From: Myxococcales bacterium
Lineage (GTDB): Bacteria > Desulfobacterota > Binatia > HRBIN30
Direction of reading: 5' to 3'
Length of the DNA stretch: 64,000 bases
NCBI GenBank assembly: GCA_037445065.1
Contig: JBBILD010000001.1
Location: 64,001 to 128,000 of the forward strand
Position 1 is the stretch's first letter. Every line of letters starts with the position of its first letter. Shown here piece by piece: positions 1 to 64,000 of this stretch. Made by a program: the position numbers and the translations under genes. The notes below the pieces were generated by a model. It was given only the letters and a program-made list of their open reading frames with translations. It was not told the origin of the DNA and did no database searches.

Positions 1-1342
1 ATGTTTTCAGCGTCAAACTAGCGAGCCTGCGCCGGAGCTTGGAAGGACGGCTCCCAAGAGAACCCACTGGCTGAAAGCCAATGCCTGCACGCTTTAGCAC
101 CTGAAGTTCGCGAGTTTTCGGCAAAAAGAAGTCGCGGATGCGTTCAAAGGCACGATCGATCTCCTCGGTCGAACGCGCGAAGCAAAAGCGTAAGTGCCCC
201 TCTCCCGTAGGACCGAATGCAACACCAGGGACGACGGCGACCTTGGCGACGCGCAAGAGTTCCCGTGCAAGGCGCATAGAGTCGCGTGCACAAGGGACGC
301 CGTCTTTAATGCGTGGAAAGGCAAAGTACGAGGCCTGTGGTGTCTGGTAGTCAAACACCCAAGGCAACGAATCCAAATGCTCGATCATTCTCCGCCTGCG
401 CGCCCGGAGTTCTTCCCGGAATCGTCGCACTAGTTTTTCGCCGTGCTCCAATGCCGCAAGGGCTCCGTACTGAGACGCAACGGGCGCACAGGTTACTAAT
501 GCGTCATGGGCGCGGAGGATACGTGCCGCGAGGTTCCGGTCCGTGTGCAGAAAGCCGACTCGCCAGCCAGTCATGGCGAACGCCTTAGAGAACGAGCAAA
601 TGCGGACCGTTCGGTGGCGGAAGTCCGGCCATCGGGCGGGACTCATGACCGGTCGCTCCACGTAAACAAAATCCTTGTAAACCTCATCAGAAATGACAAT
701 CAGGTTGTGTCGCTCAGCGAGATCGAGAAGCGAGCGAACCGCCTCTGGTGAGAAGATCGTGCCGGTTGGGTTGTTTGGCTGGGCAATGAGGATTGCGCGG
801 GTGCGCGAGGTCACTGCCTGTCGGCAACGCTCCGGATCGAGATCGAAACTCCTGTCTTCGTCGAGTGGAACGAAGCGCGCGTGTAGTCCGGCTAGCTTCA
901 ACGCGCTGAGATACGAGGTGTACGAGGGTGAGGGTAGAAGCACCTCGCATCCGGGTTCGAACAGTGCCAGCAGTGATGCGCTCAGACCTTCGATCGATCC
1001 GCAGGTGACGATGATTTCGGAGTCAGGATCGTAGTGCATCCCGTCCTGCTTCAACGTTTCGGCGATTTGCTCGCGCAGTCGTGGCAGGCCCGGGGACAGG
1101 GTGTACCGCGCACAAGAGCCGTCGCGGATGTGTTGAACGACGAACTGCTTGATTTCCTCCGGGGTATCGAAACTAGGGATCCCTTGCGCGAGCGAGATTA
1201 CGTCTGGGAGACCTGCTGCTTCCAGTTCGATGGCCTTGATCGGCGAGAGTACGAGTTCTTCCCACGGGCGTGGTGCAAGCGTACCCCAAAGTGAGGGATC
1301 CTCTGCCAATTGGCGTTTGCGGCTACCGTTCCTCTCGGCCAT
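1..1342 (-). CDS. PLP-dependent aminotransferase class I/II, runs off the left edge (3' partial)
   Basis: Not in the ORF track. Manual translation from ATG at 1342 gives ISLAQGIP, IIVTCGSIEG, QPNNPTG, ISDEVY, SFSKAFAMTGWRVG (PLP lysine) and VAVVPGVAFGPTGEGHLRFCFA, with no stop before position 1. Confidence 0.9.
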   Translation of the reverse strand, partial: MAERNGSRKRQLAEDPSLWGTLAPRPWEELVLSPIKAIELEAAGLPDVISLAQGIPSFDTPEEIKQFVVQHIRDGSCARYTLSPGLPRLREQIAETLKQDGMHYDPDSEIIVTCGSIEGLSASLLALFEPGCEVLLPSPSYTSYLSALKLAGLHARFVPLDEDRSFDLDPERCRQAVTSRTRAILIAQPNNPTGTIFSPEAVRSLLDLAERHNLIVISDEVYKDFVYVERPVMSPARWPDFRHRTVRICSFSKAFAMTGWRVGFLHTDRNLAARILRAHDALVTCAPVASQYGALAALEHGEKLVRRFREELRARRRRMIEHLDSLPWVFDYQTPQASYFAFPRIKDGVPCARDSMRLARELLRVAKVAVVPGVAFGPTGEGHLRFCFARSTEEIDRAFERIRDFFLPKTRELQVLKRAGIGFQPVGSLGSRPSKLRRRLASLTLKT

Positions 1343-2009
1343 GGTCCGTCCTGCGACTGGAACTGCCGAGCACGCGCTCGCATAGCGCAGCACTCGCATG
1401 TTCCGGTGTGCCGTCGAGGAGGAGTGCTTCCCATCGCCCCTGCCTCTCGCACACAACATGCACGGAACCCAGAGCGATATCGAGCTGCGCGATCGCGTGC
1501 TCCTGGCCCTCCATCAGGTGGGTGAGTAAGGTGCGGATAACGCCCTTGTGGAGCACGAATAAGGTGTGACGGGGCAAGTTCGGCCGCAGTCGTTCGAACG
1601 TCTGCCAAACGCGCTGGCGAAAGACGGGCACTGCCTCTCCACCCGGGTATGCGAAGTTTTCTGGGTGCTCGCGCCAGAGTTGATATCTCAAGGGATCTGC
1701 AGCTTTGATCTCTTGCTCCGTTAGGCCTTCCCATTCCCCGAAACAAATCTCGTCAAAGCCAGCGAGGGCGATCTGCTGAACTCCAGGGGCGATCAGCGAG
1801 GCGGCTTCCCGGCAGCGAGCGAGCGTGCTGGTGACTGCGATATCGAAGCACAGGCGTATGCGGTTGCAAATCGTGGCCACTGCACGCATCTGTCCTCGGC
1901 CAAGGTCGCTAAGTGGGACGTCCGTTTGCCCGTAGTAGCGGATCCGCGAGCCTCCGGTGGTTTCGCCGTGGCGCACAAAGACGAGACTCCGGCCGGGAAG
2001 TCGGCTCAT
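1323..2009 (-). CDS. Histidine phosphatase family protein (CobC/GpmB-like)
   Basis: FVRHGET motif, EICFGEWEG, YPGGE and second His in VLHKGVIR. Confidence 0.9.
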   Translation of the reverse strand: MSRLPGRSLVFVRHGETTGGSRIRYYGQTDVPLSDLGRGQMRAVATICNRIRLCFDIAVTSTLARCREAASLIAPGVQQIALAGFDEICFGEWEGLTEQEIKAADPLRYQLWREHPENFAYPGGEAVPVFRQRVWQTFERLRPNLPRHTLFVLHKGVIRTLLTHLMEGQEHAIAQLDIALGSVHVVCERQGRWEALLLDGTPEHASAALCERVLGSSSRRTDHGREER

Positions 2010-2012
2010 GGC

Positions 2013-2750
2013 TCAAAAGGAGACCCGTCGCATAATGGCTCGGGGTAACGAGCGAATCAAAGCCATCACAAGGCGCCACGTCGGGGGCGCGTAAACGACC
2101 GGCTGACCTGTGAGCAAGGCACGAACGACGACGCGTGCCACCTGATCCGGTCTGCCAGCGAGCGGCGGGGCCGGTAGGCCGGCAGTCATTTGAGTGTGAA
2201 CGAAGCCGGGCCGGACTTCGACGACCCTAAGACCTTGACCGCGATACTTGTGGTCCAGTCCTTCCAAGTAATAACGTAGGCCCGCTTTACTCGCGCCATA
2301 GAGAATGACCGGCTTCCGTGCGCGGTCGCCTGCAACCGACGTAAACACACAAAGCGTGCCGCCCCCGTTGGAGAGGAGCCGCGCCTTTGCGACTTCACAA
2401 AACAATATCGTATGGGTGAAATTAACGGTCAAAAGTTCGCGGAGTTGGCCCAGGTGCCGTTCGAGGTTTGATTGCTGAGCAAACAAACCGGCCGTGACAA
2501 CGACCGTGTCCAGCCCGCCCACCGCCTCCTCCGCTTGTTGGAGCGCCGGCTCGAAGCAGGCAGGATCCAGCAAGTCGCACCACACTGTGGCCACCGAGCC
2601 TTGGGCTCCATGGACTTCCAAGTCCCTTGCAGAGCGCAGAAGTTGCTCTGGGTCTCTGCCCAGAAGCACGATTCGGGCTCCCTTCTCCGCTAGAGCGCGC
2701 GCCAATGCCCTCCCCATTCCACTTGTTGCCCCGAGCAACGCGACCTTCAT
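2013..2750 (-). CDS. SDR oxidoreductase, DprE2-like (decaprenylphosphoryl-2-keto-ribose reductase family)
   Basis: LLGATSGMG Rossmann motif, SVAGDRAR, YGASK and VRPGFVHTQMT. ATG at 2750 overlaps the upstream stop (ATGA), directly after a DprE1-like gene. Confidence 0.8.
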   Translation of the reverse strand: MKVALLGATSGMGRALARALAEKGARIVLLGRDPEQLLRSARDLEVHGAQGSVATVWCDLLDPACFEPALQQAEEAVGGLDTVVVTAGLFAQQSNLERHLGQLRELLTVNFTHTILFCEVAKARLLSNGGGTLCVFTSVAGDRARKPVILYGASKAGLRYYLEGLDHKYRGQGLRVVEVRPGFVHTQMTAGLPAPPLAGRPDQVARVVVRALLTGQPVVYAPPTWRLVMALIRSLPRAIMRRVSF

Positions 2751-4081
2751 ACCGAGTCTCCGAAAAGCCTTACCGATAGGGCACTGCGCAGCCGGCGGTG
2801 TGGGTCCCACCTCTCGCGGATCGCTCGGAATCGTTCCAACCTAGGCTCCATGCGTTCAAAATGCTCTCTGCGCGTGAAGGCATCCTTAGCGAGGTAGACT
2901 CGTCCTCCGGCTTCAATAACGAATTCGTTTAAACAGTCGACAATTTTTTGCGTGTTCTCTCGCACCGGCATATCGAGTGCGTAAGAGATTCCAGGCTTGG
3001 GAAACGATAAAATCCCATTTCCCTCTGCCCCGCAGTCTTTGATGACAGCCAGAAAGATCGGTGCTTCCAATTTCTGTAACTGCTTTGCGAACTGCTCATG
3101 GAGGCCGAAGTCGCGGTCAGCAGGTAGAACGCACTGGTACTGCGTGAATCCCCGCGAGCCGTAAACGCGGTTCCAATTTTTCAAGGCGTCAAGGGGGTAG
3201 AAAAACTCGTTTGGTGACACGACCTTCCTCCGAGCCCGCTGTCGGGCGCGCAAAAAGTATGCTCCATTGAACCAGCGAACCATCCACGGTTGGAGAAACC
3301 AGTTCGGGAAAACGTCGGGAACCGGGAGGGGGTCGGGGTCGCGGGGTGCATAGGGAGGCGCCTCGTAGGGGTGGGCCCAGCGGCCTTTCATGACCGCTCC
3401 GCGACCGAAGCGGGGAGGAGGATTCAAAAAGTCAGCCCAAGCAACGGTGAACGGCCAGGTGCGGCCCGCCGCGCGCAAGGCCTCCAGCAAACCGCGGAGT
3501 GTGCCATGAATTTCAACCTCCTCCAGGATCCAAGGCGACGGGATTGGTTTGAGTTGGAATTCGACTTCCAAGATATGCCCGGTTAGTCCCATGCCGCCAA
3601 TGGTGGCGAAGAACAGATCTGAGTGTTCGTCTCGCGAACACTCCACGACGTCACCGGACGCGACCCGAATGAGAATCCGATGCACGTGCTCCCCGAAAGA
3701 GCCTTCTACGTGGTGCATCTTCCCGTGCACATCTGCAGCGACCATGCCGCCGATGCTGACGAATTTCGTTCCAGGTGAAACGGGGACGAACCAACCGCGC
3801 GGCAAGAAAAGTCGATTCAGGCGCCAAAGCGGGCAACCCGACTCGGTTCGGATCTTTCCGGTCAACTCATCAAAAAACAAAACGCGGTCGGCCAGTTCGG
3901 TTCCGAGGAGGCAATCCGCGGGGGAGGCGGGAAGCGCGGCGTCCCCATAAGAGCGGCCCAGACCGCGAGCTAAAGCGACGCCTTCGCACTTGCGGCGGAG
4001 GTCCTCATGTAGGCAGATCCTCCCTTCCGTGACCGGATACCGCCCCCAACCAAAAAGCCTCTGAGAAACCGAGCAGGCCAT
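2747..4081 (-). CDS. FAD-linked oxidase, DprE1-like (decaprenylphosphoryl-beta-D-ribose oxidase family)
   Basis: GWGR, ARGLGRSYGDA, PVSPGTKFVSIGGMVAADVHGK, GGMGLTG, FFYPLD, YGSRGFTQYQ, GGRVYLAKD. GGAGG upstream of ATG 4081. Confidence 0.88.
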   Translation of the reverse strand: MACSVSQRLFGWGRYPVTEGRICLHEDLRRKCEGVALARGLGRSYGDAALPASPADCLLGTELADRVLFFDELTGKIRTESGCPLWRLNRLFLPRGWFVPVSPGTKFVSIGGMVAADVHGKMHHVEGSFGEHVHRILIRVASGDVVECSRDEHSDLFFATIGGMGLTGHILEVEFQLKPIPSPWILEEVEIHGTLRGLLEALRAAGRTWPFTVAWADFLNPPPRFGRGAVMKGRWAHPYEAPPYAPRDPDPLPVPDVFPNWFLQPWMVRWFNGAYFLRARQRARRKVVSPNEFFYPLDALKNWNRVYGSRGFTQYQCVLPADRDFGLHEQFAKQLQKLEAPIFLAVIKDCGAEGNGILSFPKPGISYALDMPVRENTQKIVDCLNEFVIEAGGRVYLAKDAFTRREHFERMEPRLERFRAIRERWDPHRRLRSALSVRLFGDSV

Positions 4082-4083
4082 CT

Positions 4084-5046
4084 TCAAGCCCTCCCGCCCC
4101 TTGGTTGGGTTTTACGACGCGAAACTTCGGCTGCCTGGTCTGACATAAGAGCGCGAACTTCTTCGAGACTGGGAATCCCGGCTCGGCCCCCAAATTTTCG
4201 GCACTTTAAAGCGGCGCTAGCAGCCGCAAATCGCAGGGTTTTCTCGATGGGCCAGCCCTGGAGGAGCCCATGTATGCACCCTGCATGGAACAGGTCTCCG
4301 GCCCCGGTCGTGTCCAAGGCAAGCACACGATAGGCTGGCACAAAGATGGTCCGTTCCTCAGCGCGCGCGACGGCGCCTCCGGTCCCCAAGGTCACCCCTA
4401 CAAGCCAAGGTCCAAGGCGGGCCACCTTTTCCACGGCCTTCTCGATCCGGTCCTCGCCGGTAAGGCGAAAGAAAAAATCGCGGCTGGCGATGAGTACATC
4501 GGTAAGGGCCAAGAGTTCGTTTATGGCTTGGGCCGGTTGATCGATGTCGAGAACGACTTGCACCCCGAACTCCTTGGCTCGCCGCGCCGATTCGATAGCA
4601 GTCCACGGGTCCACGGCATCGAGCAGGAGAAAACGAGCTCCTTTCAGGATTTCCGACGGCACCACTGGCAGCCGGAAGGGGTCTCCGCAGGGTCCGGCGA
4701 GCACAGACCGTTCACCCGTTGCGCGATCAACCAAAATCACCGAAACCGGCTGACTCTGATTGCGGAGCACTACAGAGGCATGCAGGTTCACCCCCTCCCG
4801 CGCAAGGGCTGAACGGACGAGGAGACCTCCAGGGTCATCGCCGAAGACGCCTACGTAGGCCACGGGGATCCCCCAGCGACGCAGAGCTACCAAAGCCGTC
4901 GGTACTTGACCGCCGGGTTGGGTTTCGTAGCGGAGAAGCGGCTGCTTCCCGTCGAGGCGAGGGTGACGGTGAACCACGCAAAGGTGGTCCACTGTGCTTT
5001 GCCCACTACCCACCACCAAAGCCGAACTGAGGCGACTCGTCAACAC
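4084..5046 (-). CDS. PfkB/ribokinase-family carbohydrate kinase
   Basis: PGGQ N-terminal motif, VTLGTGG and DTTGAGDLFHAG signature. Confidence 0.9.
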   Translation of the reverse strand: MLTSRLSSALVVGSGQSTVDHLCVVHRHPRLDGKQPLLRYETQPGGQVPTALVALRRWGIPVAYVGVFGDDPGGLLVRSALAREGVNLHASVVLRNQSQPVSVILVDRATGERSVLAGPCGDPFRLPVVPSEILKGARFLLLDAVDPWTAIESARRAKEFGVQVVLDIDQPAQAINELLALTDVLIASRDFFFRLTGEDRIEKAVEKVARLGPWLVGVTLGTGGAVARAEERTIFVPAYRVLALDTTGAGDLFHAGCIHGLLQGWPIEKTLRFAAASAALKCRKFGGRAGIPSLEEVRALMSDQAAEVSRRKTQPRGGRA

Positions 5047-5211
5047 GGATCCTTGTTGTAGCTAATTACCATGCCGAACAGATGCCGGCCATGAGCAGGT
5101 GAGGGACACTCTTCGCACCTGCGGGGAAGCTCTTTCACTGTTGGGGCCCTTGATCACGGTCGGTTACCTACGCAGCACGGATCCTGAACTCAATTCGGAG
5201 GACTCCTGAAA

Positions 5212-6066
5212 TCAGTCACCGGAGGGGACTAACGCAATGACCCGGGCTGGGCTGCCGCTGCCGTTTACAATCGGGAGCGGCAGGGCAAAGATCCAGGCCC
5301 CCGTCGGAGGAAGTTGCTCCACGTTTGCAAGATTCTCGAACGCCGGTTTGTTTGCTGCGGAGAGGACCCGGTGCACCGGAAAAGAGCGAGATCGCCCAGG
5401 ATCTACGCTGGCCGTGTCTACCCCAAGCGCAGCGATGTTCCTCTGCTCGACCAGGAATGACACCGCCTCAGCCGAAAACCCCGGGAAGCGAAGACCCGAA
5501 GTGTCCCCGGGCTGATCAGATCCCAGGTATTGCTTCTTGTTTCCCCAGTACCGGCCCCAGCCACTCAACATCACCACGATCGCGCCCCCGGGCAGTGGAC
5601 CGTGGCGCTGTTCCCAAAGCAAAACGTCCTGGACGGTCAGTTCATAATCCGTGTTACGGGCTGCCTGTTCCCGAACGTCAATGACCACCGCCGGACCGAC
5701 ACAGGCGCTCAACGGTACTGCGTCGGCCGCTAGCTTCCCCTCCCCAAAATGAAGGGGGGCATCCATGTGCGTCCCCCCGTGCTCTGCCATGCGAAAGTTG
5801 TTTGCCGCGTACCAGTACCCCTCAGGCGTCCAGCCGCGGTGAACCGGTTCGAGCGTAAAAGGAAGGCTGGTGGGCCAAAAGATCGTGTCCGGCCCCAGCG
5901 AGTGGGTGAGGTCCACGAGCCGCACGGAAGCGAGCCATGGCGTGACTTGGGCTTTTTCCCACATCTGATGCGGCAGCTTTGGCCCCTTCGGGGCGCACGC
6001 AGCGAGAGAAAGGGTAGCCAGAACTACCGCCGTTACGTGGTGACCATGAGCAGTGGGCATGCTCAC
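5212..6066 (-). CDS. Cyclase-family metal hydrolase (kynurenine formamidase/isatin hydrolase-like), predicted lipoprotein
   Basis: EHGGTHMDAPLH motif, GVDTASVD, ENLANV, GSGSPARV. N-terminal hydrophobic stretch ends in lipobox LAAC. Confidence 0.88.
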   Translation of the reverse strand: MSMPTAHGHHVTAVVLATLSLAACAPKGPKLPHQMWEKAQVTPWLASVRLVDLTHSLGPDTIFWPTSLPFTLEPVHRGWTPEGYWYAANNFRMAEHGGTHMDAPLHFGEGKLAADAVPLSACVGPAVVIDVREQAARNTDYELTVQDVLLWEQRHGPLPGGAIVVMLSGWGRYWGNKKQYLGSDQPGDTSGLRFPGFSAEAVSFLVEQRNIAALGVDTASVDPGRSRSFPVHRVLSAANKPAFENLANVEQLPPTGAWIFALPLPIVNGSGSPARVIALVPSGD

Positions 6067-6148
6067 CGCGTACGAAAATCGCGGGCTTCAAGTCAATCGT
6101 GGCGTGGGTGAACTGTCCGCTTTTCTGAACCACGATCGCCGGGTGCCC

Positions 6149-6177
6149 TTGACGAAAGGAGATCAAGATCGCATTAT
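6149..6177 (+). promoter_or_regulatory. Candidate sigma-70 promoter for the downstream sigma factor gene
   Basis: TTGACG (6149-6154), 17 nt spacer, CATTAT (6172-6177) in the divergent intergenic region. Confidence 0.45.
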
Positions 6178-6310
6178 AAAAACCGTTTCGCGGGGGCTGG
6201 CTGGCAGGAGTACCTGTACGGCGAGGGCCTCTCACGATGGTTGAAACAAAGAGCGAAATTGCTCTGGACCTTCGCTGAATTTTCACCAATGATGTGCGTC
6301 GAAGACGGCC

Positions 6311-7510
6311 ATGTTCGATACGGACTACAACACTGAGTATGCAATGACGGATCAAACCTCACTCATCGAGGAGGAGCTGCCACGCTCTGAGGAGGCTACG
6401 GAGTCGCCAGAGGCAGAGGACCTCCTGGAACTGGAAAGCCGGGATGTGGAGTCGTTGTTTTCCGCAGACCTGGCCACCACTAGCGTTCTGTCCCGTGCCG
6501 AAGAGGAATCTCTTGCACGGCGGATTGCGCGTGCTCGGGAGCGAATTCTCAAGGTCCTACATGGGGCAAAAACCCTCAGCCGTCATGCCCTCGAGGACGC
6601 TGGTCGGGGGGTGATTTTGCCAGAAGAAGACTTCCGCGAGCGGGAGACAGTGACCATCCTGCGTTTTGCCGAGGCAATTCTGGCAGATCAGAAGCTCCAT
6701 CGCAGGAAAGAGTTTGTGCGCCGGACGGGCTTCCGCAGCGTGCGGCGTTTGCGCAAATTCGTAGACGATTTGACTAAGGCGTTGAACGACTACCGAGTTT
6801 TGCGAGACGAAATGATGCGAGCGAACCTCAGGCTTGTGAATCTGTTCGCCCGCAGATACCGCCACCCGGTGTTGACGTCGCTCGACCTGTTCCAAGAGGG
6901 CACCATCGGCCTCTTGCGAGCGATCGAGAAGTATGACCCGCAGCGGAACATCAAGTTCAGTACCTACGCTACGTGGTGGATCTGGCAGCAGCTCAGCCGA
7001 GCTGCAGACATGCAGGGGTCGTTGATTCGTTTGCCGGTACACTGGAACCAGTTCCGGCGCCGGATCGGGCGAGACGCAAGGGAACTCGCCATGGAAAACG
7101 AGCGGCCAGTGACTCGGGACGAGATTGCAGCGACCCATGGGTTGGACCGAGAGCGCTTCGAAGCCATGGCGCAGAGCTTCCAGTTCGTTTCGACCGACGC
7201 GCCGATCGGTGAAGATGACGATCGCACTCTGGAGAGCACCCTCGCTTCGGATAGTCCTGAACCAGAAGGTGTGGCGGAGAAGGCGTCATTACGCGAGCGC
7301 CTGGAAGACGCTTTGCGACAACTCCCAGAGCGCGAGCGGATCATTCTACGGCACCGATTTGGGTTGGATGACGACGAAACCGAAACCCTCGAGCAGCTTG
7401 GCCGACAGTTCGGAGTCAGTCGCGAACGGATCCGGCAGCTTGAAGCACGTGGCCTGAAGATGCTTCGCGCAATCTGTGCCCAGCAAGGCTTGCAGGATTA
7501 TCTCGAGTAA
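6311..7510 (+). CDS. Sigma-70 family RNA polymerase sigma factor (RpoD/RpoS-like, group 2-like)
   Basis: VLSRAEEESLARRI (1.2), [38 protein letters not shown] (2), IRLPVH, TLEQLGRQFGVSRERIRQLE (4.2). Start may be 6344. Confidence 0.9.
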   Translation: MFDTDYNTEYAMTDQTSLIEEELPRSEEATESPEAEDLLELESRDVESLFSADLATTSVLSRAEEESLARRIARARERILKVLHGAKTLSRHALEDAGRGVILPEEDFRERETVTILRFAEAILADQKLHRRKEFVRRTGFRSVRRLRKFVDDLTKALNDYRVLRDEMMRANLRLVNLFARRYRHPVLTSLDLFQEGTIGLLRAIEKYDPQRNIKFSTYATWWIWQQLSRAADMQGSLIRLPVHWNQFRRRIGRDARELAMENERPVTRDEIAATHGLDRERFEAMAQSFQFVSTDAPIGEDDDRTLESTLASDSPEPEGVAEKASLRERLEDALRQLPERERIILRHRFGLDDDETETLEQLGRQFGVSRERIRQLEARGLKMLRAICAQQGLQDYLE

Positions 7511-7554
7511 CGCGGGACGGAAGCTAGTAGGAACCACGCAGTCCGGCGGCGGCG

Positions 7555-7908
7555 TTACTGTGGCCAGCCGCCGGACTGTTTTCCACTAGGGGATTCCAAA
7601 GAAAACAGCGGCCCGCGCAGATAGGTGCTACGGCACTGAGGACATCGGCTCGGTTTCGAAAGGCGATCGCGCTCCGAAAATTGGAATCCGCATTTGAGGC
7701 ACTGAGCCGGATGGACAAGAAATTTCCCTGTCCGGGTAGCCGAACGCCGTAGGTGCTCCAGGTGCGAAGCCAACTCCTTTTCTGAAATTTTCAAACGTTG
7801 GGAGAGGCAACGCAGCGAATGTACGCCTTGCTCCAGAAGCTGCGCGAGTTGCTGTCGGATCGTTTGATCCCGAGATCCGGTGCCGGGCTGTGTCGGGCGC
7901 GGTGGCAT
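7555..7908 (-). CDS. HTH + zinc-ribbon putative transcriptional regulator (COG3357-like)
   Basis: TIRQQL..LL, ISEKELASHLEHLRRS, then CLKCGF and KPSRCPQCRS. Confidence 0.75.
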   Translation of the reverse strand: MPPRPTQPGTGSRDQTIRQQLAQLLEQGVHSLRCLSQRLKISEKELASHLEHLRRSATRTGKFLVHPAQCLKCGFQFSERDRLSKPSRCPQCRSTYLRGPLFSLESPSGKQSGGWPQ

Positions 7909-7962
7909 CGTCGAGCGCTTCTCATTTCTTTTATAGTCTGGTTGAGTTACGCGTGTAAGGGT

Positions 7963-8631
7963 ATGTCCAAGGAACCTGTTGGTGACTTTGCACGCGCCCG
8001 GAACGGCTTAATCGAGGAGTTGCGCCAGGACGGGATTCGGGATCCTCGAGTCTTGCAAGCGATCGCGCGGGTCCCGCGCGAGGAGTTCGTGCTGCTGCGG
8101 GATCGGGATCGCGCGTATGAAAATCGCGCTTTGCCAATCGAGCGCGGCCAGACAATCTCGCAGCCATTGATCGTTGCAATGATGACTGAGCTTTTGGAGC
8201 TGAAAGGCGGCGAGAAGGTGCTCGAAGTGGGAACGGGCTCTGGCTATCAAGCAGCGGTCTTAAGCCTGCTGTGTGGTTCGGTGTTTTCGATCGAAATTGA
8301 TGCGGATTTGGCGGAACAAGCACGCGAGCGCCTCAGCCGCCTGGGCTACTCCAACGTCCAGGTTCGAGTTGGAGACGGTTTCTATGGCTGGCCTGAAGAA
8401 GCGCCGTTTGACGCGATCATCGTGACGGCGGTGGCGCCCCGGATTCCCGAGCCACTGATCGAACAGCTGAAGCCGCAGGGCGTACTCGTCTTGCCCTTAG
8501 AAGAAGGCTGGAGTGAGACCTTAGTGCGCGTTCGCAAGTTGGAAGATGGCTCTCTTCAGAAAGAGCGCTTTGGCGCGGTTGCTTTTGTGCCCATGCGGGG
8601 AGCCATCCGCGCACAGGAAGCGCAGCACTGA
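7963..8631 (+). CDS. pcm: Protein-L-isoaspartate O-methyltransferase
   Basis: VPREEFV, AYENRALPI, GQTISQP, VLEVGTGSGYQAA, GDGFYGWPEEAPFDAI, FVPM. Start uncertain (see finding). Confidence 0.93.
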   Translation: MSKEPVGDFARARNGLIEELRQDGIRDPRVLQAIARVPREEFVLLRDRDRAYENRALPIERGQTISQPLIVAMMTELLELKGGEKVLEVGTGSGYQAAVLSLLCGSVFSIEIDADLAEQARERLSRLGYSNVQVRVGDGFYGWPEEAPFDAIIVTAVAPRIPEPLIEQLKPQGVLVLPLEEGWSETLVRVRKLEDGSLQKERFGAVAFVPMRGAIRAQEAQH

Positions 8632-8722
8632 CCTCTCGTACGCTTGGCAATGCGTGAAATGTGCGGTATGGCGGACGCTGGCGGTCATTGATGGCCCTGT
8701 GAGAATGGGAGGACGTGAGTTT

Positions 8723-9136
8723 ATGAGAGGGAAGGCTTCGTTGGGGATTTTGTTTGTGTGGATCGGGGGATTGCTGAGCGTTGGCGCTGCAAGAGCTAAG
8801 GAACCACCACCTCCGGCAAAGGCCGCGTACTTGAGATACTGCTCGGCGTGCCACGGAGCGACAGGGAAGGGCGACGGGGTGGTGTCGCATTTGATGAATC
8901 CCCGGCCAGCCGACCTCACGCAGCTCGCAAAGAAGAACAGAGGAGAGTTCCCGTTCCTGCGGATTATCCGGATCATTGATGGACGTGAAACGCTCCGCGC
9001 GCACGGTGACCCTGATATGCCTGTGTGGGGAGAGATTTTTGCGTCAGAAGTGGTTGGTTCCCTGCACAAAGAGGCTGCAATTCGGGGGAAAGTGCTACTG
9101 ATCACAGAGTACCTGGAATCCATCCAGGAGAGATAA
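8723..9136 (+). CDS. Periplasmic monoheme cytochrome c
   Basis: Signal peptide, CSACHG, PADLT, DMPVWG (likely Met ligand). GGAGG at 8708-8712. Confidence 0.88.
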   Translation: MRGKASLGILFVWIGGLLSVGAARAKEPPPPAKAAYLRYCSACHGATGKGDGVVSHLMNPRPADLTQLAKKNRGEFPFLRIIRIIDGRETLRAHGDPDMPVWGEIFASEVVGSLHKEAAIRGKVLLITEYLESIQER

Positions 9137-9173
9137 AGTTTGGTCGTGGACGGTTTGCTCCCCGCGGGTGAAT

Positions 9174-10679
9174 TCAGAAACCGAACGTTACCAGGTCGGA
9201 CTGCGTTCTTGCATAGCTGAGCGCGAATTCCAACTGCGCTTTAGTCTGCGCGTGTACCTCGAAGATTGGTTCCCCTTTTTCCACGACGTCTCCGACCGTT
9301 CGTAAAAGCCGCACTCCGGAGGCCACGTTGGCAGGTGCCCCAGCCTGCTTAGCTACTCTGGCCATGTGCCAACAGTGAATGGCGCGGACCCGCCCGTCCG
9401 CAGGGGAAAGATACGGCTCTTGAAAAGGTGCTGCGGGTGGGAAGGGCTTGCGGCCTTGAGCGTCGAGAATTCGTTCGAAGGCCCTTTCCGCAGCACCGGA
9501 ATCGAGCGCCTGTGCAGCCGTTCGATACCCTTGCCCTCCCACGACCGTACCAGACAGCTCGAGAATGCGAGCCGCCAAGTAGATGGACTTTTCGCGCAGG
9601 TCGACGGGCGCGCCAGGTTGTCGGTGCAGAACGGCCAGCACGTCCAGCGCTTCCAGCCTTGGTCCAATACCCCAACCGATAGGGCCGCGGGCCTCAGTGA
9701 TCGCGATATCCACGTTCAAATCGATCCGTCGAGCCACGTCGCGGAACAACTGCGCTAGGTGATCTGCTTGCTCGATTGAGCGCACTTTAGCGGTTGGGCC
9801 TACGGGAATGTCTAGTAAAACGTGGGTCGCTCCTGCCGTTTTCTTTTTGGACAGAATGGAGGCAACCATTTGTGCCTCGGTGTCAATTTCCATCGGCCGC
9901 TCGACGGTGATCAAGATATCGTCGGCTGGAGCCATGCCTAAGGCTCCTCCCCAGACGATACACGCTCTCGCGGTGTCGATGGCCCGGTAGAGCTGATCTG
10001 GGTCTAGTGCGACCTCAGCAAGCACTCCCATCGTGTCCGCTGTCCCAGCAGGACTCGTGATGGCTCGAGAGGATGTTTTCGGAACTGTGAGCCCGAGCGA
10101 AGCAAGAACTGGGATGACAATCATGGTTGTTCGATTTCCGGGTACTCCGCCAATGCAGTGCTTGTCTAAGATCGGGCCACGTTCGAAATGCAAGCTTTTG
10201 CCAGTGTGCACCATTGCATTCGTGAGGGCCACGAGCTCGTCGAGGTCGAGTGACCGCAGAGCGCAGGCGAGGACGAACATTGAAAGCTCGATTTTCGAGT
10301 AACGGTGGGCGACGATGTCACGGAGAATGGCTTCGAACTGTGCGGGCTCGAGCTTTTGGCCAGTCAATTTGGCGCGCACCAAGTCGAGACTTCGCGGCGC
10401 CGGGGAGTGCGCAGCGTGGACGAGGGTTCCTTCGGGGAGTTGCAGATCTCGGAAGGCTACTTCAGAGAGCCCGATTTCATCGGCGGCGAGCAGCCCGTTT
10501 CGACAAAAGTTCAAGATGCCTGTGATCTCCCGCCCGTCCGTGGAAAGCGTCGCTGCGCTCCAGACCCGCACCCGGTCCAGAGGGCGGAATCCCAAGTTGC
10601 CCTTTTCGACAGCAGACTCGTGTATGAACACGACGCGCTCGCTGAGGGTATCGATGTGCATCCGCCGGAGTTTGAACAT
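9174..10679 (-). CDS. Thymidine phosphorylase family protein (AMP phosphorylase-like long form)
   Basis: DKHCIGGVPGNRTT, PKTSSRAITSPAGTAD, SILSKKKTAG, PIGWGIGPRLEA, N-terminal extra domain. AGGAGG upstream of ATG 10679. Confidence 0.9.
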   Translation of the reverse strand: MFKLRRMHIDTLSERVVFIHESAVEKGNLGFRPLDRVRVWSAATLSTDGREITGILNFCRNGLLAADEIGLSEVAFRDLQLPEGTLVHAAHSPAPRSLDLVRAKLTGQKLEPAQFEAILRDIVAHRYSKIELSMFVLACALRSLDLDELVALTNAMVHTGKSLHFERGPILDKHCIGGVPGNRTTMIVIPVLASLGLTVPKTSSRAITSPAGTADTMGVLAEVALDPDQLYRAIDTARACIVWGGALGMAPADDILITVERPMEIDTEAQMVASILSKKKTAGATHVLLDIPVGPTAKVRSIEQADHLAQLFRDVARRIDLNVDIAITEARGPIGWGIGPRLEALDVLAVLHRQPGAPVDLREKSIYLAARILELSGTVVGGQGYRTAAQALDSGAAERAFERILDAQGRKPFPPAAPFQEPYLSPADGRVRAIHCWHMARVAKQAGAPANVASGVRLLRTVGDVVEKGEPIFEVHAQTKAQLEFALSYARTQSDLVTFGF

Positions 10680-10777
10680 GAGCGACCTCCTCTCGATGTT
10701 GAGCCGTTTGTTATCTTTGTCCGCCCTGTTGGAAATTGTTGTCATGCGTTACGGGCGCGAGAAGGAAAGACCGGGAA

Positions 10778-12385
10778 ATGCAGGCTCGAGATCGTGGCGT
10801 TGATGCAATCACACGCGAGTTGTTCTTACACCGGCTTTCGGCGGTTTGCGAGGAGATGGGGGCTGCGCTCTGCAAAAGTGCGTTTTCTGCAAACATCAAG
10901 GAGCGCCGCGACTTTTCCTGCGCGTTGTTCGACGGGGCGGGCCAATTGGTGGCACAGGCGGCGCACATCCCCGTTCACCTCGGTTCCACGCAGTTGGCAG
11001 TGAAGGAAGCCCTTGGTCTCGTCACAATGTCGGCGGGCGACGTGGCAGCCGTGAACGATCCGTTTGCGGGAGGAACGCACCTCCCCGATCTGACGCTCGT
11101 TGCCCCTGTGGTTTTGTCTGGTCGCTCCCGACCGCTGGCCTTCGTAGCTGTGCGTGCGCACCACGCAGACATGGGCGGTATGGTTCCGGGATCCATGCCA
11201 CTCTCTGAAGAGATCTTTCAGGAAGGCCTTCGGATCCCGCCGGTCTTGTGTGTGCGCAATCGCCGCTGGGTACCGGAGTTTCTGCGGCTCTTCCTTGCAA
11301 ACACACGCGTTCCTGAAGAGCGCCAGGGCGACCTCTTTGCTCAGCTGGCTGCGATCCGCATCGGGCAAGCGCGGATGGCGGGCTTGTGTCGGCGCTTTGG
11401 TGCAAGAGTGCTCGAGACGGTCATGGCGTCCTTGCTGGACTACTCAGAGCAACTGGCTCGTGCACTCATTGCCCGGATTCCGAACGGGCGATACACGGGG
11501 CAAGACGTTCTCGATGATGATGGTCGGGGCACCCGTGGGATTCAGCTTCGCGTTGCGCTCGAAGTCAAACGTGACTCGATGCGGGTGGATTTTTCGGGTT
11601 CCTCGCCTCAGGTGGCTGGTTGCCTGAACGCAAACGCTGCCATCACCTGGGCAGCGGTTTTGTACGTGCTGCAGACCTTGGCCGGTGGGCGAATTCCGCC
11701 AAACGCGGGCTTGATGCGGCGGCTGGAGGTGGTTGCTCCGGAGGGGTCCATCGTAAACGCCCGTTTTCCTGCGGCAGTGGCGGGTGGCAACGTAGAAACC
11801 TCGCAGAGGTTGGTGGACGTTCTTTTTCGTGCTCTCGCCCGTGCGTTGCCGGAAGAGATCCCTGCCGCCAGCGGGGGCACGATGAACAACTTGGCCCTTG
11901 GTGGTTACGACCCCATCCGCAGCCGCTTCTTTACCTACTACGAGACGATCGCCAGTGGGGCAGGGGCTGGCCCGAGTGGCCGCGGTGCGGATGGCATCCA
12001 CACCCACATGACAAACACCTGGAACACACCGATTGAAGCTTTGGAAGCCGCATACCCCGTCCGGGTCACAGCGTACCGCATCCGAGTGCGCTCGGGTGGG
12101 GAAGGACGCCACCGGGGAGGTGCTGGAGTTGTCCGGGAAATAGAGGTGCTTTGCCCGCTGCGCTTCTCCCTATTGAGCGAACGCAGGGTATTCCCCCCTT
12201 GGGGTTTGCTCGGGGCTCAACCTGGCCGGCGGGGCCGGAACGTGCAAGTAGGACGGAACGGTAGGAAGTGGTTACTCCCCGGCAAGGTCGAAGGCCAGCT
12301 GGCGCCGGGAGAACGACTTCGGATCGAAACCCCGGGGGCTGGGGGGTGGGGCCGAAAGCGGGGAAGGGGTGCACGGGGGAAGTAG
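10778..12385 (+). CDS. Hydantoinase B / 5-oxoprolinase beta-subunit family protein
   Basis: SANIKERRDFSCALFD, HIPVHLGS, NDPFAGGTHLPD, RAHHADMG, GGNVETSQR, THMTNT, ETPGAGGWG. Confidence 0.92.
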   Translation: MQARDRGVDAITRELFLHRLSAVCEEMGAALCKSAFSANIKERRDFSCALFDGAGQLVAQAAHIPVHLGSTQLAVKEALGLVTMSAGDVAAVNDPFAGGTHLPDLTLVAPVVLSGRSRPLAFVAVRAHHADMGGMVPGSMPLSEEIFQEGLRIPPVLCVRNRRWVPEFLRLFLANTRVPEERQGDLFAQLAAIRIGQARMAGLCRRFGARVLETVMASLLDYSEQLARALIARIPNGRYTGQDVLDDDGRGTRGIQLRVALEVKRDSMRVDFSGSSPQVAGCLNANAAITWAAVLYVLQTLAGGRIPPNAGLMRRLEVVAPEGSIVNARFPAAVAGGNVETSQRLVDVLFRALARALPEEIPAASGGTMNNLALGGYDPIRSRFFTYYETIASGAGAGPSGRGADGIHTHMTNTWNTPIEALEAAYPVRVTAYRIRVRSGGEGRHRGGAGVVREIEVLCPLRFSLLSERRVFPPWGLLGAQPGRRGRNVQVGRNGRKWLLPGKVEGQLAPGERLRIETPGAGGWGRKRGRGARGK

Positions 12386-12417
12386 CGGAGGTCTGGCCGG
12401 AGCTGCTTCCCCCGTGC
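12371..12417. terminator. Strong hairpin between convergent genes (possible terminator)
   Basis: GCACGGGGGAAGTAGC / GCTGCTTCCCCCGTGC (15 of 16 bp complementary), overlapping the hydantoinase stop. No clear U-tract. Confidence 0.4.
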
Positions 12418-12450
12418 GGGTTGGGAGGGAAGGGGAGGGGTTGAGGAAGA

Positions 12451-12987
12451 TCACGCCGCAGCAGGCGGTGCCGCGACCGGTTTGGCACCTGTACCGGATC
12501 GTTCGCGCCGCTCCAAACGAGAGAGTCGCTTTTCAAGCGCGTCCAATCTCTCGCATGCCCGCCGAAGCTCCGTGTGCGTAGCCAGATCCAGGCGCTGCGA
12601 AAGGAATCTCCGTGCTCGCTGCTCGAGTCGGTTGGCCGCCAGGCGTAACGGTTCCCGCAGCTGCCGCCTCCAGGTTGCGAACTGTTTCGTGAGTTGACGC
12701 GATGATACCGAGAGGCGTCCCTCGAGCATTTCGAGTTGGCGGCGGGCAAGCTTCTCAACATCCTGCCAGATTTGCTCGCTTTGCGTGCGCATCTCACGAC
12801 TGATCTGCGCGGCTCGTTTCTCGGCAGCACGCCCCGCTGCCGCGATTCGCTTGCGCGTGTCCTGCAGCAAACGGGCCGTATTGTCGGGAAACAAGCGCAC
12901 AACGCGGTCAATCTGAGCGGTCACCGTGTCCGTCACCGGAGTCGAACCTTTTGGCACCCGTGGCTTCGCAGCCATTTTCCTTGCCAT
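12451..12987 (-). CDS. Coiled-coil protein, phasin / PHA granule-associated-like
   Basis: AGGAGG before ATG 12987, amphipathic helices, C-terminal LDLAT..EL...RLDALEKRL typical of PhaF/PhaI-like proteins. The longer ORF-track version crosses the tRNA and is rejected. Confidence 0.55.
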   Translation of the reverse strand: MARKMAAKPRVPKGSTPVTDTVTAQIDRVVRLFPDNTARLLQDTRKRIAAAGRAAEKRAAQISREMRTQSEQIWQDVEKLARRQLEMLEGRLSVSSRQLTKQFATWRRQLREPLRLAANRLEQRARRFLSQRLDLATHTELRRACERLDALEKRLSRLERRERSGTGAKPVAAPPAAA

Positions 12988-13008
12988 GAGAGAACCTCCT
13001 GACCAGGC

Positions 13009-13049
13009 CATATAACGCGGTGCATCATACATGTCAATGCACTGCGTCA
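13009..13049 (-). promoter_or_regulatory. Sigma-70 promoter with overlapping inverted-repeat operator
   Basis: Minus strand TTGACA (13037-13032), 17 nt, TATATG (13014-13009). Arms 13013-13025 and 13037-13049 are 11/13 complementary. Confidence 0.6.
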
Positions 13050-13168
13050 TGGTTGTGCGAGGCGCGGTCCCTGGTCCAGCGCCGTAAACCTCCCAGAAAC
13101 CAAGTTGAGGAAGCGGCAGAGGTGCGGCCCTAGGAGAAAGGACCCCACCGTCTGGAAAAGGGTGGGAG

Positions 13169-13242
13169 TGGTCGCACGTGGACTCGAACCACGGGCCTCC
13201 TGCATGTGAGGCAGGCGCTCTAACCAGCTGAGCTATGCGACC
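13169..13242 (-). tRNA. tRNA-Val (anticodon CAC), CCA not encoded
   Basis: GGTCGCA-TAGCTCAGCTGGTTAGAGC-G-CCTGC-CTCACAT-GCAGG-AGGCC-CGTGG-TTCGAGT-CCACG-TGCGACC-A folds to a full cloverleaf. Confidence 0.96.
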
Positions 13243-13368
13243 ATGAGCGAAACGTGCCGCTAACACATGCGGCCCGTGGTCGCAAGAAGAGTACGTGCCA
13301 CCTTGGAAGAAGATCCTTGCTTGGGGAAGCCCGTGCGATAGAGTGCCGGAGCTTCAGGAGGCTTTGGG

Positions 13369-14373
13369 ATGAGTGTCGCCATGTGGGCAAAGGCGGTTCG
13401 AGTAATCCCACGGGTTGATAAAACGGAGTGGGAGCAACTCGACGTCATCTCTCGCTGGTTGATTGCAACGCGCTCTGCGGTCTTGGTGATGACCTTGAAT
13501 TCCGCTGTGCTGGCAGGATTGTTGGCCTGGCGGGATGGAAAATTTTCGTTTTTGCCCTGGCTGTTGGTGACGGTTGGGCTTTTGCTCGCGCACGCTACGA
13601 ATAATCTGGTGAACGACCTCACCGACCACTGGAAGGGTGTTGACCGGGACAACTATTTCCGGGCTCAGTACGGCCCGCAGCCGCTCGAGCATGGTTTGCT
13701 CTCGATTCGCGAAGTGCTCGCTTACATCGCGGTGACCGGAGGGACCGCGTTGCTTGTGGGGCTGGTGCTGGTTTACTGGAGGGGTGCACCAGTTGCGGCT
13801 TTGCTCGCAGCAGGCGCGTTCTTTGTACTGTTTTATACTTGGCCGCTGAAATTCATTGGCTTGGGCGAGCCAGCTGTGGTGGCTGTGTGGGGGCCGCTGA
13901 TGGTGGGTGGCGGGTATTTTGTCGTAACCGGAGAGCTTCGCGGAAGCATACTTTGGGCAAGTTTGCCACTCGCCTTGGCGGCCACCAGCGTGCTGTTTGG
14001 TAAACATATCGACAAGCACGATGCTGACCGAGAAAAAAGAATTTATACCCTGCCGGTACTCTTGGGCGAGCGGGCCGCGCGCTGGGTGGCGGTTGTCTTG
14101 ATAATCGCGATGTACGCGGTGACACTGGCGCTGGTCTTGAGCGGTGCGTTCGGTTGGCCCCTCTTACTGGTCGTTGGTGCGCTGCCTGCGGGTCACCTGG
14201 CGGTACGGGTGTACTTGCAGCCGCGACCAAAAACTCCTCCCGAGGAATATCCACTAGGAATCTGGCCGTTGTGGTATTCTGCGTTTGCGTTTCGCCACAC
14301 GCGCCGGTTCGGCGCCCTGTTCTTGTTGGGCACGGCGCTAGAAGCCGGCATGTGGCGTCTGTTCGGCGGTTGA
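13369..14373 (+). CDS. menA: UbiA-family prenyltransferase, 1,4-dihydroxy-2-naphthoate polyprenyltransferase-like
   Basis: WLIATR, NLVNDLTDHWKGVD, YTWPLKFIGLGE, DKHDADREKRIYTLPVLLG, multiple TM helices. Confidence 0.75.
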   Translation: MSVAMWAKAVRVIPRVDKTEWEQLDVISRWLIATRSAVLVMTLNSAVLAGLLAWRDGKFSFLPWLLVTVGLLLAHATNNLVNDLTDHWKGVDRDNYFRAQYGPQPLEHGLLSIREVLAYIAVTGGTALLVGLVLVYWRGAPVAALLAAGAFFVLFYTWPLKFIGLGEPAVVAVWGPLMVGGGYFVVTGELRGSILWASLPLALAATSVLFGKHIDKHDADREKRIYTLPVLLGERAARWVAVVLIIAMYAVTLALVLSGAFGWPLLLVVGALPAGHLAVRVYLQPRPKTPPEEYPLGIWPLWYSAFAFRHTRRFGALFLLGTALEAGMWRLFGG

Positions 14374-14410
14374 TAAAGGCCTGACAAAAGTCCTCGTTTC
14401 GGAGGTCAGT

Positions 14411-15691
14411 ATGGGCGTCGAAATACAGCAGGCACCCGTGGAGCAGCTCGACATCATTAGTGCGAGAACCTACGGAGAACACGGTTATCCGCACGAGGCC
14501 TGGGCCAGGCTGCGTCGTGAAGCTCCGGTCTGTTTCATGCGACCGCCCGGTTACCGCCCTTTTTGGGCGATCACGAAGCACGCTGATGTGATCGAGGTCT
14601 CCACGCAACCGGATAAGTTCAAAAGCGCGGGGCGATTCATCCTGTTTCCCGAGGCTGCTGAGTCCTCTGGACCTCGTCTCGAAGAAGACCCGCCCCTGCG
14701 TATGCTGGTTAACATGGATCCCCCGGAACACCGAACCTACCGACGTCTCGTTAGCGGTTGGTTTACACCTCGAGCGATTGCCCGCTTGGAGCAACGGCTG
14801 GTCGAAATCACGCACGAAATCTTTGATGATCTCGCTGGCGACGGCGGTTGGCGCGAATGCGACTTTGTGCGTGATGTGGCGGCTCTCCAGCCCTTGCGGA
14901 TGATCACAGAGATCCTGGGGATTCCCAGACAAGATGAGCAGTTCGTGTTGCGGGTGACAAACGAAAACTTCGGCCTCGAGGACCCCGAGTTTCAGCGACC
15001 TGGTGACACGCGTGCGGAGCGCTTGGGTTTTTTGCAAGAAGCGTTTGCCTATTTACAGCAGATCACGGAAGACCGGCGCGCGAACCCGCGCGAAGATTTG
15101 AGTACGGTGCTGGCGCACGCCACGATCAACGGAGAGCCGGTACCGCAATTTGAGTTGTTTTCGCTGTATTTCTTGATCATGGTCGCTGGGCATGACACCA
15201 CCAGGAACTCAATTGCAGGAGGTCTCCTGGCCTTGATCGAGCACCCACAGGAGCTGGCACGGCTTCGCGCAAATCCCCACCTCATTGAAACCGGAGCGGA
15301 CGAAATTGTTCGCTGGACAAGCCCTGTGATTCACTTTTCCCGCACGGCGACGGTGGACTACGAGCTGCGTGGCCAGAGGATCCGCAAGGGGGACTCGGTG
15401 GCTTTGTTTTATCCGTCCGCGAATCGTGACGAAGAAGTATTCCCGGACCCGTTTGTTTTCCGCTTGGATCGGGAACCCAATCCACACTTGGGGTTTGGAG
15501 TCGGAGAGCATTTCTGTTTGGGAGCGCACTTGGCACGGCTCGACATCAAGGTGTTTTTTCGAGAGTTCGCGCGCCGTGTCGAGGCAATCGAACTTGCCGG
15601 CCCCGTGGAGCGCTTACACGCTAGTTTTGTCGGGGGTCCCAAGCGCATGCCCATTCGGTGGCGGCTAAAGCCGCGCGCCGCCGTAAACTGA
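14411..15691 (+). CDS. Cytochrome P450 (CYP124/125/108-like group)
   Basis: MDPPEH, I-helix AGHDTT, EIVRW (ExxR), heme motif FGVGEHFCLG. Confidence 0.95.
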   Translation: MGVEIQQAPVEQLDIISARTYGEHGYPHEAWARLRREAPVCFMRPPGYRPFWAITKHADVIEVSTQPDKFKSAGRFILFPEAAESSGPRLEEDPPLRMLVNMDPPEHRTYRRLVSGWFTPRAIARLEQRLVEITHEIFDDLAGDGGWRECDFVRDVAALQPLRMITEILGIPRQDEQFVLRVTNENFGLEDPEFQRPGDTRAERLGFLQEAFAYLQQITEDRRANPREDLSTVLAHATINGEPVPQFELFSLYFLIMVAGHDTTRNSIAGGLLALIEHPQELARLRANPHLIETGADEIVRWTSPVIHFSRTATVDYELRGQRIRKGDSVALFYPSANRDEEVFPDPFVFRLDREPNPHLGFGVGEHFCLGAHLARLDIKVFFREFARRVEAIELAGPVERLHASFVGGPKRMPIRWRLKPRAAVN

Positions 15692-15810
15692 CCGGCGGCT
15701 ACGCTTCCCCGCCGGTGTCCACGTAAGCGGCAGCCGGGTGGAGCCACGCATCTATGTTGCTCTTCCCGTGTCGATCCGCCGCCCTCAGTTTGCCAAACGA
15801 CCAACGGTGC

Positions 15811-18800
15811 TCAGCGACAGACAAACGTACTCCCGCTTCGTGAGAACTCACACCGAGGGCGCACGCTAGTGCTTTCATTGAACGTAAGGCTGCTGCACTG
15901 TCCCATTGCTGCGCGGCTCTGATTACCGAGGACAACGATCAGCTGAACCGGGTCCTTGCCTGGCTGAATCTGAAAATCGCCGGTCTTTCCTTTGATGGTC
16001 ACGGTAAAAAGACCCGGCGTCCGCGTGGAACTGCGAACGGTTGCCTTTACAATGTCCCCTTGGAGCCGGTCAGGGTCGCGGTAAGTGGCTACATGGCCGC
16101 TGGTACTGAGTCGCCAACCAACGTCCGAGCGCGAGGTGGCAGCGCCTCCCGGAACGATCCTTTGCCACAGCAGATTCCCGTTTCGATCGAGCACCGCGAA
16201 ACGGATTCCCTCCGCAACTGGGTTAGGCGCTGGGACGGCGGGTGCGAGCATCCAGGCCACCCGAATGCTGAGGTTTTCATCGCCTGCTGGATCGGGGTTC
16301 CGTGTGATCTTCAGTTTTGCTGGAGAAGGAACAGTAGTGCCGCTGCAAAAGACTTCTGGCAGTGGGGTCGTTGTTGGCGTTGGGGTCTCGGTTTCCGTAG
16401 GGGTCGGCGTCTCGGATGGTGTGGGCGTCTCGGATGGTGTGGGCGTCGAGGTCGGAGTCTGAGTGGGGGGATCCGTTGGCGTCTGCGTGGGCGTCCAGGT
16501 CGGTGTCAGTGTGGGCCCGCCGGGTGTGATTGTCACAGTAGGTGTTGGGGTGGGCGTAAAGGTGAGGCTGGGTGTCGGCGAGAGCGTGGGAGTGCTTGTC
16601 CGGGTTATGGTTGCTGAGGGCGTCCAGGTTAGGGTTGGGGTCGGTGTCAGCGTGGGCACGGGCGAGAGGGTCGGGGTCTGGGTGGCGGTCAAAGTTTGGC
16701 TCGGCGAGGGCGTGGCTGTGCGCGTCGGGGTTCGTGACGCAGTCGCCGTGGACGTAGCGCTAGGAGTGGGGGTGGCAGTCGCGAAGTTCGGGGTGCTGTT
16801 GGGGTCAGCCGGGTCGGAGCCCGCGTCGATTTCGTCGCGATCGAAATAAGAGTCCTCGTCACGGTCGACGCCCATCCGCACCGCGGATCCTAACGGGACG
16901 GCCGTATACGTAAGCTCCTGACCTGGGATGGAAGCCACCATGCGCAGGGAAGAATCGGTCCAGGCGGGCTCACCGGCTCGGTCGCTTTGGAAGGTACCAG
17001 TGGCTGTACGGTACCAGCCGCGCATCTCGCCGTTGTAAAAACCTTTCACGACGATGTCCGTTTCCCCCGCGGCAGCGCGCTGCAAAAGCAGGTCGATGCG
17101 CGGATTAGCCACTGCAGCGTTGGCTGAGGTCAGGGTAACCTGCTGTCCAACAACGGGGAAGAGATCCGTGTCGAACGCGAGCAGAAACTGCTCCACATTG
17201 CGCCGCTGGGTGTCCCCGCCGTCGAAGCCAGCCCCATTTTGGTTATTGAAGACGGTGGCATTGAGAAATCGAAAGAGGGTGTCCACGCTACCGTCGTGGA
17301 GAAAGCCGAAGCCCCGGATTTGGTCACCCTTGTGTCCGTTGTCGCCAGAGTTGAAGAACGGAACGGCTGCCATCCCGAACATTCCGACTTTTTGGTAGAG
17401 GTTTCGCAGGTGGGCGATCTTGATGACTTGAGGCTCGTTTTCGAAGCTGGCCTTCCCATCTGTGCCGAAGAACCCTTGAGCACGGTTTGTCACGTGGCAG
17501 CCGTTGCAAGTGTGTCCAAGCGCGCTGTCCGTACCATCCGTGCCGAACGGGATTCCATCTGCGCGGCGAGGACCAAAGAAGAAGTCGCGGCCCGCTTGCT
17601 GTGCCGGTGTGAGGGAGTTGTCTAGGGCGCGGATGGGATTCGGCGGCAACTTTACTTGCAAGATAAAGTCAGTAAACGCTTGCATCTCTGCTGCGGTGAG
17701 TTGCGCGCTTCGGCCAAGCAGTCCAGGGAAAGCGACGTTGAACGCCTTGAACGCAAGATCCGCGCTGAAGGGCTGAGAACTTCCTCCATTGCGGTCACCC
17801 CGCCAGTGCATGGCCCCGTGGTTGACGAGCCCTCGTAACGTTTGCGTGGTCATCGGGCCTTTCATTGGATGAAAATCGCGGAACACTCCGCTGGGAATGA
17901 ACGAAGCCAGTTTCACAGGAAGCGGGTTCGTCTGGGTTTCATCGTCCGGGTTGCCGAGATCCCAGGCGAGGCTGTCGAGGTCTGCGAAGATGTGACAACT
18001 TGCACACGCTGCTTCTCCGTTGCTCGAGGTATATTGCGCATCGTACAAAAAGCGCCGCCCATTAATCACCGAAGCCGGTTCGGGATTATAGAGGGACACG
18101 TGGTCCACCTCGGTTTTGGTCGCCGTGTCCACGATTGCGATCCCGTTGTCGAAACGCGTCAGGACGTAAAGTCGTTGCCGCGTTTCATCGAGGGCCAAAC
18201 CCGCCGGCCCGCCGCCGCTGACAGAAATGTAGTTGGCGCCGTTCGGAACAAATGTGTCGGCCTCGAGTTCGGCAGTTTGAAAAACGCCGACTTTGCTGGA
18301 GCCGAAAGCCGCGACGTACAGGGTCTGGCCATCACTGGTCACGACCATGTCCAGCGGTGTGGCAAGGCTGTGATCCTTGGCCCCTGGCGGAGCTGGGCGC
18401 TGACTGTAGTCAATGTGCTTGTTCAGATGGCGTGGTAGCACATTGGAGCCGGACAGAACCGTAATCCTCGCCTCGGCGAGGTGCCCTTGCACTGTGGTTC
18501 CCCCGAACTGGGCCGCAAAGACTCCGGGACCTTCGAACCGAAACTCGTTGCGCGCCTCGAAGTTGCTCACGTAAATTTTCCCGGTAACCGGGTTCGTGAC
18601 CATGTTGAACAAGATCGTCCCGACACCGGCGAAGTAGCCCGCTCCACCGGGGAGTTGGGCCGGCGGGTTGGCGTTGGCGTCGATGACAAACACGTCCTTG
18701 TCGGGTAAGTTGAATTTGACGGCATTGTTCCAGTTGCGCCCACACACGCTTCCTGGGCAGTCCGCATCGGTGGTACAACTCCAGCCGTACTTAGACCCAC

Positions 18801-19641
18801 CTGCGCACGCCTTATCCGACCAGTACGATCCATTCCACTTGACGATGAGGCCGACCTCGGGCGCCGCCGCACCGGTGTGATCGCGCGTAGGCAGCGGTAA
18901 TCCGCCCGGGTATGTCACTCCAGAAACCGTGCAGGGCCCCGCAACTACGTTATCCCCTTTGTTCGAGTCGTCGCACACGACGCCTTCGTTGACCACCGTG
19001 GTTTGGTTTCCAGAGTGAAAGACCGCCGCGTACACTCTGCTGCCATCCGGACTGACGGCAAGAGCGCGCGGCGTATCGCCAAACAACGTGAGGATGGCCA
19101 AGGGTATGCCGCCCAGCGAGCTTCCGAGATTGTTGGCATCGAAGACCCACACATCCGCGCGCCCGATTCCGGGTGTGGTGAGTTGGGGGTCGTTCGGGTT
19201 ATTTTGCCCGCGATGGGCACACGTGATAAACGCCCGATTTCTGCCCGGGCCGGCGAACACGATGTCCCGTGGTTCATCTCCGACTAATAGAGTGCGAACG
19301 ACGCGGGCAGGGAGGGACGACAGGTCCACAATGCTCACAGAGTCCGACAAGTGGTTGACTACCCAGACCTCGGTGTTCGTGCGGGCAGCCACCGCCACTG
19401 GTTCTAAGCCTACTGGCACGGAGTCCAAATGCGTCAGGGATCCGTCAGGATTAATGGAAAAGATTTCTAGGCGGCTGTCAGGGATGTTGGTCGCAAAAAG
19501 CTTGCTCCCGTCGGGGGACTTGGCCAGCGGCCGCACGGGGCCACTTTCGAACAGTGTGTACGGGCCTGCCGCGAGAACCCGAGGCAACGACAATAGTAAC
19601 GTGAATCCAACCCAAAACGCCCCGCGTGCGAGCGATTGCAT
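15811..19641 (-). CDS. Large secreted YncE-like beta-propeller + diheme cytochrome c protein with Ca-binding motif, Pro/Thr linker and C-terminal domain
   Basis: Signal peptide, propeller repeats (VPVGLEPVAVA, VWVVNHLSDSVSIVD, LVGDEPRDIV), CASCH and CNGCH, DRDEDSYFDRDEIDAGSDPADP, about 140-aa PT/ST-rich tract. Confidence 0.85.
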   Translation of the reverse strand: MQSLARGAFWVGFTLLLSLPRVLAAGPYTLFESGPVRPLAKSPDGSKLFATNIPDSRLEIFSINPDGSLTHLDSVPVGLEPVAVAARTNTEVWVVNHLSDSVSIVDLSSLPARVVRTLLVGDEPRDIVFAGPGRNRAFITCAHRGQNNPNDPQLTTPGIGRADVWVFDANNLGSSLGGIPLAILTLFGDTPRALAVSPDGSRVYAAVFHSGNQTTVVNEGVVCDDSNKGDNVVAGPCTVSGVTYPGGLPLPTRDHTGAAAPEVGLIVKWNGSYWSDKACAGGSKYGWSCTTDADCPGSVCGRNWNNAVKFNLPDKDVFVIDANANPPAQLPGGAGYFAGVGTILFNMVTNPVTGKIYVSNFEARNEFRFEGPGVFAAQFGGTTVQGHLAEARITVLSGSNVLPRHLNKHIDYSQRPAPPGAKDHSLATPLDMVVTSDGQTLYVAAFGSSKVGVFQTAELEADTFVPNGANYISVSGGGPAGLALDETRQRLYVLTRFDNGIAIVDTATKTEVDHVSLYNPEPASVINGRRFLYDAQYTSSNGEAACASCHIFADLDSLAWDLGNPDDETQTNPLPVKLASFIPSGVFRDFHPMKGPMTTQTLRGLVNHGAMHWRGDRNGGSSQPFSADLAFKAFNVAFPGLLGRSAQLTAAEMQAFTDFILQVKLPPNPIRALDNSLTPAQQAGRDFFFGPRRADGIPFGTDGTDSALGHTCNGCHVTNRAQGFFGTDGKASFENEPQVIKIAHLRNLYQKVGMFGMAAVPFFNSGDNGHKGDQIRGFGFLHDGSVDTLFRFLNATVFNNQNGAGFDGGDTQRRNVEQFLLAFDTDLFPVVGQQVTLTSANAAVANPRIDLLLQRAAAGETDIVVKGFYNGEMRGWYRTATGTFQSDRAGEPAWTDSSLRMVASIPGQELTYTAVPLGSAVRMGVDRDEDSYFDRDEIDAGSDPADPNSTPNFATATPTPSATSTATASRTPTRTATPSPSQTLTATQTPTLSPVPTLTPTPTLTWTPSATITRTSTPTLSPTPSLTFTPTPTPTVTITPGGPTLTPTWTPTQTPTDPPTQTPTSTPTPSETPTPSETPTPTETETPTPTTTPLPEVFCSGTTVPSPAKLKITRNPDPAGDENLSIRVAWMLAPAVPAPNPVAEGIRFAVLDRNGNLLWQRIVPGGAATSRSDVGWRLSTSGHVATYRDPDRLQGDIVKATVRSSTRTPGLFTVTIKGKTGDFQIQPGKDPVQLIVVLGNQSRAAMGQCSSLTFNESTSVRPRCEFSRSGSTFVCR
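16364..16780 (-). repeat. Low-complexity Pro/Thr (TPT) coding repeat including an exact 18-bp tandem duplication
   Basis: GGCGTCTCGGATGGTGTG occurs twice (16406-16441), encoding TPSETP, inside a (T/S)P-rich linker. Confidence 0.8.
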
Positions 19642-19754
19642 AGCCGTGTCCAATCTTCCCTCCCCAGATGGGGCGTCGCTTACCACAGGTGGAGTTCGAT
19701 TGACAACACAATAACGCAACCTTCTTGTGCCACGGGAGGACAAAGCGCGAGGCG

Positions 19755-19780
19755 GGAATAAAATGAAAAGAATGAACGTA
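19755..19780 (+). promoter_or_regulatory. Candidate autoregulatory ECF promoter
   Basis: GGAATA (19755-19760), 16 nt, CGTA (19777-19780), just upstream of the ECF sigma ATG. Confidence 0.5.
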
Positions 19781-19818
19781 GTAAGTGGCGGTAGTTGTAA
19801 AAGCTAGAAAACCATAAG

Positions 19819-20391
19819 ATGGCCTGGCCAGGAAAAGATCGCGGGTGGTTCGAGCGCGAGGTCCTACCTCATCTCTCTGCACTGTATCAGTTTGCCGTAG
19901 AGCTGGCCGGCCTAGACGACGCAGAGGACCTTGTGCAGACGGCCGTTCTGCGTGCATGGCAGCGGCGGGCATTGGCGCGGCCGGACCGCAGTTTGCGACC
20001 CTGGCTCTTTGCGATTCTGCGGCATGAGTGGATCGATGAATGTAGGCGGCGCCAGCGTGTCGGTCGCTGCGACAACGTAACGGAGGAGTTGCTTCTGACG
20101 CCGTTGTCTTCTGATCCAGTGGCATTGGTGGCTCAACAGCGAAATGCTCGCCGGGTGCGGGACGCTCTCCGGGCCATTCCTGAGGCGTTCCGTTGGCCGG
20201 TTTACTTGAAGGACGTCGAGGGGTTCGGGTACCGCGAAATCGCGGAAATTTTGGGACTTCCTATCGGTACCGTAATGAGCCGTCTCGCCAGGGGCCGCGC
20301 GCTGCTCCGAGAGCGCCTGGAGGAAGTGGCAGCGGAGTCAGGTGTTGCCGGGTCACGGTCCGTCGTAAGGAAGCGGACAAATGGATTGTAG
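19819..20391 (+). CDS. ECF RNA polymerase sigma factor
   Basis: DAEDLVQ, WLFAILR (region 2), EGFGYREIAEILGLPIGTVMSRLARGR (region 4). Confidence 0.93.
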   Translation: MAWPGKDRGWFEREVLPHLSALYQFAVELAGLDDAEDLVQTAVLRAWQRRALARPDRSLRPWLFAILRHEWIDECRRRQRVGRCDNVTEELLLTPLSSDPVALVAQQRNARRVRDALRAIPEAFRWPVYLKDVEGFGYREIAEILGLPIGTVMSRLARGRALLRERLEEVAAESGVAGSRSVVRKRTNGL

Positions 20392-21208
20392 TAGTTGTCA
20401 GCGGTACGTGACCGCATACGTCGATCACGAGCTGGGCCTGGAACAAATGCTCCTTGTCGAGGAGCACGTTGCCGCGTGTTCTGCTTGCCGTGGGCGGCTC
20501 GAGAACGAGCGGGAAACAGCCCTTCTGGTAGCCGAATACTTTCCGCGCCTGGTGGCTCCGGAACGTTTGCTGCATCGGATTCGAGCTGCGCTTCGCTCGC
20601 CGGTGCGGTGGCCCGTGCGCAGCACACCGGTTTGGCCCCTGGCTGCCGGTTTATTCTTGGTTTGGTTGGGTTGGTGGATCGGAATCGGGGGTGTCTTGAG
20701 CAAGAACCCACCGGAAATCGTGCGCGACGCCATTGAGCTTCACCGCCACTCAGGGCTTCCCGATGCTTCGGCTGTGCGAACGGATGATCCCGCCCTTGCG
20801 AATCGATGGCTGCGGGAGCGGCTTGCGTTCATTCCTGAGGGTGCGCTCAGAACGCCGGATGGTGCCGAACTCGTGGCTGCACAGGTCGTCACCATTGCTG
20901 GCACGTCGGCGGGTTTCGTCCGCTACCGGGCGCGGGACGGGCATGTTTCGTTGTTTCTCCTCCCGGCACGCTCTCTTCCCGCTAGCGGGGAGAAATTTTG
21001 GGTCGGCGGAGTGGAGTTTCGAGCCTACGCGTGGCAAGGAGAAAGGCCAATTTTGTGGAATCATGACTCCGTTTCTTACATTTTAGTCGCTGAGTCGAAT
21101 CGGGAAATCGGGGAACATGTCCGCGACCGGTCCCCGCGGGCCTGCGGGGTGTGTCATTCGGTCGGGAACGAATGGGCCCGGAAGCTCTCCTCCGGAGAGT
21201 TGTTGTAA
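20381..21208 (+). CDS. Membrane anti-sigma factor with zf-HC2 domain and C-terminal CXXCH
   Basis: MDCSSC...HVAACSAC (HxxxCxxC), one TM helix, extracytoplasmic domain ending in CGVCH (21143-21157). Overlaps the sigma stop. Confidence 0.88.
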   Translation: MDCSSCQRYVTAYVDHELGLEQMLLVEEHVAACSACRGRLENERETALLVAEYFPRLVAPERLLHRIRAALRSPVRWPVRSTPVWPLAAGLFLVWLGWWIGIGGVLSKNPPEIVRDAIELHRHSGLPDASAVRTDDPALANRWLRERLAFIPEGALRTPDGAELVAAQVVTIAGTSAGFVRYRARDGHVSLFLLPARSLPASGEKFWVGGVEFRAYAWQGERPILWNHDSVSYILVAESNREIGEHVRDRSPRACGVCHSVGNEWARKLSSGELL

Positions 21209-21225
21209 CGAGTTGGGGTGGACGG

Positions 21226-22356
21226 ATGAGAAAACCAGCAAGATCTTTGGCGGCCTCTCTTTTCGGTGCTTTTGCATTGTACCTCCCGAAGGGCGTGTTG
21301 GAGCCAATCATTCCGGCAGACAACCCATTGACGGTCGAGAAAGTGGAATTGGGAAAGAAACTGTATTTTGACAAACGCCTTTCGGCGGATGGGACGGTGG
21401 CTTGTGCTACCTGTCACGATCCCACGAAGGGCTTCTCGGACGGTCGTCCTGTGGCCACTGGGATCCGCAACCAAGCGGGTGCTCGCAACTCGCCAACCGT
21501 CTTGTACGCTGGGTTCAGCGAGATCCAGTTCTGGGACGGGAGAGCACCATCCTTGGAAGAACAGGCAAAACAGCCCCTCATCAACCCGGTAGAAATGGGA
21601 CAACCGTCGCATGATGCGGTCGTGAAGGCGGTGCAGGCGGTTGCCGACTATCCGCCCCTGTTCCAGCGCGCCTTTGGTAGCCCTACGATCACGATTGACC
21701 GGATTGTTCAAGCAATCGCCTCCTTCGAGCGAACACTGGCACCGTTTTCCTCGCCCTTCGATCGCTTTCTGGCCGGGGAAAAAGACGCGATTAGCGACTC
21801 CGCCAAGCGCGGCTTCCAGCTGTTTTTGGGTAAGGCGCGCTGCGTTACCTGCCACGAATTCAACGCCGCATTTCCGTTCTTTACCGACAACAAGTTCCAC
21901 AACATCGGCGTGGCAATGAAAGGGAACTTCGAACAGTTGGCCCGCGAGGCGCAAGCCTTGGTGGGTCGTGGGAAAGAGGCCGAAGCGGAGCTCACCCACA
22001 AGCCGGGGGTCGAAGCACTGGGCCGCTGGATCGTTTCCCGCGAGCCAAAGGACATTGGAGCCTTCAAAACCCCGGGCCTTCGCAACGTCGCCTTGACGGC
22101 GCCGTACATGCACGACGGCAGCTTGCGAACGCTCGAAGAGGTGATGGAGTTCTACAATAAGGGCGGGGAACCAAATCCCAACTTGGACGGAGGCATGCGC
22201 CCGCTCGGCCTCACGCAGCAGGAAATCACAGATATCATCGAGTTCATGAAGAGCCTGACGGACGAAAGTGGAGGCAAGAATTTCAACTGGGAGGAATTGA
22301 AAGCGTTGGCTCAGAAAACACGCGCTGGGGAGTTGGTGCCGGGCCCCGCGCCGTGA
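21226..22356 (+). CDS. Diheme cytochrome c peroxidase / MauG-family protein
   Basis: LGKKLYFDKRLS, CATCH, RNSPTV, QFWDGRA, NPVEMG, CVTCH, FKTPGLRNVALTAPYMHDGS, EFYNKGG. Confidence 0.92.
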   Translation: MRKPARSLAASLFGAFALYLPKGVLEPIIPADNPLTVEKVELGKKLYFDKRLSADGTVACATCHDPTKGFSDGRPVATGIRNQAGARNSPTVLYAGFSEIQFWDGRAPSLEEQAKQPLINPVEMGQPSHDAVVKAVQAVADYPPLFQRAFGSPTITIDRIVQAIASFERTLAPFSSPFDRFLAGEKDAISDSAKRGFQLFLGKARCVTCHEFNAAFPFFTDNKFHNIGVAMKGNFEQLAREAQALVGRGKEAEAELTHKPGVEALGRWIVSREPKDIGAFKTPGLRNVALTAPYMHDGSLRTLEEVMEFYNKGGEPNPNLDGGMRPLGLTQQEITDIIEFMKSLTDESGGKNFNWEELKALAQKTRAGELVPGPAP

Positions 22357-22391
22357 GAACGGAACACGGTACCGGGAAGGAGGAATGAGTC

Positions 22392-23540
22392 ATGGCAAAG
22401 TACACGCTCCCTCAGGAACGGAAAAAACAAGAGTATCTGGGCGAGCGCGACCGGTTTTTCGCCGAGCTGCCTAAGCTCAACCGTCGAGACTTTTTCAGGG
22501 TTGCCGCCAAGGCAGCGGCAGTGGCCACCGCGTTCTGGAAGGGGTATCCACCCCACTCGTTTCAACTGATTCGGGTTGCCGAAGCGAAGCAGAGCCAACC
22601 TAAATTCACGTTCGCGTATATCTCCGATACACACATTCTCGACAAAGGGCTCAATCATCGCTTTGTCAAAGCCTGCCAGAAGGCGGTTCAGGACGTGAAT
22701 GCGCTCGATCCGCAGCCCGATTTTGTCTTGTTCGGGGGCGACTTGGCGCAGTTGGGCAAGGCCGAGGAGCTGTCGATCGGGCAGCAGATCTTGAAGGAGT
22801 TAAAAGCTCCCGTACGCATGATGGTTGGCGAGCATGACTGGTACTTGGACATGGGCGAGAAGTGGCGCGAAATGTTCGGTGAGCCCACGTATTCGTTTGA
22901 TCACAAGGGCGTCCACTTCGTTGTTTTGAATTCGGTGATCGTCGAGGACTATTGGACCGAGCCGAAGATGACCCCGATGGAGCGCATGCTCGCTATGGCG
23001 CAACTCGACAATCCGAACGGCCGCCCATTTATGGTAGGCGAAGAGCAACGCGATTGGTTGCGGAAGGATTTGGCGAAGGTCGACAAAAAGACTCCAGTCG
23101 TGGTCTTCTCGCACTCCCCGCTATACAAGTACTACCGCCCATGGAACTTTTGGACCGAGGATGCCGAAGAGGTCCAGAAGTTGCTGTTTCCGTTCGAATC
23201 GGTGACCGTCATCCACGCGCACACGCATCAGGTGCTGACCAACCGCATCCGCAACATTACCTTCCATGGGGTTTTATCGACCGCCTGGCCCTGGCCGTAT
23301 GCGCCCACCGGGATTCCAGAACTCACCGTTCAAATGGTCCGGGCGGACCCTTTTAATCAGTTCGATGGTTGCGGCTGGGGAACCGTCTCGATGCGAGAAG
23401 ATGGCCAGGCGGACAAACACTACGTACTCTGGGACCGGAACCCAATGACCGTGACGTTTGACCACGTGCGCCGAGGCAAGGAAGGAATGCGTGAGCTGGC
23501 AAAGCCGTTCCAGGGTAGCCTGAGCTGGCCATCGTACTGA
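22392..23540 (+). CDS. Tat-exported calcineurin-like metallophosphoesterase
   Basis: NRRDFF twin-arginine motif, ISDTH, GGDLAQ, VGEHD, FSHSP, HAHTH. Confidence 0.88.
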   Translation: MAKYTLPQERKKQEYLGERDRFFAELPKLNRRDFFRVAAKAAAVATAFWKGYPPHSFQLIRVAEAKQSQPKFTFAYISDTHILDKGLNHRFVKACQKAVQDVNALDPQPDFVLFGGDLAQLGKAEELSIGQQILKELKAPVRMMVGEHDWYLDMGEKWREMFGEPTYSFDHKGVHFVVLNSVIVEDYWTEPKMTPMERMLAMAQLDNPNGRPFMVGEEQRDWLRKDLAKVDKKTPVVVFSHSPLYKYYRPWNFWTEDAEEVQKLLFPFESVTVIHAHTHQVLTNRIRNITFHGVLSTAWPWPYAPTGIPELTVQMVRADPFNQFDGCGWGTVSMREDGQADKHYVLWDRNPMTVTFDHVRRGKEGMRELAKPFQGSLSWPSY

Positions 23541-23572
23541 CCGAACCCCGGCTGGACGGAAGGAGAACACAG

Positions 23573-24181
23573 ATGCGTTGGGTTGCAAAGAGACAGTGGC
23601 TGTTTGGGTTTGCCGGGCTGCTCGCAATTTCGATGCGTCCGGCTTACGCGGGCGAGATTGCCAAGCATCAATTGCCCTCAGCCCCGGATGGGCAAAGCAA
23701 GGTGGTGGGCCTATGTGACGGAGAAACGTCCGTTGTGGTCCCCGGTGTCGCTGCCCATGATCGAATGAGTCCTCAGCAGGCACGTTCGGTCGCAACGGAA
23801 CTCATGCGGCGGCACGAGGAAAAGAACCAAGTAGCCCACGGAGGGCAGGAACACACGCAGCGCGAGATCCGGGTTTGGGAAGCGGAGCTGAAGCGTGTCG
23901 TTGACGAAGGATACCGGTTATTTCACTCGCCGGAGCTTGGGACCAACGGCATTTCTTGCGACATGTGTCACCCGGATGCGAGCAATACCCACCCGGAGAC
24001 ATACCCGAAGTTCCAAACCCAGCTTCGCCGCATTGCGCTGCTGCGCGACATGATCAACTGGTGTATTGAAAACCCGATGGAGGGTCCGCCACTACCGGAA
24101 CACGATGATAAGATGAAGGCGTTGGAGGCATACATCATCTCAACTAGGAAGGGTGTGGCATTAGCTCCCGGCAAGCATTGA
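23573..24181 (+). CDS. Periplasmic monoheme cytochrome c, SoxA/TsdA-like fold
   Basis: Signal peptide, CDMCH, YPKF, LRDMINWCIENPMEG, MKALEAYI. Confidence 0.75.
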   Translation: MRWVAKRQWLFGFAGLLAISMRPAYAGEIAKHQLPSAPDGQSKVVGLCDGETSVVVPGVAAHDRMSPQQARSVATELMRRHEEKNQVAHGGQEHTQREIRVWEAELKRVVDEGYRLFHSPELGTNGISCDMCHPDASNTHPETYPKFQTQLRRIALLRDMINWCIENPMEGPPLPEHDDKMKALEAYIISTRKGVALAPGKH

Positions 24182-24549
24182 TAGCGGAAGTCGGAGTCGC
24201 CGTTATTCTGGTCTTTTTCGGGGCAGGGGCCTCTGCGGGCGAGGAGGGGAAGTATCGCACTCGCCTCCTCGCCCGTGAGTTCCTCGAGCACCAACAGCAA
24301 CTTGGTTTGGACCAGTCGCAGGTAGAACGACTCGAGGCGCTCGCTCAACGGTGGGAAGCGACCCACCGGGCACTGGCGCCGCGGGCATCGAAGGACGGGT
24401 ATGCGAGCGTACAAGAAAAGGCGGACGCCTTATTCGTTTGGAAGGAGCTGAGCAGCCAGCGCGTTCTCGTTGACCGAGACGCATTGTTCGTGCTCTCCCC
24501 CGAGCAGCGCCAGAGGTGGCGGGGGCTTCATTCGCAAAAAACCCCATGA
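24178..24549 (+). CDS. Small exported protein, Spy/CpxP (LTXXQ)-like
   Basis: Signal-like N-terminus, LGLDQSQ and LSPEQRQRW motifs. Start overlaps the upstream stop. Confidence 0.55.
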   Translation: MIAEVGVAVILVFFGAGASAGEEGKYRTRLLAREFLEHQQQLGLDQSQVERLEALAQRWEATHRALAPRASKDGYASVQEKADALFVWKELSSQRVLVDRDALFVLSPEQRQRWRGLHSQKTP

Positions 24550-24665
24550 GCCCTCGGCCGTGATAAAGGCAACAAAAGGCATTCGCTGTCCACACAAAAC
24601 ATTCTTTCTCGTATTGCGCCATCCCGTATTTTGGGGCAACTTTTCGCCGACGAGCGAGGAACTGC

Positions 24666-26120
24666 ATGGATCGGCGCAGAAAGAAACCTGTGGGCGTACG
24701 GGGTGTCACCCGTCGAAGGGCATTGCAGCAAATCGGCGCGGCCGCCGGCGCGCTTTCGCTCTCCCCCCTGTGGATGGGCTGCGGCGACGATGGAGAGAAA
24801 GGGTTGTTCGACCAACCTCCTTTGACGCCTCAAGAGTTGCGCGTCGACACGGTTGTGCTGGTCATGATGGAGAACCGAACCTTCGACCATTTTCTGGGCT
24901 CGTTGTCGCTGCACGAGGGAAGGTCGGTGGACGGCCTGCGAGCCGAGTTCTGGAACCCACGCCCTGACGGAAGTCGCGTACCGGTGTTCCCGTTGGGACC
25001 TCGGTGTGTTGCTGATCCTCCACATGGCTGGGAGGCAAGCTTCCGCCAGGTCAACGACGGCCGCATGGACGGCTTTGTGCGCGAGCACTCCGCGGAGGTG
25101 GGTGCGGAACATGGGGATGAGGTCATGGGATACTACCAGCGTGCCCAGTTGCCCATTTACTACGCGCTGGCTGATGAGTTCGTGCTCTGCGAACGCTGGT
25201 TTTGCTCGGTGCGCGGCCCGACATGGCCGAACCGGATGTACTTGCATGCGGCGCAGTCCGATGGCCGCAAGGACAATAGTTTTCCTGGGCCGGCGGGTTT
25301 TCGCTTTGCCACGATTTACGACGTACTCAACGCTGTCGGGATCGAGTGGAAGTACTACTTTCTTGACTTGCCGTTCTTAGCCCTCTGGGGGAGCCTGCGC
25401 ACCCAATCGCAACGCTTGCGCCCGCTCGAAGAATTCTTCGAAGATGCTCGCTCCGGTCGGCTACCACCCGTGACAATCGTGGAGCCGGGGTTCACGCTGA
25501 ACGACGACCATCCTCCGCACGACATCCAATTGGGGCAGGCGTTCATTGCGGCGGTTCTTCGAACCTTAGGAACTAGTCCTCACTGGCCCCGCTGCCTCTT
25601 CATCCTCACGTACGATGAACACGGCGGTTTCTTTGACCACGTACCACCACCGACTGTACCGGACGAGCGCTCTGACCAAGGTTTCGGTGCCTTGGGCCCG
25701 CGTGTCCCAAGTTTTCTCGTATCCCCGTGGGCCAAGCGCGGGTTCGTGAGCCCTACGGTATATGAACACAGCTCGTTTCCCGCTTTCCTTGAGTTTCTCT
25801 TTGGTCTGGAACCTTTGACCATGCGGGACGCTCAAGCGAACATCTTTTTGGACGCTTTTGACCGAGATCGCCTGCTGCGCAACGACCCGCGCTCTTTCCC
25901 GGCCTTGCCCCAGCTTGTCGTGGACGAGGAGCCTGCGCCGGAGTGCGTCGCCCTCGGGGCACCCTCGGGACAAGCGGCCATTCAGGATATCGAACGCTGG
26001 GCAGATACCGGCGCCTTGGAGCGCGAGCTCGACCGGCGAAAGTACGCGCGAGAAACCCTTACCTATATCAACCGGCAGTTGGTGCGCTCCGGCTGGGCAC
26101 GCTGGCGGCACAGCAGTTGA
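24666..26120 (+). CDS. Phosphoesterase family protein (phospholipase C / acid phosphatase), Tat lipoprotein
   Basis: TRRRAL signal with WMGC lipobox, MMENRTFDH, DPPHG, GPTWPNR, DDHPPH, YDEHGGFFDHV, GPRVP, YEHSS. Confidence 0.92.
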   Translation: MDRRRKKPVGVRGVTRRRALQQIGAAAGALSLSPLWMGCGDDGEKGLFDQPPLTPQELRVDTVVLVMMENRTFDHFLGSLSLHEGRSVDGLRAEFWNPRPDGSRVPVFPLGPRCVADPPHGWEASFRQVNDGRMDGFVREHSAEVGAEHGDEVMGYYQRAQLPIYYALADEFVLCERWFCSVRGPTWPNRMYLHAAQSDGRKDNSFPGPAGFRFATIYDVLNAVGIEWKYYFLDLPFLALWGSLRTQSQRLRPLEEFFEDARSGRLPPVTIVEPGFTLNDDHPPHDIQLGQAFIAAVLRTLGTSPHWPRCLFILTYDEHGGFFDHVPPPTVPDERSDQGFGALGPRVPSFLVSPWAKRGFVSPTVYEHSSFPAFLEFLFGLEPLTMRDAQANIFLDAFDRDRLLRNDPRSFPALPQLVVDEEPAPECVALGAPSGQAAIQDIERWADTGALERELDRRKYARETLTYINRQLVRSGWARWRHSS

Positions 26121-26241
26121 CAATGCTCGTGCTGTGCCCCGAGTTTCGCCTCTGTCCGTCTTCCTGACGTTTTCCCCCATGTCGGCAAGCAGCTGACGCG
26201 AGACGCTCCACTCGTGGAAGTCCGGCCCCTTTACGAGCGGT

Positions 26242-26257
26242 TGGCACCCGGATCGCT
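26242..26257 (+). promoter_or_regulatory. Candidate sigma-54 (-24/-12) promoter
   Basis: TGGCAC-CCGGA-TCGCT with GG and GC at canonical spacing. Confidence 0.55.
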
Positions 26258-26258
26258 C

Positions 26259-26286
26259 TTCGTGTCCTCCCGACGGAGGACACGAA
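26259..26286 (+). promoter_or_regulatory. Perfect 12-bp hairpin sequestering the Shine-Dalgarno
   Basis: TTCGTGTCCTCC-CGAC-GGAGGACACGAA immediately followed by ATG at 26287. Confidence 0.7.
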
Positions 26287-28317
26287 ATGTTGAAGAAAAA
26301 AATTTGGTGGCTTGCTGGTTGGCTGGCTGGGTGGGCTGCCCTAGCACATGCCACCACAATGATCGTGGCTGATGAACAGAAATTAGCCTCGGCGGCTGAT
26401 CTCGTGGTGGTGGGACGGGTGGAGTCAACAGCGCCAGTGCCAGATGCCGCTCGGGGCGGAGGCGTGCAAACCAACACGGTGCTGACCATCCGTGAGATAT
26501 GGAAAGGGCACGCTGAAAGGGGGACAATCGTGATTTCCGAGCAGGGTGGCGATCTGGGCGAAATCTCGGAGCGCTATTTCGGAGTGCCGGAATACCGAAG
26601 TGGGGAGGTAGTCTTGGGCTTCCTGACGCGCCGCGTCGGTGGGGGCTGGCAAACCCTGGGCATGGCGATGGGCAAATTTTCCGTAGTCGAGGGATCTGCT
26701 GGAAGTTTGGCAATTCGAGACCTCGGTGCAGGAACGGATGCGCTGGAATGGGACGGCGCGACCCTCCGCAGGGTTCCGGGTCGGGCGGTCTATCGCCTCG
26801 AGGATTTGCGGCAATCTGTGCAAGGCACCCTGCAGAAACGCATGGGTCCCAGGGCGGAGCCCCTCGAAACTGAAGACGTAGACGACCTGGAACAATACGT
26901 TGCGCCCTTTGGGCTTATGGGGAGCCCCGGTCGCTGGTTCGAGGTGGACGAAGGAGCACCAGTTGGCTTTTGGGTAGACGCAAACGGCGACTCGGGCCTC
27001 GGTTTTGCCGCCACCAGCCGAGCCGTCGATCGCGCGATGGCGGCTTGGTCGAATGTTCCGACGGCAAAAATCCAACTACAGAACTTGGGCGCCAGAGAAC
27101 CAGCACCGCCAGATTGCAGGGGGCCAAGCCAAGTCTTGTTCAACGACCCGACAAACTCGATTAGTGACCCGTTCTTTTGTTCCGGCGTTCTCGCCCTCGG
27201 TGGGTACTGCACCACTTCGGAAGAAATGGTGGTCAACGGAGTCAACTTTCGGCGCATCACCGTAGGCAAGGTTGTCTTTAACAACGGGTGGGAGGTCTGC
27301 CCGTTCTGGAACGAGTGCAATGTGGCGGAAGTTGTCACGCACGAACTCGGCCATGCGATCGGGATCGGGCACTCGGAGAACTCCCGCGCAACGATGTTCG
27401 CATATGCCCACTTCGACGGTCGCTGCGCTTCGCTGCGCGCGGATGACGTGGCCGCGGTAAGCTTCATCTATCCGGCTTCAGAGTCCATGCACGACGTCGT
27501 GCTCGAAACCCCGCGGCCGGTCAGAGCCGTGATTCGGGCCGGTTCGCCCGAGGCAGTGGTGCCGGTAAGCGTCACTGTGCGCCATGCCGATTGGTGGGGA
27601 GGAGGCGCCTGGATCCGCTTGCAAGCCGAGGATGGCTCCTGCCCTGCCGGTACAGTTGAGAAAGTGGATTTTGGGGCCTTCTCGGAAGGGGATCGCGTCT
27701 ACGTGCCTCCGGCAGGCGAGGCAAAAGGGGTGCTATCTCTACACTTGCGCAGCGACGCGTTTACTTCTCGCGATCCCAAGGCTCCAGCTCGCTGCGTTGT
27801 AGAACTCAGCGCCTCGGCCGAGGAAGCGGGGAATATGGACCCGTATCCCGGAAATGAGCGAGCCGCGGTCATCGTAGATGTGACCGACAAGAACGACTTA
27901 AACTCCAAATTGAAACCTGTGCAAGTCGCCTTGCGAACGGTCAAGCCGGTTTTCATGCGCATCCCGTTGGGCAGAACCGAGGCGCTGAAAAGGGTCAACG
28001 TGCCTGTCCGATCGGCTGCGGCGGTGCAAACCGTCTCGGTTCGAGTCGAAACCTCCGATTGTCCGAGCGGTATCATTACCGGCGTTGTCTTACCCCGCTC
28101 GGTCGCTCCATTTACAGATGTAGCGATGGGAGCAAACTCCACACGAACCGCGCAGGTCTTACTGCGAGCCGACCGCTCACTGTGGACATCCCTATTCGCG
28201 GGGTCTCCCGCCCGCTGCTCCGCAATGCTCGTCGTCGAAAGCGATCTTACCGACCCAGACTTGAGCAATAATGTGCTTCCACTTCTGATTGATGTTCAAG
28301 ACGACAACGACATCTAG
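26287..28317 (+). CDS. Secreted matrixin (metzincin) zinc metalloprotease with two C-terminal repeat domains
   Basis: Signal peptide, N-terminal ADLVVVGRV domain, HELGHAIGIGH, Met-turn ATM, two homologous C-terminal domains. Confidence 0.88.
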   Translation: MLKKKIWWLAGWLAGWAALAHATTMIVADEQKLASAADLVVVGRVESTAPVPDAARGGGVQTNTVLTIREIWKGHAERGTIVISEQGGDLGEISERYFGVPEYRSGEVVLGFLTRRVGGGWQTLGMAMGKFSVVEGSAGSLAIRDLGAGTDALEWDGATLRRVPGRAVYRLEDLRQSVQGTLQKRMGPRAEPLETEDVDDLEQYVAPFGLMGSPGRWFEVDEGAPVGFWVDANGDSGLGFAATSRAVDRAMAAWSNVPTAKIQLQNLGAREPAPPDCRGPSQVLFNDPTNSISDPFFCSGVLALGGYCTTSEEMVVNGVNFRRITVGKVVFNNGWEVCPFWNECNVAEVVTHELGHAIGIGHSENSRATMFAYAHFDGRCASLRADDVAAVSFIYPASESMHDVVLETPRPVRAVIRAGSPEAVVPVSVTVRHADWWGGGAWIRLQAEDGSCPAGTVEKVDFGAFSEGDRVYVPPAGEAKGVLSLHLRSDAFTSRDPKAPARCVVELSASAEEAGNMDPYPGNERAAVIVDVTDKNDLNSKLKPVQVALRTVKPVFMRIPLGRTEALKRVNVPVRSAAAVQTVSVRVETSDCPSGIITGVVLPRSVAPFTDVAMGANSTRTAQVLLRADRSLWTSLFAGSPARCSAMLVVESDLTDPDLSNNVLPLLIDVQDDNDI

Positions 28318-28412
28318 TAAGCAGGGACTTGGGTGTCGGTGCCGCGGGCTGTCGCTTTTCTTCGAAGCGAGGGAACTGCCCGCAAACCCGCAGCCAACAA
28401 GCGGCCCGGCGC

Positions 28413-30641
28413 TCAGGCTGGGAGCTGCTCTCTCTGTAAAGAAAAAGGCCGCAAGGGTAACTGGACGACAAATGTGGAACCGCGACCGAGTTCACTATCT
28501 ACCATAATCTGCCCACCCATGGCTTCGACCATGCGGCGCACAATGTATAACCCTAACCCCACCCCGGACTGTGATTGCCCGCCGGCAGCGCGTCCCTGGC
28601 GGAAAGGCTCGAAGATCATCGGCTGTTCCTCCGCTGGAATACCCACCCCGGTGTCCTCGACGATGATCTGAACGCTGTCGTCGCTCCTAGCAGCGCTGAC
28701 TCGCACCCAGCCGCTCGCAGTGAACTTCACCGCATTCGATACGAGGTTTTTGACTACCACTTTTAGTTTGCTCGGATCGGTTTCGATCTCAGGGCCTTGC
28801 GGCGGCAACAGACACCATAGATCCACTGCTTTTTCACGCCACTGCTGACGGACCTCGCGCACGGCGCTCGCGACCACTTCAGTTAGGGAGATCCTGCGCA
28901 CGTCTAGTGGTAGGCGGCCACTTTCCAGACGCGTGAGGTCGAGGATGCCGTTGACCATGTCGAGAAGCTGCAAAGCATTCGCGTGTAGGCGAGCCAGCGC
29001 TTCCGCTTGTTCCGCATTGATTCGCCCGAGGACTTCTTCCTGGAGGAGAGCAGTATAGCCGATGATGACATTCAGCGGGGTGCGTAGTTCGTGAGACATG
29101 GTAGCCATGAATTCCGACTTCAGACGGCTCGCTTGCTCTAGCTCCTCCATCACTCGCGCGTTTTCGAGAGCCAGAGAAGCAAGTTGTGAGAGTCCACGAG
29201 CGATCCGCTCCTGGGAGGGATGCAATGGAAAGTCCCCCTCGAGCAAGCCTACGATCAAAGCGCCCGACACTTGTTCGCCTCGCCGCAAGGGGATGACCAG
29301 CGCGCCGGAAAAGCCGGCAGCCAGAGCAAGCAAGAATTGCGGAACCATTGTCTGGGCCGCGCGATGATCGAGTTGGATGAGTTCCTTTTGTTGGATACGC
29401 TGCGCTAGGCTGCTGACCATCGTCGGGGGAACGCGGACAATCCGCAGTGTATCCCAAACTTCGTCGGAGAAATTGTAATTCCCGACCGGATGAGCGTCGT
29501 TCCGCTGGGGGTCGATCAACCAAAGTTGAGCCCACTTCCCACCCAATGCATTTGTGGCTGCCGCGCAAAGCCGCTCCGCCAAGTCCTGCTTACTGAGCGA
29601 GGCGATAATTTCTTCAGCGGCCGCCGACAGGGCGGCGGCCACGTACGCTTCCTCGGCAAGCTGGCGCTGGAATTTTCGCTGTTCCGTAATGTCCGTTGCG
29701 ACGCCCAGCACTTGGGCTACCGAACCATCCTCCGCCAGTAGCGGGCGCTTGATCGTTCGCAGCCAGCGCTCTCTTCCTTGAGCATCGGTGATCTTTTCTT
29801 CCTCGATTTGCTGCTCTTGGGCGGTTTCGAACACCCGCAAGTCGATCGCTCGAAAGAAAGCGACTTCTTCGGCGTGGGGGTTGAAATCGGCGTCTGTCCT
29901 CCCGATTAAATCCTCGACGGTGGTCCCATAGACCTCCGCAACCGCCTGATTGACCAAGGTAAAGTGACCGTCCCGGTCCTTTGCGAAGACGAGATGCGGG
30001 TCGGTATCGATGACCTGCCGTAGGAACCGCCGCTGGGTCTCGATCTGGCGCTCGTGCTCGAGCCGGCGGCCAGCCTCGATCCGTGCTTCTGCCCGGGAGC
30101 GTTCCAATTGATAGGCGATGTAAACCGAGGCGCCGACGACGACCAGAACACCCAGAAACTCGCGTAGGCGTAACGGAGAAAAGTGACCCTCGCTGAGTAC
30201 GATCGTGACAAGGTAAAGGGGCAGCAGGATCGCTCCGAGAGCCAATTGGGGGAGACAGCCCCAGGGCAGCAGAGCAGCGCTGCCCATGGCAAGCGCAACG
30301 AACACGAAGGAAGCGCTATTGGCATCCCCGGTGACGACGGATACGGCCGAGGCGGTGGCAGCCGCGGCGGTCAAACCCAGCAAACCGTTGATCGTGTGTC
30401 CCCTGCGGCTGTGGACACGATACGAAGCGATCAATAGAAGCAGCAAAAATCCGAGCGCGATGCAATGAACCGCACTCACCACCGGATTCTCACCTGGCCG
30501 TGCCACCAGCTCAGCGACGGCGAATGCGGCCAGACAGCCAGTCAGCAGCCAGCCAGCCACGCGCACTCGCGCCTGGAGTTCCGCATCCCGTCTTTCCCCC
30601 GGCTGCCCGTTGCTGCCGCCCTTAGGCCGAGCAGAATCCAT
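28413..30641 (-). CDS. Membrane PAS/GAF sensor histidine kinase (orphan)
   Basis: TM bundle, PAS (VFAKDRDGHFTLVN), GAF, H-box MSHELRTPLN, NLVSNAVKFT, DTGVGI, GVGLGL. Start uncertain. Confidence 0.92.
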   Translation of the reverse strand: MDSARPKGGSNGQPGERRDAELQARVRVAGWLLTGCLAAFAVAELVARPGENPVVSAVHCIALGFLLLLLIASYRVHSRRGHTINGLLGLTAAAATASAVSVVTGDANSASFVFVALAMGSAALLPWGCLPQLALGAILLPLYLVTIVLSEGHFSPLRLREFLGVLVVVGASVYIAYQLERSRAEARIEAGRRLEHERQIETQRRFLRQVIDTDPHLVFAKDRDGHFTLVNQAVAEVYGTTVEDLIGRTDADFNPHAEEVAFFRAIDLRVFETAQEQQIEEEKITDAQGRERWLRTIKRPLLAEDGSVAQVLGVATDITEQRKFQRQLAEEAYVAAALSAAAEEIIASLSKQDLAERLCAAATNALGGKWAQLWLIDPQRNDAHPVGNYNFSDEVWDTLRIVRVPPTMVSSLAQRIQQKELIQLDHRAAQTMVPQFLLALAAGFSGALVIPLRRGEQVSGALIVGLLEGDFPLHPSQERIARGLSQLASLALENARVMEELEQASRLKSEFMATMSHELRTPLNVIIGYTALLQEEVLGRINAEQAEALARLHANALQLLDMVNGILDLTRLESGRLPLDVRRISLTEVVASAVREVRQQWREKAVDLWCLLPPQGPEIETDPSKLKVVVKNLVSNAVKFTASGWVRVSAARSDDSVQIIVEDTGVGIPAEEQPMIFEPFRQGRAAGGQSQSGVGLGLYIVRRMVEAMGGQIMVDSELGRGSTFVVQLPLRPFSLQREQLPA

Positions 30642-30789
30642 ACGCAAAGAAGTTGCTATGTGATCCACCGCGCACAGGCAAGAAAAAACTGCTCCGAGGA
30701 GCCCGACCGCGGCCATGCCAGAGGCCGCACGTTCTTGCCCAGCGCTGTGTCGGATTGCACCACCAGAACCAATGTACTTTAGTGCCGCT

Positions 30790-31563
30790 ATGGTTGGTCA
30801 ACGCACAGTTCTGCTGCACGGAGTGCTGTTTGCGGTAACGCTAGCGGGTTGCGTAGGGCGTTACGTTCGGCTGGACCAGAAGGGCATGACTTGTGTCGAG
30901 GCCCACCAAATCGCGCTCGCTACGGTGCAACGCCTCGGTTACGCGGTGGTCGATTCCACTAGACCCGCCCCTGGGTCGCCTGGGTTGGTAACTGGAAGCC
31001 GGGGCGAAGGCTCACAGGTACGCAAGGTATTGGTCCAGGTGTTTTGCACAGAGATGGGCGCCCAGGTGGAAGCACGGACGGAAGGAGAAGGGTTGCCGGA
31101 CCTCTCTTTTGCCAACGAGTTCCAGAAAGGCTTTGCCGCGCTCGCGGCCCAACGCCCTCGACCGCGAGAGTTGGCGAGTCAGGGGATTGACGTGGCTGTG
31201 CATCCCGAGCGAGCCAGCGCCAGTGAGTTAGGAGTGGATGTATCGCTTCTCGGCGTGGTACCCGTGAGTGTAAGAATCGCGAATCACACCACCCGTTCAT
31301 ACCGTTTGCTCGTGAACCGAATTCTTCTCCAGGATGACCGTGGCGGCCGAACGCCTCCGTTACCGGCCAGTGAGGTTTTGACAAAACTTTCGGAGGAGCA
31401 GCGTTCAGCCGTGGCGCCCCGCCTCCTCCGCGACCGAGTGGTGCGGCCAGGAGAACTGGTGGAGGGTTACCTGTTCTTTCCCTTCGCAGCGTATTCTCGA
31501 GCCCGAGTGAGCTTACAGGATATGGAGAGCGAGGAGCTAGAAGGCTTTACGATCGAGTTTTGA
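30790..31563 (+). CDS. Hypothetical lipoprotein
   Basis: Hydrophobic N-terminus with LAGC lipobox; no recognised family. Confidence 0.65.
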   Translation: MVGQRTVLLHGVLFAVTLAGCVGRYVRLDQKGMTCVEAHQIALATVQRLGYAVVDSTRPAPGSPGLVTGSRGEGSQVRKVLVQVFCTEMGAQVEARTEGEGLPDLSFANEFQKGFAALAAQRPRPRELASQGIDVAVHPERASASELGVDVSLLGVVPVSVRIANHTTRSYRLLVNRILLQDDRGGRTPPLPASEVLTKLSEEQRSAVAPRLLRDRVVRPGELVEGYLFFPFAAYSRARVSLQDMESEELEGFTIEF

Positions 31564-33349
31564 CCCCCAGGTCCGAAGGCAGTTCGCTGTGGGGTAAAGC
31601 CCTCGCCATGGCGGATAAAAGCTCATCAGGGCCGACGTAACCGACAAAGCGCGCCACTTCGGTTCCTTCGCCATTCAGGACAATCAGCGTCGGTACACCG
31701 CGGACACCAAACCGCGTGGTCAGTGTCTCCGTCTGCTGATTCTCAAGGGTGAGGTCGGCGCGCAACATCGAGAATTGACTGGCGAGTTCAATCACTCTGG
31801 AGTCAGCAAACGTTGTCGCATCCATCTCATGGCAGGGAATGCACCAATCAGCGACAAAATCGAGAACAACGGGGCGCCGTAACTCCGTGGCCCTGGAGAG
31901 TGCCTCCTCAGAGAACGGTGTCCACCCGATTTCGCTTCGCGCCGGGAAGGGGACGGCAAACCAGAGGGCTGCTGCCACAGCGGCCAGGCCACCCAGTTGC
32001 TTGAAACGGCGGAAGCCGGACCATGAGTCTCCGGAACGATCAAGAAACCCTAAGCCGACACCCGCAGCGGCAATCAGGACTGTGTAGCCAATGCGGCGCA
32101 CGGAATTGGGGAGAAGAGGCGAAAGGAAGTACCACCCCAGAAATAACAGGATGGCTCCGAAGAGGTGTTCCACCCAGACGAGCCAGTCACCGGCTCGGGG
32201 CAGGGCTCGCAACGATCCCGCCGCGAGCGCGAGGGCCAGATACGGTAGTCCGAGCCCGAGGCCCAGTGCGCTGAAGAGCTCCAGACCGAGCCACGGTTGC
32301 TTTTGGCTGCTCACGAACACGATCAGACCCACGACCACAGGACCAATACACGGAGCGGCGACGATCCCCATGCTCAATCCCATGAGGAGGGCACCCAGCA
32401 TGCCGGGGCTGCTTGTACCAGCAATCCGCAGCCATCGAGCCGGTAGGCGGAGCTGGTATACCCCAAAGGATGCAAGCGCCAGGACAACCATCAGCCCCGC
32501 GGCCCCGATGAGAACGATGGGCTTTTGCAACCAGGCCCCGAACAAACCTCCAGTTAACGCTGCGGCCGCGCCCAGTGACGCGAAGCTGACGACGATTCCC
32601 GCAACATACAGGGAAGCGAGCATCACGAGGTGGCGGAAACTCTGTCGAGCTTGGCGCCCGAAGTACGCAAGGGTCACAGAAATGAGAGGGTAAACACAGG
32701 GGGTCAGATTCAACCCTAAGCCCAGCAGCAAAACGAGCAAATAGGTTGCTAAATGCCCCCGCTGCTCTAACCAGGCGGCGAAGTCAAATGGGCCGGTGCT
32801 AAGACCTACGGTCCCCACCTGGTCGCCAGTTGTGGAGGCGGCATCCCCGACCGGCAGAAGCAAGGACGCATGGGTGGTTGCGGGCGGTGCGCACGTGGTG
32901 TCTGTACAGGCTTGGTAGCGTAGCTTGGCCTCGAGGCGAACCTCCGAAGCGAGATACTCGGGCGGGAGTTCGATCCACGTGAGGAACCGTACGGTCCCTT
33001 CGTAAACGCGCAGCACCTTTTGCGGGGCAAAGGAGAAAGAGCGAGTTTCTGGAGGCGGGTATTGCACGGGACCGATGCGGACGCCTTGGTCGGAAGCGAG
33101 CTGTAACTCGCTCGGTACGAGGAAGGGCTCCGTCGGGTCGTTGGCGTGAATATGCCACCCGGAGGCAATATCCGCTCGTACTTCTACTGGCACGCGGCCT
33201 CCTCGCACTGCCGCCGGAGCGAGAGAATGGAAGCGCAGCTTTACGACGTCAGACCCGCTGGCAAGGCTGGGTAGGATAGCCAGCGCAAAGCTGATCCACC
33301 GTGCGGCGAGCAGCCATTTGCTGATGCCCACGGCCGCGTCCCTAATCAT
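31547..33349 (-). CDS. dsbD: Thiol:disulfide interchange protein DsbD
   Basis: N-domain GWHIH and YQACTDTTC, TM domain LTPCVYP and APCIGP, thioredoxin ADWCIPC and GVPT. Confidence 0.88.
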   Translation of the reverse strand: MIRDAAVGISKWLLAARWISFALAILPSLASGSDVVKLRFHSLAPAAVRGGRVPVEVRADIASGWHIHANDPTEPFLVPSELQLASDQGVRIGPVQYPPPETRSFSFAPQKVLRVYEGTVRFLTWIELPPEYLASEVRLEAKLRYQACTDTTCAPPATTHASLLLPVGDAASTTGDQVGTVGLSTGPFDFAAWLEQRGHLATYLLVLLLGLGLNLTPCVYPLISVTLAYFGRQARQSFRHLVMLASLYVAGIVVSFASLGAAAALTGGLFGAWLQKPIVLIGAAGLMVVLALASFGVYQLRLPARWLRIAGTSSPGMLGALLMGLSMGIVAAPCIGPVVVGLIVFVSSQKQPWLGLELFSALGLGLGLPYLALALAAGSLRALPRAGDWLVWVEHLFGAILLFLGWYFLSPLLPNSVRRIGYTVLIAAAGVGLGFLDRSGDSWSGFRRFKQLGGLAAVAAALWFAVPFPARSEIGWTPFSEEALSRATELRRPVVLDFVADWCIPCHEMDATTFADSRVIELASQFSMLRADLTLENQQTETLTTRFGVRGVPTLIVLNGEGTEVARFVGYVGPDELLSAMARALPHSELPSDLGVKTRS

Positions 33350-33396
33350 GTGCCCCGGTTGCTTGCAATTTGCGCAGCCGGCACCATGCGTGGGCC

Positions 33397-34281
33397 ATGC
33401 GAGCGCAATGGGTGAACCTGAGTCTGTTTTGCTTGATTCTCTCATGGGTTGTTTCCGTGCGGGCTCAGTCGCCCTCCGCTCTCGCTCCATTACGAACGGA
33501 AGTGGCTGCGCCGGTAGGCGATGGCATCGCGGAAGCGAGCCTAGCGTTCGTGTACCAGCGGAACGAGCGTTTTCCGTTTTTCACCACTCCCGGAGCGATC
33601 CGCACGCAGGATCGCATTCACCTGCCGGTGCTGAGATTCCGCGCCGGGGTGGGCTCGCGCGTTGAGATCGACGCCCAGCACGAAATGATCTACCTGGACG
33701 AGACAACTCGCGACGGCTTGTCCAACTGGCAGTACGGGACCGGGGATGCGCAGCTTCACACGAAGGTCGCCGTCGTGAAGGAGCAGGGGCTCGTTCCGGC
33801 AATCTCCGTCCGCTTCGGTACCAAGCTCCCGAACGCGAGCCGCGTTGATCGACTCGGCACCGATGAGACCGATTTCGACATCCTTGCGTTGCTAAGCAAG
33901 GACCTGGGAACTGTGTCTCTTCACACCAACTTGGGGATCGCTCTTCTCGGCAATCCTGGATCATCCCCGCTGCCCGGTGCTTTCGAAGCCGGAGGTCAGG
34001 ATGACCTATTTGTTTACTCCGTGGCCTTGGCTTCTAGGCCCTGGGCTGTTTGGGGCCAGGAAGCTCCTGCGCTCCGATGGGTCCTAGAGTTCGATGGTAC
34101 GACAGGGTCGCGGTTCGGTAACGATCGCTCGCGCTGGAGTGCGGGGGTCAGATGGGAGCACCTCGGCTGGAGCTATTTCTTCGGCGGCAGCGCGGGGCTA
34201 ACGCGAGGCAGCGAAGACTTCGGGCTCGGCCTGGGCCTGGCGTACCGATGGGATTTGGGAGCGTTGTTGCGCGGCCCGTGA
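33397..34281 (+). CDS. Putative outer-membrane beta-barrel (MetA-pathway/transporter-like)
   Basis: Signal peptide, GTGDAQL, KLPNA, LGTDETD, alternating beta pattern ending GLAYRW. Confidence 0.6.
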   Translation: MRAQWVNLSLFCLILSWVVSVRAQSPSALAPLRTEVAAPVGDGIAEASLAFVYQRNERFPFFTTPGAIRTQDRIHLPVLRFRAGVGSRVEIDAQHEMIYLDETTRDGLSNWQYGTGDAQLHTKVAVVKEQGLVPAISVRFGTKLPNASRVDRLGTDETDFDILALLSKDLGTVSLHTNLGIALLGNPGSSPLPGAFEAGGQDDLFVYSVALASRPWAVWGQEAPALRWVLEFDGTTGSRFGNDRSRWSAGVRWEHLGWSYFFGGSAGLTRGSEDFGLGLGLAYRWDLGALLRGP

Positions 34282-34301
34282 GAGAAAGACCGTTGGAAGG
34301 T

Positions 34302-35513
34302 TCAAGGCGCCGTTCGTCGAGCAGCCCGCCTGCGATGCGTCCGCGCGTTTTCGAGCGCAGTATCGTGCAGATGAATGGGCACACACTCGACGATCTCTAG
34401 CCCATACCCAGGCAGACTGACGAGCCGCCGAGGGAAGTTGCTCAGCAAACGAATTTTACGTACGCCAACATCGCGTAAGATTTGCGCCCCGATCCCGTAG
34501 TCCCGAAACGCTCGCTGCCGAGAGTCGGGATCTGTGGTGGGGTTGCGCGCAAAGGCCTTCTTGATCTGTGCGAGTTCCGCTCCTCGCCCCTCTCGTCGGA
34601 GATACACGATGACGCCTTTTCCAGCCTCGCCAATCGTCCGCATGGCTTCGTGTAGTAGCGCGGCGGTGTTTTGTTCCGCCATTTGAAAGACGTCTCCGGG
34701 TAAAAACTCGGCGTGGGCCCGGACAAGCACGGGCTCTTCCGGATCGAACTCGCCCTTCACCAGGGCAACGTGCTCTCCTTCGTCCACGTCGGTGTGATAG
34801 ACAAAGATGCGAAATTCGCCTCCGTAGCGGCTGTACAACTTTGCCTCCGCAACGCGATGGACCAAAGAGTCGTGCTGAAGGCGGTACTGGACCAGATCGG
34901 CAATTGTACAAATCTTCAGGTTGTGCTCCGCGGCAAAACGTTCCAAATCCGGCAGGCGGGCCATGGTTCCGTCTTCTTTCATGATCTCACAAATCACGCC
35001 GGCCGGTTTGAGCCCGGCGAGTCGAGCAAGATCAACAGAGCCTTCCGTCTGACCGGTTCGCACTAGCACGCCTCCACGCCGGGCAATCAAGGGGAAGACG
35101 TGCCCCGGAACGACAAAATCAGTCGGCCGAGCCCCCGGTCGGATCGCGGCGCGAATCGTGTGCGCGCGGTCCGCGGCGCTCACTCCGGCCGCAATCCCAT
35201 GCTTCGCATCAATGGAAACCGTGAAGGCTGTTCCCAAGGGAGCGCGGTTTTCCTCTACCATCATGGTCAGGCCAAGCTGGTGGGCGTGTTCCTCCGTGAG
35301 GGTCAGGCAAATCAACCCGCGGCCGTATTTGGTCATGAAGTTAATCGCTTCCGGGGTCACCTTCTCCGCGGCCAAGCACAAGTCCCCTTCGTTTTCCCGA
35401 GTTTCGTCATCCATGAGAATGATCATCTTGCCCGCCCGCAGGTCGGCCAAGCACTCTTCAATGGGGCTGGTACGTTTAGGCCGCCGAGAAGGCAAACGAA
35501 CCGCTGTAAACAT
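34302..35513 (-). CDS. ribB: 3,4-dihydroxy-2-butanone-4-phosphate synthase fused to a degenerate GTP cyclohydrolase II domain (RibBX-type)
   Basis: DDETRENEGDL, TAFTVSID, PGHVFPL, GQTEGSVDL, ICEIM. The C-domain has RDYGIGAQIL but lacks the Zn-binding cysteines. Confidence 0.9.
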   Translation of the reverse strand: MFTAVRLPSRRPKRTSPIEECLADLRAGKMIILMDDETRENEGDLCLAAEKVTPEAINFMTKYGRGLICLTLTEEHAHQLGLTMMVEENRAPLGTAFTVSIDAKHGIAAGVSAADRAHTIRAAIRPGARPTDFVVPGHVFPLIARRGGVLVRTGQTEGSVDLARLAGLKPAGVICEIMKEDGTMARLPDLERFAAEHNLKICTIADLVQYRLQHDSLVHRVAEAKLYSRYGGEFRIFVYHTDVDEGEHVALVKGEFDPEEPVLVRAHAEFLPGDVFQMAEQNTAALLHEAMRTIGEAGKGVIVYLRREGRGAELAQIKKAFARNPTTDPDSRQRAFRDYGIGAQILRDVGVRKIRLLSNFPRRLVSLPGYGLEIVECVPIHLHDTALENARTHRRRAARRTAP

Positions 35514-35699
35514 GGTGCCAGAGCGTATAGCGAAGGGCTTCTGATCGAGAAAGCAAGGCCTTTGGCCGGGCAAAGCGAGACCCTGGGTGGCGGGTGAGAT
35601 TCAATGTCCGCTCCGCGCAGAGTTCCCCACAAGGCTTGCACAGGAGCGCAAAATTGCGTTCCTTGGTACCACGCACCGAGTGCGCGGTGGCTGCGATCC

Positions 35700-36182
35700 A
35701 TGCGAATATCGGAAAAAGTCGACGGATCTCTAGTGCTCGTCGGGAAATCGTGGGGAAGCTTCGAGGAAACTGTGCGCGCCATGGTCGAGCATCTCGCAGC
35801 CGCGGGCCGTTTGCCAGCGGAACTGGTCGAGCCCACGATCGACGGTGTTTGCCGGCGAGAACGGGAAGCGAGCATGACGATGGCGGACGTTGGGGTGAGC
35901 GTACCTCACCTGCGCGTGCCAGGGGTTCGGGGAATCGTCTGGGCATTGGCGGTGGCTGCCCCAGCAGTGTTTTCAGTCGGTGTCGGTCTGCCGATTTCCA
36001 TCGTGGCACTCGTGCTTTCCTCGCCTTCTCTCGTTGGCGATCATTTGGAGTTCCTTTCGTCGTTGTCGCTGCTCCTCCAGTCCCCGCGTTGTCGGCAACG
36101 ATTGATGCAGGCTCGCTCGAGCGAGGAGGTCGTGGCGGTCATTCAGGCGTTCGAGGAGCGCGGTGGCCCCTTGGCTCGCTGA
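35700..36182 (+). CDS. Stand-alone PTS EIIA domain protein (fructose/Ntr family)
   Basis: RRERE..MTMADVGVSVPHLR with phospho-His, HLEFLSSLS. Confidence 0.75.
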   Translation: MRISEKVDGSLVLVGKSWGSFEETVRAMVEHLAAAGRLPAELVEPTIDGVCRREREASMTMADVGVSVPHLRVPGVRGIVWALAVAAPAVFSVGVGLPISIVALVLSSPSLVGDHLEFLSSLSLLLQSPRCRQRLMQARSSEEVVAVIQAFEERGGPLAR

Positions 36183-36224
36183 TGGAGTGGCCTGCTAGAC
36201 ACGCCGGTACAGGGAGACAAAGCT

Positions 36225-38981
36225 GTGGAAAACCTTGATGCGTTGCTGCGAGCGAACGCGGAGTACGTCGAGCATTTGTACGAGCAATACCGTCGCGACC
36301 CGCAGTCCGTGGATCCCTCTTGGGCGCTGCTCTTCGCGGGCTTCGAGATGGGGCGCTCGGTAGCGGTTCGCACCCCCGCCACGGGGAAAGTGAGCGAAGG
36401 TTTGGTCTCACGCCGCCAAATCGGCGTCTACAACCTCATTCACTCGTATCGGGAGATTGGGCATTTAATCGCCAACTTGGACCCTTTGGGGGACAACTTG
36501 CAGGCGCACCCGCTGCTCGAGCCCGAGGAGTTCGGCTTCTCTGCCGATGAGTTGGATACGATCGTAGTGGAGACGCCGACGCTGAAGGGGTTCACCCGGG
36601 GCACGTTGCGAGAGGTCATCGAGCGCTTGCGCGCGATTTACTGCGGAACCCTGGGAATCGAGTACATGGATACCGACAGCAAAGAGGAGAGAACCTGGTT
36701 TCAGGATCGCATCGAACCAACCCTGAACAAACCGCGATTGGACTCGGAACAACGCAAGTCGGTTCTCTACCGCCTGACTCAGGCCGAAGCCTTTGAGCAG
36801 TTTTTGCAGGTGAAATACCTGGGTCAGAAGCGCTTTTCCCTGGAAGGCGCCGAGGCTCTGATCCCCTTGCTGGACGCGCTGATTGAAGAATCGGTTGAGA
36901 ATGGTGTGGAAGAGATCGTGATGGGCATGGCGCATCGGGGACGCCTGAACGTGCTCGCCCACGTATTGCGGAAGCCGTACGAGATGATCTTTGCGGAATT
37001 CGAGGGAACTCGACTGCCCCCGCACGTACCGGGGGACGGGGATGTAAAATACCACTTGGGTTACTCAAAGGACCTGGTGACTAGCAGCGGTCGCAAGGTG
37101 CACCTGTCGTTGTGTTCCAATCCGAGCCACTTGGAAGCCGTCAACCCTGTGGTCGAGGGGATCGTCCGCGGCAAACAGTATTACATGGGAGATGTTGACG
37201 GTACGCGAGTGCAACCCGTGCTGATCCACGGCGATGCTGCCTTTTGTGGTCAGGGGATTGTAGCCGAGACGTTGGCGCTCACTGCGCTGCCGGGATACCG
37301 AACGGGGGGCACGATTCATATTATCGTGAATAACCAAATCGGCTTTACCACTTCGCCGCCTGATTACCGCCCCACGCGCTACCCGACCGATATTGCGAAG
37401 TTTCTGCATGTGCCGGTGTTGCACGTAAACGCAGACGACCCCGAGGCGGCGATCCAAGCCGCCCGTTTGGCAGCCGCCTATCGCGCTCGGTTTCGACGCG
37501 ACGTTTTTATCGACCTCGTTTGCTACCGCCGTCATGGCCACAACGAGACGGACGACCCGACGTTCACCCAGCCGGTGCTGTACCGGAAAATTCAGGAGCA
37601 TCCTACGGTGCGGGCGCTTTACGCTGAGAAACTGTTGCACGACGGGGTGGTGACTCGCGAGGAACTGGATCGGCAGGCGGCATCGCTGCGCGAGATCTTC
37701 GAGGATGCTCTCAATTACGCCAGGGATTTCATGCCACGGCAGCAAGTGTTTGTGTTTGGGGGCGTATGGAAAGGGATGCGCTGGGCAGGTGACGACTGGA
37801 GCGCCCACACCGCCGTAGCCCGTGAAACGCTGGACGCGATTGTCCAGGCTGTGCAGCGGGTGCCGGAAGGCTTTTCCGTGCATCCCAAGGTGCGAAAACT
37901 TTACGAGCAGCGCGCCCAGATGCTGCAGGGCGAGGGAGAAGTGGACTGGGCTTGCGCGGAAATGCTCGCCTTCGGCACCTTGCTACTCGAAGGAACGCAT
38001 GTGCGATTGGCCGGCCAGGATAGTGGCCGGGGTACGTTCAGCCAGCGGCACGCAGTCTGGCGTGATCTGCAAACCGGGAACGCGTACGTGCCCTTGAACC
38101 AGCTAGCGGAACGGCAGGGATGTTTTACGGTCCTCGATACGATGCTTTCAGAGCTTGCCGTCTTGGGGTTCGAGTATGGCTTTAGCTCCGCTGACCCCCG
38201 GAACCTCGTGCTTTGGGAGGCCCAGTTCGGTGACTTTGCCAACAATGCTCAGGTCATTATCGACCAGTTCATCAGTTCCGCCGAGTCCAAGTGGCAGAAG
38301 ATGAGTGGTTTGGTCCTCTTGCTGCCGCACGGATACGAAGGCCAAGGGCCAGAGCATTCTAGCGCCCGCTTGGAGCGCTTTTTACAGCTCTGCGCAGAGA
38401 ACAATATGCAAGTCTGCAACTTGACGACACCAGCGCAGTACTTTCACGCGCTGCGCCGGCAAATCCACAGGAACTTCCGGAAGCCGTTGATCCTCATGAC
38501 ACCGAAGAGTTTGCTTCGTCACAAGTTGTGCGTTTCGCCGGTGGAGGATTTTACCGACGGCACCTTTCAACCGGTGCTCGGCGATGTGGATCCGATTGTG
38601 CCCTCGAAAGTGCGCCGCGTGGTCCTCTGTTCCGGGAAGATCTTTTACGACTTGTTGGTGGCCCGGCACGAACGAGACATTGATGATATTGCCTTCGTGC
38701 GGGTAGAACAGTTGTATCCGTTCCCGGAAAAAGAACTGCAGGCAATCCTGCAGCAGTATCCGCCGCGGTGCGAGATCATGTGGGCACAGGAAGAGCCTTG
38801 GAACATGGGAGCTTGGCCCGAAATGTTCCGCCGCTTGCTTCGCGTGGTCGGCATGGAGAGGCCGATCCTGTACGCGGGCCGCAGAGCAGCAGCGAGCCCA
38901 GCCACGGGATCGTACAAGGTACACCAAAGCGAGGAGCAAGAGGTGATTCAGGCGGCACTGCGGAGGACTTATGGCCGTTGA
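36225..38981 (+). CDS. sucA: 2-oxoglutarate dehydrogenase E1
   Basis: [62 protein letters not shown]. Confidence 0.97.
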
Positions 38982-40269
38982 GGTGCGGATTCCGAGCCTA
39001 GGCGAATCGATTACGGAGGGGGTCATCGTTCGCTGGATCAAACAAGAGGGCGAAGAGGTGCGGGCGGATGAACCGCTCCTCGAGTTGGAGACAGAAAAAG
39101 CGAGTGTTGAAATTCCTGCCGCCGCAACGGGACGGCTGCGCGTTTTGAAGGCCGCCGGAACCACTGTGCGTGTAGGCGAGGTTGTGGCCATGATCGAGAC
39201 CGAGGCCGCCCACGCTGCTCGGTCGGTTGGCGCGCGGCAGGCGGCCCCTGAGAAACAGCGTGCTCCCTCCCTCACGTCACCGGCAGCGCCGCAAGAGCGC
39301 CCGGAAAAACCGGCAGCAACAAGCGAAGCGCTGCCTCCATTGAGCCCCGCAGTGCGGAGGCTTGTCGAAGAGCACGGCCTCGATGCGAGCACGATCCCAG
39401 GCACGGGCAAAGGTGGGAGGTTGACGAAAGCAGACGTTCTGGCGCGCTTAGAGGAATTGCAGCGAGAGGCGTCTTCAAGTGCCTCACAGCCGGCCCCGGG
39501 AGGGGCGGCCGAGCCGTTGGGCGGCACTCCGCGCGCGGCCGAGGAACCCATCGTTCGGCCCCCGGAGGAGCGCAAGGAGCGGCGCGTTCCCATGACCCCG
39601 TTGCGCCGCAGGATTGCGGAACGCCTGGTCCAGGCTCAGCGTACGGCGGCGATTTTGACCACGTTCAACGAAGTGGACATGAGCGCGGTACTCGAACTGC
39701 GGGCGCGATACCGCGACTCGTTCCAGAAACGGCACGGAATTGGTCTGGGCCTGATGTCTTTCTTTGCCAAGGCGTGTGTCGCGGCCCTGCAGGAAATTCC
39801 GGTGGTGAATGCCTTTATTGACGACGAGGACATCGTATACCACGACTACGTTCACCTGGGGATCGCAGTTGCCACCACGCGCGGGTTGGTGGTGCCGGTG
39901 ATTCGCCACGCCGAGCGGCGATCGTTTGCAGAGATCGAACAGGAAATCGAACGCTTGGCAGGACTTGCCCGGGAGGGCAAACTCGGCATCGAGGATGTTT
40001 CTGGAGGCACGTTTACGATTACAAACGGTGGGGTGTTCGGGTCTTTGCTGTCCACCCCGATTCTCAACCCGCCTCAGAGCGGCATTTTGGGCATGCACAA
40101 GATCGAGAAACGACCTGTCGTGGTGAACGATCAAATCGTAGTTCGGCCGATGATGTATGTTGCGCTTTCGTACGATCATCGCTTGGTGGATGGAGAGCAA
40201 GCGGTCACCTTCCTGGTACGGGTGAAGGAGCGAATCGAAGACCCTTCGCGCCTCCTGCTCGATCTGTGA
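38971..40269 (+). CDS. sucB: Dihydrolipoyllysine-residue succinyltransferase E2
   Basis: Lipoyl ETEKA, E3-binding [29 protein letters not shown]. Confidence 0.97.
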
Positions 40270-40328
40270 AGAGCGTGGCGGACTCGCGGCCGAACATCTG
40301 AGGAGCCAGGCGGAGAGAGGAGTGAGGA

Positions 40329-41747
40329 ATGCCAGCAGACTCTGGTATGCCTACAGGAGTGTTTGACCTCGTCGTGATTGGCGCAGGGCCGGGGGGATAC
40401 ATTGCCGCGATTCGAGCGGCACAGCTCGGGATGAAAGTGGCTTGCGTCGAGAAGGAAGCTGCGCTCGGTGGCACATGTCTCAACATCGGGTGCATCCCGA
40501 GCAAAGCCTTGCTTGACTCGAGCGAGCATTACTACGCTGCGCGGACCGAGTTTGCGGCGCACGGCATTCGGGTCAACACGGTCTCGCTCGATTTAGCCGC
40601 GATGATGACGCGCAAAGAACGCGTGGTGAAAACCCTTACGCAAGGCATTGCGGGGTTGTTCAAAAAACATGGAATCGAGCGGATTACCGGTATCGGTCGC
40701 ATCGCGGCTCCAGGCGAGGTTCAGGTCCAGGGCGAAAAAGCGGAACAGCGCTTGCGCGCAAAGAGAATTTTGATTGCGACCGGAAGTGTCCCTGCCGCGC
40801 TTCCGGGCGTACCTTTCGATGGACAGAAGATCCTGTCATCCACGGAGGCCTTGTCCCTCCGCTCGGTGCCGAAGCGATTGCTGGTCGTCGGTGCAGGCGC
40901 GGTCGGGCTCGAGTTGGGGTCGGTCTGGGCCCGTTTGGGAAGCGAGGTTCTCGTAGTCGAACTGCTCCCGCGGATTGTGCCCGGGATGGATCGCGGTCTC
41001 GCGGAACTGTTGCAAAAGTCGTTGCAGAAGCAGGGGCTCAAATTCGAACTCGAGACGACGGTGCGCAAGGCCGAGGTGCAAGCGGACGGAGTACGCGTAA
41101 CCGTGGAGCGGCAAGGGCAGCAGCGGGAAGTCTCGGTGGATTGCGTTCTTGTGGCGGTTGGTCGCAAACCGTTTACCGAGGGATTAGGACTCGAGGCGCT
41201 GGGAGTTGTGTGTGACAGAGCGGGGCGGATTCAGGTGAACCAAGATTACGAAACCACGGTGCGCGGCATTTACGCGATCGGAGATGTCATTCCCGGCCCC
41301 ATGCTAGCGCACAAGGCGGAAGAAGAAGGAGTTGCGGCTGTGGAGCGGATGTGTGGCATCGCCGGCCACGTCAATTACAACGCGATTCCCAACGTCGTGT
41401 ATACGAACCCCGAGCTGGCCGGCGTGGGGCAGACGGAGGAAGAGGCCCGCGCCGCGGGTTTGGACGTGCGCGTGGGCGTGTTTCCTTTCCTTGCAAACGG
41501 GCGGGCACGCTGCCTCGGAAATCCAGAGGGGCAAGTGAAAGTGGTTGCCGATGTTCGGACCGATCGAATCCTAGGGGTTCACATACTCGGCCCACGGGCT
41601 TCGGACTTGATTGCGGAGGCGGTTCTGGCGATCGAGTTTGGCGCGAGCGCCGAGGATTTGGCTCGAACCTGCCATGCACACCCAACTCTTCCGGAAGCCC
41701 TCAAAGAAGCTGCACTCGCTGTTGCGGGGCGTCCATTGAATCTTTGA
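40329..41747 (+). CDS. lpdA: Dihydrolipoamide dehydrogenase E3
   Basis: GAGPGGY, GGTCLNIGCIPSK, MLAHKA, HAHPTLPE. Confidence 0.97.
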   Translation: MPADSGMPTGVFDLVVIGAGPGGYIAAIRAAQLGMKVACVEKEAALGGTCLNIGCIPSKALLDSSEHYYAARTEFAAHGIRVNTVSLDLAAMMTRKERVVKTLTQGIAGLFKKHGIERITGIGRIAAPGEVQVQGEKAEQRLRAKRILIATGSVPAALPGVPFDGQKILSSTEALSLRSVPKRLLVVGAGAVGLELGSVWARLGSEVLVVELLPRIVPGMDRGLAELLQKSLQKQGLKFELETTVRKAEVQADGVRVTVERQGQQREVSVDCVLVAVGRKPFTEGLGLEALGVVCDRAGRIQVNQDYETTVRGIYAIGDVIPGPMLAHKAEEEGVAAVERMCGIAGHVNYNAIPNVVYTNPELAGVGQTEEEARAAGLDVRVGVFPFLANGRARCLGNPEGQVKVVADVRTDRILGVHILGPRASDLIAEAVLAIEFGASAEDLARTCHAHPTLPEALKEAALAVAGRPLNL

Positions 41748-41923
41748 GGAGGCGCGTGCCTTCACCCTCAACGATGGAGGGTGGGGCCCGCAGAGCAGGG
41801 TGCACTTTGGAAACCCGCCGATAGGCGTTTGTCGGAACCCGCGCGCCGGTTGCCATTCGGCTGCAAGCTGCAAACAAAGGGAAGGCTCACTCGGGAGTTT
41901 GTGGTTCAAAGAGGGACGCAGGC

Positions 41924-43228
41924 ATGAGCGCAAAACACCTTGCTGTTCTGGTGGGCGGCGGCCCCGCCCCGGGAATCAACAGTGTGATTGGAGCAGCTAC
42001 GATCCGAGCCCAGTTAGAAGGGGTGCCGGTGCTGGGCGTTCGCGACGGGTTCGAGCACATCATGCAAGGACGCACCGACCAGGTAGTACCGCTCACCATT
42101 GAAAAAGTGAGTCGGGTACATTTTCGCGGAGGATCCATCATTGGGATCTCGCGCGCCAACCCGACTAAAAGTGCAGATCTTCTCGAGCGGTGCGTGCGCA
42201 CGTTGTTGCAACTGAACGTGAACTCGCTGATCACGATCGGCGGAGATGACACAGCCTACTCCGCGATGCGCCTGGCGCAGCAGTCCGCTGGCCGTCTGCG
42301 TGTGGTGCACGTGCCGAAGACCATTGACAACGACTTGGATCTGCCACCTCACGTGGACACGTTCGGCTTTCAGACGGCCCGCCACGTCGGTGTCGAACTG
42401 GTGAAAAACCTCATGGTCGACGCCTACACGACCTCGCGCTGGTACATTGTGGTCACCATGGGCCGCAAAGCTGGACACTTGGCCTTAGGAATCGGCAAAG
42501 CGGCGGGAGCAACGCTGACCTTGATCCTCGAGGAGTTCCTGGGTCGGCCGGTGCGTTTGCAGCATGTCACCGACATATTGGTTACAGCGATCCTCAAACG
42601 CTTGGCCGACGGCCGGCGCGACGGAGTGGCAGTGGTGGCGGAAGGGGTGGTACTCGATATGGCCCCGGAGGACATCCAAGGGCTCGAAAACGTCGAGCGC
42701 GATGAACACGGCAACGTCCGTTTGGCTGAGATCGATCTGGGCGAGATTCTCAAGAGAGCGGTCACCGCTCAGCTCCGGGCGATGGGAATCAAATTAACCG
42801 TTCAGGCCAAAAACATTGGCTATGAATTGCGTTGCGCCGATCCGATTCCGTACGACATGGAATACACGCGGGACCTTGGTTACTGCGCCGCAAAATACTT
42901 GCTCGAAGGGGGTGATCAGGTGATGGTTTCTCTTCAGGGCGGGCAGTTCGTTCCGATTCCGTTTACCCAGCTTCTCGACCCGAACACTGGGCGTGCGCGA
43001 GTGCGCCTCGTTGATATTTTTTCCACCCGCTACGCGATTGCACGGCGGTACATGATCCGACTGCGCAGGGATGATTTCGAACGGCCGCAGGAAATCGAGC
43101 GCTTTGCACGTGTCGCGGGTATGACGGCGGAGGAGTTTCGGCGCCGGTACGAGTACTTGGTCGATCTCGAACCGCCCCCTCTCGTCCTACCCAAAGCGAG
43201 CTGGGGTGGGGCGGGTCCGGTGCTTTAG
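41924..43228 (+). CDS. pfp: Pyrophosphate-dependent phosphofructokinase
   Basis: GGGPAPGIN, GGDDT, PKTIDND, MGRKAG, IGYELRC. Confidence 0.85.
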   Translation: MSAKHLAVLVGGGPAPGINSVIGAATIRAQLEGVPVLGVRDGFEHIMQGRTDQVVPLTIEKVSRVHFRGGSIIGISRANPTKSADLLERCVRTLLQLNVNSLITIGGDDTAYSAMRLAQQSAGRLRVVHVPKTIDNDLDLPPHVDTFGFQTARHVGVELVKNLMVDAYTTSRWYIVVTMGRKAGHLALGIGKAAGATLTLILEEFLGRPVRLQHVTDILVTAILKRLADGRRDGVAVVAEGVVLDMAPEDIQGLENVERDEHGNVRLAEIDLGEILKRAVTAQLRAMGIKLTVQAKNIGYELRCADPIPYDMEYTRDLGYCAAKYLLEGGDQVMVSLQGGQFVPIPFTQLLDPNTGRARVRLVDIFSTRYAIARRYMIRLRRDDFERPQEIERFARVAGMTAEEFRRRYEYLVDLEPPPLVLPKASWGGAGPVL

Positions 43229-43252
43229 CGCGGAGGACGAGCGGCCCAAACT

Positions 43253-43585
43253 TCAAGCGAGTTTGAAGCCCAGCGTAAATCCGGCCGTAAAAGCGGCGCC
43301 AAATGGCAGATTGCTGGTGAGAATCTCCCAAGCCCGTTGGAGCCAGGAAGAGCCGCCGCCCTCGTTCCAGAGATGCTGCGCGGATTCTTGAACCGCACCC
43401 CAGTGAATCGTAATCCAACCCTCGTGGGCCAAGATTTGAAGGGTGAAAAAGAGCAGACCGAGAAGTAGCGCCAGCAGACGGGTGATTTTCTTTGCAGCGT
43501 AACCCGCTGCAAAGCCAGCGAGCCCCCCGAAGCCCAACTGGGCTGGCGGCAAGAAGGTCGTGAGTGCCGTCCACGGAGGTTCCAC
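43253..43585 (-). CDS. FUN14-family membrane protein
   Basis: QLGFGGLAGFAAGYAAKK, GWITIHW, FTAGFTLG. Confidence 0.8.
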   Translation of the reverse strand: MEPPWTALTTFLPPAQLGFGGLAGFAAGYAAKKITRLLALLLGLLFFTLQILAHEGWITIHWGAVQESAQHLWNEGGGSSWLQRAWEILTSNLPFGAAFTAGFTLGFKLA

Positions 43586-43642
43586 CGGCGTGCTACCTCG
43601 TCGCGGTGCAGGAACGGCAGGTCATCCCGACTCGAGGTCCAG

Positions 43643-44110
43643 CTACGGAGCCGTGCCTCCCTCGCCCGCGGATACAGGTGGCCGAGCTGTTTGGGGCAGA
43701 GTTGCGCTTCGCCACGAATCCACCGGTTCCCGCTGCCACGCGGCGAACAAGAGAACTCCGGCGCAGAGTAAGTCGAGCCCCAAAAACGCCCAACCTGGTA
43801 GTCCTGGATTCCCTTCTAGAGCAAAACCCAGCGCTCTACCCCCCGCTAGCCCCAGCCATAGACTGCCAAGGAAAACCAGCAGGAGCCGGGCTTCGCTCCC
43901 CTTCCAAATGGCGTACAAGTTCCACAGTCCAGCCATCAGAAACAGCCCTCCGTAGACGGCTCGGATTTCTGCCAGCACCGCGCTTCGGCTCGTCTCGCTG
44001 GCCGGCGTGAGCGCGAGTACGCCCATCAACCGTTCCGGGTAGGCCAACGCCCCCAAGCCGAAAAGAACGGTTGCCACTCCCACCCACGTTGCACCCATTC
44101 GTGCAGACAC
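43643..44110 (-). CDS. Membrane protein, DUF4345-like
   Basis: Four TM helices, EIRAVYGG and GGR motifs. GGAGG before GTG. Confidence 0.65.
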   Translation of the reverse strand: MSARMGATWVGVATVLFGLGALAYPERLMGVLALTPASETSRSAVLAEIRAVYGGLFLMAGLWNLYAIWKGSEARLLLVFLGSLWLGLAGGRALGFALEGNPGLPGWAFLGLDLLCAGVLLFAAWQREPVDSWRSATLPQTARPPVSAGEGGTAP

Positions 44111-44155
44111 GTTTTCCTCCTTTGTTGTCGGATTCTCCGCGGCCGCCCAACCCCT

Positions 44156-45145
44156 TCATCCCACCACACGCCCCAGCGCTTGGCGATAGCTTGTTTCCAC
44201 GTACGCACGTTGAAAGCTTCGGTTCGCGCGAAGTGCGCGATGAAGTCGCGACAAGTTGTAATGAGGAACTCCGGGATAAAGGTGGTGCTCCAGATGAAAG
44301 GCCACGTGATGGGGGGCCAGGAAGAAACGCGCCAACGGATTGCGGGAAATCACGGTGCGGGCATTGCGCAACGGGTCTTCCCGGTCGGGCACCGCCGCAT
44401 GTTCTAGGACGCCACGAACCCGGAGAATCACCTGGTACACAGTGAGAAGGGGGAGAACCCACAAGATCAGAAACGCAGGCCCGTACCCTGCCCACAGCAG
44501 GCCGGCGATGGCCGCACCACCTGCGAGCCGCTTGGCCGTGTTTGCCCCGTCCCATTGGCGGAGAAGCCTTCCCGCGCGCGGCCGCATACGCCCGCTCACC
44601 CGATCCACAACCAAGTATCCTCGCATCACAAGCGCAGAGATGCCCACGGCGTCCCGCAAAAGCTTACGGCGCCAACTGGCCCGCCCGCATGGGAACGGGA
44701 GTGAAAGGGACAGATCAGGATCCTCAGCCGTGAGTAAGTACTTGTGATGGCGCAAATGCACCGTACGGTAGGCAAGCAAGTGGCTGGCAATCGGTTGTGC
44801 GCAAAGCCAGTGCCCCACCCAATCGTTCCAACGTCGGCTAGGTAAGAGCCGGAAGTGTGCCGCATCATGCATCAGCACAGCGAGTGCATGTTGGCAGCGA
44901 CCGATCACCAGCATCGCAAGCCCCCAGATCACAGGATGGGGCAGCGAGACAGCGGTTAGCAATGTGGCCGCGATCAGTCCCCAGGTAGAAATCAGGGACA
45001 AACCCGAGCGGAGCCAACTCACTTCTTGAAGGGATCGGAGGACCTCTGCCGGGAGCCGTAAGGACACAGTAGGCTCAGCAGCCTCCCAACCAGCGCTGTC
45101 ATGCAGAACAGGGCTCGGGGTTGGCTTCTCCATCCCTGTCTCCAT
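44156..45145 (-). CDS. Membrane fatty-acid desaturase family protein
   Basis: His boxes HDAAH, HLRHH, EH and HLEHH. Confidence 0.9.
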   Translation of the reverse strand: METGMEKPTPSPVLHDSAGWEAAEPTVSLRLPAEVLRSLQEVSWLRSGLSLISTWGLIAATLLTAVSLPHPVIWGLAMLVIGRCQHALAVLMHDAAHFRLLPSRRWNDWVGHWLCAQPIASHLLAYRTVHLRHHKYLLTAEDPDLSLSLPFPCGRASWRRKLLRDAVGISALVMRGYLVVDRVSGRMRPRAGRLLRQWDGANTAKRLAGGAAIAGLLWAGYGPAFLILWVLPLLTVYQVILRVRGVLEHAAVPDREDPLRNARTVISRNPLARFFLAPHHVAFHLEHHLYPGVPHYNLSRLHRALRANRSFQRAYVETSYRQALGRVVG

Positions 45146-45245
45146 GGTCACTTCCCATAGCATTAGGCTCTTGTCAAAAGGAAGCTGCCGGGTGCGGCGA
45201 GGTGGAGTCTGCACCTGGTGCGCACGGCAATTGCAGGAGGCCAAC

Positions 45246-46478
45246 ATGATCGAGTGGAGCGAGCAGCATCGAATGATTCAGGACATGGTGCGGCGTTTTG
45301 TAGAGGCTGAAGTTGTGCCGCGGCTCAAAGACCTCGAGCACGGTGACCTGCCTCCCTACGAGATCATGCGCAAACTCGCGCAGCAGTTTGGGATCGCGGA
45401 AGCGGCACGCGCTCGTTACGAGGCGCAAAAAGCGCGCGCCCTTAGGGGAGAAACCGATCCGGGCCGCGAGTCGCGTGGTGGGCAGGCCGCCGCGGATGCT
45501 TTGGCAATGCAGATCATTCCGGTGATCGAATTGTCGAAATACTGCCCGGGACTTGTGACCGCGATGGGGGTCAGCATGGGCCTGACCGCGGGCGCAATCA
45601 TGAGCCGTGGCACATGGGCACAAAAAGACCGCTGGGCGCTTCCGTTGTTGACCCTCGAAAAGATCGGTGCGTGGGCTATCACCGAGCCTGGTTCTGGGTC
45701 TGACGCGTTTGGTGGCATGAAATCCACAGCACGACGCGAACGGGACGGTTACGTTCTGAACGGGCAGAAAACGTTCATTACAAACGGGCCGTACGCGGAC
45801 ACGATCGTGTTCATTTGTAAACTGGATGACGGGGTGACACCGCCGCGCGACCGCAAAATCGTCGCGTTTATCCTCGACAAGGGGATGGATGGGCTGATCC
45901 AGTCCAAGCCGTTGCGCAAGATGGGCCTCCATTCGTCACCAACCGGAGAGTTGTTCCTGGATAACGTCCGCGTCGGGCGAGAACGGTTGTTGGGGGAAAA
46001 CGAAGACGCGTATGGCGGACGCTCCGGGGCAAAGGCGACTTTTGGAGCGGAACGTAGTGGCGTAGTTGCCATGGCTTACGGCATCGTGGAACGTTGCATT
46101 CAGCTTTGCACGGAATACGCCCGAAATCGGGTTCAGTTCGGGCGCCCGATTGGGGAGTTCCAGTTGATTCAGCTGAAGCTTGCGAAAATGTACGTTGCGC
46201 GGATGAACATCCGGAACATGCTTTTCCGCCAAATCGAGCTGGCAGCTCAAGGGAAATCCCTCAGCTTCGCTGAGGCATCGGCAAACAAGCTGTATGCTGC
46301 CCAAGCAACCATGGAAGTGACGCTAGAGGCGGTGCAGTTGTTTGGCGGGAACGGGTACATGGCCGAATACGGCGTCGAACAGCTTTGTCGCGACGCGAAG
46401 GTGCTGCAGATATACGGAGGCACGGACGAAATTCAGATTTCCCAGATCGCCCGCTCCATGCTGAAGGGCGAGGCGTAA
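45246..46478 (+). CDS. Acyl-CoA dehydrogenase
   Basis: ITEPGSGSD, GQKTFITNG, KMGLHSSPT, RVQFGRPI, FGGNGY, IYGGTDEIQ. GGAGG RBS. Confidence 0.95.
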   Translation: MIEWSEQHRMIQDMVRRFVEAEVVPRLKDLEHGDLPPYEIMRKLAQQFGIAEAARARYEAQKARALRGETDPGRESRGGQAAADALAMQIIPVIELSKYCPGLVTAMGVSMGLTAGAIMSRGTWAQKDRWALPLLTLEKIGAWAITEPGSGSDAFGGMKSTARRERDGYVLNGQKTFITNGPYADTIVFICKLDDGVTPPRDRKIVAFILDKGMDGLIQSKPLRKMGLHSSPTGELFLDNVRVGRERLLGENEDAYGGRSGAKATFGAERSGVVAMAYGIVERCIQLCTEYARNRVQFGRPIGEFQLIQLKLAKMYVARMNIRNMLFRQIELAAQGKSLSFAEASANKLYAAQATMEVTLEAVQLFGGNGYMAEYGVEQLCRDAKVLQIYGGTDEIQISQIARSMLKGEA

Positions 46479-46482
46479 GGAG

Positions 46483-46956
46483 ATGGTCATGTCCGAACCA
46501 AGCCGGTTCGATCACTACGATGAGCGGATCGCGGAGGCGATGATCCGTGCAAACGCCGCGGCCACAGGTCTTCCTCAATATTTGGGAGTGCGCTTTCTCG
46601 AGTTCGGGCCGGGAACTCTCGTGGCGGAGATGCCGGTTCGCGAGGAGCTGATCACCCCTGTAAGTGCCTTGCATGGGGGTGTGATGGCTGGCCTCGTGGA
46701 TCACGTTTTGGGCTGCGTCTTGTATCCGTTGATGCGACCGGGCCAATGGGCAGCGACCACCGAGTTCAAGCTCAATTATCTCGCAGCGGTGCGAGGGGGG
46801 ACCCTGCGTGCAGAGTCTCGCGTCATTTCCCTCACTCGCCGTACCGCTGTCGTGCAGGTGCACGTTTGGAACGAAGGCACGCTTGCTGCTCTCGCACAAG
46901 GAACACTGCTTGTGTCTGAACCACCGGGAAAAGCGGACAAAAGCAAAACTGCCTGA
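46483..46956 (+). CDS. PaaI-family hotdog thioesterase
   Basis: LHGGVMAGLVD, TTEFKLNYL. Confidence 0.9.
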   Translation: MVMSEPSRFDHYDERIAEAMIRANAAATGLPQYLGVRFLEFGPGTLVAEMPVREELITPVSALHGGVMAGLVDHVLGCVLYPLMRPGQWAATTEFKLNYLAAVRGGTLRAESRVISLTRRTAVVQVHVWNEGTLAALAQGTLLVSEPPGKADKSKTA

Positions 46957-47100
46957 AGCCCTTGCTCGTTCGACGATCGGGTGGGAGGTTACGATGGGGC
47001 GTGATACGGCTGCAGCGCCGTTTGCCGCGCGAATCGGGCGCCGCGCACTTGTGCAGAGTTGCGGCGAGGCAGGTACGGCCAGCAAAATTGTCCCCGGGCC

Positions 47101-47781
47101 TTAGTCTCGTCGTAGCTCGTCAATGCGATCCCTGTGTGCGACGAACACCCGATGAGCCAAGCCAAGAAACAAACCGGTGCCAACGACGCCTGGGATGGCG
47201 CGCAGTGCTTGTTCGACTTCGTATGGGTTCGCTAGCGGCGGGACCGCACAATCCAGAATGTGATTATACCCGTCGCTCAGAAACGGCCCATCACCGTGGC
47301 TCCGCAAGACTGGGTCGAAGCCGAGTGCCCGAATCCGTCGCCGGCAGAACCCGAGAGCGAAGGGCAGGACCTCCACCGGCAGGCGCCCGCGCTGTCCTAA
47401 CTGGGTAACGAGCTTTTCGGCGCCGACCAGAATGATCACTTCCCGTGAGGCCGAGGCGACAACCTTCTCACGCACAAGCGCGCCTCCGTAGCCCTTGATG
47501 AGGTTGAGCTGTGGGTCGACTTCATCCGCGCCGTCCACGGTAAGGTCAATCGCGTCCACCTCGTCCAGGCTGGTGAGCGGAAGCTTGAGCTGACGCGCTA
47601 GGGCAGCGGTTGCTTCGGACGTGGGTACACACCGCAACGTTTCCGTAAGGTGGTTGCATTCAGCCAAGGCACGGACAAAGGCGCTGGCTGCACGCCCAGT
47701 GCCTAAACCAATGGTCATCCCTGTACGCACGAAGCCGACTGCGCGGCGCGCCAGCAGATCGAGTTGGTCATTTTGCGACAT
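47101..47781 (-). CDS. rpiA: Ribose-5-phosphate isomerase A
   Basis: GLGTGR, VPTS, DGADEVD, IKGYGGALVREK, IPGVV. Start may be 47799. Confidence 0.93.
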   Translation of the reverse strand: MSQNDQLDLLARRAVGFVRTGMTIGLGTGRAASAFVRALAECNHLTETLRCVPTSEATAALARQLKLPLTSLDEVDAIDLTVDGADEVDPQLNLIKGYGGALVREKVVASASREVIILVGAEKLVTQLGQRGRLPVEVLPFALGFCRRRIRALGFDPVLRSHGDGPFLSDGYNHILDCAVPPLANPYEVEQALRAIPGVVGTGLFLGLAHRVFVAHRDRIDELRRD

Positions 47782-47795
47782 GTTTGCGCTGTTTG

Positions 47796-49007
47796 TCAAA
47801 TGATCCCTGCCTCCCGCAAGGCGCGCCGCTGATCCTCGTCGAGGCCAAGAAGGCCTCCATAGACCTCGTCGTTGTGTTCTCCTAAGCGCGGGGCACCGCT
47901 GCGGATCGCGCCCGGGCTTGCCGACAATCGCGGGTAGACACCTTGCATGCGGATGGGGCCTAGCACGGGGTCTTGGACAGTGACCAGGCTGCCTCGCGCG
48001 GCATAATGCGGGTCTGAAAAAATGTCTGCAATTGAGTAAATCCGCGAGACCGGGACTTGAGCTGCTACCAAGATTCGCTCGATTTCCCCGGCCGTGTGCT
48101 CACCGACCCACTGACCGACGATCCGGTGGATCTCGTCCGCGTGTTCGACTCTAGCGGACAGGGTGGCAAAACGCGGATCCTCGGACAATTCTGGCCTGCC
48201 CATTGCACCCGCTAAGCGGCGGAACAATTCGTCACCGGCGGCGACAATGCAGATATACTGGCCGTCTTTCGTGCGCCAATTATCGAGCGGCGCGGAATTG
48301 GGCAAGCAATTCCCGGTTCGTTCGCGCACCTCTCCCAGCCGGTCGTACGCTGCAGCAGTGTATTCGAGCACGCGAAACACAGCCTCGTATAAGGCGGCAT
48401 CAATGCATTGCCCAGGGCCTTGCCGGCAGTCGCGGTAATAAAGGGCGGTGACAATCGCGAACGCATTGAATACCCCAGTAAGGTAGTCCGCAATCAAGGT
48501 TCCCGGCCGCACCGGGGGGCGGTCCGGGAAGCCGGTAAGGTACAGGAGGCCGCCAAAGGCAATTGCAATGCGGTCGAGACCTGGTCTGGGGGCGTAAGGC
48601 CCATGCTGCCCGTACACGGAAACCCGTGCCAGGATCAAGCGAGGGTTGATTTGTCGTAACGTGTCGAAGTCGAGGTTCCACGACTCGAGGGTGCCGGGCT
48701 GAAAGTTTTCGACAACGACGTCGGCGTGCGGAACTAATTGGCGGAACAATTCTTGCCCTTCAGGCCGGCGAAGGTCCAGCGTGATGGACTTCTTGCCGCG
48801 ATTCTCCACCGCCCACCAGAGAGAGTAACCACGTTCGAACGGGCCAATATGCCGCAAAAAATCACCACGGTCGGGGAGTTCGACTTTGATGACTTCCGCA
48901 CCGAAGTCGGCGAGGAGGGTGGCGGCAAAGGGTGCGGCAATTCGGGTCCCGAGGTCCAAGATGCGGACGCCAGAAAGGGGACCTGGATTTTGTTCCCTCG
49001 CTTGCAT
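47796..49007 (-). CDS. Family III CoA transferase (CaiB/BaiF)
   Basis: LADFGAEVIKVE, NRGKKSITLDL, ADVVVENF, APRLGEHN. Confidence 0.95.
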   Translation of the reverse strand: MQAREQNPGPLSGVRILDLGTRIAAPFAATLLADFGAEVIKVELPDRGDFLRHIGPFERGYSLWWAVENRGKKSITLDLRRPEGQELFRQLVPHADVVVENFQPGTLESWNLDFDTLRQINPRLILARVSVYGQHGPYAPRPGLDRIAIAFGGLLYLTGFPDRPPVRPGTLIADYLTGVFNAFAIVTALYYRDCRQGPGQCIDAALYEAVFRVLEYTAAAYDRLGEVRERTGNCLPNSAPLDNWRTKDGQYICIVAAGDELFRRLAGAMGRPELSEDPRFATLSARVEHADEIHRIVGQWVGEHTAGEIERILVAAQVPVSRIYSIADIFSDPHYAARGSLVTVQDPVLGPIRMQGVYPRLSASPGAIRSGAPRLGEHNDEVYGGLLGLDEDQRRALREAGII

Positions 49008-49057
49008 GCCGCGTTACTGGCGCGAAGCGTGCGGCGCTGCAAGCCTGCCACCGCTCC

Positions 49058-49087
49058 TTGCGCTGGCCTCCAAGCGCGCCTTAGAAT
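49058..49087 (+). promoter_or_regulatory. Candidate sigma-70 promoter giving a very short leader for the sensor kinase
   Basis: TTGCGC (49058-49063), 18 nt, TAGAAT (49082-49087). ATG at 49097 has no SD. Confidence 0.35.
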
Positions 49088-49096
49088 CGCGGTTCG

Positions 49097-51322
49097 ATGA
49101 CGGCGGACCCGCAGTCGCCTGCCTTCGAGAGCGAGCTTTCGGATGACGAGCGCCGTCGCAGGCGGCGTGAGGCGTGGCTCATCCTGATCGGTCTCTTGCT
49201 CTTTGTTGTGCTGACCTGGCTGACGGTGGCGCGGGCGCCGGAAGGGGGAGTTTTCGGCAACAGCACGTTTTCCTTCCTCCTCATCAATGTCAACCTGCTA
49301 CTGCTGATTCTCCTTGTCTTCCTGGTGACTCGGAACTTGGTCAAACTCGTGGCGGAACGGCGGCGTGGAATTTTTGGGTCGCGCCTGCGCAGCCGCTTAG
49401 TGGCCGCGTTCCTGCTGATCACCCTGGGACCGAGTGTCCTCTTGTTCTTCGTGGCCCAAGGATTCTTGCAGGCCGTTTTCACTAGTTGGTTCAACGTTCG
49501 CGTAGAGTCCGCGCTTCGCAACTCGGTGCAGGTGTCTCAGAGTTACTACCAGTTCGCTGCGAATGGTGCGATTCACTTCGCTCGCGAACTGGCACGTGGA
49601 TTGGGCGAACGCTGGTTACTGGAGTCGCGCGGGACCGAGATTGCTGGTTGGCTGGAAAGTAAACGAGCGGAGTACGGACTTGCGATGGTGGGGCTTTGGA
49701 ACCAAGGGGGGAGCCCGCTGGCGATGGCGCGAGAGAAACAGATGCACAACGCTCCACTGGCAGATCCAGCCGCGATTCGGGAGGCTCTGGCCGGTGGAGA
49801 AGCGGCCGACACGATGCGCTGGGGGAGGTCGGACGTGGTTTGGGTAGCCGTTCCGGTTCGCGACCCCGGAGGAGCGGTGGTTGCGGCTTTGGGAGTGGCA
49901 TACTGGGTGCCGCGCAGCGTGAGCGAATTGACGCGGGCAATCGCCCGTTCATACGCGGAGTACCGACAGTTGGAGATTTTGCGCCAGCCGATCAAAAACA
50001 GTTACATACTCACACTGGCACTCATTACGTTGGTGCTGATTTTTTCCGGAACCTGGTTCGGGATCCGGCAGGCGCGAAGAATCTCGAAGCCGTTGCTGGA
50101 ACTCGCCGCTGGAACTCGCGAGGTGGCACGGGGGAATTGGAGTTACCGGATCGAACCCCCGGGCGATCACGAGATTGCCTTGCTTGTCGAAGCGTTCAAT
50201 CAAATGACGGCGGAGCTGGAGCAAACGAACCGGGAACTCGTGCAGCGCCGAACGTACGTGGAAAACCTCCTGGCGAACATTGGAGCAGGAGTGCTGTCGT
50301 TGGATTCCACCGGCGTGGTGACCACGGTCAACCCAGCGGCCGAGCGCTTGCTCGGAGTCGCAGCCAGCAGCGCACTGGGTAAGCATTGGGGTGCAGTGTT
50401 TGCTGGCAGCGGCTGGAGCAAGCTCCAGGAGATGGTGGCTGAGGCAACCGTAGAACCTAGGAGAGAAATCCAGCGACAGATGCAGCTGACCTCGTCGGGA
50501 GAGGGTCGGGTTGTGCTGGTCACAGCAACGCCTCTGGGGGAAGGAACGCAGGGTAGGCAAGGTCTGATGCTGTTTTTTGAGGATGTTACCCACCTCATGC
50601 GGGTACAGCGGATGGAGGCTTGGCGTGAGGTTGCGCGCCGCCTTGCACACGAAATCAAGAACCCGCTGACCCCGATTCAACTGTCCGCGCAACGGTTGGA
50701 GAAGCGGCTGCTGCCGCTCCTTTCACCCGAGGACCGCGCGATCGTCGAAGAGTGCACGGAAACGATTGTCCAGGAGGTTGAGCACCTGAAACGACTGGTT
50801 ACGGAGTTCTCTCGGTTTGCGCGCTTGCCTGCAGTGCAGTTGGTGCCGAGCGACGTCAACGCATTGGTGGAAGACACGGTGCGTATGTTCCGCAGTGGAC
50901 AGCCGAAGCTCGAGGTGCGTTTTTACCCAGGCTCGGGACTGCCACTGGTTGAGCTCGACCGCGACGCGATTAAGCGCGCGCTGTGGAATCTGCTCGATAA
51001 CGCTGCCGCGGCAGTGGCGGAGGAAGCATCGCCCCGGGTTGAGGTGCGCACGGAATACCATCCCGACGCGGGCGCGGTTCGCATCGAGGTGGCCGACAAT
51101 GGTTGTGGTATCCCCCGCGATGCGAAGGCGCGGTTGTTCGAGCCTTACTTTTCGACCAAGCCGGAAGGCACCGGGCTGGGACTTGCCATCGTGGCCTCGA
51201 TCGCGGCGGAGCATCAGGCTTACGTGCACGTGACGGATAATCTTCCGAAGGGGGCGCGCTTTGTACTCGAATTTCCATTGCGATCCTTGAAAGCGCTGCG
51301 TCCTTCGGCTGTAGGAGCGTAG
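49097..51322 (+). CDS. ntrY: NtrY-family sensor histidine kinase (TM-periplasmic-HAMP-PAS-HisKA-HATPase)
   Basis: GSRLRSRLV, WFNVRVE, HAMP (DHEIALLVEAFNQM), PAS, AWREVARRLAHEIKNPLTPIQLSAQRL, GTGLGL. Confidence 0.85.
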   Translation: MTADPQSPAFESELSDDERRRRRREAWLILIGLLLFVVLTWLTVARAPEGGVFGNSTFSFLLINVNLLLLILLVFLVTRNLVKLVAERRRGIFGSRLRSRLVAAFLLITLGPSVLLFFVAQGFLQAVFTSWFNVRVESALRNSVQVSQSYYQFAANGAIHFARELARGLGERWLLESRGTEIAGWLESKRAEYGLAMVGLWNQGGSPLAMAREKQMHNAPLADPAAIREALAGGEAADTMRWGRSDVVWVAVPVRDPGGAVVAALGVAYWVPRSVSELTRAIARSYAEYRQLEILRQPIKNSYILTLALITLVLIFSGTWFGIRQARRISKPLLELAAGTREVARGNWSYRIEPPGDHEIALLVEAFNQMTAELEQTNRELVQRRTYVENLLANIGAGVLSLDSTGVVTTVNPAAERLLGVAASSALGKHWGAVFAGSGWSKLQEMVAEATVEPRREIQRQMQLTSSGEGRVVLVTATPLGEGTQGRQGLMLFFEDVTHLMRVQRMEAWREVARRLAHEIKNPLTPIQLSAQRLEKRLLPLLSPEDRAIVEECTETIVQEVEHLKRLVTEFSRFARLPAVQLVPSDVNALVEDTVRMFRSGQPKLEVRFYPGSGLPLVELDRDAIKRALWNLLDNAAAAVAEEASPRVEVRTEYHPDAGAVRIEVADNGCGIPRDAKARLFEPYFSTKPEGTGLGLAIVASIAAEHQAYVHVTDNLPKGARFVLEFPLRSLKALRPSAVGA

Positions 51323-51450
51323 CCTTGGTGTTCTGGGTGAGTAAGAAAGGTGGGGCTACCGCTTGGGCGTTACGCTGCGAACCTTCGCTCGCCTGAGATT
51401 CCGGTGGCAGCAGCCGGAACCAGGTGCGAAAGTCGGTGGGAGGAGGAGCC

Positions 51451-52728
51451 GTGACAACAGTTTTGGTTGTGGATGACGAAGCTCACATCCGTTCCTCGCT
51501 GCGTGGAATTTTGTCGGAAGAAGGCATGCACGTGGTGGAGGCGGCGAACGGGCGAGAAGCCCTGGCTTTGCTCGAACAATGTAGGCCTGACCTGGTCGTG
51601 CTCGACGTCTGGATGCCCGAGGTAGATGGTCTAGAGTTCTTGCGCGCCATCCAGAACCGGGCCCAGGCGCCCGCGGTCTTGATGATTTCCGGCCATGGCA
51701 ACATCGAGACCGCGGTCAAAGCCACACAACTGGGAGCCGTAGATTTTATCGAAAAGCCATTCTCGCTTGCGGGATTCCTGGGTGCGGTTGAACGCGCCCT
51801 GCGCCGCCAGCAGGTTCAAAACCAGCAGGATCCCCACCCTGCCTCCCCGCTCCCTACGAGTAGCCGCTCGGTGGAGGGGGTTGCTCCGCAAGTCCGTGGG
51901 CGTTTTCGGCAACGGACGGTTGCGCGGAGCATGGTCGATACCGGAACGGGTTTGCATAGCGGAGTAAAAACAGGACTGATCTTACAGCCCATGCCGCCAG
52001 GTTCGGGGATCGTGTTCTCGAACCTTTCCGCCGAGACGCCCGTACCCGCTCATTTGGACTTCGTGGACTCCACAGGCTACGCCACCACATTGCATCGCGC
52101 CGGGGTGACCATCCGTACGGTCGAGCACTTACTGGCCGCGCTCCATGCGTACCGAGTCACGAACTTGTTCGTGAAAGTCCAAGGGGAAGTCCCGATTATG
52201 GACGGTTCTGCGCAGCGTTGGTGCGAGCTGATCGAGAGCGCTGGGGTGGAGGAGCAGGACGCTTGGGCCGAGGAATACGCGGTGCGCGAGGTCGTGGAGA
52301 TAAGGCGCAGCGAGGAGGAGTGGATTCGGATCGAGCCCTTCGACAGACTCGCAGTGACGTACGTGCTCGAATATCCGCCACCCGTGGGCAGGCAAGAGTA
52401 TTCCTTTGTGTTGCAGGACCCGCACAGTTTCCGGGAGCAGATTGCACCCGCGCGCACGTTCGGATTCGTGAAGGACATGAAGCTCTTAGCCTCGATGGGC
52501 TTAGCGTCCGGCGGCCGCTTAGATAACTGCATTCTGATCGACGACGAAAAAATCGTGAACACCACCTTGCGGTTCCCTGAAGAACTCGCTCGCCACAAGA
52601 TCCTCGACATCTGTGGCGACATGTATTTGCTGGGCCGGCCGCTGCGCGGGAAGATCACTGCGAAAAGAACCGGTCACTCCGAAAACATCGCCTTACTTCG
52701 CAAGCTTCGCAGTCAGTTCGAGGGGTGA
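51451..52728 (+). CDS. lpxC: Response-regulator receiver domain fused to UDP-3-O-acyl-N-acetylglucosamine deacetylase
   Basis: REC: VVDDE, LDVWMP, ISGHG, EKPF. LpxC: QRT..GTGLHSG, TVEHLLAAL, EVPIMDGSA, APARTFGF, HKILD, GHSEN. AGGAGGAG before GTG 51451. Confidence 0.93.
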   Translation: MTTVLVVDDEAHIRSSLRGILSEEGMHVVEAANGREALALLEQCRPDLVVLDVWMPEVDGLEFLRAIQNRAQAPAVLMISGHGNIETAVKATQLGAVDFIEKPFSLAGFLGAVERALRRQQVQNQQDPHPASPLPTSSRSVEGVAPQVRGRFRQRTVARSMVDTGTGLHSGVKTGLILQPMPPGSGIVFSNLSAETPVPAHLDFVDSTGYATTLHRAGVTIRTVEHLLAALHAYRVTNLFVKVQGEVPIMDGSAQRWCELIESAGVEEQDAWAEEYAVREVVEIRRSEEEWIRIEPFDRLAVTYVLEYPPPVGRQEYSFVLQDPHSFREQIAPARTFGFVKDMKLLASMGLASGGRLDNCILIDDEKIVNTTLRFPEELARHKILDICGDMYLLGRPLRGKITAKRTGHSENIALLRKLRSQFEG

Positions 52729-52861
52729 GACAGGCGCTGGCCCCCCCTGTGCCGCCAGCGACAATGCATTCGTGTTCAGCAGCGAACGCTTCCCCTGCGA
52801 GGAGACACGCCGCCGGCCTGAACCAGACGCGAAAGGCGGGCGCGGAGAAGACTCGCGTGCT

Positions 52862-54013
52862 TCAACGTTGCACCACCGTGGCAGCAAGGCGATGACTGCG
52901 CCGGATTTCCCGGGCAACCCGCTGTGCTTGTTTGGGGCTCGGGAAATCTCCTACCGTCACCCGATACACGGCCTGGCGCTTGGATCGGCCCTGTTCGATT
53001 TTGGCGGGGTAGCCGGAGCGGTCGAGCGATTTTTGTACCCGCTCTGCGAGCGCATAGTCCCGAAAGTTGCCCAGACGCACTGCGTAGGCCGAGCGTTTCT
53101 GTGCGCTTCCCTGCCCTACTTCGTCACCCCCGCCGCGTGTGGTCTCGCCGCTCCCTGCCACTTGCAGAGTTTCAGGAAATACCTCCGGCCACGATTCACC
53201 TTCCAATGCTGCGGCCAGCAGGCGTTTGATATCCCCCCATAGATCAGTGGAGCCGAGCACTGCAAAACTGACGCTCCGCTCACCCGCCCAAGCTGCGCCG
53301 ACGAAGCAGCGTTTTGCCGCCCGAGTCCACCCTGTTTTGCCCACAACTCGAAGGTGGTAGTCGCCGAGCAAGCGATTGTGATTGCGAAGCGCAATGCGTC
53401 GCATTGAGCCTGACGTCGGCCGGATCTCTCCCGTACGCGTGCTCACGATTGCTTCGAACAAAGGATGGCGGAGTGCATACCGGAAAATGACGGCCAAGTC
53501 CCGCGCACTCGATACGTGCCGATCATCGGGCAACCCGTGAGGATTGACAAAGTGTGTGTTTCGCGCCCCCAATTTCCAGGCCAGCGCATTCATCCGTTCC
53601 GCGAAGGAAGCAACCGAGCCTGCCAACCCCTCGGCAATGACCACACTGGCGTCATTGGCCGAATTGAGCAGCACCGCGTAGACAAGATCCGCAAGCCGCA
53701 GGGTCATTCCCGGTTTGAGCCCCAGCTTTGAAGCCGGGGTCGCCGCAGCTTCTTTGGAAACCGGAAAGGACTCCTGCATACGTCCGCTCTGGATTGCCAG
53801 CAGGGCAGTGACCACTTTCGTTGTGCTGGCGGGGGGTAGGGGCGTATCCGGCTCGTGTGCCCACAACACGGACCCGGTTGCGTTGTCCAGCACGATTGCG
53901 GCACGAGCCGTGAGCAGGCGGGGTGAGTTCCCTCCGTTCGCGGCTTCGACACCGGACGCACCCCACCCCGCAGCCCAAAACGCGATGACCGCCAAAAAAC
54001 GCCATGTCCGCAC
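52862..54013 (-). CDS. D-alanyl-D-alanine carboxypeptidase (peptidase S11) with C-terminal SPOR domain
   Basis: ASTTK (SxxK), SAND (SxN), NPHGL, KTG. C-terminal YAVRLGNF...YRVTVG. Confidence 0.9.
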   Translation of the reverse strand: MRTWRFLAVIAFWAAGWGASGVEAANGGNSPRLLTARAAIVLDNATGSVLWAHEPDTPLPPASTTKVVTALLAIQSGRMQESFPVSKEAAATPASKLGLKPGMTLRLADLVYAVLLNSANDASVVIAEGLAGSVASFAERMNALAWKLGARNTHFVNPHGLPDDRHVSSARDLAVIFRYALRHPLFEAIVSTRTGEIRPTSGSMRRIALRNHNRLLGDYHLRVVGKTGWTRAAKRCFVGAAWAGERSVSFAVLGSTDLWGDIKRLLAAALEGESWPEVFPETLQVAGSGETTRGGGDEVGQGSAQKRSAYAVRLGNFRDYALAERVQKSLDRSGYPAKIEQGRSKRQAVYRVTVGDFPSPKQAQRVAREIRRSHRLAATVVQR

Positions 54014-54115
54014 CTGCACCACCTCCTCAGCCGCGAGTTTCCTCCAACCCAACACACAGCATGCGCCAAGACACCCAGCGCTGTCAACGGAAAGTCAACA
54101 GGCGAATTCCTCCAG

Positions 54116-55219
54116 CTATTGAGCCCGCAGGTCTTCGTCAAGCCACGGCGCCGCTGGTGCAGCGTGTGTCAGCACCGAGCGGAACAGAAACACACTGAGA
54201 ATGAGAGGCAGCACGTAGTACGCGACACGAAAAATCAGTACTGCAATGACCGCGACCTCGAATGGCACGCCCAATCCGGCAAAGATGGCGGCCATTGAGC
54301 CTTCCATGATTCCCAGACCACCCGGAATAAACGACACCAAGGACAAGACAATCCCAACTGCGAAGCCAACAATCACGAAACTGAAGGGTAAAGGATAACC
54401 CACGGCCAGAAACGCCGTGTGCAGGATGAGCAGAGTTGCCACCCAGTCTACCGCGATCCAGAAAATCGGCCCCAGCATGTGGGTCTTCCGTTCCATCAAG
54501 AACTCGATGCCGCGGTCTAGATTTCTTTGAAAACGCCAGATCCGAACACGCCGGAGTTTGAGCCGGGGGGCTACCCGGTGCACTAGCCAGTGCCCTACCT
54601 CGGCGAGCAAAAACAAGGTGCGCCGGCGCACGCGGCGGTGAATGAGTAAGAAAACGGCAATCAGGGACGCGATGGTGAAAACCGCGGTAAGCACGGCGCT
54701 GGTGATGAGTGTGAGGCCAGTGAGTTCGTGGGTTTTGAGCAGGTAGAAAAACCCGGCAAGCACGAACAGCAGCAACATCAGGTTGGTGATGAACGTTTGC
54801 ACCAAGGAAATCGTCACGGCTCGCCCAGACGGCACCTTGAGCCGCAGAAAGAAGTACATCCGCACGGCAAAACCGCTGAGCCCTCCACTCGTGATCAAGT
54901 GGTTGATGGTGTTTGCGACGAAGGTCACCTTGAGCATGTCCCAGAACGGGACCCAGTACCCGGCAGCGCGCGCAATGTCTTGATAGGACCGGGCCATCGC
55001 CACATAACTCGCCATGGAGCACAGCACGGGTAAAAGCAGGCGGGAGGGGTGCACCTTTTGCGTCGTGCGCCAAAGCTCGCGTGCATCGGAAAACGCAAAA
55101 AGAGCCACCAAAGCCGCGAGGCCGAAAACCAGCAGCCAGGAAAGCCACTGTGGCCGCCGCAATAGGCGCTGGGCGAGAGGATCCGCCGCCGCAACCTCGG
55201 CATTGGAGTTTTTTGCCAT
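54116..55219 (-). CDS. Flippase-like membrane protein (lysylphosphatidylglycerol synthase TM family)
   Basis: Multiple TM helices, IPGGLGIMEG and AVLIFR motifs. Confidence 0.85.
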   Translation of the reverse strand: MAKNSNAEVAAADPLAQRLLRRPQWLSWLLVFGLAALVALFAFSDARELWRTTQKVHPSRLLLPVLCSMASYVAMARSYQDIARAAGYWVPFWDMLKVTFVANTINHLITSGGLSGFAVRMYFFLRLKVPSGRAVTISLVQTFITNLMLLLFVLAGFFYLLKTHELTGLTLITSAVLTAVFTIASLIAVFLLIHRRVRRRTLFLLAEVGHWLVHRVAPRLKLRRVRIWRFQRNLDRGIEFLMERKTHMLGPIFWIAVDWVATLLILHTAFLAVGYPLPFSFVIVGFAVGIVLSLVSFIPGGLGIMEGSMAAIFAGLGVPFEVAVIAVLIFRVAYYVLPLILSVFLFRSVLTHAAPAAPWLDEDLRAQ

Positions 55220-55339
55220 CGTGCCAACGCGTGAAAGAAGCAGCGAATTACTTTTGCTGCGAGGAGAGGTCAAGGATGCTCGAACTTGTGGGCTTGCCAG
55301 CGAGTCGCTAAGCAGGGGCGTACTCTCGTTGGCGCGCCT

Positions 55340-55639
55340 ATGTTTGTGATCGCGAACTTACTTGTGGCTCTGGCGCGTGTTCTAGACCTCCTGCTCCACA
55401 TCTACAGTTTGATCCTGATTGTCCGTGTCATTGTGTCTTGGGTCAATGCTGACCCGTACAATCCGCTCGTGCGCTTCTTGTACCAGGCCACCGAGCCGTT
55501 GCTGTACCGGGTCCGACGTGCTCTGCCGGTTGTGTACGCGGGGATCGACTTTTCCCCCCTCGTGGTACTGATCGCGATTTTTTTCTTGCAGGGGTTTTTA
55601 GTGACTACGTTGCAAGACATCGCAGCGTCTCTGCGGTGA
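55340..55639 (+). CDS. yggT: YggT-family membrane protein
   Basis: SWVNADPYNPLVRFLYQATEP, IDFSPLV. Confidence 0.88.
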   Translation: MFVIANLLVALARVLDLLLHIYSLILIVRVIVSWVNADPYNPLVRFLYQATEPLLYRVRRALPVVYAGIDFSPLVVLIAIFFLQGFLVTTLQDIAASLR

Positions 55640-55718
55640 GGCTCGCGTTGACAAGGATGGGGCCAGTGATTATCGCGCTTGCCGCGTTTCATCTAGCTGT
55701 TGATGCAGGAGGGATCCG

Positions 55719-56015
55719 GTGCCGATTTACGAATACATGTGTGAAACCTGTGGTGAGTTCGAAGTGACCCAGCGCATCACCGATCCTCCGCTCAAACGGT
55801 GCCCGACTTGTCGGAGTAAAGTGCGCAAGCTGATCTCGGCTAGCTCTTTCCAACTGAAAGGATCTGGTTGGTACCTGACCGATTACGCCCGCAGTGGCAG
55901 TGGGAAGTCGGCAGGTGGAGAGGAGAAGTCGGGGAGCGCCGCAACGGCTGGCGAGGTGAAGACGGAAGCAAAGGCGGGAGGAAAGGGATCGGCTGCGGCG
56001 TCCACAGGTTCCTGA
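55719..56015 (+). CDS. FmdB-family zinc-ribbon protein
   Basis: PIYEYMCETCG, CPTC, FQLKGSGWY.TDY. GGAGG RBS. Confidence 0.9.
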   Translation: MPIYEYMCETCGEFEVTQRITDPPLKRCPTCRSKVRKLISASSFQLKGSGWYLTDYARSGSGKSAGGEEKSGSAATAGEVKTEAKAGGKGSAAASTGS

Positions 56016-56230
56016 CAGCCACGGCCTAGGGCCCTCAGCGAGCCCGTGCCACGAGCACCAGTCTCGGCGATAGAATTTCCCGCCTTCTGGCGGAGTGCGC
56101 TCTTCGCGCAGAAGTTCTGCCGAACGGCAACGTGCGATGCCTATGCCTGAGCAGCGCACGTTGCGAAAAGATCAGGTCGTTGGCGCCTGGTCCAGGGCGG
56201 GCACAGGAGCTTGGGCGCTATAGAGCCGCA

Positions 56231-58021
56231 CTAACGGGCGCCGCGATTTTGCGGAGCCGGGGGACTTGCCAGGGCTTTGCTGCGGCTTGGATGGCGCAGT
56301 TTGCGTAAGGCCTTCGCCTCGATTTGCCGGATTCGCTCCCGGGTGACCGCAAAACGCTGACCAACCTCCTCGAGGGTGTAATCCGAACGCTCACCGATTC
56401 CAAATCGCATGCGCAAGATTTGCTCCTCGCGAGGCGTGAGAGTGGCCAGAACCCGCCGGGTTTGCTCTTCGAGGCTGGAGAAAACGGCGGCGTCCGCCGG
56501 GGAAATGGTCTGCCGGTCTTCCACGAAATCCCCTAGGGAGCTGTCTTCCTCGTCTCCGATCGGAGTTTCCAAGGACACCGGTTCTTTGACGATGCGCAGG
56601 ACCTTGCGGACCTTCTCGATCGGCATTTCCATCCGTTCGGCAATCTCCTCCGGAGTGGGTTCGCGGCCGAGTTGTTGAACTAAATACCGGGAGGAACGCA
56701 CCACTTTGTTGATCGTCTCGATCATGTGCACAGGAATACGGATCGTTCGCGCCTGGTCCGCGATTGCCCGACTGACAGATTGCCGAATCCACCAGGTCGC
56801 ATACGTCGAGAATTTGTACCCGCGCTGGTACTCGAATTTTTCCACGGCACGCATGAGCCCGATGTTGCCTTCTTGAACAAGGTCTAAGAAGCTGAGGCCG
56901 CGGTTCGTGTACCGCTTCGCGATACTGACGACGAGCCGTAGGTTGGCCTCGATCAGCCGTTTTTTGCCGGCGTCTGCCTTTTGCTCGCCCTCGCGGATCA
57001 CCTGCAGGGCCTGCGCAAGCGCGGAATGGCTCATGCGAACGCTGCGCTCCAGCTCGTGCAGTTGCTTTCGTGCTGCTTGAATTTCATCTGCCGCGCGTCG
57101 TACCTCCTCTGCGCTACGCCGGCCCTTACCTCCCTCCTCGCCGATGCCCTTTCCCCGAGCAGCGAGTCGCAAAGTTTGTTGCGCCGAGCAACCGAGGCGC
57201 CCCTCCCAGCGCCGCAGAATCTCCCGCTGCACCTCCATTTCCTTGTCAACCCGGCGCAGGTGCTCCACGATTTTGCGAAAATGCCGCCGACCAACCTCGA
57301 GTTCCTGTACCAGTTGAGCAAAGCGCTGCTGCAATCGGTCTGCTTTTTTGGTATCCGCACCTTTCCGCTGGGACAAAGTTTGCCGACGCGCTCCAGCCCT
57401 CCGGCGAGCACTTAACTCGGAGGCGACTCGGACCAGTTCTTTGAGCCGCCTCAAGCTCTCTTGTTGCTGCGCTTCGACCCGTGTGGCCTCGGCCTCTTCG
57501 TCGCCTTCCACACTTTCTTCCTCGGATGGCTCGGGATCTTCGTCGTACAAATCTCGCAGCGGTGCTTCCCCGTTGAGGATCTGTTCTGCCAACCCGACCA
57601 GGTATTCCCGCGTGAACGGCAAAGACAAGATCTGATCTCGCACGATCCGTTCGCCAGCCTCGATTTGCTTGGCGATCTCCACTTCCTGCTCGCGGTTGAG
57701 GAGGGCTACAGAGCCCATTTCTTGCAGGTACATCCGGACTGGATCGGAATGATCCTCGGCCAGAGCTTTTTCTTCTGGCTCTTCGTCACCCCAATCGTCC
57801 TTGTCCTCGTCCTTGGGGGCGACTTCGTTCAGTGGCTCGACCGCCTCCGCGTCGATTTCTTCGAGAACAGAAATCGGCGCCTCGAAGTCTGGATCGGTCG
57901 GAACTTCGGGACCCAGAGGGAGTAACGATTCGGCAGCATCGTGAGCCATGGGTGGCGGCAAAGAGCGCCCTTGAACGTTTGCCTGAGAACCCCGTTTGTG
58001 GGAAGCTCGCTTCGTGCTCAC
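56231..58021 (-). CDS. RpoD-like sigma-70 factor
   Basis: [79 protein letters not shown]. Confidence 0.92.
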
Positions 58022-58260
58022 GCCGCTCTACTCCTCTTCGAATCGACCGAGTCCCTTACCGTTACGGAACCTGCCCTCGCTGGCGGGAAGAACGCACGGT
58101 TGGCTGACGTCGTAGGTGGGGCTCGCGAGCAAAAATGAGCGCACCTCGGCAGCGCGAGGTTTCGGGTGCGACGCGGGAGCCCAACACGGAGTCTGACGGC
58201 ACGAATGCCACGAGTACCGAGACGTCAACGGCCGCCATTTAGACGCCGGGTCTCGGGCCG

Positions 58261-60765
58261 TCAAGAAGACGTCGACGGCGGCTGGTTCGTCGCCGGAGCC
58301 GCTGGTTCCGAGCGCCGTGTCTCGGGGGCCGCGAAGTTCCGTAAACCTTCGGCAAGCGAGCGCAACCGCTGCGCAACGAGCCAGTGTACCGTACCTTCTT
58401 CCCCCAGCGAACCAGCTCTGACACCGGTCAGGACTTCCAGACCTTCATCAATGTTGCGAATCGGGTACAGGTGAAACTGCCCGGCGCGGATTGCATCCAC
58501 GACTTCCGAGCGTAGTACGAGCTGTTGGACGTTTTGTGCCGGCATCACCACACCTTGAGAGCCGGTGAGACCCACTACTTTGCAAGTCGCGAAGAACCCC
58601 TCCACCTTCTCGTTGATGCCACCGATGGGCTGGATTTCACCCCACTGGTTCACACTCCCCGTGACCGCGAGGTCCTGCCGCAACGGTAGGCCACTCAGCG
58701 CGGAAAGAATCGCGAACAGCTCGGTGGCCGAGGCGCTGTCACCATCGACCCCGGAGTACGACTGCTCGAAGCAAATACTGGCAGTCAGGCTGAGAGGAAA
58801 ATCCTGCGCGTAAGTACGCCGCAGGTAGCCCGTTATGATGAGTACGCCTTTGTCGTGCGTCCGGCCGCTGAGTTGAGCCTCCCGCTCGATGTTGATGATT
58901 CCCTGGTTGCCCATGGAGACCGCGGCGGTAACCCGCGAGGGTCGCCCAAAGTCGTAGCCTCCTACGTTGAGAACAGCGAGCCCGTTGACCTGTCCCACCC
59001 GCTTCCCAGCAACGTCGAGGAGCAGGATTCCATCTCGAACCAGCTCTCGCACCCTTTCCTCTACCCGGTTCAAGCGAAAGATGCGCTGCTCGATGGTTTG
59101 TAGCACGTGCGCTCCATCGACCTCTGCGGCTCCCTCTTGCCGCGCCCAGAAGGTGGCTTCGCGCATGATGTCAGCAATCTCACTCAATTGGCTGGGAAGC
59201 TTGTTGCGATGCTCAACGGAACGCGCACCGTATTCGATCAAGCGTGCTACCGCGTTTGCGCGAAACGGGGGCAAGCCTTCCTTGCGAGCAATGCGAGCCA
59301 CCTGCGATACGAATTGAGCGCGCGCCGTCGCTGCATCGACGTCGAACCCGAAATCTGCGCGAACTTTGAAAATCTCCCGGAACTCATCATCGAGGAAGTA
59401 CAAGATTTGGAAGACCTCTGCCGGACCAACCAGCACCACCCGCACCGCAACCTCCATCGGCTCCGGCTTGAGGGTGGTGGTCGCAAGAAGGGCAAATGGA
59501 TCGTACGCCTCGATTTCGAGTTTTCCACTCTTGAGGCAGCGCTTTAGTGCTCGCCAGACCAAAGGCTCGGAGAGCACGTCCACGATGTTGAGCACGATGC
59601 AGCCGCCGTGCGCCCGCAACAGCGAGCCTCCTTGGACGCGCGTGAAGTTCGTGACCAGCTTTCCGAACGGATCGACAATCCGTTCCACCGCCCCGAAAAG
59701 ATTCTTGTATGTGGGGGAGTTCTCCACAATGACCGGGGCGCCCGGGCTGTCACTGTTGTCAACGAGAACGTTGACTTGATAATCCAGGAAGGCGCTCTCG
59801 GCGAGCGCGGCTGGGGAGAACGGCATCGGCAGGGGCAAGGGAATCGGGAGTGGGCTTTGCGTGAGTTCTCGAACCGGTTCGCGGAAAAGGTCGAGGTTGT
59901 CGAGCATGTGCTCGCGGACCTCGTTCAAGTACTGGTGCACCTCGGGAAGATCGTAACGTTGGGCAATCTCTTCAATGAGCGGGTGGATAACCTCAGCTGC
60001 GACTCTTCGCTCTACCGCCTTGATCTCCCGCGCTAAACGGCGGCCAAGCGCCTGTTGCCTGCGCAACATGGCTTTGAGTTCGCGCGACACCTCACGCTCC
60101 CGCCGCCGCAGGTCTTCTTGCTGCTCGGGACTCAAGCGTTCCAGCTCTTGAGGGTTCATGGGCTCTCCGTCAGCCTTGATCGGGATGAACAGAATCCCGC
60201 CTTGCGGATGAGCCTGCAGCAAGAAGCCCTTTTCCGCAGCGCGCCGCTCCATTTCCCGGGCGATTTCCTCGCCCTCGTGCCCAAAGCGCTCAGCCAGTTG
60301 TTCCTTTTCTTCCTCGAACGTTTCTTGGCGGAATGTTTCTGGCAGGAGGCGCTGCAAGTCTTCGACAAGTTCCTGCATATCGCGGCGCAGTTGCTTGCCT
60401 TTCCCGGCGGGCAGAAAAAGGGCGCGTGGCCGATCCCGGTTCTGGAAGTTTTGGACGAGCACCCGGTCCCCTGGCACGGGGAAGTGTGCCGTGAACTGCC
60501 GCAGCAGCTCACCAATCGCGTGCTCTTTGTCCGTGCCCGTTAAACCAACGACGTAGACGTTGAAACCCCGATCCGGTACATGGACTGCGAGCTGCAGTGC
60601 CGCGAGCGCGCGATCCTGCCCAAACCATGGGGGTAGCTCTGCGACCTCGTCCGTTGTCCGGAAGCCGAGCTCTTCCGGGGAGACAACAAACGCTGCCTCT
60701 TCGGGTAAAAGACGCCTCGGGGGCGAGGCCGGCTGGACCTCGCCGGGACGTTCAAGGGCATCCAT
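58261..60765 (-). CDS. Lon-like protease, LonC/AAA_32 type
   Basis: GQDRAL, degenerate Walker A GLTGTDK, GQVNGLAV, HDKGVLI, EQSYSGVDGDSAS (Ser), INEKVEGF (Lys). Confidence 0.9.
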   Translation of the reverse strand: MDALERPGEVQPASPPRRLLPEEAAFVVSPEELGFRTTDEVAELPPWFGQDRALAALQLAVHVPDRGFNVYVVGLTGTDKEHAIGELLRQFTAHFPVPGDRVLVQNFQNRDRPRALFLPAGKGKQLRRDMQELVEDLQRLLPETFRQETFEEEKEQLAERFGHEGEEIAREMERRAAEKGFLLQAHPQGGILFIPIKADGEPMNPQELERLSPEQQEDLRRREREVSRELKAMLRRQQALGRRLAREIKAVERRVAAEVIHPLIEEIAQRYDLPEVHQYLNEVREHMLDNLDLFREPVRELTQSPLPIPLPLPMPFSPAALAESAFLDYQVNVLVDNSDSPGAPVIVENSPTYKNLFGAVERIVDPFGKLVTNFTRVQGGSLLRAHGGCIVLNIVDVLSEPLVWRALKRCLKSGKLEIEAYDPFALLATTTLKPEPMEVAVRVVLVGPAEVFQILYFLDDEFREIFKVRADFGFDVDAATARAQFVSQVARIARKEGLPPFRANAVARLIEYGARSVEHRNKLPSQLSEIADIMREATFWARQEGAAEVDGAHVLQTIEQRIFRLNRVEERVRELVRDGILLLDVAGKRVGQVNGLAVLNVGGYDFGRPSRVTAAVSMGNQGIINIEREAQLSGRTHDKGVLIITGYLRRTYAQDFPLSLTASICFEQSYSGVDGDSASATELFAILSALSGLPLRQDLAVTGSVNQWGEIQPIGGINEKVEGFFATCKVVGLTGSQGVVMPAQNVQQLVLRSEVVDAIRAGQFHLYPIRNIDEGLEVLTGVRAGSLGEEGTVHWLVAQRLRSLAEGLRNFAAPETRRSEPAAPATNQPPSTSS

Positions 60766-60768
60766 CGC

Positions 60769-61143
60769 TCAGGATCGGCGGATATGAATGCGCAAGCAAC
60801 CGTCCTCGAGCCGGGCTTCCACCGCCTCGGCTGGCACCGCTTCGGGGAGTCTGAAGGAGCGGAGAAACGTGACGTCTCGAGCGGATCGGGCGTAGCCATA
60901 CGAGCCGAGCTGCCGGGATCGTTTGCTTCGTTTGGCTCCGCGCACCGTCAGTTCCTTGCCGTGCACTTCCACAAGGAGATCCTCGGGCGCCATATCCGGA
61001 ACCGGGATTTCGATCTCCCACCCGTCTGCAACTTCCCGGACTCGAGATGGAGCAATTCTCGTCTCCGTACCCCAGCGCCGCCGGACGAGTTCGTCGAACA
61101 GCCGGTCGATTTGCTCCATTAAAAGCGAGGGGACCTGCGACAT
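60769..61143 (-). CDS. Small heat-shock protein (Hsp20/alpha-crystallin)
   Basis: IPVPDM, LTVRG, FLRSFRLP, ARLEDGCLRI. Confidence 0.85.
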   Translation of the reverse strand: MSQVPSLLMEQIDRLFDELVRRRWGTETRIAPSRVREVADGWEIEIPVPDMAPEDLLVEVHGKELTVRGAKRSKRSRQLGSYGYARSARDVTFLRSFRLPEAVPAEAVEARLEDGCLRIHIRRS

Positions 61144-61361
61144 GTGTTTCGGTTACCACTGCTGCGCGCCAGTGGCAACGACGGGACCGCAGGCGGAGTA
61201 ACGAGGCCCCTCCTGGGCTGCCAGGAGAACAGGGTTACTTCTGGGCGGAATTAGAAGAACTCGGCAACGCGCGCGTTGCCTGGTGGTATGCGGATGGTAC
61301 GTTGTTCAAGCAAGCGAAGTTGGTTAGGACACGCTGGCTCGTCGTAAATGGAGTAACGCGC

Positions 61362-61946
61362 ATGGCAACGGTGGCAAAACAACAAAGAGTGGCAGAGGGG
61401 TTCTTAGCGCGGCTGCGTGCAGCGACTGGCCAGCCGCTGGAAGCGTCCGAAGCGTTCGCCGACAGTTTCGTGCTCACGAAGTTGGCAGATGCCGTCCAAT
61501 GGGCGCGCAAGTACTCTTTTTTCCCGTACCCTTTCGTAACCGCTTGTTGCGGGATGGAGTATATGTCCACCGCTGGCCCGCGCTTTGACATCGATCGTTT
61601 CGGAGCGGCGCTGCCGCGCTTCACTCCGCGTCAAGCGGACCTTTTGATGGTGGTCGGCACCATCACTCATCGGATCGCGCCGGTGTTGCGGCGTGTGTGG
61701 GAACAAATGGCGGAGCCGAAGTGGGTAGTTTCGTTTGGTGCCTGTACGTCTTCGGGCGGGCCTTACAACAACTATGCGGTGGTACAAGGGATCGACACGA
61801 TCGTTCCCGTGCACTTGTACATTCCCGGTTGCCCCCCGCGCCCCGAGGCGGTTCTGGACGGCCTGATCAAACTGCAAGAACGAGTGCAAAAAGAGCGAGG
61901 GAACCAGCGCGTGCCAGAGATTCACGGCAGCGGACGGGTGCTTTGA
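61362..61946 (+). CDS. nuoB: NADH-quinone oxidoreductase subunit B
   Basis: TACCGMEY, PRQADL, QMAEPKWV, GAC, YIPGCPPRPE. Confidence 0.95.
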   Translation: MATVAKQQRVAEGFLARLRAATGQPLEASEAFADSFVLTKLADAVQWARKYSFFPYPFVTACCGMEYMSTAGPRFDIDRFGAALPRFTPRQADLLMVVGTITHRIAPVLRRVWEQMAEPKWVVSFGACTSSGGPYNNYAVVQGIDTIVPVHLYIPGCPPRPEAVLDGLIKLQERVQKERGNQRVPEIHGSGRVL

Positions 61947-61972
61947 TTCCTGCGAGCACGGTGGGGAGCGCG

Positions 61973-63562
61973 ATGCCCAAGATCACCATCGACGGCCGCG
62001 AGATCGAAGTTTCTGCCGGTAGCATGTTGTTGCCGGCAGCGCTCGAAGCGGGAATCCACATCCCCCATTACTGTTGGCACCCGAAGCTTTCCATCGACGG
62101 AAGTTGCCGTATGTGCCAGGTGGAAGTGGAAGGCAGTCCGAAGTTGGTGATTGCCTGCAACACACCTGTGCGTGAAGGAATGGTAGTCCGCACCAACACG
62201 CCGCGCGTCGAAAACGCACGCCGCGGCGTCATGGAACTGCTTCTGGTGAACCATCCGATCGACTGTCCGATCTGCGACAAAGCGGGAGAATGTTTGCTGC
62301 AGGACTACTCGTACGCCTTTGGATCCCGGCAAACCCGTACCCGCGAGGTTCGGCGCAAGCTCGAGAAGCGTAAGGAGATCGGGCCGCGCATGATTCTCGA
62401 TCAAGAGCGCTGCATTCTGTGCCGCCGGTGCGTTCGTTTTTGCCGGGAGATCGCGGGTACGAGCGAACTGGGTGTGTTCGGGATGGGTGATCGTTCGGTG
62501 CTCGACGTTCTGCCAGATCGGCCGTTGGCGAATGATTACTCGATGAACACGGCAGACATTTGCCCGGTGGGTGCCTTGGAGACGAAAGATTTTCACCACC
62601 GGCTGAGGGTTTGGTTTTTGAAAAAAACTCCGAGTGTCTGCCCGAGTTGCTCGCACGGCTGTAACATCACGATTCAGCATTACCGCAACCATATTTGGCG
62701 CATCATGCCGCGCCGCAACGATGCGGTGAACGACACTTGGATGTGCGATCACGGGCGGCTGAATTATGCCTTTGCACATGACACCAATCGGTTGCGACTG
62801 CCGCTCGTGCGGCGTGACGGCGAGCTACGTCCGTGTCATTGGGATGAGGCGGTGCAGACTGTGGCACGCTTGCTGCGGGACACCGTGCGGGCGCACGGCC
62901 CCGCAAGCGTAGGATTGATCGCCTCTGCTCACCTGACCAACGAGGAGTGTTTCCGTCTGGCACAACTCGCGGATTGTCTAGGTTTGCAGCACGTCGACAC
63001 CGTTGTCCCGTTGGGCAAGGCCGACGGGTTTTTGATCGAGGCGGAGAAGGCGGCGAACGGACAGGGAGCGAGGGACATGGGACTGCAGCCGCGTAGCGGT
63101 GGCTGGAGCTGGCGGAACATGCTCGCTGCTGCCGAGCGGGGCGAGTTGCGACTACTGTATATTTGCGGTTCCGATCTTGTGCAGGTCGCGGAAGAAGGAA
63201 GCTGGCAGACAGCAATGGAGCGAGTGGAGCATGTGATCGTCCAGGATCTTTTTTTGGCCCCGCTCGCGCAGCGGGCCGAGGTGGTACTCCCTTCGTTGAG
63301 TTGGGCCGAAAAAACCGGGACGTTTACGAATTCGAAACGGCGGATCCAGCGCATTCATCGCGCTTTGCAGCCGGCGGAGGGGCAGCCAGGGGACGGCGAG
63401 CTCTTCACCCGCATTTTGGCGCTGTTGAGCGAAGGGCCGTGGAGCTTTGATCCGGCGGCTGTACTCGAAGAAATTGCGCAGAGGCACCCGGCCTATGCGG
63501 GCGTGACGTTCGCAGGCGTTGGCCCTTTAGGGCAGCAACTCGCCGAGGGAGGGCTCGATTAA
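61973..63562 (+). CDS. nuoG: NADH-quinone oxidoreductase subunit G (short form)
   Basis: CWHPKL..GSCRMC, HPIDCPICDKAGEC, CILCRRCVRFC, CPVGAL, CPSCSHGC...WMCD, AEKTGTFTN. Confidence 0.9.
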   Translation: MPKITIDGREIEVSAGSMLLPAALEAGIHIPHYCWHPKLSIDGSCRMCQVEVEGSPKLVIACNTPVREGMVVRTNTPRVENARRGVMELLLVNHPIDCPICDKAGECLLQDYSYAFGSRQTRTREVRRKLEKRKEIGPRMILDQERCILCRRCVRFCREIAGTSELGVFGMGDRSVLDVLPDRPLANDYSMNTADICPVGALETKDFHHRLRVWFLKKTPSVCPSCSHGCNITIQHYRNHIWRIMPRRNDAVNDTWMCDHGRLNYAFAHDTNRLRLPLVRRDGELRPCHWDEAVQTVARLLRDTVRAHGPASVGLIASAHLTNEECFRLAQLADCLGLQHVDTVVPLGKADGFLIEAEKAANGQGARDMGLQPRSGGWSWRNMLAAAERGELRLLYICGSDLVQVAEEGSWQTAMERVEHVIVQDLFLAPLAQRAEVVLPSLSWAEKTGTFTNSKRRIQRIHRALQPAEGQPGDGELFTRILALLSEGPWSFDPAAVLEEIAQRHPAYAGVTFAGVGPLGQQLAEGGLD

Positions 63563-64000
63563 TGGCGACTCGAACAGTTCCGGTTTCCCGTCCGGCTCCA
63601 TTGCGCGGCCCGAGCGTCATGCGAGCGGGTGTTGCGTTGCTGAAAGGGTTAGCGATCACCAACCGCCACTTTTGGCGCAACTTATGGGGCTTCATCCGGC
63701 GCAAACCAACAGTTTTTACAGTCCAATACCCGGAGGAGCGGCTGGAGCATCCACCCGCGTTTCGCGGCATGCCCGTTTTGGTGCAAATGGACAATGGAAA
63801 AGAGCGCTGTGTGGCATGCGGGCTGTGCGAGTGGGCATGTCCGACTGACTGTATCACGATTTTCCCTGCTGAAACCGAAGACGAAATTGAGCGCTACCCG
63901 CGTGTGTTCGATATTGACATGTCACGCTGCATGTTTTGTGGCCTGTGTGAAGAAGCGTGCCCGGAAGAAGCGATTGTGATGAGCCATCGCGTGGAGATCG
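63562..64000 (+). CDS. nuoI: NADH-quinone oxidoreductase subunit I (3' partial)
   Basis: Not in the ORF track. Manual translation from ATG 63562 (TAATG overlap) gives TVQYPEER, CVACGLCEWACP, CMFCGLCEEACP. Confidence 0.93.
   Translation, partial: MATRTVPVSRPAPLRGPSVMRAGVALLKGLAITNRHFWRNLWGFIRRKPTVFTVQYPEERLEHPPAFRGMPVLVQMDNGKERCVACGLCEWACPTDCITIFPAETEDEIERYPRVFDIDMSRCMFCGLCEEACPEEAIVMSHRVEI

Follow-up and report, generated by a model that had tools for sequence, protein, structure and literature searches.

A receiver domain fused to LpxC behind an NtrY-like sensor kinase: candidate two-component control of lipid A synthesis

Introduction

Lipid A synthesis is controlled at LpxC, an enzyme that has long been pursued as an antibiotic target; to our knowledge, little has been learned of its regulation outside a few proteobacteria. 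In E. coli the enzyme is controlled by FtsH/LapB(YciM)/YejM proteolysis, and its C-terminal end is required for degradation by FtsH. Response regulators with enzymatic outputs include CheB, whose receiver occludes the active site until it is phosphorylated, the REC-GGDEF proteins PleD and WspR, and the REC-HD-GYP protein RpfG; we know of none that acts on lipid A synthesis. The NtrY/NtrX systems of alpha- and betaproteobacteria pair a kinase of NtrY_N-HAMP-PAS-HisKA-HATPase_c architecture with NtrX, a REC-AAA+-HTH protein acting on transcription, and another natural LpxC fusion, LpxC-FabZ (NF009667), carries a metabolic enzyme as its C-terminal partner.

Two-component systems that bear on lpxC have been described. 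According to Rajeev et al. 2011 (PMC3333781), lpxC is the single mapped target of the D. vulgaris regulator DVU2934, the partner of kinase DVU2931, and this regulator binds DNA upstream of the gene; in Syntrophobacter fumaroxidans lpxC lies directly upstream of an operon orthologous to DVU2931/DVU2934. In R. sphaeroides, where NtrYX has effects on the envelope, deletion of ntrYX raised lpxC mRNA 8.8-fold (PMC7240162).

Here we describe a locus within a 64,000-nucleotide stretch of DNA (the window) in which an NtrY-like kinase gene is followed by a single gene joining a receiver domain to LpxC. As with DVU2931/DVU2934, a two-component system would be devoted to lpxC; the D. vulgaris regulator binds DNA, whereas the present protein has neither a DNA-binding nor an ATPase part and carries its receiver on the same polypeptide as the enzyme. 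The likeness is one of gene order in relatives and of sigma54-like elements before their lpxC. The kinase has the NtrY architecture, but the window protein lacks the AAA+ and HTH modules of NtrX. With CheB-type regulators it shares the arrangement of receiver, flexible linker and catalytic domain, and CheB-like working might be expected of it, although the output domains of those regulators are unrelated to LpxC. The enzyme is that of E. coli, with the same need to restrain flux through the committed step, and against the LpxC-FabZ model the protein reaches 206.9 bits (cut-off 465). The initial annotation knew of no described mechanism in which a kinase phosphorylates the enzyme itself, and a full-text literature search likewise returned no description of a receiver fused to LpxC. 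The routes of LpxC control covered by a 2025 J Biol Chem review of lipid A regulation (PMC12444477) are proteolysis or partner proteins; in the fused LpxCs the C-terminal tail is largely missing. A term search of that review gives no occurrence of "receiver" or "fusion", and direct two-component phosphorylation of the sole LpxC, through a receiver attached to it, would by that search be a control mode not mentioned there.

Results

Organization of the locus

The reading of the locus as one uninterrupted receiver-LpxC ORF behind an NtrY-like kinase, proposed in the initial annotation, was borne out by the ORF list, Pfam and NCBIfam (Table 1), and the coordinates given there proved exact (Asp61 of LDVWMP at 51604-51606, LpxC start at about 51907-51910, His391 of HKILD at 52594; residue numbering throughout is that of the 434-aa ORF). 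The functional residues ascribed to the two domains are present (the DD pocket, S89, K111, E234/H235, H391, D395, D399 and H418), and Pfam finds no AAA+ and no HTH domain in the ORF, again as annotated. The fusion ORF begins about 100 nt 3' of the kinase ORF. Because a Shine-Dalgarno sequence, GGGAGGAGGAG, stands at 51438-51448 ahead of GTG 51451, the true product is probably the 425-aa protein starting at that codon; database entry P0001 has the same length. Between kinase and fusion there is no significant terminator (three terminator-like sites against 4.0 expected in shuffles) and no sigma70-like promoter site, which makes it probable that the two genes share one operon.

Table 1. Features of the kinase-fusion locus (positions in the window)
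Feature	Position	Strand	Details and basis
NtrY-like sensor histidine kinase, 741 aa	49097..51322	+	ORF list, Pfam, NCBIfam
Kinase TM segments, four predicted			aa 26-44, 60-78, 101-~128, 304-322
Kinase HAMP	50072-50224	+	
Kinase PAS	50258-50593	+	
Kinase HisKA	50621-50827	+	H-box His518 at 50648-50650, AHEIKNPL
Kinase HATPase_c	50957-51283	+	
Kinase-fusion intergenic stretch with Shine-Dalgarno	51323..51450	+	GGGAGGAGGAG (51438-51448)
REC-LpxC fusion gene	51424..52728	+	longest ORF, 434 aa, no internal stop
Receiver domain	51460..51828	+	Pfam aa 13-119; long alpha5 helix reaching aa 135
Receiver residues			pocket D17/D18; D61 51604-51606; S89 51688-51690; K111 51754-51756
Pro/Ser/Gln-rich linker, ~24 aa (aa 136-159)	51829..51900	+	AF2 model
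LpxC deacetylase domain (aa 163-428)	51910..52707	+	Pfam, NCBIfam
LpxC residues			E234/H235 52123-52128; T345; H391 52594-52596; K392; D395 52606-52608; D399; H418 52675-52677
Peptidase_S11 D-Ala-D-Ala carboxypeptidase with C-terminal SPOR	52862..54055	-	convergent to fusion; Pfam

The neighbouring envelope genes carry the identities first assigned to them (Peptidase_S11 with SPOR, LPG_synthase_TM and YGGT by Pfam), but conservation of the DD-carboxypeptidase-SPOR gene is confined to the order, where it lies downstream in 11/11 loci (L003-L013) versus 1/12 more distant loci; it may be regarded as a candidate member of the system at most.

The sensor kinase

Pfam resolves the kinase into NtrY_N (31.6 bits against a cut-off of 23.2; profile positions 6-132 of 291 matched), HAMP, PAS, HisKA and HATPase_c. 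Of its four hydrophobic segments, the third and fourth are set apart by a loop some 175 aa long. No NtrY equivalog stands among the 25 NCBIfam rows listed for it, every one of which falls below its own cut-off, and by these profiles the kinase is NtrY-type at the level of architecture only. Its orthologue is single-copy in 41/41 genomes of the order and in 182/201 of the phylum. The expected linkage of fusion and kinase holds within the order, where the kinase gene immediately precedes the fusion in the same orientation in 38/41 genomes and the loci of the other three lie at contig ends, but it often fails elsewhere: no kinase is present in the upstream DNA retrieved (at least about 3.3 kb) for 11 of 20 phylum loci or for any fusion locus labelled Acidobacteriota. 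Where the fusion lies elsewhere in the genome, the kinase stands without another adjoining regulator in 7/8 loci examined, the eighth being ambiguous. One Holophagae genome retains a canonical regulator beside the kinase and has the fusion too.

The LpxC domain and the linker

By profile and alignment the LpxC domain is full-length with its catalytic residues intact. It matches PF03331 at 288 bits (cut-off 27; aa 163-428, profile positions 1-266 of 268), the lpxC equivalog TIGR00325 at 257.2 bits (cut-off 187.25) and the solved P. aeruginosa LpxC with an E-value of 2e-54. In the alignment to solved LpxCs, residues E234, H235, H391, D395, H418, T345, K392 and D399 coincide with conserved positions; by the roles known for LpxC, they include three zinc ligands (two His and one Asp) as well as the catalytic pair of Glu and His. 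Nine catalytic, zinc and substrate positions are invariant in both 120-protein database sets and in five REC-AAA-LpxC locus proteins, and show one T-to-S and three F-to-Y changes in 12 REC-LpxC locus proteins. The fusion supplies the only Pfam LpxC match in a 97.7%-complete genome, which also encodes LpxB (310.5 bits) and LpxK (286.3 bits); by this gene content the fused LpxC is predicted to serve the Raetz pathway of the organism. Across the phylum sample, a single LpxC match (E<=1e-35) occurs in 46/48 genomes with the fusion pattern, and genomes G074 and G238 carry a standalone LpxC besides the fusion. After the catalytic His, fused LpxCs have a median of 17 aa (n=240) versus 42 aa in 69 standalone enzymes; the window protein has 16 aa after H418. 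At 17 positions conserved in fused LpxC domains, standalone ones differ.

An AF2 model of the fusion (mean pLDDT 90.4, pTM 0.87) is confident in both domains and shows the (beta-alpha)5 pattern in the receiver; the output comprises neither contacts nor PAE, and its pTM does not translate into a domain interface. The linker is predicted to be disordered (pLDDT <50 at aa 140-142 and 144-156), varies in length across fusions (proteins of 414-467 aa) and can contain a whole AAA+ module, which argues against a fixed coupling geometry between receiver and LpxC.

Ancestry of the receiver

The receiver matches PF00072 at 112 bits (cut-off 30.2), and its closest solved relatives are NtrC1, NtrX and NtrC4, the Brucella NtrX structures 4d6x and 5m7n among them; RssB (3eq2) also occurs among solved relatives, and NCBIfam RssB models match too. 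No REC-LpxC protein sampled departs from D17, D18, D61, S/T89 and K111 (120/120 from the database, 12/12 from loci), and all five are kept in 119/120 and 5/5 REC-AAA-LpxC proteins, respectively, across identities of 37-98% and several phyla. NtrX gives the best NCBIfam receiver match. Membership of the NtrX family itself was rejected: the protein has no AAA+ or HTH module and scores 119.8 bits against NF051870 (cut-off 600), over profile positions 3-127 of 452 only. By these comparisons the receiver descends from an NtrC/NtrX-type regulator and is not itself NtrX. The earlier description of it as NtrX-like stands insofar as NtrX is among its best relatives; the canonical partner of the kinase in this phylum is NtrC-like rather than a strict NtrX, since it belongs to the sigma54-type enhancer-binding regulators and carries GAFTGA, a motif that NtrX presumably lacks.

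The window receiver scores 119-132 bits against 7/7 canonical regulators adjoining the kinase, versus at most 99 bits against paralogues of its own genome and at most 94 bits against those of two others. In a receiver tree one branch (SH-aLRT 99) splits 37 fusion and seven cognate receivers from 37 paralogues, and the best paralogues in the own genome (40-42% identical) fall on the paralogue side. By scores and tree, the fusion receiver is orthologous to the regulator usually encoded after this kinase, and the upstream kinase is, by position and receiver orthology, its predicted cognate; the same scores and tree place no orthologous canonical regulator in this genome.

Intermediate forms

In six of six standalone-lpxC loci examined in this phylum the order is lpxC-(DUF4390)-kinase-[REC-Sigma54_activat-AAA_lid-HTH_8], the layout noted for S. 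fumaroxidans in PMC3333781, and in 4/6 a -24/-12 sigma54-like element, TGGCA-N7-TTGC, lies 61-70 nt before lpxC; about 1% of random windows score as high. Sister lineages encode REC-AAA+-LpxC forms (6/6 by Pfam, 120/120 best matches), in which Walker A is kept in 118/120 and the Walker B DE in only 4/120; GAFTGA has disappeared, and Lys takes the place of the sensor Arg in 120/120. One protein, P0152, retains HTH_8, at aa 416-452, which separates its AAA lid from LpxC. Since Walker B and GAFTGA decayed in the same proteins, the invariance of the phospho-acceptor positions points to purifying selection specific to the receiver. Fused and standalone LpxC domains (26 versus 27 rows) are split by one branch with SH-aLRT 99 in a tree that is unrooted, so that the order from REC-AAA-LpxC to REC-LpxC is not given by its branching. 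The best reading of these forms is that a regulator of lpxC became fused to its own target, by which transcriptional control would have given way to direct phospho-control of the enzyme. Because all stages survive (separate genes, REC-AAA-HTH-LpxC, REC-dead AAA-LpxC and REC-LpxC), the family offers an unusually full record of a regulator capturing its target.

Distribution and authenticity

Full-length REC-LpxC fusions occur in 39/41 genomes of the order, the best 120 database matches all combine PF03331 with PF00072, 17 of the 30 best Atlas clusters show the fusion architecture in 100% of members, and 27 of 80 named species-representative loci have it. The fusion or its kin occur in Binatia-like bacteria, other Desulfobacterota, Acidobacteriota, Nitrospirota and Nitrospinota. 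In another sample (run X2), positions 50900-52728 lie unbroken on a 79,285-base contig, with 22 substitutions and a single 1-base insertion in the intergenic part, and a 499-base contig (run X4) bridges 51680-52178. The possibility of a chimeric assembly at the junction, or of a deletion peculiar to this genome, raised as a concern at the outset, is refuted by these two contigs together with the genomes of the order and the best database matches.

Discussion

We think it likely that kinase and fusion form a two-component system with an enzyme as its output, in which phosphorylation of Asp61 by the kinase sets lipid A flux; phosphotransfer, an effect on LpxC activity, its direction and the nature of the signal are elements that we infer rather than observe. 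The membrane kinase would probably sense an extracytoplasmic or envelope signal, autophosphorylate on His518 and pass the phosphate to Asp61, and the phosphorylation state of the receiver would set UDP-3-O-acyl-GlcNAc deacetylation, that is, flux into lipid A. The unphosphorylated receiver would keep LpxC in a low-activity state, and phosphorylation would relieve the inhibition by way of the long alpha5 helix and of dimerisation through the alpha4-beta5-alpha5 face. Such a sign would be that of the ancestral circuit, in which a phosphorylated sigma54 activator turned lpxC transcription on; this continuity with an activator ancestor is our one argument for an activating direction, and R. sphaeroides NtrYX, which acts negatively on lpxC (PMC7240162), has the opposite sign.

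As to origin, lpxC would have fused to the 3' end of its own dedicated regulator gene (REC-AAA+-HTH), after which AAA+ and HTH would have decayed, both being lost in this lineage. There is perhaps an even chance that sigma54 promoter-lpxC, kinase and enhancer-binding regulator thereby collapsed into a post-translational switch that replaces the tail-dependent proteolysis of the E. coli type, with the dead AAA+, where present, adding a layer of nucleotide-dependent oligomerisation. In that event the committed step of LPS synthesis in Binatia-like bacteria and the other groups named above would answer within seconds to an envelope-sensing kinase that phosphorylates an Asp of LpxC itself.

The short tail of fused LpxCs, about 25 aa less than in standalone enzymes, would also suit a receiver that serves as a conditional degron or adaptor dock, phosphorylation then setting the amount of LpxC, with either the phosphorylated or the unphosphorylated form delivered to FtsH, Lon or ClpXP in place of tail-dependent proteolysis. 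RssB, a receiver acting as a proteolysis adaptor, is among the structural relatives, and a flexible linker of variable length fits a tag better than an allosteric coupler; however, Pfam links no protease or adaptor gene to the locus, the similarity to RssB is no greater than for any NtrC-type receiver, and the 17 fused-specific LpxC positions fit a domain-domain interface at least as well, and we hold this alternative to be unlikely. Considerably less probable is a relic receiver in a fusion fixed by accident, with LpxC constitutive and the kinase no longer signalling to it. The AAA+ and HTH modules of the same protein family did decay, and outside the order fusion and kinase frequently lie apart, but the five phospho-acceptor positions are invariant in 132/132 REC-LpxC and 124/125 REC-AAA-LpxC proteins, and the kinase is kept single-copy and, in genomes with the fusion elsewhere, mostly stands without another adjoining regulator.

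Least probable of all, and only marginally conceivable, is signalling in reverse, in which the occupancy of LpxC by substrate or product would be reported to the receiver, acting as phosphate sink or kinase modulator, and pathway flux would thereby tune another output of the kinase. Two receivers could compete in the one genome with both a canonical regulator beside the kinase and the fusion; in the present genome the lack of an orthologous canonical regulator argues that no second output is there to be tuned, and the LpxC domain is the sole LpxC and keeps every catalytic residue. Control of the enzyme by its own receiver is the reading that we prefer. The hosts of the fusion belong to abundant, uncultured lineages of soil, subsurface and sediment.

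A receiver-LpxC fusion beside an NtrY-like kinase

Two ORFs on the same strand, of 741 and 434 aa, make up the locus; the second, uninterrupted by internal stops, joins a response regulator receiver (REC) to an LpxC domain, and Pfam finds no AAA+ or HTH domain in it, as the initial annotation had noted. The positions given there for the Asp61 codon (51604-51606), the beginning of LpxC (about 51907) and His391 (52594) proved exact, and its envelope-related neighbours are those that Pfam recognizes (Table). Against NCBIfam models, the LpxC part lies above the TIGR00325 equivalog cut-off (257.2 vs 187.25), and for the receiver NtrX ranks first, its 119.8 bits falling well short of the model cut-off of 600. 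Because a strong Shine-Dalgarno stretch precedes the GTG at 51451, the product is probably 425 aa long, the length of database entry P0001; residues are numbered here from the 434-aa ORF. The upstream ORF comprises NtrY_N, HAMP, PAS, HisKA and HATPase_c domains (Pfam), with an H-box at His518 and four hydrophobic segments, the third and fourth separated by a loop of ~175 aa. A terminator-like hairpin at 51307-51324 was discounted, such sites being no more frequent than chance predicts (3 vs 4.0 expected).

Table. Features of the window, in window or protein coordinates, and DUF4390 and regulator genes at loci of other genomes (L handles)
Feature	Position	Strand	Remark
NtrY-like kinase ORF	49097-51322	+	741 aa
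REC-LpxC fusion ORF	51424-52728	+	434 aa
Response_reg	aa 13-119 of 434-aa ORF		Pfam, 112 bits
LpxC	aa 163-428 of 434-aa ORF		Pfam, 288 bits; profile positions 1-266 of 268
D-Ala-D-Ala carboxypeptidase, Peptidase_S11 + C-terminal SPOR	52862-54055	-	convergent to fusion; Pfam
LPG_synthase_TM (MprF-like membrane domain)	54116-55273	-	beyond carboxypeptidase; Pfam
YGGT	55286-55639	+	beyond carboxypeptidase; Pfam
DUF4390 gene	L039:2047-2622		Pfam
DUF4390 gene	L040:6322-6879		Pfam
DUF4390 gene	L048:6303-6932		Pfam
DUF4390 gene	L049:6253-6828		Pfam
DUF4390 gene	L050:6509-7105		Pfam
REC-sigma54 AAA+-HTH_8 regulator of genome G243	L186:164-1480	-	adjoins kinase

Assembly integrity and copy number

An assembly chimera or a one-off deletion at the junction is rejected by contigs that span it and by conservation across the order and the databases (below). 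Sequencing run X2, from another sample, yields a 79,285-base contig that spans 50900-52728 unbroken and differs from the window by 22 substitutions and one 1-base insertion, the latter intergenic, while a 499-base contig from run X4 bridges 51680-52178; both thus cross the junction whose coverage had been in question. Runs X5 and X6, from other studies, supplied only fragments (51044-51711 and 52584-52728) that leave the junction outside them. DNA nearly identical to 50900-52728 occurs in runs labelled subsurface metagenome (one study, four samples), and partial matches, at ~30% of sampled words, in runs of two other studies that bear the label hot springs metagenome.

The source genome (97.7% complete, 46 contigs) contains a single LpxC family match, the fusion itself, and encodes both LpxB and LpxK.

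Conservation and kinase linkage within the order

The best 120 matches to the fusion in a collection of 5.8 billion proteins all carry both domains, at 59-98% identity and lengths of 421-449 aa, the named ones being mostly labelled Candidatus Binatia; of the top 30 clusters matched in the ESM Atlas, 17 have Response_reg plus LpxC in 100% of members. The linkage to ntrY that the initial annotation proposed to trace also recurs. Among 41 genomes of the GTDB order of the source organism (genome G000 included), 39 contain a full-length fusion, all 41 have one kinase orthologue, and a visual comparison of coordinates places the kinase immediately before the fusion, on its strand, in 38. Each of the three exceptions involves a contig end: the G007 kinase lies on the edge of a separate contig; the G032 kinase also borders a contig edge, and the search detected no fusion in that genome; the G034 kinase precedes a receiver fragment that extends only as far as its 76-aa open frame.

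Gene layouts across the phylum

In 201 sampled genomes of the GTDB phylum, searched at E<=1e-35, LpxC matches occurred in 187. Alignment extended across receiver and LpxC in 27 matches and over LpxC alone, at 50-61% identity, in 21 others that lie in open frames of 450-837 aa; standalone enzymes of ~300 aa, at 36-45% identity, make up the remainder. From the 48 loci of fusion pattern 20 were fetched, and Pfam analysis of 15 distinguished nine REC-LpxC proteins (414-467 aa) from six of the form REC-Sigma54_activat-AAA_lid_14-LpxC (685-795 aa; hereafter REC-AAA-LpxC), the other five being REC-LpxC by BLAST only. REC-AAA-LpxC proteins are likewise common: the best 120 matches to one of them all contain LpxC and AAA+ families, and 119 a receiver also; named examples are labelled Thermodesulfobacteriota, Desulfobacterota or Deltaproteobacteria, and the JGI pipeline calls many of them NtrX. 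Two readings of unusual open frames were discarded: degenerate receivers in the 450-497-aa frames of G110, G177, G163 and G165 are, by Pfam, ordinary receivers with longer linkers, and an in-frame kinase fusion in the 1378- and 1423-aa frames of G149 and G182 reflects a kinase in another frame.

A single LpxC match was found in 46 of the 48 fusion-pattern genomes, G074 and G238 having a second, standalone copy. In both of these (G074, loci L024 and L072; G238, C52 and C232) the standalone gene lies just upstream of the kinase. The fused LpxC of G074 is very divergent, at 37-39% identity and on a long branch of the LpxC tree; G238, at 5.9 Mb with 5% contamination, may for those reasons be a mixed bin.

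The kinase is present once in 182 of the 201 genomes, and a standalone lpxC precedes it on the same strand, by ~2.5 kb or less, in at least 29 (counted by eye). Pfam scanning of kinase neighbourhoods, from which L037, L041, L042, L046 and L051 were omitted for seemingly unreliable ORF picks in high-GC DNA, showed the order lpxC-(DUF4390)-kinase-[REC-Sigma54_activat-AAA_lid-HTH_8] at all six such loci (L034, L035, L036, L038, L039, L040), their regulators scoring 239-253 bits for Sigma54_activat; L043 has a kinase-regulator pair with no lpxC nearby. We refer to these kinase-adjacent REC-sigma54 AAA+-HTH proteins as canonical regulators. Six of the 20 fetched fusion loci have the kinase immediately before the fusion, and contig ends stop three; at the other 11 no kinase occurs within the fetched upstream DNA (at least ~3.3 kb), and in those genomes it sits on another contig. 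Such unlinked kinases lack an adjoining regulator at seven of eight loci scanned (L046 and L051 being outside the scan), the eighth, L045, being cut by a contig end. DUF4390 genes stand directly upstream of the kinase in many relatives, between it and lpxC and also beside orphan kinases; the window has none, and the gene upstream of its kinase is a divergent CoA-transferase.

Distribution beyond the phylum

Of 601 matches we kept 80 named species-representative loci, whose taxon labels are the submitters' own and unverified: 27 encode REC-LpxC (and L097 probably does), nine REC-AAA-LpxC (L083, scored as AAA-LpxC, being additional) and 42 standalone enzymes. Labels of the fusion loci include Deltaproteobacteria, Binatia/Binataceae, Syntrophobacter(aceae), Desulfomonile and Desulfocapsaceae, together with Thermoanaerobaculia (8 loci), Holophagae (2), Acidobacteria, Aminicenantes, Terriglobia, Thermodesulfovibrionia and Nitrospinota. 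Among these 80 loci, the kinase directly precedes the fusion in Deltaproteobacteria, Binatia and Syntrophobacter loci and in the Thermodesulfovibrionia locus, and not in Acidobacteriota loci; three of five genomes of Acidobacteriota fusion loci that were searched have a full-length kinase orthologue. In the Holophagae-labelled genome G243 a canonical-type regulator adjoins the kinase and a REC-LpxC fusion lies elsewhere (L099), an arrangement that may represent a branched pathway with a transcriptional and an enzymatic arm.

Ancestry of the receiver and origin of the fusion

The window receiver matches all seven canonical regulators at 119-132 bits and up to 55% identity, vs at most 99 bits for nine paralogues of its own genome and at most 94 for 28 from genomes G073 and G042. 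In a quick IQ-TREE of 81 receiver domains, one branch (SH-aLRT 99) separates 37 fusion and seven cognate receivers from 37 paralogues, the inner order being unresolved because the columns are few (134). By score and tree, then, the fusion receiver is the orthologue of the adjacent kinase's partner, and the source genome retains no orthologous canonical regulator.

In an unrooted tree of 53 LpxC domains, 26 fused and 27 standalone enzymes are likewise divided by one branch (SH-aLRT 99), with long and short fused forms intermixed in unresolved order. In one long-form database protein, P0152, an HTH_8 domain survives at aa 416-452 (32.2 bits, cut-off 22), with the AAA lid before it and LpxC after it, so lpxC was added behind a regulator still complete in its REC, AAA and HTH parts. 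The AAA+ motifs of the long form (Table) suggest a module that binds nucleotide but is dead for hydrolysis, and their uniformity is more in keeping with a conserved function in binding nucleotide without hydrolysis than with unconstrained loss.

Table. AAA+ motifs in canonical regulators and in REC-AAA-LpxC proteins (database proteins P0121-P0240 and proteins of loci L014-L019)
Motif	Canonical regulators	REC-AAA-LpxC
GAFTGA loop	GAFTGA or GSFTGA 6/7	no conserved motif
Walker A (GxxGxGK)	7/7	118/120 + 5/5 locus proteins
Walker B DE	7/7	4/120 + 0/5
NVREL arginine	kept 7/7	lysine 120/120 + 5/5

A candidate sigma54-type promoter element, TGGCA-N7-TTGC, lies 61-70 nt before standalone lpxC at four of six loci, with a score of 13.5 of 15 that ~1% of random 370-nt windows reach, two of the four loci belonging to a single family; at a fifth locus the score is 12.5, and the sixth lacks the element. 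One report (PMC3333781) gives lpxC as the single mapped target of D. vulgaris DVU2934, encoded in an operon with kinase DVU2931, and places lpxC directly upstream of the orthologous operon in S. fumaroxidans. When gene order is compared, this lpxC-linked system matches the phylum's standalone lpxC layout with its upstream element.

Functional residues and predicted structure

Receiver positions D17, D18, D61, S/T89 and K111 are invariant in REC-LpxC proteins (120/120 database matches and 12/12 locus proteins) and in all seven canonical regulators, and are kept in 119/120 and 5/5 REC-AAA-LpxC proteins, the lone exception being without a receiver. This conservation indicates that the phospho-acceptor site is under strong purifying selection. 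In the LpxC domain, E234, H235, T345, F346, H391, K392, D395, D399 and H418, the residues with catalytic roles, do not vary in either set of 120 matches or in the five REC-AAA-LpxC locus proteins, and the 12 REC-LpxC locus proteins show one T-to-S and three F-to-Y replacements at these key positions, which align with conserved residues in solved LpxCs. Judged by its sequence, the sole LpxC of the source genome is a receiver-fused enzyme predicted to be catalytically competent.

Fused LpxC domains are further distinguished by a short end, with a median of 17 residues after the catalytic His (n=240) vs 42 in standalone enzymes (interquartile range 33-45, n=69), and by seventeen positions whose residue reaches 90% conservation or more in fused domains and is rare in standalone ones (V171, G184, I186, S216, H241, Y243, K251, C267, L315, Y317, R365, L371, E375, K376, T380, Y401 and T416). 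An AF2 model of the fusion from a 73-row alignment (mean pLDDT 90.4, pTM 0.87) predicts a (beta-alpha)5 receiver whose alpha5 helix spans aa 115-135, then a linker with disorder (pLDDT < 50 for residues 140-142 and 144-156), and an LpxC domain that starts at aa 160. Complex prediction for receiver (aa 1-135) and LpxC (aa 158-434), run with 73-row alignments and without controls, returned ipSAE values of 0.02 and 0.01 against a mark of 0.32, which weigh neither for nor against contact between the domains.

Proposed mechanism and alternatives

By architecture, the fusion is a response regulator whose output is an enzyme, here the one that commits the cell to making lipid A. The initial annotation proposed phospho-control of this enzyme, and we envisage that the kinase would phosphorylate Asp61 of the fusion and that this modification would set LpxC output. 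Given that such control exists, we lean modestly towards phosphorylation relieving an inhibition of LpxC, because the ancestral phosphorylated regulator would have been a sigma54 activator of lpxC and because the receivers of known structure nearest to it belong to the NtrC1/NtrC4/NtrX type and have a long alpha5 helix. The main rival, in which the receiver would act through the stability of LpxC, we regard as a good deal less probable. That the receiver is a relic seems unlikely, its five key positions being kept wherever a receiver occurs in the sets compared; reverse signalling, from the fusion back to the kinase, is slightly less likely still. In one study of R. sphaeroides, lpxC mRNA rises 8.8-fold on loss of NtrYX, an effect its authors consider indirect (PMC7240162).

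No description of a receiver-LpxC fusion was found in the full-text literature, subscription journals and response-regulator censuses aside, and the words 'receiver' and 'fusion' are absent from the term-searched text of a 2025 review of lipid A regulation. The architecture is already in public databases under the labels LpxC or NtrX.

The S11-SPOR carboxypeptidase gene lies downstream of the fusion at 11/11 loci of the order vs 1/12 more distant loci, and peptidoglycan trimming at the septum is possibly linked to lipid A control. Three order loci end within the LPG_synthase_TM gene, of which the last 43-47 residues are visible.
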